The notes beneath the pieces are model-generated. The model did no database searches. It saw only the letters and a program-made list of their open reading frames with translations, and was not told where the DNA came from. The position numbers and the translations under genes were made by a program. Positions 1 to 16,097 of a stretch of DNA of 16,097 nucleotides are shown here, piece after piece; positions within the stretch are counted from its first letter, which is position 1; every line of letters starts with the position of its first letter. The stretch is taken from positions 1 through 16,097 of the forward strand of contig JARYMC010000023.1 of assembly GCA_029907305.1 (NCBI GenBank), given 5' to 3'. The DNA comes from Thermoplasmatota archaeon (GTDB lineage Archaea > Thermoplasmatota > E2 > DHVEG-1).

Positions 1-120
1 CCTCTGGCGGGTGCGCCTGCCCAGAAGTAAAAATGTTTGTTAGAAGAAAAATAGCGCGATTCATCCCCATGCTAAAGTCTGGGGATTTCTCGCTCACAAA
101 ATGTTAAAGAAAAGATTAAA

Positions 121-138
121 GAGAGGTATTTATTTACC
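121..138 (+). promoter_or_regulatory. Candidate archaeal promoter (BRE-like purine run + TATA-like box) for tRNA-Asp
   Basis: TATTTATTTA at 127-136 is preceded by AAAGAGAGG. The box centre lies about 26 nt upstream of the tRNA 5' end at 157, the usual TBP/TFB spacing. Motif found by eye only. Confidence 0.4.
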
Positions 139-156
139 ACTTAGAAAAAAGTAGCT

Positions 157-229
157 GCCCTGGTAGTGTAGTGGCCTATCATGCGAGCCTGTCGAGCTCG
201 CGACTCGGGTCCGAATCCCGACCGGGGCG
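157..229 (+). tRNA. tRNA-Asp (anticodon GUC), no encoded CCA
   Basis: Cloverleaf folded by hand. Acceptor GCCCTGG/CCGGGGC includes one G-U pair. Anticodon stem is CGAGC/GCTCG with loop CTGTCGA (anticodon GTC). T arm is TCGGG-TCCGAAT-CCCGA. Discriminator is G at 229. The D arm has the AGTGG motif. Confidence 0.93.
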
Positions 230-307
230 TATATCCTTCATATTGTTAGTAAGAAAAGTATAAGTCTTTTTATTTGTTATACTTACTAATGTCTAAGTGG
301 TGAGAGT

Positions 308-2137
308 ATGAAAAGAATTATAACTGGAATAATTGTTTTAACTCTGTTTATTAGTGTTTTTAACTTTTTTTTATCTGAGAATATTTGCATCGCTGGAAAA
401 ACCATATATGTTGATAAAAACGGAGGGGGCAATTATACCACAATTCAGGAGGCGATAGACGCGGCTGACCCTGGTGATAAGATATTTGTTTACAGCGGAA
501 CCTACAATGAACATCTCAAAATCACAAAAAACATAGAACTCGTTGGAGAAAGCAAAGTTTCTGTTATCATAGATGGTAGCGGTGGGGCAAACGAACATGT
601 AGTGTATGCATATGGATCTGATGGAAATGAAATTGAATTTAGGATTTCTGGTTTTACGATAAAAAATGCTCATGGAACCGGATTTGATTGTTTAGCTTTA
701 TCATATGTTAACACTGGTGAAATAAATGATAATAAAATAATGAATAGTGCAAAAAGCGATGGTGTTCAGCTTGACCACTGCAGCGGTGTTACAATAAGTG
801 GAAATACTATAAGCGGTAATACTCAGGGTAGCGGCATAAACCTAGTTGTTTCAACAAACAATGTTATTTCCAATAATCAAATTCAGAATAACCAGATAGG
901 AATCAATCTATATCAATCCCAAAATAATATGATATATAACAACAAATTAAACGGGAATACCCAAAGAGGGATCTCCATCTCTCAATCATCAAATAATGTT
1001 TTTTACAAAAATGATTTCTCGAATAACGGACAAAATGCTTACGATCCTGGTACAAACAACAGCTGGAATTATAATAAGTGGGGTAACTACTGGGATGATT
1101 ACACAGGTAAAGATGACAATGGTGATGGCATCGGTGACACACCATATAATATATCTGGTGGTAGCAATAAAGATATGTGTCCTCTCGGGTATTTTGTTGG
1201 TGAAAATCAAAAACCGGTTGCTTTTATTGATTCTATCAGCCCCACCCCAGCAACAGAGGGACAAACAGTTTCTTTTAATGGGCATGGAACAGATAGTGAT
1301 GGTACAATCATAGAATTTGAGTGGACATCGAGTATAGATGGGCAGATAAGCAATTTGGAAGATTTCACGTATTCAGGTTTATCTGTTGGTACACATACAA
1401 TTAGTTTTCGTGTTAAGGACAACAACGGTGAATGGTCAACACCTGTAACAAAAACACTCACAGTAAATGCTGCCAGCCAGCAAAACCATAAACCAACTGC
1501 TATAATCGTAGCAGTAAAACCAAGTAGTGCAAACTATGGGACAACTATAACGTTTTCAGGTAGAGGAACAGATATAGATGATGATGAAATTATAGAGTAT
1601 AGTTGGAGTTCCAATATAGATGGTTTTTTGAGCGAACAAGCAATATTTACCAAATCTGATCTATCACCTGGAGACCACATAATATCATTTAAAGTAAAAG
1701 ACTCAAAAGGGGCATGGTCTGATGTGGTTACAACAGGTCTCACAATAAAACAGATATCACACCAAAATAACCCACCTATAGCAGATGCCGGTGGACCTTA
1801 TTCAGGGGTTGTGAATGTTTCTTTGTCTTTTAATGGATCAAATAGTCACGACCCTGATGATGGGGATAATATAGTATCCTATTTATGGGATTTCGGTGAT
1901 TACACAAATAGTACAACAGTAAACCCAACTCACGTTTACTCCCGAGCGGGAAACTACACTGTAACCCTAACTGTGACTGATAGCCATGGAAGTAAAAATA
2001 CGAGCTCAACTTATGCAAGCATTACACAATCAAACAACCAGAATAAAGACAACGCCGGTAAGACACCGGGTTTTGAATTTTTATTTATAGTTATAGCTAT
2101 AGGTTTTATTTTATTGTGGAAAAAAACTTTTGGGTAA
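308..2137 (+). CDS. Secreted right-handed beta-helix (NosD/PbH1-type) surface protein with three PKD/Ig-like domains and a PGF-CTERM anchor signal
   Basis: 609-aa ORF with GGTGA Shine-Dalgarno at 298-302 and N-terminal signal peptide MKRIITGIIVLTLFISVFNFF. Typical beta-helix start IYVDKNGGGNYTTIQEAIDAADPGDKIFVYSGTY, then repeated SGNTI/SNNQI/NNKL turns and GNYWDDYTGKDDNGDGIGDTPY. Three PKD-like domains follow; the third has WDFGD. C-terminus is GKTPGFEFLFIVIAIGFILLWKK. Confidence 0.93.
   Translation: MKRIITGIIVLTLFISVFNFFLSENICIAGKTIYVDKNGGGNYTTIQEAIDAADPGDKIFVYSGTYNEHLKITKNIELVGESKVSVIIDGSGGANEHVVYAYGSDGNEIEFRISGFTIKNAHGTGFDCLALSYVNTGEINDNKIMNSAKSDGVQLDHCSGVTISGNTISGNTQGSGINLVVSTNNVISNNQIQNNQIGINLYQSQNNMIYNNKLNGNTQRGISISQSSNNVFYKNDFSNNGQNAYDPGTNNSWNYNKWGNYWDDYTGKDDNGDGIGDTPYNISGGSNKDMCPLGYFVGENQKPVAFIDSISPTPATEGQTVSFNGHGTDSDGTIIEFEWTSSIDGQISNLEDFTYSGLSVGTHTISFRVKDNNGEWSTPVTKTLTVNAASQQNHKPTAIIVAVKPSSANYGTTITFSGRGTDIDDDEIIEYSWSSNIDGFLSEQAIFTKSDLSPGDHIISFKVKDSKGAWSDVVTTGLTIKQISHQNNPPIADAGGPYSGVVNVSLSFNGSNSHDPDDGDNIVSYLWDFGDYTNSTTVNPTHVYSRAGNYTVTLTVTDSHGSKNTSSTYASITQSNNQNKDNAGKTPGFEFLFIVIAIGFILLWKKTFG
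1211..2026 (+). repeat. Three tandem PKD/Ig-like domain repeats (protein level, about 85 aa each)
   Basis: Units at aa 302-387, 395-481 and 489-573 share the pattern xVxFxGxGxDxDGxIxxYxWxSxxDGxL...GxHxIxxxVxDxxGxWS. The third is a canonical PKD domain (SYLWDFGD...HVYSRAGNYTVTLTVTD). The DNA copies are diverged. Confidence 0.8.
2063..2134 (+). other. PGF-CTERM archaeosortase-A-type sorting signal (C-terminal 24 aa)
   Basis: A Pro-Gly-Phe motif (TPGFEF) is followed by a hydrophobic helix (LFIVIAIGFILLW) and a basic tail (KK), preceded by a polar N/Q/S-rich linker. This is the PGF-CTERM tripartite layout. Confidence 0.8.
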
Positions 2138-2191
2138 ATATACCAAAAAAAGAAAAAATAGGTTGGTAGAGATGTTTTGTTTCACCGAGTT

Positions 2192-2200
2192 AAAAAAAAA
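2192..2200 (-). terminator. Oligo-T (T9) archaeal terminator directly after the S8 peptidase stop codon
   Basis: The plus strand is A9 at 2192-2200, so the minus strand reads TGA-TTTTTTTTT. Archaeal RNAP terminates at oligo-T tracts. The convergent plus-strand gene has GTTTTGTTT at 2174-2183. Confidence 0.45.
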
Positions 2201-4354
2201 TCATCTGTAGAGTTTGATATTGCGTTCAAGTAGTGAAAACAAATGCCATAGGACTGGGAAACGCTGGAGGATTTTGTTTAATATCGGATGCATAAATGTT
2301 CTAGGTGTTGTTAACTCCACTGGTATATCTACATAGTCACTTGGGTTTTCTGTGTTAACGATTTTTACTACACCTGAGAATATTTTCTCTGATAGTGTAG
2401 GTGCAACAACTGTTACATGGACATCAACTAACGACCCTGGTTTAAGACCTGTGCCGCTTGATGGGCTAAAACTCCATGTTCCCCACTCTGGCCACCCAGC
2501 TATCTTCCAGCTTAGCTTGTTTTGACCATATGGATCTGGATTACCGATGTTTTCAACATAAATGTCTGATGTCACTGTTGACCCTGGTGATATCCCCCTC
2601 CAGGTAAGGTCACCATATGCGTTAAGATTTGGTTGTGAGGGCTCATAATCATCTGATATTTTAAACCAGACTTTGGCATCGTTTTCATCTGTAGTAGTGC
2701 TACCATCGTCTTCACCGTTGGTGGTAAGATACCCACCTTCCTGCCTAACTGTATCACCAGTGAGTTTGTTAGTCGCAATGTTATAAGTCCCCTGGTATAT
2801 AGCTCCTCTAACATCATCTATTGAGTTGTCTACTCCACCACCAGGGTATGCGCTCACATCAGCTAAATCATCAGCTCCACCCTCTATTATACCATCGTGT
2901 TCCATGAGCTTGATTTTTATCTGAACCTCAAGGTTTTTTGCATCAAAAACATAGTCTTTATCTGGCGTCCATGTGTCTTCGTTGTTCCAGTCGAAAATCC
3001 ACCAACCAGGTAGTATCTCCACATCTTGACCATTATATTCAAAGATAGCATTATCGTCAACGCTAACCCGATAGTACCACTCTGCCTGTCCACCAGTAAC
3101 CCAGTCGATTGGATCTATTTTCTCCACCTTATATATCTTTACTGTTACCTTTGACCAGTTACTAGGTCCTCCTCCGCCACCAAGTGAGGCATCAACAAGA
3201 CCATAACCAAAGTATTGATCCCAACCTGTTTGACCTAGATCCTCGGCTGTGTCCCTAAGTTTTTGTCTAATCCAAACATTGTTCTGAGATGGATACAATG
3301 ACTTAGCAAGCGCAGCAACACCAGCTACATGAGGACACGCCATAGAGGTACCAGTGAAGAACTTATACTCGTTACCAGGTATCGATGATACAACACGGTA
3401 ACCTGGTGCCATAAGCTCCAAGTCTTCACCATAGTTACTAAAACTACATCTATTATCACTTGTATCAATAGCACCAACAGCTATAACAGTAGGATAAGCA
3501 GCAGGGTAACTAACATGGGATTGACCATCGTTACCCGCAGCAGCAACCACTACAACACCCTTCGTGTTATATGCATAATCACAGGCATCCTGGATAACAG
3601 AAGACGGGCTGTTACTACCAAGACTCATACTGATAATATCAGCACCGTTGTCAGCAGCATGTGTTATACCACTAGCCACATTAGATGAACTACCTGAGCC
3701 ACCTGCACTGAGAACCTTCTCAGCCATAACCTTAACCTGGGCTACACCAGCGATACCCTTGTTGTTGTTCATAACCGCAGCAGCTATACCAGCACAATGC
3801 GTCCCATGGTCATTATCATCCATCGGATCATTATCGTTGTTAACCCAGTCGTAACCCCCAGAAACATAGTTACCAGAGATATCCTCATGATTATAATCGA
3901 TACCGGTGTCCACAATAGCTATTTTTACATTGCTGCTACCAGTCCCAGCATCCCATGCTTTTTCACAATGAATCCTCTTAGGACCCCACTGCTGACCCCA
4001 AAGAGGATCATTAGGTGTGAGAAAAGCATGAACTAGATAATTAAGCTCAGCGTATTTAACATAAGGAGAACCAATAACACTATTGATGAATGATTGTTCC
4101 TCCCCTTCGTTAACACTGATTACAGCAGCGTTTAAAACAACAATTTTCTGTTTGATGTTATGCCCATTAAAACTGTTGATGTACTCAACATTTATTGGCT
4201 CTAAACCATCTAGTTGTTTGTGGAAACCTACAACAACCTCACCAGGCACATAATCAACTGTAGCATTGTTGTCCCCATTTTGTGTAGCAACAGCCCCAAA
4301 ACCACTAGCAACCATCAACAAAATGATGGTTGATACCACAATTTTCTCTCTCAT
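2201..4354 (-). CDS. Secreted subtilisin-like serine peptidase (family S8) with I9-type propeptide and a 283-aa C-terminal module plus tail
   Basis: Catalytic triad motifs are IAIVDTGID (Asp codon 3908-3910), DHGTHCAG (His 3806-3808) and GTSMACPHVAG (Ser 3344-3346). An I9-like propeptide (YVPGEVVVGF...YVKYAELNYLVHA) and signal peptide MREKIVVSTIILLMVASGFGAVA are present. The ORF track starts at 4372, but ATG 4352-4354 has GGAGGT (4364-4369) 9 nt upstream, so I call the start at 4354. Confidence 0.93.
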   Translation of the reverse strand: MREKIVVSTIILLMVASGFGAVATQNGDNNATVDYVPGEVVVGFHKQLDGLEPINVEYINSFNGHNIKQKIVVLNAAVISVNEGEEQSFINSVIGSPYVKYAELNYLVHAFLTPNDPLWGQQWGPKRIHCEKAWDAGTGSSNVKIAIVDTGIDYNHEDISGNYVSGGYDWVNNDNDPMDDNDHGTHCAGIAAAVMNNNKGIAGVAQVKVMAEKVLSAGGSGSSSNVASGITHAADNGADIISMSLGSNSPSSVIQDACDYAYNTKGVVVVAAAGNDGQSHVSYPAAYPTVIAVGAIDTSDNRCSFSNYGEDLELMAPGYRVVSSIPGNEYKFFTGTSMACPHVAGVAALAKSLYPSQNNVWIRQKLRDTAEDLGQTGWDQYFGYGLVDASLGGGGGPSNWSKVTVKIYKVEKIDPIDWVTGGQAEWYYRVSVDDNAIFEYNGQDVEILPGWWIFDWNNEDTWTPDKDYVFDAKNLEVQIKIKLMEHDGIIEGGADDLADVSAYPGGGVDNSIDDVRGAIYQGTYNIATNKLTGDTVRQEGGYLTTNGEDDGSTTTDENDAKVWFKISDDYEPSQPNLNAYGDLTWRGISPGSTVTSDIYVENIGNPDPYGQNKLSWKIAGWPEWGTWSFSPSSGTGLKPGSLVDVHVTVVAPTLSEKIFSGVVKIVNTENPSDYVDIPVELTTPRTFMHPILNKILQRFPVLWHLFSLLERNIKLYR

Positions 4355-4385
4355 TTTTTTTAGACCTCCCATTTTTTCAAATTAC

Positions 4386-6203
4386 TCATAATTTAATTAC
4401 CTCTTTATTTAATATCCTGCTGGTATCAAAAAATAAACTAGAGAAAAGAAACCGTGAAACCTGTGGTCTCTGTAAATAATTGACAAAAAACATTTGATTT
4501 GATATATCCCGCGGTACAGTTATTGACACAGTGATATCCTGGTTCCCCCCATTTGAAGTAAGTTTAAGAACCCCACTGTAATCATCTTGTTGCATATCAC
4601 CAGTGTTTACTGTAACCACAACTTCTTTCTTCTGACCAGCAGATAATGAGCCTGACGACGGGTTTACTGCATCAACCCAGGAAGGCTTGGTTATACTCCA
4701 ATCAAGTTTTCTATTTGGGTTAAATGGATCGGGTTCTGCTGTGTTTTCGATGATTAACGTTGCTGTTACAGTCTCTCCTTGCCCAACTGAACCGAAACTA
4801 ATCGAAGTCGGATAAACTTTTAATTTTGGCTTATAATCATCATTATTATAGGTGTCTGTGATTTTAAACAGAATTTTTGCATCATTTTGATCACCTGATT
4901 CACCATCTAGTTCCCCTGTGATAACATAGTAACCACTCTCTGTTGTGAAATCATCTCCGCTAAGAGTATCAGTCTCTAGGTTATATGCCCCATGATAAAC
5001 TGCCCCTCGTCTTTCTCCGTTTAACCATTCATCAAACAAGAAATTATCAGCTCCACCACCTGGATGACTACTGATATCAGCTAGGTCATCGAGGAATAAA
5101 TCGTCCTCCATCAACTTAATTTGAATGTCAACAACTGGGTCGATGACTTTAACGACGTAATTTTTATTTGGAGTCCAAGTAACTTGGTTTTCTGGACCGA
5201 TTTCAGTTGTAACAAAAGCTACATCTTTTGAAAACATTCTGATTGTATAATACCAGTCTGGGTCATCACCTGGCCATCCCTCTATGGAATCTTGTTCAAT
5301 AACTTGGTATATGTTTACTGTCACTGTTATATCACTGCTAACACCGCCACCAATGATCGTAACCTCACTATTAGGATCTCCATCATACATCTGTGGGTGC
5401 TGAGAGGACATATAATTTGTGGTTTTTGGTTGCGCGTAATTAAATGTTTCCTCAGCGGTAATAACACCATCGTTGTTGCCCTGTTGGTCAGCATTCCCCC
5501 GGAAACCTTCTATAACAAAGTAGCTGAAGACACCACTTTTTAGTTCATCGGTTTCATATGAATATTCATTCGCTGCACAAGCCATCAGAATAACACGGTT
5601 TTCATTCCCAGCACCTAAAGTCTGTAAAAAGTTGGTGATAAAATCATCTGCGTTGAAATTAAAACCTGGTGGACCCATACCACCACTGTAACAGGTGTCT
5701 AGTATAACTACGACCCTGCCGTTGAAATTGTTTAGTATACCATTAAGCTCGGTATCATACATGTATGAGTCGTAGCAGCAGATTGCTTCACCATTACCAT
5801 CTTTTGTTCCGTGGCCGCTAAAGAAAAACAGTGATACGCTACTTGAAGTTGTTTGTCCTGCTATTTCATTTAATTTATTTGTTATAGCACCTTCTGTGCC
5901 TTGGCTGTCAATAAAAATAGTTATGTCGTTTTCATTCCACCCATTTTGTTTAAGAACTTCTCTCATCCCACGGGCATCGTCATCAGTGTATTGTAGATCT
6001 GGCCCACCTGGCCCAGCAGGGGGGTAATCAGCTACTCCAACAACTAGTGCTTTTCTTCCTCCAGCTAGAGATTCTACATTTAAAATATTATCACTGTTTT
6101 TATTCACAACATGTTGTGTGCTAACTTGACCAGCTGCCCCAAAACTTCCTAAAACCATTAGGATAACGATGGTTAAAGACAATATTTCCCCATTCATCTC
6201 CAT
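4386..6203 (-). CDS. Secreted clan-CD cysteine peptidase, caspase-like (C14 orthocaspase/metacaspase-type) with a 274-aa C-terminal module plus tail
   Basis: KALVVGVADY..., FFFSGHGT (His codon 5811-5813) and VVVILDTCYSGG (Cys 5691-5693) form the His/Cys dyad in caspase-fold order. GVFSYFVIEGFRGNAD..NDGVITAEE is typical of prokaryotic C14 proteins. Signal peptide is present. The track start at 6209 is a GTG. ATG 6201-6203 has GGAG 5 nt upstream, so the start is 6203 or 6209. The gap to the S8 gene is only 13-31 nt, so the two are probably co-transcribed. Confidence 0.88.
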   Translation of the reverse strand: MEMNGEILSLTIVILMVLGSFGAAGQVSTQHVVNKNSDNILNVESLAGGRKALVVGVADYPPAGPGGPDLQYTDDDARGMREVLKQNGWNENDITIFIDSQGTEGAITNKLNEIAGQTTSSSVSLFFFSGHGTKDGNGEAICCYDSYMYDTELNGILNNFNGRVVVILDTCYSGGMGPPGFNFNADDFITNFLQTLGAGNENRVILMACAANEYSYETDELKSGVFSYFVIEGFRGNADQQGNNDGVITAEETFNYAQPKTTNYMSSQHPQMYDGDPNSEVTIIGGGVSSDITVTVNIYQVIEQDSIEGWPGDDPDWYYTIRMFSKDVAFVTTEIGPENQVTWTPNKNYVVKVIDPVVDIQIKLMEDDLFLDDLADISSHPGGGADNFLFDEWLNGERRGAVYHGAYNLETDTLSGDDFTTESGYYVITGELDGESGDQNDAKILFKITDTYNNDDYKPKLKVYPTSISFGSVGQGETVTATLIIENTAEPDPFNPNRKLDWSITKPSWVDAVNPSSGSLSAGQKKEVVVTVNTGDMQQDDYSGVLKLTSNGGNQDITVSITVPRDISNQMFFVNYLQRPQVSRFLFSSLFFDTSRILNKEVIKL

Positions 6204-6250
6204 AGACACTCCACTCGCTTTAAATAACAGCCGATATATATATGAAATTG

Positions 6251-6266
6251 TATATAAATAATTTTT
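6251..6266 (-). promoter_or_regulatory. Candidate promoter (TTTATATA TATA box + A-rich BRE) for the C14-S8 gene pair
   Basis: The minus strand reads AAAAATTA-TTTATATA (TATA at 6251-6258), matching the archaeal TTTAWATA consensus. The predicted TSS near 6225 leaves a short leader containing the GGAG SD. Confidence 0.4.
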
Positions 6267-6269
6267 GTT

Positions 6270-6282
6270 AAAAACAAAAAAA
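6270..6282 (-). terminator. Oligo-T tracts (T7, G, T5) just after the C25 peptidase stop
   Basis: The minus strand reads TAA-A-TTTTTTT-G-TTTTT immediately downstream of the stop at 6284-6286. Confidence 0.45.
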
Positions 6283-6283
6283 T

Positions 6284-7699
6284 TTAATTAGTGCATCCAC
6301 CGATTTTAAGACTGGGATCACCAAGAAGAGTCCACTGCTGAACAGTTTTACAGTCACTGCGGTCATTATGCACATCAAATTCATTGATATAGTCTCTTAT
6401 AACCTGGGTGTGCAACTCACCAAGAATATCTACGCCATTGACTGAATACTCATAAAATAACTTGGGTTCTATCCAACCAGCAAGACCATTCAAAGTATAG
6501 TTACCAAAATAACAAAAACCTAACCCGGTGTTACCTATAGCTGCTATAGCACCACCGTTACGACAACTAACCAGTCGCCAACCAAGACACTCAGGTATCC
6601 ATTCAAACTTCCAAAAAGAACCAGACTCGTCCTCAGAGGATTTAAAATAAGATAAACCCTCTTTACTAAAATCCCTCAATATGTTAAAAGGGCTGGTATC
6701 GAACATATTATTGTGGCAACCACCAATTATAAAAATTGGTAGTTTCTCACCGTTTCTAATACTACGAACCTGAAAAGTAAAAAGTAAATCCATCCATATA
6801 GTATCATTATCAACAGGATGGGTAGACCAAACCAACGGGGTTCCATGACCTGAGATATGAACAAAACCAGCACCTTTCCTAATCGCTGTGACTAGATCAC
6901 GGCTTTTTTTTAAACTCCCATCAGAAACCCATAGGCGAGTAATATTAAAATTGATAGCCCTCATATAACTAGATGAGAGATCAGTGATAGCCTCACCCTC
7001 ATAAACACCATCCTGATCAAGGGGAACAGTATCACCACCAGCGATTATCATATTTTTAAACCAGCTCCCACTGGAAGCCCTGGTCTCATAGTTGATTATT
7101 TTCTTAACAACGGTTCTAACCTCAAACAGGTTTCTACAGGCAAGACGCCCAACACATACATCAGGATAAAGATCGAGGACGTCTTTCACCGATGAGTCCC
7201 AGTTCCACTCAGCAAAAACATTGTTACCATTAGAGTCCCAGTCATCAAAAACCAGTTTACCATCCCCATCCATCTTGTAGATATCAGCGTAGTAAAGATC
7301 ACTTATGTATCTTATATCCCAATCCTGACGATCATCTAAATTAGAATATCTCACTGGTACATACCAGCTTTGCCTACCGGTTTTCATACCACCAACAAGA
7401 AGAACATATTTTATACCCCATGTTTCCAAAGCATCTTTTATGAAGTATTTTATCTGCTCAGGTTTATCCCTACCAACATAACCTCTATAGATTTCGTCTG
7501 TTGTTTTTAAAATGGTTTTGACACCAACATTGTTTTTATGTTTAACAAGAGGAGAAAGCAGTTTTGAAAACTCTTTTGGCGCTATGATAACAAGATCATA
7601 TGAATCAGATGATTTCGAAGATTGTTTAACCGCATTAGTATTTATATTAGAAAGCATCAAAAGGATTAAAACTAATGATATTAGTACTAGGTATCTCAT
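6284..7699 (-). CDS. Secreted clan-CD cysteine peptidase, gingipain-like (family C25)
   Basis: C25-type N-terminal region is YDLVIIAPKEFSKLLSPLVKHKNNVGVKT...GRDKPEQIKYFIKDA...YVLLVGG, followed by VCVGRLACRN...IINYE. His motif is FVHISGHGTP (His codon 6845-6847) and Cys motif is IFIIGGCHNNMF (Cys 6716-6718). It ends LLGDPSLKI. Signal peptide is MRYLVLISLVLILLMLS. GGGAGGT lies at 7713-7719. Confidence 0.88.
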   Translation of the reverse strand: MRYLVLISLVLILLMLSNINTNAVKQSSKSSDSYDLVIIAPKEFSKLLSPLVKHKNNVGVKTILKTTDEIYRGYVGRDKPEQIKYFIKDALETWGIKYVLLVGGMKTGRQSWYVPVRYSNLDDRQDWDIRYISDLYYADIYKMDGDGKLVFDDWDSNGNNVFAEWNWDSSVKDVLDLYPDVCVGRLACRNLFEVRTVVKKIINYETRASSGSWFKNMIIAGGDTVPLDQDGVYEGEAITDLSSSYMRAINFNITRLWVSDGSLKKSRDLVTAIRKGAGFVHISGHGTPLVWSTHPVDNDTIWMDLLFTFQVRSIRNGEKLPIFIIGGCHNNMFDTSPFNILRDFSKEGLSYFKSSEDESGSFWKFEWIPECLGWRLVSCRNGGAIAAIGNTGLGFCYFGNYTLNGLAGWIEPKLFYEYSVNGVDILGELHTQVIRDYINEFDVHNDRSDCKTVQQWTLLGDPSLKIGGCTN

Positions 7700-7754
7700 A
7701 AACTAGTTTTTTACCTCCCTGAGATTAAAAGATGTTTTATAATAAAAACTGTGT

Positions 7755-7764
7755 TATTTAAATA
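7755..7764 (-). promoter_or_regulatory. Candidate TATA box for the C25 peptidase gene
   Basis: The minus strand reads TATTTAAATA. The predicted TSS near 7734 gives a leader of about 35 nt that includes the SD at 7713-7719. Confidence 0.35.
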
Positions 7765-7811
7765 TTCGCATGTATCTATAACCATGTTGTTTGTCTGATA
7801 AAATCTAGATT

Positions 7812-7833
7812 AAAAAAATGGGATAAAAAGAAA
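7812..7833 (-). terminator. Oligo-T tracts downstream of the 941-aa gene
   Basis: The minus strand reads TTTCTTTTTATCCCATTTTTTT, starting about 20 nt after the stop at 7853-7855. Confidence 0.4.
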
Positions 7834-7852
7834 TAGATTTTATTAAAAGGGA

Positions 7853-10678
7853 TTAATTGTTCATGGTGTTTTGATTACCAGCTATCTTTATTGTTACTGA
7901 TGTACCCTGCATCTGTAAGTTGTTGTTAACCTGGTTAACTGATATGGTTTGTACATAATTTACAATAATGTTTCTTGGGAAATACACATAGATGTTTGCT
8001 TCGTATTCATGGCCAGCGTAATCATGCGCAACAGCAATTATATGTCTCCATTGACTCTTCTCAAATGAACGATCACACCACCATTTATAGTTATTAGAAC
8101 CAGGTGGATCCGGGTTGTATACTCTAACCGGGCTCTCATAAGGTGGGCCAACATCAAATTCCACATAAGCAACTCCTGAGCCAACATCTGTTGCTGTTGC
8201 TTGTACCCAAAATCCTCCCTGTCCAGGTACATTTGCTCGATCTGGTGGATCCCAAATTTCACAGTACGGTGGGGCTTTATCGAGCTTTATGTGCTGTGGT
8301 CCCTGAGGTGGCTCAACGTTTCCTGCTTTGTCAACAGACCAATAGTAAACATCCCATTCTCCATACATAGTGTTTGGGTCACCTGTTGCATCTAAAGGTA
8401 TTTTTATGCCGTTGTCTTTGTTATATTCTTGAACTACTCCATCATCTATCCTGAAATACGTGTGATTAACACCTGAGCCATGCTGACCATCTGTTGCACT
8501 AAGCTCTATCTTTACATTTCCAATATACCAACCATTTAAACCCAATGGTCCTTCTATTTTACTTATCACTGTTTCAGGTGGATCTTCATCTAAACCAACA
8601 TAAACAACCTTCCATGAATCAAGCGTTGGCGTATAAGACGGGTTTGTACGAGTGAAATAAGCCTGTAAACGAATACCAGGATGCAAAACTGGGTCAATAC
8701 CTGATAGATCCTCGCCGTCACCAGCGTTAGAAATCAAAACTGTTACTCCATTGCTATCAAGTATGTTAAAAACTATACTACCAGCGTATTGTACACCAAA
8801 TTCATACCATGCAAGTAGATTCTCAGGGCTTATCACCTTAGAAGTAACCTGAGCTGTTAAAATCAGCTGTTTCTCAGTACCAATAGAGTATGTTACTTCT
8901 GATCCAGAGGGAATATTTAAATGCCAAATATTACCATAAACAGAGGGTAGAATTTGGTTAACAATCCTCTCGTCCTCCCATGTAACAAAAATCTTTCCTT
9001 CACCAACAGCCATATTCGCCCAGTCAGCATCAGCAGAGTTACTTGCAGAAAGCTGAACATCACCAGACACAACCTGACCATTAGAGAGAACAAGTTTACC
9101 AAAAATATCACCATTATTGTCAAATGAGACAAAAAATGATGATGACAAATAATTAACAATGTCAGTTCTCACAAAATTACCAGCTTTAATAATAAAATTA
9201 TTTACAATTGTGTTCCCAGAATAATCCAGTATCCTACCCCATACGTTACCCCACCAGTCGCCATCACTTATATCACCATCATTCCAAGTAACCAGGTAAC
9301 ATTGTGCTTCTGCAGAAAATTCCACACATGGGAAATTATAATCAGTATCAGAACTTCCAGTAGCAATAGTAATTGTACTACCAACTGGGTTTAAATTTTT
9401 ATCAAAAAGACCAGCTTTAATGCTAAAAGGTCCATTATCAGCTGTCAATCCTTCCTCCCATACAATCATGTATTGCTCATGTACAGGATCAAAAGCAACC
9501 CATGGTTCACACTGAGAATTTGCAGCAGTACAAATAGTTTTCTCAGAACCAACAGGATTACCACTGGTATCATAGAGTCTACCATAAATATTGTAATTAT
9601 TCATACCATTACGAGCATCCTCCCAAACAACACAAAAACGATTATTAACAGAATCAAACTCAACATTAGGGTCAGCCTGACAATTACTAGCAGTACAAAT
9701 ATCAATCACAGGACCAAGACCACCACTAGTTGTAACAGTCCTACCCTTAATATCCATATAAGTAGGATCAACAGGATGAGAAACACCATAATGCTCCCAA
9801 GCAACAAAAAACTTACCACCACCAAAATCAATAGACGGGTTCTCATTTCTAAATTGCAGAGGATAAGGTAAACCATCTGAAAATACTTCAAATTCAGATA
9901 CAACAACATTACCGCTACTATCAAACATAGTGCCCCTGATCTCTTGTCGAATAGGAACTACGGTTCCTTCTTCCCAAGCAACAAAAAACCTGCTGCTACC
10001 AAAAGCAACATCCGGATCCCAAGCACCCTCGACATTTAGTTTATTTGTTATCTTATAATCATCCCCCCACCTGTATTCCCAGGAAAAAACATTATCAAAA
10101 TTGCTTTCACTTGTAGCACTGGGGTTACCATAAAACAGGTACATATTACTAGTTCCAGTTTGTAAATAAGGTATTTCAACCCAAACAACAGCCTTGGTTG
10201 AATCATATGTTTCTATCCAGTAATCAAGCCAACTTGATGGTAAACTTTCATGTTTAAAACGAAGATCATCATAATCAGGCTGCATATCAGAATCATAACT
10301 AACATTAATTTTAACAACACAGTTGGTTATTGGACTCCCTGCGTTGTTTGTTATCTGAATTGGTTTCATCCTAGTCCAAGACGGATCAGTCCAGATAGGG
10401 TAAGTGTTTTTCATTTTAACATAACCATTTTCAATAACATAATTATCTGTTGCTCCAGCCCCAGGAGGATTTGGATCGATTTTTGAGGAATCATTAAAAA
10501 AATCTTTCCAATAGGAAACTCCTCTCCCATCTTTGTCTAATAACTCTATTGTTTTATTTTGGAACAAATTTTTTATGTCCTTTATTGGTTTATGATCAAA
10601 AGCCTGCGCTGCTGAAGAAGCAAGTAAAATAATAAATAATGCTACAGCAGCTATTTTCAAAACATTGTTTTTTTCCAT
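7853..10678 (-). CDS. Large secreted protein: DUF2341 (concanavalin-like) domain + seven-fold 'VAWED' repeat region (beta-propeller-like) + beta-sandwich + two Ig-like domains
   Basis: 941-aa ORF with signal peptide MEKNNVLKIAAVALFIILLASSAAQA and GGGGGT SD 5 nt upstream. DUF2341-like block is YDDLRFKHE..LDYWIETYDSTKAVVWVEIPYLQTGTSNMYLFYGNPSA (aa 104-198). Seven repeats span aa 218-587. The C-terminal Ig-like units contain GWYIGNVKIELSATDGQHGSGVNHTYFRIDDG and WVQATATDVGSGVAYVEFDVG. Confidence 0.9.
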   Translation of the reverse strand: MEKNNVLKIAAVALFIILLASSAAQAFDHKPIKDIKNLFQNKTIELLDKDGRGVSYWKDFFNDSSKIDPNPPGAGATDNYVIENGYVKMKNTYPIWTDPSWTRMKPIQITNNAGSPITNCVVKINVSYDSDMQPDYDDLRFKHESLPSSWLDYWIETYDSTKAVVWVEIPYLQTGTSNMYLFYGNPSATSESNFDNVFSWEYRWGDDYKITNKLNVEGAWDPDVAFGSSRFFVAWEEGTVVPIRQEIRGTMFDSSGNVVVSEFEVFSDGLPYPLQFRNENPSIDFGGGKFFVAWEHYGVSHPVDPTYMDIKGRTVTTSGGLGPVIDICTASNCQADPNVEFDSVNNRFCVVWEDARNGMNNYNIYGRLYDTSGNPVGSEKTICTAANSQCEPWVAFDPVHEQYMIVWEEGLTADNGPFSIKAGLFDKNLNPVGSTITIATGSSDTDYNFPCVEFSAEAQCYLVTWNDGDISDGDWWGNVWGRILDYSGNTIVNNFIIKAGNFVRTDIVNYLSSSFFVSFDNNGDIFGKLVLSNGQVVSGDVQLSASNSADADWANMAVGEGKIFVTWEDERIVNQILPSVYGNIWHLNIPSGSEVTYSIGTEKQLILTAQVTSKVISPENLLAWYEFGVQYAGSIVFNILDSNGVTVLISNAGDGEDLSGIDPVLHPGIRLQAYFTRTNPSYTPTLDSWKVVYVGLDEDPPETVISKIEGPLGLNGWYIGNVKIELSATDGQHGSGVNHTYFRIDDGVVQEYNKDNGIKIPLDATGDPNTMYGEWDVYYWSVDKAGNVEPPQGPQHIKLDKAPPYCEIWDPPDRANVPGQGGFWVQATATDVGSGVAYVEFDVGPPYESPVRVYNPDPPGSNNYKWWCDRSFEKSQWRHIIAVAHDYAGHEYEANIYVYFPRNIIVNYVQTISVNQVNNNLQMQGTSVTIKIAGNQNTMNN
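8918..10027 (-). repeat. Seven tandem repeats of about 50-60 aa (protein level) with core P-x-V-x-F-(x)n-F-x-V-x-W-E-[DE]-...-I-x-G-x-x-x-D-x-x-G-N
   Basis: Successive cores are DVAFGSSRFFVAWEEG, SIDFGGGKFFVAWEHY, NVEFDSVNNRFCVVWEDA, WVAFDPVHEQYMIVWEEG, CVEFSAEAQCYLVTWNDG, DIVNYLSSSFFVSFDNNG and NMAVGEGKIFVTWEDE. Each is followed by a [IV]xG..xDxSGN strand. Seven units suggest a 7-bladed propeller, which is inference. Confidence 0.7.
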
Positions 10679-10726
10679 CTTCTACCCCCTTTTTTTTAAT
10701 ATTTAGTTTATCTTGGGTTTAATTAT

Positions 10727-10800
10727 TTGATCAACACTGAAAAGTGTTAATCAAACTTCACCTCATCTTTGCTTGATTTTGTCAAGCAATATTATATATT
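10727..10800 (-). promoter_or_regulatory. Candidate promoter/operator of the 941-aa gene: TATA-like box plus two palindromes
   Basis: An A/T box lies at 10792-10800 (minus strand AATATATAA). A perfect 8-bp inverted repeat TTGCTTGA-5nt-TCAAGCAA at 10769-10789 overlaps the predicted TSS. A 12-bp inverted repeat TTGATCAACACT-gaaa-AGTGTTAATCAA (one mismatch) at 10727-10754 lies in the leader. Confidence 0.35.
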
Positions 10801-10969
10801 TGTGTTGTTTTTTATTTAAACATATCGAAATATATAATCATTTTTTGAACCTAAATTTCTGGGTTTTTTGAAATGAATGAAAAGAATGAGTTTAAAGTTT
10901 GTTATAGTTCCAAAGTTTTGTTTACGCCATTGAAGATTTATTTTTTCTTGTCAATTCTTATGTTAAAAT

Positions 10970-11563
10970 TCACCCATTGGTTAACATCATACTCATAGAC
11001 TGTTGCATCAAAATCTGTTCCTCAACTGACAAAGTATCCATGTATTGTTGTAATAACAACTGCTCATCAGCTGCCAAGGTAAGCATATACTCGTTCATAG
11101 ACTCACTGCTACCACCACCACCGCCTTTGCGAATCATAGTAATATCCTGATTATGTTTAACTGGCTGCGACGAAGTCAATCTCACAAATCTAAATCCAGG
11201 CAGATATTCATCAGGTTTACGAGCTATCACCAAGAAAAGCCCTATTGGAACATCAGTAAAAAAGTAATAACCATTTGCATTAGTTTTATCCGCTTTCTGG
11301 AAAGCAAAAGTTATCCCACCAATAATCTTTCCACCAATTAAAGTAACACTAGCACCTTCAACTGTTACAGCCCCGGTACCATTAAGTGGAAGACCATAAA
11401 CAGTACCATCAATAGAGATAGTACTAAGAGAAACCATAATCTTTTTTATAGCAGTTTGTTGCAAAGATGTTTTTGGTTGAACAACTAAAGCCATTAAACC
11501 AGGGCTAGCTAAGATTATACAAACTAAAACCAAGATAAATGTTGATACCGCTCTTTTTTTCAT
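10970..11563 (-). CDS. Small secreted protein with a carboxypeptidase-regulatory-like (CarboxypepD_reg) beta-sandwich and a Gln/Met-rich repeat tail
   Basis: Signal peptide is MKKRAVSTFILVLVCIILASPGLMA. IDGTVYG...VTVEGASVTL...KTNANGYYFFTDVPIGLFLVIARKPDEYLP fits the CarboxypepD_reg pattern. The track start at 11581 is a GTG lying inside the SD. ATG 11561-11563 has GGAGGTGA (11569-11576) 5 nt upstream, so I call the start at 11563. Confidence 0.8.
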   Translation of the reverse strand: MKKRAVSTFILVLVCIILASPGLMALVVQPKTSLQQTAIKKIMVSLSTISIDGTVYGLPLNGTGAVTVEGASVTLIGGKIIGGITFAFQKADKTNANGYYFFTDVPIGLFLVIARKPDEYLPGFRFVRLTSSQPVKHNQDITMIRKGGGGGSSESMNEYMLTLAADEQLLLQQYMDTLSVEEQILMQQSMSMMLTNG

Positions 11564-11708
11564 CTTCTTCACCTCCCCCACCTGTCCATAATAAAATTTT
11601 TTTGTTGCTACCGGCGGACGTAAACAACCTTTTTTTGTTATATCACCTCTTCCTCCTTAAACTTTATAAGTTTTTTTAGGAGTTTATAGTATAATATAGA
11701 ACACCTTC

Positions 11709-11716
11709 TATATAAA
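11709..11716 (-). promoter_or_regulatory. Candidate TATA box (TTTATATA) upstream of the 203-aa gene
   Basis: The minus strand reads AAAAAA-TTTATATA. It is the same octamer as upstream of the C14 gene. It implies a leader of about 120 nt, so it is less certain. Confidence 0.3.
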
Positions 11717-12044
11717 TTTTTTAGACCAATTATCCTATAACAGCCTATTTTTTACAGATAGAATCATCTCTTCAATGTAATTCATGATACAACTTACATT
11801 CAAAAAGAAAAAAATTTGAAGGATTTTAACAGCAAATATCCAAGCGATCTATCAATAACACAGACATAATAAAAAATTTCTCGCTTGAAATTATTCATTA
11901 CAAAAGAAAAACGAAAGGCTCATGTCCCTAAATCATCGGACAAAACGACTCACATAAGTCATCTTTCTACTTGAATCATGATCTGAGGAATCCTTCATGC
12001 TGTTTATATCTGTTAGTCAGATAATTCGTAGGGAAGAGAAAAAC

Positions 12045-12052
12045 AAAAAAAA
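12045..12052 (-). terminator. Oligo-T (T8) terminator of the rRNA operon
   Basis: The minus strand reads ...CACCTTACAATTCACAAA-TTTTTTTT-GTTTT, about 10 nt after the 3' strand of the 5S terminal helix. Confidence 0.5.
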
Positions 12053-12066
12053 TTTGTGAATTGTAA

Positions 12067-12300
12067 GGTGGCTTGACAGCGTACCAGGAGCCCCTAACTT
12101 TCAAGCAGTGGAGCTTACCTCATAAGACTCCCGAAGGAATCAAACAAGGCTCTCCACCTAGGCTAAGGGTTCCAGCCCCTTGCGGGGTAATCTTCCCATG
12201 GGCTCGCGCACCATAGTACCGAAGATTACGCAGGTGAGCTTAACTGCCGGGTTCTGGATGAGACCGGGTGTTTCCCCACCGCTTTGACCGTCAAACCACC
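12067..12300 (-). rRNA. rrf: 5S rRNA, apparently expanded (about 234 nt) by an internal insertion of about 105 nt
   Basis: The minus strand contains the 5S core GCGGUGGGGAAACACCCGGUCUCAUCCAGAACCCGGCAGUUAAGCUCACCUGCGUAAUCUUCGGUACUAUGGUGCGCGAGCCCAUGGGAAGAUUAC (about 12187-12283). The helix I 5' strand GGUGGUUUGACGG (12288-12300) finds its complement only at 12067-12079 (CUGUCAAGCCACC), not directly after helix V. End points are approximate; pairing extends to 12063/12305. Confidence 0.8.
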
Positions 12301-12334
12301 ATTACCCTAGAGTTTATGTGAAAAATTTTTTTTG

Positions 12335-12345
12335 TACGCAACCTG
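12335..12345 (-). other. 3' half of the 23S pre-rRNA processing helix
   Basis: TACGCAACCTG (plus strand) is the exact reverse complement of 15289-15299. Such flanking helices carry the bulge-helix-bulge sites cut by the archaeal splicing endonuclease. Confidence 0.6.
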
Positions 12346-15288
<2,943 letters not shown>

Positions 15289-15299
15289 CAGGTTGCGTA
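15289..15299 (-). other. 5' half of the 23S pre-rRNA processing helix
   Basis: CAGGTTGCGTA pairs perfectly (11 bp) with 12335-12345. Confidence 0.6.
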
Positions 15300-15445
15300 T
15301 GCAATCCATTGCACATTTTGCAATGGGACAATCATCGACTGAAATATATTTGCGAAGATACCAGTCTATGTCCTTACCATCTTATTCTCTGCAGAATAAG
15401 ATGGCGTTCTTTATATGAGCTAGTTATTTGAATGGAAAATCGCGA

Positions 15446-15517
15446 TGGACCGGATGGGATTTGAACCCATGGCCTCCTGCTTGCAAAGCAGGCGATCTTC
15501 CGCTGATCTACCGGCCC
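15446..15517 (-). tRNA. tRNA-Ala (anticodon UGC) in the 16S-23S spacer
   Basis: The reverse complement is GGGCCGGTAGATCAGCGGAAGATCGCCTGCTTTGCAAGCAGGAGGCCATGGGTTCAAATCCCATCCGGTCCA. The acceptor has the G3:U70 alanine identity pair. The anticodon loop is TTTGCAA and the T loop is TTCAAAT. Length is 72 nt with no encoded CCA. Confidence 0.95.
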
Positions 15518-15629
15518 AACCCTTTAACAAATAATTTTGTGTCAGTGGGTGAGCCAGTAGCGGTTAATATATTTTTTGTCGACGTATGTTTTTAGTGTTT
15601 TTGAACTACCCAACCATTTTTTTTATCGT

Positions 15630-16097
<468 letters not shown>

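Follow-up and report, generated by a model that had tools for sequence, protein, structure and literature searches.

A short C-terminal element built around an (E/Q)RFP kink terminates many different exported proteins of Thermoplasmatota, and may well be a new surface-retention or sorting tag on exported enzymes that works without a transmembrane (TM) segment, a reading to which we give a probability of about 0.5. The carriers form one family in which the tail is strictly C-terminal, moves among unrelated last domains and cargo, is under purifying selection and has no TM segment. The window, that is, the whole stretch of 16,097 nucleotides that was analyzed, encodes one recognizable member on an S8 subtilase and a degenerate one on a neighboring C14 peptidase (Table 1). 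The original prediction, made from three tails in this window, was right that the tail is real, conserved, strictly C-terminal, borne by many different exported proteins and distinct from PGF-CTERM. It was less fortunate in the cleavage site and the processing enzymes that it proposed.

The (E/Q)RFP tail family

An exhaustive HMMER search with a profile of the Ig-like domain plus tail matched 3549 cluster representatives (50%-identity clusters), and the tail ends 121 of the best 150 of these. An earlier homolog search with the whole S8 module gave only 3 matches, because the module in the window has diverged, and a tail-only alignment in a word-indexed protein search returned 6 candidates, none of which scored. 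The genome scan used 5 canonical sequences in two narrow canonical patterns, the 33-sequence alignment being too diverse, and genome context was covered to 10 kb on either side of the matches. The tail-only HMM found 80 ORFs in 79 Thermoplasmatota loci, compared with 0 in the reversed and 1 in the C-terminus-shuffled controls. All genome matches are in Thermoplasmatota MAGs and the tag is multi-copy per genome, with up to 4 tagged genes in tandem, but the patterns are so narrow that this taxonomic restriction and these copy numbers are lower bounds only and the loci are biased to canonical tails. Restriction to protein C-termini had been proposed as a check on the tail, and the HMM bears it out: 79 of 83 matches end within 5 aa of the stop codon, and the S8 tail is also kept in the orthologous protein, at 81% identity compared with 74% for the Ig domain and 84% for the catalytic domain.

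The family plan opens with a Pro-(K/R/V)-(N/S)-(K/Q) junction, and the roughly 32 aa behind it contain the core hLxxhh(E/Q)RFP..hLxxLL, of which the canonical form is FLERFPNAFPILRxLLGL. The conserved Pro closes the last β-strand of the final folded domain. The junction consensus is V-S-L-x-T-P-[KRV]-[NS]-[KQR], with V-S-L-x-T-P kept in 96-112 of 120 sequences and the [RKHQN][FYH]P core in 79 of 120. A short, polar and often basic linker, P-[K/R/V]-[N/S]-[K/Q/R] plus 5-12 residues, leads to two short amphipathic helices joined at a near-invariant (E/Q)-R-F-P kink and lying at or near the free C-terminus, which in the canonical group reads ...LRxLLG-h-COOH. The pattern '...FLNxLQ...FP.L..LL', which the original prediction gave for other archaeal metagenome proteins, is essentially this consensus. 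All carriers go by the name 'hypothetical protein' in the databases; neither Pfam nor NCBIfam matches the tail at E<=10, canonical members included, no sorting-domain model matches, and the papers searched on archaeal C-terminal sorting, amphipathic anchors and Thermoplasmatota give no account of it. Judged from these searches, the tag appears to be a widespread, hitherto unannotated C-terminal element, so far found only in Thermoplasmatota.

The domain that precedes the tag is a PapD-like Ig domain, a PKD domain or directly the C25 catalytic domain. The cargo comprises C1, C10, C25, S8 and C14 peptidases, NosD β-helix proteins, PQQ and FG-GAP propellers, a β-lactamase-fold protein and an arylsulfotransferase-family protein, and by a hydropathy heuristic the N-terminus is hydrophobic in 62 of 74 tagged proteins compared with 236 of 558 other genes. 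The family has a median 11-residue muH of 0.62 and a net charge of +2, and its 19-residue Kyte-Doolittle (KD) hydropathy (maximum 1.53, median 0.70) is nowhere TM-like, on which ground a TM anchor was rejected. As had been predicted for the window, its tails are not transmembrane, with KD maxima of 1.04 (S8) and 0.73 (C14) against 2.06 for the PGF-type end of the NosD protein. Their amphipathic look holds for the S8 tail (muH 0.43, net charge +4) and for the family, but not for the 941-aa protein, whose muH is 0.21 against about 0.4.

Homologous β-helix passengers bear either PGF-CTERM or the (E/Q)RFP tag: the NosD protein of the window is 40% identical over 325 aa to a homolog, P0080, that ends in Ig plus FERFPNMFPILRHMLGL. 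PGF-type ends coexist with the tag in the same genomes, and the NosD protein of the window carries the alternative C-terminal signal there. The expected sorting- or anchoring-like behavior is thus seen in the multi-copy occurrence, the varied last domains and this exchange on homologous passengers. The closest parallel is with the tripartite signals and their enzymes (PGF-CTERM/archaeosortase A, LPXTG/sortase, PEP-CTERM/exosortase, GlyGly-CTERM/rhombosortase and MYXO-CTERM/myxosortase), which likewise are short conserved C-terminal signatures on varied Sec-exported proteins, multi-copy, lineage-restricted and interchangeable with another anchor. The tag has a start motif too (P-x-[NS]-x, (E/Q)RFP), but one unlike any named signal, and it differs in having no TM helix and, in the canonical form, no terminal basic cluster (it ends ...LLGL). 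A PGF-CTERM variant was rejected on its different motifs, the missing TM helix and the lack of a match to any curated sorting model. In the orthologous S8 and C14 proteins of one locus (L050) and in the C14 protein of the window, degenerate or Q/N-rich tails follow the conserved TP, which suggests that the tag is dispensable for some cargo.

The tails in the window

Table 1. Features of the window, with the evidence for each
Feature	Coordinates	Strand	Evidence
Exported S8 subtilase, 723 aa	2201..4372	(-)	ORF; Pfam Peptidase_S8 E=1e-64, Fervidolysin_NPro-like
S8 tail, aa 692-723, TFMHPILNKILQRFPVLWHLFSLLERNIKLYR	2204..2299	(-)	Tail-only HMM; AlphaFold2
S8 Pro690-Arg691 junction	2300..2305	(-)	Translation; family junction logo
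S8 PapD/HYDIN/VesB-like Ig domain, aa 576-691, upstream of tail	2300..2647	(-)	AlphaFold2, Foldseek
S8 'mod1' domain, ~175 aa, unannotated, common to C14 protein	2648..3175	(-)	Module alignment
Exported C14 caspase-like peptidase, 607 aa, mod1 + Ig + tail	4386..6209	(-)	Pfam Peptidase_C14 E=7e-17
C14 tail, 40 aa, degenerate	4389..4508	(-)	Translation; module alignment
Minimal exported C25 gingipain-like peptidase, 471 aa	6284..7699	(-)	Pfam Peptidase_C25 E=9e-53
941-aa exported DUF2341/OmpL47-barrel protein	7853..10678	(-)	Profile matches; ortholog ends
N/Q-rich C-terminal extension of 941-aa protein, not of the tail family	7856-7972	(-)	HMM, alignment, muH
NosD β-helix/PKD protein with PGF-type hydrophobic anchor at end	308..2137, anchor 2063-2134	(+)	ORF, Pfam, 19-residue KD hydropathy 2.06

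Translation showed the coordinates and sequences first given for the three tails to be exact: TPR is followed by TFMHPILNKILQRFPVLWHLFSLLERNIKLYR in the S8 protein (2204-2308), VPR by DISNQ...EVIKL in the C14 protein (4389-4517) and FPR by NIIVNY...TMNN in the 941-aa protein (7856-7981). Pfam likewise confirmed the S8, C14 and C25 peptidase families. The N-termini of these three and of the 941-aa protein have a basic stretch followed by a hydrophobic one and are signal-peptide-like by a hydropathy heuristic, as distinct from a trained predictor.

The S8 protein, whose orthologs are P0022 and L084, is laid out as signal peptide, fervidolysin-like N-prodomain, S8 catalytic domain, mod1, PapD-like Ig domain and tail. 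The mod1 domain has no Pfam match and its AlphaFold2 model is of low confidence. The Ig domain is modeled with a pLDDT of 93-98; its best Foldseek match is a HYDIN PapD-like domain, and the Ig domain of VesB is among the listed matches. For the tail, AlphaFold2 with a 94-sequence alignment predicts a helix from P696 to R704, a kink at F705 and a second helix from P706 to Y722 (construct residues 121-129 and 131-147) with a pLDDT of 77-86. Against a tail-only HMM made from unrelated proteins the S8 tail scores 27.5 bits (E=6e-7), the match ending 1 residue before the C-terminus, and by this profile evidence it is a member of the (E/Q)RFP family. The pre-tail Ig domain resembles choice_anch_D (NF012200) and the VesB Ig domain that precedes GlyGly-CTERM in its PapD-like fold and in weak matches to choice_anch_D, CARDB and HYDIN/VesB-like models, and variable sorting signals usually come right after choice-of-anchor and VesB-type domains. 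However, none of these scores reaches its curated cut-off (for choice_anch_D in the C14 protein, 29.3 against 45 bits), and the tail is outside those models.

The S8 and C14 proteins align over 329 residues, from just past their catalytic domains through their tails, with 39% identity (E=1e-41). Since they share this whole C-terminal module of about 330 aa, the PR and the tail were inherited via a duplicated module and are not independent recurrences. Compared by themselves, the two tails show no significant likeness (p=0.16 against shuffles), and the C14 tail, which has SRFL or QRPQ in place of RFP, gives no match to the tail-only HMM at E<=10. It resembles that of a diverged-subgroup homolog, P0109, which reads ...SDMFFVNFLQKFLIFRAFLSNFLL against ...NQMFFVNYLQRPQVSRFLFSSLFF in the C14 protein. 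By its module alignment with S8, the C14 tail is probably a homologous but diverged and degenerate member of the family.

The 941-aa protein, proposed as a third and weaker carrier, falls outside the family. Its C-terminal region has no similarity to the S8 module (best E=0.085), its tail gives no match to the tail-only HMM, and the tail comparisons are at chance level in 3 of 4 tests (p up to 0.87), the one with C14 giving a nominal, uncorrected p=0.03. The PR itself is missing in the orthologs (L015, L083), which have ...VYFRKS... where the window protein has ...VYFPRN... The likeness seen on three neighbors therefore stands for S8 and C14, through common descent of their module, and fails for the unrelated 941-aa protein. 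A shared module, tails that are not significantly alike by themselves and a third case at or near chance level are also what would be left by gene-module duplication and a chance Pro-Arg, with no function at all. Such a reading is very improbable in view of the family-wide conservation, the strict C-terminal restriction, the clean controls and a tail as conserved between orthologs as the catalytic domain; for the S8 tail it is already contradicted.

Clan-CD peptidases near tagged genes

In the original prediction the tail may be a sorting signal or propeptide, cut at the conserved Arg of the Pro-Arg junction by the adjacent C25 or C14 peptidase. The model weighed here takes this as removal after Arg or Lys by an adjacent clan-CD peptidase (a PorU-like C25, or C14), with the trimmed protein perhaps passed on to a surface anchor. 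The junction agrees with this in part: K or R follows the Pro in 63 of 121 cluster representatives and in 46 of 79 genome ORFs (52-58%), and +3 often carries another basic residue. However, it is the Pro that is near-invariant (112 of 120), and a conserved Arg cleavage site was not upheld. In the remaining 42-48% the place of K or R is taken by V, L, Y, Q, T or F, as in TPVSQQ or the TPYQ of C10 peptidases, and some linkers contain no basic residue whatever (TPVSQQIDMHPLF..., TPYQVYF...).

One C25 enzyme, PorU, is an established sortase (NCBIfam NF033707), and C25 is the commonest tail-less family near tagged genes, being found in 18 of 79 loci and adjoining a tagged gene in at least 8. The C25 protein of the window, which has orthologs in L015, L083 and L084, comprises a signal peptide and a catalytic domain without propeptide, Ig domain or tail, and most C25 copies near tagged genes stop right after the catalytic domain in the same way. 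Four of the five loci retrieved with it have a tagged gene within 10 kb. It has a GHG histidine that matches the GHG motif in the structures of gingipain R (RgpB), a GGCH motif lies in the region expected for the catalytic Cys, and in a weak alignment (E about 0.003-0.013) a Glu stands opposite an RgpB Asp, the S1-pocket residue Asp163.

The same family also speaks against a dedicated PorU-like processor, and this part of the prediction finds no support. The window C25 scores 61.3 bits against the PorU equivalog, for which the cut-off is 420 bits; C25 genes are multi-copy per genome, mostly with gingipain-type propeptides, and 4 of the 18 are tailed themselves, so that they look like cargo. 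Nor is there support for the C14 gene as part of a conserved system: the closest relatives (L083 and L084) have no C14 gene between C25 and S8, and one C25 locus (L086) has no tagged neighbor. The loci are general peptidase islands (C1, C10, M28, S8), and adjacency may therefore reflect co-regulation. With a basic residue in only 52-58% of tails and a C25 that is multi-copy and sometimes tagged, Arg-specific tail removal by the adjacent C25 or C14 is, as far as the sequences tell, unlikely, and we give a low probability to Arg/Lys cleavage at the junction as a whole.

The T9SS CTD and PorU of Bacteroidota are a related parallel, in which secreted hydrolases, the gingipain family included, have an Ig-like domain close to their C-terminus and C25 genes lie nearby. 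Their conserved element is a β-sandwich, whereas here it is a helical tail behind Ig or PKD, and the archaeal C25 is often cargo and far below the PorU cut-off. Archaea are without the outer-membrane T9SS machinery of Bacteroidota. A T9SS CTD was rejected, the extreme C-terminus being helix-kink-helix with the Ig or PKD domain upstream. In a bolder proposal, the tag would be the substrate signal of a new archaeal surface-sorting pathway without a TM segment. Once a dedicated enzyme had recognized the (E/Q)RFP hairpin, it would cleave within the P-x-(N/S)-x linker and hand the cargo on to an acceptor, either a lipid or an envelope component; the enzyme might be a clan-CD transpeptidase of C25, C13 or C14 type, PorU-like or GPI-transamidase-like. 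This is improbable; if true, the pathway would be to archaea what T9SS/PorU or GPI anchoring is elsewhere. To read P-x-(N/S) as a GPI-type omega site is pure speculation.

Retention at the cell surface and other roles

From the family properties we infer that the tag retains its cargo at the surface. The tagged protein would be exported through Sec via its N-terminal signal peptide, and outside the cell the tag would fold into a helical hairpin that tethers the enzyme to the surface, with the hairpin embedded in the membrane interface or bound to one conserved envelope partner. Feeding hydrolases held in this way would not diffuse away in sediment, and the exposed linker may permit later shedding. 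E. coli PBP5 and PBP6 are Sec-exported and located on the outer face of the cytoplasmic membrane, with a short, positively charged amphipathic C-terminal helix and no TM segment. The tag is physically similar to such anchors, but these have little sequence-specific conservation, whereas the tag has its near-invariant (E/Q)RFP kink and two-helix layout on unrelated cargo. An amphipathic helix that did nothing but bind lipid would not usually be so strongly conserved in its specific sequence, which counts against a membrane-only reading, while binding to one conserved envelope partner would explain the invariant RFP across dozens of paralogs.

The hairpin could also simply pack on its own Ig domain. 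As an intramolecular C-terminal extension, the tail would be a folding aid, a latency element or a stabilizer of the last domain and have no role in sorting. AlphaFold2 places it at moderate confidence together with the Ig domain, many carriers are peptidases, and S8 enzymes, some subtilases for instance, are known to bear C-terminal extensions and pro-sequences. However, last domains as unrelated as Ig, PKD and the C25 catalytic domain precede the one tail, which also occurs on non-enzymes (propellers and β-helix proteins), and some orthologs have lost the tail and kept the domain, which leaves this role little likelihood.

Retention at the surface would have ecological consequences. The breakdown of buried protein is attributed to Thermoprofundales (MBG-D) and related Thermoplasmatota, by way of extracellular C1, C10, C14, C25 and S8 peptidases (PMC6461988, PMC9585477), and Thermoprofundales are reported to express extracellular C1A, C14B, C25 and S8 peptidases (PMC6461988). 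These organisms and their relatives are among the most abundant sediment archaea, and whether the enzymes are released or held by the cell decides who profits from hydrolysis and hence how carbon turnover should be modeled. A shared tag on these peptidases is a concrete handle: it predicts a cell-tethered exoproteome and defines it bioinformatically, for which a new HMM is needed, there being none in Pfam or NCBIfam. It also points to a putative partner for retention or sorting, in a phylum where this clade has no cultured members, and would add a TM-less type to the catalog of prokaryotic C-terminal sorting signals.

The idea of a binding partner has a more specific form, modeled on dockerin-cohesin cellulosomes, in which one conserved C-terminal module is found on many clustered secreted hydrolases, as the tag is. 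The tag would bind a dedicated scaffold or receptor and so build a cell-bound multi-enzyme complex. The (E/Q)RFP motif and the canonical C-terminus are kept across dozens of paralogs and many cargo types, which fits co-evolution with one partner; the cargo consists mostly of hydrolases encoded in islands, and two small signal-peptide-like families recur beside tagged genes. However, the tag of about 32 aa is very hydrophobic and much smaller than a dockerin, no Pfam model matches it, those of dockerin included, the flanks contain no cohesin-like scaffold, and clustering of 852 locus genes in 1 Mb of flanks gave no candidate receptor with repeated binding domains. Docking of this kind is unlikely. 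The radical-SAM and nitroreductase families from this clustering were dismissed as partners, being cytoplasmic or from one syntenic group. The two small families are unannotated, have signal-peptide-like N-termini and recur beside tagged genes with different cargo.

Definition and predicted structure of the tag

The tail that the original prediction had spotted in the window is borne out by family searches as a real C-terminal element. A search with the whole module of the S8 subtilase returned three relatives only; one of the three, P0003, a C1 papain-family peptidase ending in ...KTPVEFSS...FLQRFPVLWSLIRMAA, keeps the tail with Arg absent at the junction. When 1.84 billion cluster representatives were searched exhaustively by HMMER with a profile of the Ig-like domain plus tail, 3549 proteins matched at E<=1e-3 and 145 at E<=1e-30; the tail element forms the end of 121 of the 150 best matches. 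The final strand before it reads V-S-L-x-T-P (V in 96, L in 99, T in 112 and P in 112; n=120). The Pro is followed at +1 by K (39), R (24), V (22), L (9) or others, at +2 by N (52) or S (21), and at +3 by K, Q or R. The tail has a median length of 32 aa and a core of hLxxhh(E/Q)RFP(NAFP)hLRxLLGh, as in LFQRILERFPNAFPILRYLLGL and the S8 tail, ILNKILQRFPVLWHLFSLL; another tail sequence is FLERFPNAFPILRHLLGL. No model of Pfam-A or NCBIfam covers the tail, in window proteins and canonical members alike, the tagged proteins are named 'hypothetical protein' throughout in their sources, and the published papers searched by motif and by topic made no mention of the tag. It is apparently undescribed so far.

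The predicted physical character of the tails also held. They are strongly amphipathic across the family, with a median 11-residue muH of 0.62 and a net charge of +2, and none is near transmembrane hydrophobicity: the 19-residue Kyte-Doolittle maximum has a median of 0.70 and reaches 1.53 at most, whereas the PGF-type end attains 2.06. An AlphaFold2 model of the S8 Ig domain and tail, built on a 94-sequence alignment, gives the Ig domain at pLDDT 93-98 and the tail, at pLDDT 77-86, as a helix (P696-R704), a kink at F705 and a second helix (P706-Y722), so that the RFP motif would be the hinge of a helical hairpin. Identity between S8 and its orthologue P0022 is 81% in the tail, 84% in the catalytic domain, 74% in the Ig domain and 71% in mod1, the domain between the latter two; the S8 tail is under purifying selection. 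In the alignment of canonical Ig domains that precede the tag, two cysteines are invariant (in DLxC.G towards the start and in D.C.I towards the end) and possibly form a disulfide; both are absent from the Ig domains of S8 and C14 in the window.

Carriers in the genomes and in the window

Scanning GTDB at one genome per species with only two narrow patterns yielded 156 confirmed matches. The 79 loci retained (genome loci are numbered with L below) all come from Thermoplasmatota MAGs, among them SG8-52-3 and SM1-50, which we take to be Marine Benthic Group D MAGs; three complete chromosomes hold 4-5 loci each, even with these two patterns. A tail-only HMM (TP plus tail, 53 positions), run on the six-frame ORFs of the 79 loci (1.06 Mb), matched 80 ORFs at E<=1e-3, with no match in reversed sequences and one when only the last 45 residues were shuffled. 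The expected confinement to C-termini was found: 79 of 83 matches end within 5 residues of the stop codon. One of the only four exceptions, L024:11160-11846, has a strong tail match (E=7e-8; ...TPKNNSVMFSLLFHLFERFPNAFPYLKYFLIING...) 150 residues before the ORF end, perhaps because the stop codon was lost or the ORF was fused to the following gene.

Tagged genes occur in tandems of up to four, and 84% of the proteins have a hydrophobic N-terminus. The last domain before the tag is of at least three kinds: a PapD/HYDIN/VesB-like Ig domain (Foldseek), a PKD domain with ...W(G/S)xLxVxMP(K/R)NK..., or the C25 catalytic domain directly (L016, L017). The cargo comprises C1 papain peptidases (18 genes, mostly tagged), C10 streptopain-like, C25, S8 and C14 peptidases, NosD beta-helix proteins, PQQ and FG-GAP propellers, a beta-lactamase-fold protein and an arylsulfotransferase-family protein. 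PGF-type ends are also present in tagged loci. Over 325 aa, the PGF-anchored beta-helix protein of the window shares 40% identity with P0080, whose end is Ig plus tag instead; homologous passengers thus have a choice of two C-terminal ends, a typical trait of sorting and anchoring signals.

In the window, translation placed the three junctions and tails exactly where they had been predicted, and their supposed kinship stood for two of the three. S8 and C14 are 39% identical across 329 residues (E=1e-41), from just past the catalytic domains through the tails. The common module consists of mod1 (~175 aa, unannotated), the Ig-like domain and the tail, and the Pro-Arg and tail were inherited together because both are part of it. 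The two tails compared alone have no significant similarity (p=0.16). The S8 tail is a clear but diverged member of the tag family (27.5 bits, E=6e-7 with the tail-only HMM); the C14 tail, unmatched by this HMM, is probably a degenerate member, homologous by the module alignment and similar to the diverged tail of the homologue P0109. The 941-aa protein, proposed as the third carrier, is unrelated and lies outside the family. Its C-terminal region reaches a local E of 0.085 at best against the S8 module, and three of four tail-only comparisons gave chance-level results, the one against C14 a nominal, uncorrected p=0.03. Its tail is N/Q-rich and of low amphipathicity, and its orthologues in L015 and L083 read VYFRKS at the junction, against VYFPRN in the window.

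The orthologues of C14 and S8 in L050 have Q/N-rich tails past the conserved TP; therefore the tag decays in some lineages. Three genes for exported proteins there (L050:4837-6585, L050:8402-10453, L050:10556-11518) keep the ...VSLATP junction followed by a Q/N-rich low-complexity tail, not the RFP hairpin, and the end of the 941-aa protein (7856-7972) is similar to these. Such tails may be decayed tags or a separate type of extension.

Proposed role of the tag and suggested cleavage at Arg

The tag is most likely a post-Sec surface-retention or sorting tag, because its carriers are exported, its position is strictly C-terminal, it is portable across domains and cargo, it has many copies per genome, it interchanges with PGF-CTERM, and it is predicted to form an amphipathic cationic hairpin. 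It would either bind the membrane interface directly or bind one conserved partner; the near-invariant RFP hinge favours a specific partner or enzyme, and the physical chemistry of the tail favours the membrane interface. On ecological grounds, holding the cargo at the cell surface would fit the life of organisms feeding on detrital protein in sediment. The tag acts like C-terminal sorting and anchoring signals but lacks two of their defining features: it has no TM helix and matches no curated model. It resembles PBP5-type amphipathic C-terminal anchors in physics and dockerins in distribution, and is a member of neither. Assignment as a T9SS CTD was rejected.

The original prediction suggested that the C25 or the C14 peptidase encoded nearby may cut the tail at the Arg. 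Basic residues are indeed enriched at +1 and +3, tail-less C25 genes are the commonest family near tagged genes (18 of 79 loci, often directly adjoining), and four of the five loci fetched with the window C25 have tagged genes within 10 kb. However, the residue after Pro is non-basic in 42-48% of tails, and entire cargo families, C10 (TPYQ...) among them, lack a basic residue nearby, as do many tails with TPVSQQ or TPVNQQ. C25 genes are multi-copy, most with gingipain propeptides, and 4 of 18 bear the tail themselves (L049, L064; degenerate in L016 and L017). The C25 proteins look like cargo and digestive enzymes, and extracellular C25 expression published for Thermoprofundales agrees with this (PMC6461988). 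Since C1, C10 and M28 enzymes are encoded there too, the loci are peptidase islands of a general kind, and a C25 gene next to a tagged one is not necessarily the enzyme for that substrate. The window C25 scores 61 bits against the PorU model, whose cut-off is 420 bits, and its alignment with gingipain R (RgpB) is firm for the GHG histidine only. As for C14, no gene for it stands between C25 and S8 in the two closest relatives, L083 and L084 (C25 85% and 76% identical to that of the window), where S8 directly follows C25; therefore the window C14 gene is a later insertion and not part of a conserved system. With so many tails non-basic after Pro, and C25 multi-copy and sometimes tagged, cleavage by either enzyme is improbable. 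The C-terminal module of the inserted C14 is an old copy of that of S8 (39% identical).

The peptidase island and neighbouring families

The window is archaeal, and the only close orthologues of its proteins come from MAGs of Thermoplasmatales and Thermoplasmatota. Four exported-protein genes lie head to tail, with the rRNA operon directly upstream and a tRNA-Asp at the opposite end of the window; GC rises from ~37% to ~50% on entering the rRNA region.

Features of the window, and families and genes beside tagged genes
Feature	Position	Strand	Remark
tRNA-Asp	156-230		
NosD/PKD protein	308-2137	convergent to the four	PGF-type hydrophobic anchor at end
S8 subtilase	2201-4372	-	
Ig domain of S8	2300-2647		
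mod1 of S8	2648-3175	-	between catalytic and Ig domains
C14 caspase-like peptidase	4386-6209	-	
Ig domain of C14	4509-4847		
mod1 of C14	4854-5348	-	between catalytic and Ig domains
C25 gingipain-like peptidase	6284-7699	-	minimal
DUF2341/OmpL47-barrel protein	7853-10678	-	941 aa
203-aa protein	10970-11581	-	
rRNA operon (16S, tRNA-Ala, 23S, 5S)	12177-16097	-	23S and 5S complete, 16S 3' part only, tRNA-Ala in spacer
~250-320-aa family	L005:10558-11316, L067:8445-9230, L077:6774-7655, L080:7244-8140, L060:6949-7875, L074:12752-13702		
~200-aa family	L061:7800-8414, L074:10246-10860, L074:1897-2496, L033:2891-3472, L045:3662-4339		
415-aa gene	L087:7874-9121, L085:556-1803		

The 203-aa protein, hydrophobic in an N-terminal segment and Q/L/M-rich at the C-terminus, contains a Gly/Ser linker and has a weak CarboxypepD_reg-like match and a homologue in Thermoplasmatales SM1-50 (L024:19912-20337, E=3e-47). 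The mod1 domain has the pattern ...VTVKIYKV..WYY...IKIKLMEHD..DDLADVS..GGG.D...RGA.Y.G.Y...NDAK..FKI.D, matches nothing in Pfam and is modelled by AlphaFold2 at low confidence. Further copies lie in a C1 peptidase (L015:3124-5337) and in L058:8618-10429 and L050:3083-4777.

Members of the ~250-320-aa family, with signal-peptide-like N-termini (...REEA..IFKEAVVELDKYGLLG...) and no match in Pfam, in several genomes directly adjoin tagged genes whose cargo differs; they may act as partner or inhibitor, or be just one more exoprotein. The unannotated ~200-aa family that recurs beside tagged genes combines a signal-peptide-like N-terminus, ...ASPLF.VR..RAI..ESKD... and a hydrophobic Cys-rich C-terminus. 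The 415-aa gene has tandem tagged genes on one side and a minimal C25 peptidase on the other, and its product ends in ...DHPF(I/V)FLI.HEETGAIIFMGKIMNP, presumably a serpin-type C-terminus.

Follow-up and report, generated by a model that had tools for sequence, protein, structure and literature searches.

Luehrsen et al. reportedly found in 1981 that the 5S rRNA of Halococcus morrhuae carries a 108-nt insertion. The Halococcus insert separates the nucleotides that correspond to H. marismortui C108 and G109, with 5 nt left before helix I (PMC7530397, PMC7812874), and the haloarchaeal insertion site is numbered 104.1/105, in the 3' strand of helix V (PMC7812874). The insert has the shape of an asymmetric V made of a short hairpin and a long unbranched arm, is kept in the mature 5S rRNA and extends outward from the central protuberance on its solvent side (PMC7530397, PMC7812874). 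Cryo-EM detects it as flexible density at a four-way junction (PMC7530397).

To count as a prokaryotic 5S expansion segment, an insert in the conserved core must be at least 13 nt long, pair extensively within itself and leave the fold of the core undisturbed (Stepanov and Fox 2021, PMC7812874). The archaeal examples in the literature are limited to Halococcus, Halalkalicoccus, Halomarina and Halodesulfurarchaeum, all Halobacteriales, and poorly annotated genomes elsewhere might conceal more (PMC7812874). All of these archaeal genes are misannotated alike, with ends placed inside the insert (Stepanov and Fox, PMC7812874). Bacterial 5S expansion segments occur in Thermoanaerobacterium and its relatives, Halanaerobiales, Lachnospiraceae, Peptococcaceae and Pseudoalteromonas (PMC7812874).

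Results

An expanded 5S rRNA gene closes a Thermoplasmatota rRNA operon

The window is the whole 16,097-nt stretch of DNA that was analyzed, contig JARYMC010000023.1 of a Thermoplasmatota archaeon. Rfam searches and a tRNA scan place the genes 16S-tRNAAla-23S-5S in this order on its minus strand.

15630-16097, minus strand: 3' part of the 16S rRNA (Rfam)
15444-15518, minus strand: tRNA-Ala, between 16S and 23S
12354-15280, minus strand: complete archaeal 23S rRNA (Rfam RF02540, 2779 bits)
~12063-12305, minus strand: expanded 5S rRNA gene, the last of the operon (Rfam RF00001, minimum free energy (MFE) fold and homologues)
12039-12052, minus strand: oligo-T tract (T8 G T5), read from the sequence, 11 nt past the extended helix I

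The 23S gene is immediately upstream of the 5S, 48 nt of spacer separating it from the extended 5S helix, and the 5S is ~234-243 nt long depending on the chosen end of the extended helix I. Archaeal transcription terminates at oligo-T, so the tract at 12039-12052 is likely the operon terminator. The tRNA/tmRNA scan of the window detected no such gene within or adjoining the 5S. The remaining genes of the window are of the secreted type and encode a NosD/PKD protein, a subtilase, a caspase-family peptidase, a C25 gingipain-family peptidase and a DUF2341 protein. One window protein is identical to a protein of MAG GCA_050410955.1. Together with the sediment origin of related contigs, the neighboring peptidase genes (subtilase, gingipain-like and caspase-like) suggest a tentative placement in Marine Benthic Group D/Thermoprofundales.

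Helix I closes across the insert

The Rfam model RF00001 recognized a 5S rRNA at 12177-12295 with 75.7 bits (E = 8e-15; gathering score 38). The alignment stops at 12177, and helix I has only 6 of 9 pairs, made with CCCGCAAGG. This sequence is really the first hairpin of the insert, and the covariance model thus finds a poor proximal closure by borrowing it. The strands that do form helix I flank the core and the insert.

12288-12300, minus strand: helix I 5' strand GGUGGUUUGACGG, paired with 12067-12079
12187-12287, minus strand: canonical 5S core, with loop A, helices II and III, loop C, and helices IV and V with loop E (Rfam alignment)
12067-12079, minus strand: helix I 3' strand CUGUCAAGCCACC, a 13/13 complement of the 5' strand (fold and covariation)

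The original prediction, all of whose coordinates match the sequence, held that helix I has no proximal partner and that its complement lies about 105 nt further on. This was borne out by the perfect 13-bp pairing of 12300-12288 with 12079-12067. The MFE fold of 12058-12310 has a free energy of -114.6 kcal/mol (z = -5.9), and none of 200 shuffled sequences was equally stable. It pairs 12063-12080 with 12288-12305, which closes helix I over the insert, and it is exactly the structure that had been proposed. Compared with a normal 5S, the strand CUGUCAAGCCACC is displaced ~106 nt downstream, and it is homologous to the helix I strand GCUGUCAGCC of unexpanded Thermoplasmata 5S genes.

The expansion is widespread in uncultured Thermoplasmata

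Genomes were scanned at one per prokaryotic species with a loop C pattern that is neutral as to the insert. At least 15 of the 120 stretches listed carry a whole 5S with the insert, at 78-90% identity. These 15 are MAGs labelled Thermoplasmata, Thermoplasmatales, Thermoplasmatota or Euryarchaeota, and two of them, CP070724 and CP070798, are complete chromosomes. In metagenomes, a pattern taken from the 3' half of the insert matched at least 120 contigs; several of these are of sediment origin by name (SMTZ, WSSed, SL_8KL_010_SED).

Genomes and metagenomes together gave full-length expanded 5S genes of uncultured Thermoplasmata in at least 108 loci or contigs, with 97 distinct sequences. Merging those at least 98.5% identical left an alignment set of 91. 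Identity of the homologues to the window is 58-94%. A 23S gene lies just upstream in 57 of the 108 loci, and over its last 1200 nt it shares 82.5-95.2% identity with the window, which indicates that the expanded 5S spans a deep clade.

Other Thermoplasmata among the matches listed close helix I after ~123 nt and have no expansion. One unexpanded relative, L051, has the helix I sequence of the window (GUGGCUUGACGG / CGCUGUCAAGCCAC) without any insert, which fixes the division between core and inserted parts. Shorter insertions of ~50 nt suggested by a helix search in L021 and L091 turned out on inspection to be normal 5S genes.

Covariation supports the closure. RNAalifold on the homologue alignment closes helix I over the insert, and the whole helix (columns 9-22/241-254) is 86.9% paired in the 91 sequences with compensatory change in 9 of 18 pairs. 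Helix I is long, with 14 bp and, in 79 of 91 sequences, another 3-4 bp beyond a small bulge (shuffled flanks, 2.6 ± 0.16). The core helices are intact, and covariation is seen in helices II, III and IV among the 91 sequences. These results confirm a genuine 5S gene with a large insert that folds independently and has to be spanned for helix I to close.

The insert probably interrupts helix V

The window reads GAAGAU-UAC[...]GG-UAC-GCUGUC. The TAC direct repeat (12187-12189 and 12081-12083) makes the insert borders ambiguous, and helix V can be drawn in two ways. The first is an uninterrupted 9-bp helix V that uses the pre-insert AUUAC and is followed by the insert. The second is a split helix V whose outer pairs are formed by the post-insert GGUAC.

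12081-12085, minus strand: GGUAC, right after the module, paired with GUAAU at 12225-12229

The two drawings score alike, with 91.4% of pairs formed in the uninterrupted and 91.8% in the split form and 50-51 compensatory pairs. The split form is preferred on four grounds. It retains the canonical loop E register. Its outer pair 82-238 covaries (AU in 84 sequences, GC in 4 and UA in 1). It is the sole option in the divergent L044, where GUUCC/GGAAC is perfect and the pre-insert strand is unable to pair. Finally, helix V of unexpanded relatives ends in GGUUC, GGAUC or GGAAC directly before GCUGUC, matching the post-insert GGUAC. Columns 80-84/236-240 are paired in 91, 86, 89, 25 and 90 of the 91 sequences, and the inner pair 87-119 is formed in 90 of 91 with seven double changes. 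GGUAC at 12081-12085 is the probable original 3' strand of outer helix V. The insert most likely interrupts this strand 5 nt before helix I, with ambiguity in the main clade to which the window belongs. An insertion of ~105 nt between helices V and I had been predicted; the size holds at 106 nt, and the site is more likely inside the 3' strand of helix V.

Architecture of the inserted module

The module consists of a short arm and a long arm.

12081-12186, minus strand: inserted module, 106 nt (comparison with unexpanded relatives, homologue lengths and model R1)
12176-12187, minus strand: short arm, hairpin CCCC-GCAA-GGGG (stem conserved, loop variable)
12086-12175, minus strand: long arm, with base, middle and distal helices
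12162-12175 with 12084-12098, minus strand: long-arm base helix (fold and covariation)
12159-12161, minus strand: 5' side of the asymmetric internal loop, CUA, facing UGCUUGAAA
12152-12158 with 12107-12113, minus strand: long-arm middle helix (fold and covariation)
12127-12140, minus strand: long-arm cap AUUCC-UUCG-GGAGU with a cUUCGg tetraloop (stem covaries)
12099-12107, minus strand: 3' side of the asymmetric internal loop, UGCUUGAAA, with near-invariant unpaired nucleotides, some of which were set by the pattern used to search the metagenomes

An insert-only covariance model, R1, scored 104.7 bits at 12081-12186 and had no second match in the window. The short-arm stem (columns 124-126/136-138) is 100% paired in the 91 sequences, and all 3 pairs show compensatory changes. 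The short arm had been predicted to be a GNRA hairpin: the stem is conserved and covaries, and the loop varies among homologues (UUAA, CUGA, GCAA, UUU and others). A fixed tetraloop-receptor contact of the short hairpin is therefore unlikely.

Each predicted pairing of the long arm is present: CCCUUAGC/GUUAGGGG at 12169-12162 with 12098-12091, GUGGAG/CUCCAC at 12157-12152 with 12113-12108, and GCCUU/GAGGU at 12150-12146 with 12121-12117. The long-arm helices (helices 7-10 of the alignment) are 84-99% paired, with compensatory changes in 24 of 34 pairs. The UUCG cap at 12140-12127 is nearly universal, with the C-G closing pair and UUCG in 90 of 91 sequences. The asymmetric loop was compared by eye with the K-turn, the loop E/sarcin-ricin motif and the 11-nt tetraloop-receptor, and the consensus of none fits. 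An Rfam search of the insert region at a permissive threshold returned only 5S and chance matches (E > 3), which indicates that the module is not a described family.

The module is under purifying selection

The window-derived structure forms standard pairs in 91.4% of 8065 sequence-by-pair cells across the 91 sequences, and controls with partners slid by 1-3 columns reach 34-48% (32-48% over the two drawings of helix V). Both sides have changed in 51 of 89 pairs, and none of 500 shuffles reaches any observed measure. The covariation anticipated for the insert extends to every one of its helices, which are 79-100% paired with compensatory changes in each (91 homologues). The inserts keep to 100-110 nt, most often 108 nt.

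In 14 sequences collected independently of the insert, the insert has a major-allele frequency of 0.79, which lies between those of the core (0.91) and the flanks (0.56-0.58); conservation in the metagenome set is inflated for the stretch used as the search pattern. Unpaired insert positions in the homologue alignment are better conserved than paired ones (0.87 versus 0.81, a value raised in part by the search pattern), which points to specific contacts. The insert is under purifying selection.

The module is confined to the 5S gene. R1 with default filters had no match in 685 kb of unrelated loci and exactly one match per locus in 100 family loci. No insert copy was found outside 5S in the ~1.3 Mb searched with R1, and one copy per locus, only inside 5S, rules out a mobile or multicopy element.

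Comparison with the Halococcus insert

The reference was a single haloarchaeal sequence, from the plasmid-borne rRNA operons of Halococcus dombrowskii; a further plasmid search found no additional haloarchaeal expanded 5S. The H. dombrowskii 5S reads ...GGGAAAACUG, then CCUCGCAAGAGGGGCCAAGUGUGAGCCCAGGAGCGC...GCGCUCCGUUACAACGGCUCAUAACUAGU, then GGUUCGCCGCC. Its insert is 108 nt and opens with a CCUC-GCAA-GAGG hairpin. Halococcus had been cited as a precedent at a similar place, and H. dombrowskii indeed has the same site, size and layout.

In both groups the 3' strand of helix V is broken by the insert, and its last 5 nt, GGUWC, separate the insert from helix I. The size is common (108 nt in Halococcus, mode 108 in Thermoplasmata, 106 in the window), and so is the order of the arms, a short hairpin and then a long arm that has internal loops and no branches. 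Halococcus and many Thermoplasmata members (e.g. L104 and L239) have CCUC-GCAA-GAGG as the opening hairpin, and many members begin the insert with the same 13 nt as Halococcus, CCUCGCAAGAGGG. The base helix has 8-10 bp in the Halococcus fold, and an 8-bp helix occupies the same place in the window series. The asymmetric loop that follows has 2 versus 8 nt in Halococcus and 3 versus 8 nt in the window, and the next helix has 6 bp and 7 bp, respectively; a further loop and a distal hairpin come next in both. The Halococcus counterpart of the window loop CUA / UGCUUGAAA is CCA / CGUUACAA, so that the loop nucleotides are partly common: C-C/U-A-GG on one side and G-Y-U-U/A-N-A-A on the other. Standard annotation ends inside the insert in the genes of both groups.

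The hosts differ, in that the window group consists of uncultured, non-halophilic sediment Thermoplasmata and not of Halobacteriales. The window-type 5S core differs from the haloarchaeal core, and the Thermoplasmata insert is richer in A+U. In its distal half the long arm has no sequence relation to that of Halococcus, and it ends in the invariant cUUCGg tetraloop. In the main Thermoplasmata clade, unlike in Halococcus, the TAC repeat permits the alternative, uninterrupted helix V. Retention in the mature RNA has been demonstrated for Halococcus and is predicted for the Thermoplasmata inserts.

Two purpose-built models were used for sequence comparison, and their E-values are rough. R1 matched the Halococcus insert end to end at its exact boundaries with 10.3 bits (E = 0.081 in 1.8 kb; 0.012 in the insert region only); at default filters a 685-kb search gave no match. 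R2, built from the single Halococcus insert, ranked the window insert third in the window (9.6 bits, E = 0.78). In 80 kb its top three matches were family inserts at exact boundaries (14.4, 12.8 and 11.7 bits; E = 0.19-1 over the R2 searches). A sequence-only alignment test in the same comparison gave z = 2.3, and 9 of 300 shuffles were as good.

Discussion

The locus is probably a functional 5S rRNA gene with a retained, Halococcus-type expansion segment of 106 nt in a new, non-halophilic lineage. The operon runs 16S-tRNAAla-23S-5S, and the 5S core folds normally. The extra RNA most likely exits helix V from its 3' strand, with a few nucleotides still to go to the three-way junction, and it folds alone into the short hairpin and the long unbranched arm with its cUUCGg cap. 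The chain then returns as GGUAC, completing helix V, and continues into CUGUCAAGCCACC, closing helix I. The module is expected to stay in the mature 5S rRNA and would project into the solvent from the central protuberance, as in Halococcus. We infer retention and solvent projection from the Halococcus data, the exposed site, the lack of a conserved bulge-helix-bulge (BHB) motif and a constraint on the distal loops beyond what a processing signal needs. The invariant unpaired nucleotides may form a specific contact or docking surface. The invariant asymmetric loop and an A/AAR loop further out are the best candidates for contact with a protein or RNA.

A retained segment could also have arisen independently of Halococcus, the common site reflecting the few sterically free places on 5S. 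This is a real possibility, held tentatively. The profile scores are low (10.3 bits forward, 9.6-14.4 reverse) and fall short of significance when the search space is large, the long arms fail to align in their distal halves, and the hosts belong to different phyla in very different habitats. The insertion site is freely exposed in archaeal 5S, where outward expansion is unhindered (Stepanov and Fox, PMC7812874). Against independence stand an insertion point that is the same within one nucleotide, an equal modal length, a short hairpin ahead of the long arm in both groups, and the identical 13-nt start in many members. The same series of an 8-bp helix, a loop of 2-3 versus 8 nt and a helix of 6-7 bp, with common loop nucleotides, argues likewise, as do the targeted E of ~0.01 and the sequence-only test. 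Of the original description of the insert as independent or undescribed, the second word stands, the literature being confined to Halobacteriales; the first is doubtful given the site, size, layout and partial sequence match. A common origin of the Thermoplasmata and Halococcus inserts is somewhat favored, because site, size and arm order are equal and the proximal architecture matches.

The insert might instead be, as the original prediction allowed, an intervening sequence that is transcribed and then excised. Maturation would in that case yield a normal 5S by religation or a two-piece 5S held together by helices I and V. A processing substrate would likewise be expected to have a conserved, self-contained fold at a fixed position, and the TAC direct repeat at the borders would permit seamless removal. 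Stepanov and Fox regard excision as possible, where RNA data are lacking, for expanded 5S outside Halococcus and Thermoanaerobacterium (PMC7812874). Archaeal BHB introns of rRNA and tRNA genes similarly place extra RNA within a stable RNA gene. Unlike these introns, the window module has no conserved border motif, and its sequence and length are conserved like those of a functional RNA part. No BHB brackets the insert in the window. A search for the motif (two 3-nt bulges and a 4-bp helix) at the insert borders of 91 sequences found none conserved, with low power since the 23S-flank control was weak and with room for relaxed motifs. Among candidates that span the borders, even the best are present in no more than 27 of 91 sequences, and the frequent ones pair core with insert, against the covarying helices. 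A BHB intron was dropped for want of a conserved border motif in this limited-power test of 91 sequences. Unpaired nucleotides of the insert are strongly conserved, the distal loops and the tetraloop cap are more constrained than a cleavage substrate requires, and in Halococcus the equivalent insert persists in mature 5S rRNA and is visible on ribosomes (PMC7530397). Excision is accordingly judged improbable.

A 5S pseudogene or, as the original prediction had considered, an assembly artefact would account for the Rfam alignment that stops inside the insert with a poor helix I and for two damaged-looking relatives (L132, with an 18-nt deletion, and L047, which lacks the 3' part), but this reading is already refuted by comparative data: the architecture is repeated in at least 108 independently assembled contigs from many samples, every helix is upheld by compensatory changes, the gene has its normal operon place behind the 23S, and core conservation equals that of ordinary 5S genes.

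A retained expansion segment can be set beside other known systems. At 106 nt, internally paired and attached to an intact core, the window insert agrees with the size and pairing criteria of Stepanov and Fox. Like the bacterial 5S expansions, it is large, internally paired, added to an intact core and restricted to a clade. The bacterial expansions are at other sites (the helix III bulge, loop C, helix IV and others), have other structures and range from 13 to 109 nt. They often stand beside normal 5S genes or pseudogenes, and they have no sequence relation to the window module. The large-subunit expansion segments of eukaryotes and Asgard archaea (PMC7594248) are also helical outgrowths into the solvent that leave the core undisturbed. 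Those segments belong to 23S/28S rRNA and are variable in length and sequence and in many cases repetitive, whereas the window module belongs to 5S rRNA and has a tightly fixed length and fixed loops.

The Thermoplasmata are a new and much larger carrier group of a known feature, in another phylum and habitat. The Halococcus insertion has been regarded since 1981 as a curiosity, with halophily and horizontal transfer on a local scale as the themes of discussion, and the most thorough survey, published in 2021, lists it for four haloarchaeal genera only. The module is now seen in at least 91 distinct 5S sequences (98.5% cut-off) from non-hypersaline sediment archaea with ~82-95% 23S identity. 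Standard 5S annotation shortens such genes, which matters for rRNA databases and for quality checks of MAGs.

A more speculative reading, which we consider rather unlikely as a whole, is that the module is a single ancient element common to Halobacteria and a deep sediment clade of Thermoplasmata, inherited or moved horizontally with the 5S gene and kept for a job unrelated to salt. The asymmetric loop and the capped arm would serve to bring a dedicated protein or assembly factor to the central protuberance, and the TAC repeat would let helix V of the main clade switch registers, coupling docking to 5S incorporation.

Independently of that reading, the distribution of the module means that the feature is widespread, and either old or transferable. 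The module is under purifying selection, with a role not tied to salt. The large alignment exposes conserved loops that are likely the functional parts, and the purpose of the module thereby becomes testable.

Genes surrounding the rRNA operon

Positions 308-10678 of the window are occupied by a row of genes for secreted-type proteins. A 203-residue ORF without a Pfam match separates the peptidase cluster from the rRNA operon, and the end of the window remote from the operon holds a tRNA gene on the opposite strand.

Protein and tRNA genes of the window outside the rRNA operon
156-230, +, tRNA-Asp (GTC)
308-2137, +, NosD/beta-helix/PKD protein
2201-4372, -, S8 subtilase
4386-6209, -, C14 caspase-family peptidase
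6284-7699, -, C25 gingipain-family peptidase
7853-10678, -, DUF2341 protein, 941 aa
10970-11581, -, ORF, 203 aa

The secreted-type and peptidase genes are compatible with a protein-degrading sediment archaeon as the host. A protein identical to the C25 gingipain-family peptidase is encoded in MAG GCA_050410955.1.

Insert borders and variation among expanded 5S genes

A TAC direct repeat places one copy on each side of the insert (12187-12189 and 12081-12083), which gives the outer part of helix V two mutually exclusive pairings, with either the pre-insert AUUAC or the post-insert GGUAC. The repeat could have been left behind when the insert was acquired, or it could act as a conformational switch.

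Two relatives carry damaged-looking 5S genes. The 5S core (~90-200, minus strand) and 23S of contig JAGGSL010000010.1 (L047) are similar to those of the expanded subclade L138/L144/L162, and its sequence 3' of helix V contains neither the insert nor any helix I 3' strand. This 5S may be a degenerate gene or the product of a chimeric assembly. The expanded 5S at 5003-5238 of PDVH01000364.1 (L132) has an 18-nt deletion spanning loop D, the helix IV 3' strand and the loop E GAA. This copy may be a pseudogene, or an error of assembly may account for it.

The Halococcus dombrowskii expanded 5S used for comparison (L242) is located at 131236-131470 of NZ_CP095007.1, and an identical second copy is present on NZ_CP095009.1. 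Both records are classed as plasmids; the PLSDB gene table omits RNA genes and gives no feature under either copy.

Four loci (L068, L126, L214 and L044) form a divergent subgroup within the family of expanded 5S genes. Their short hairpin (GGUCC...GGACC) and their helix I (CAACAUGACGG / CUGUCAGUUG) differ from those of the other members, and their distal arm is shortened, with an insert of 95-100 nt. The divergent hairpin, arm and helix I show that the module and its hosts have been evolving together over a long time.
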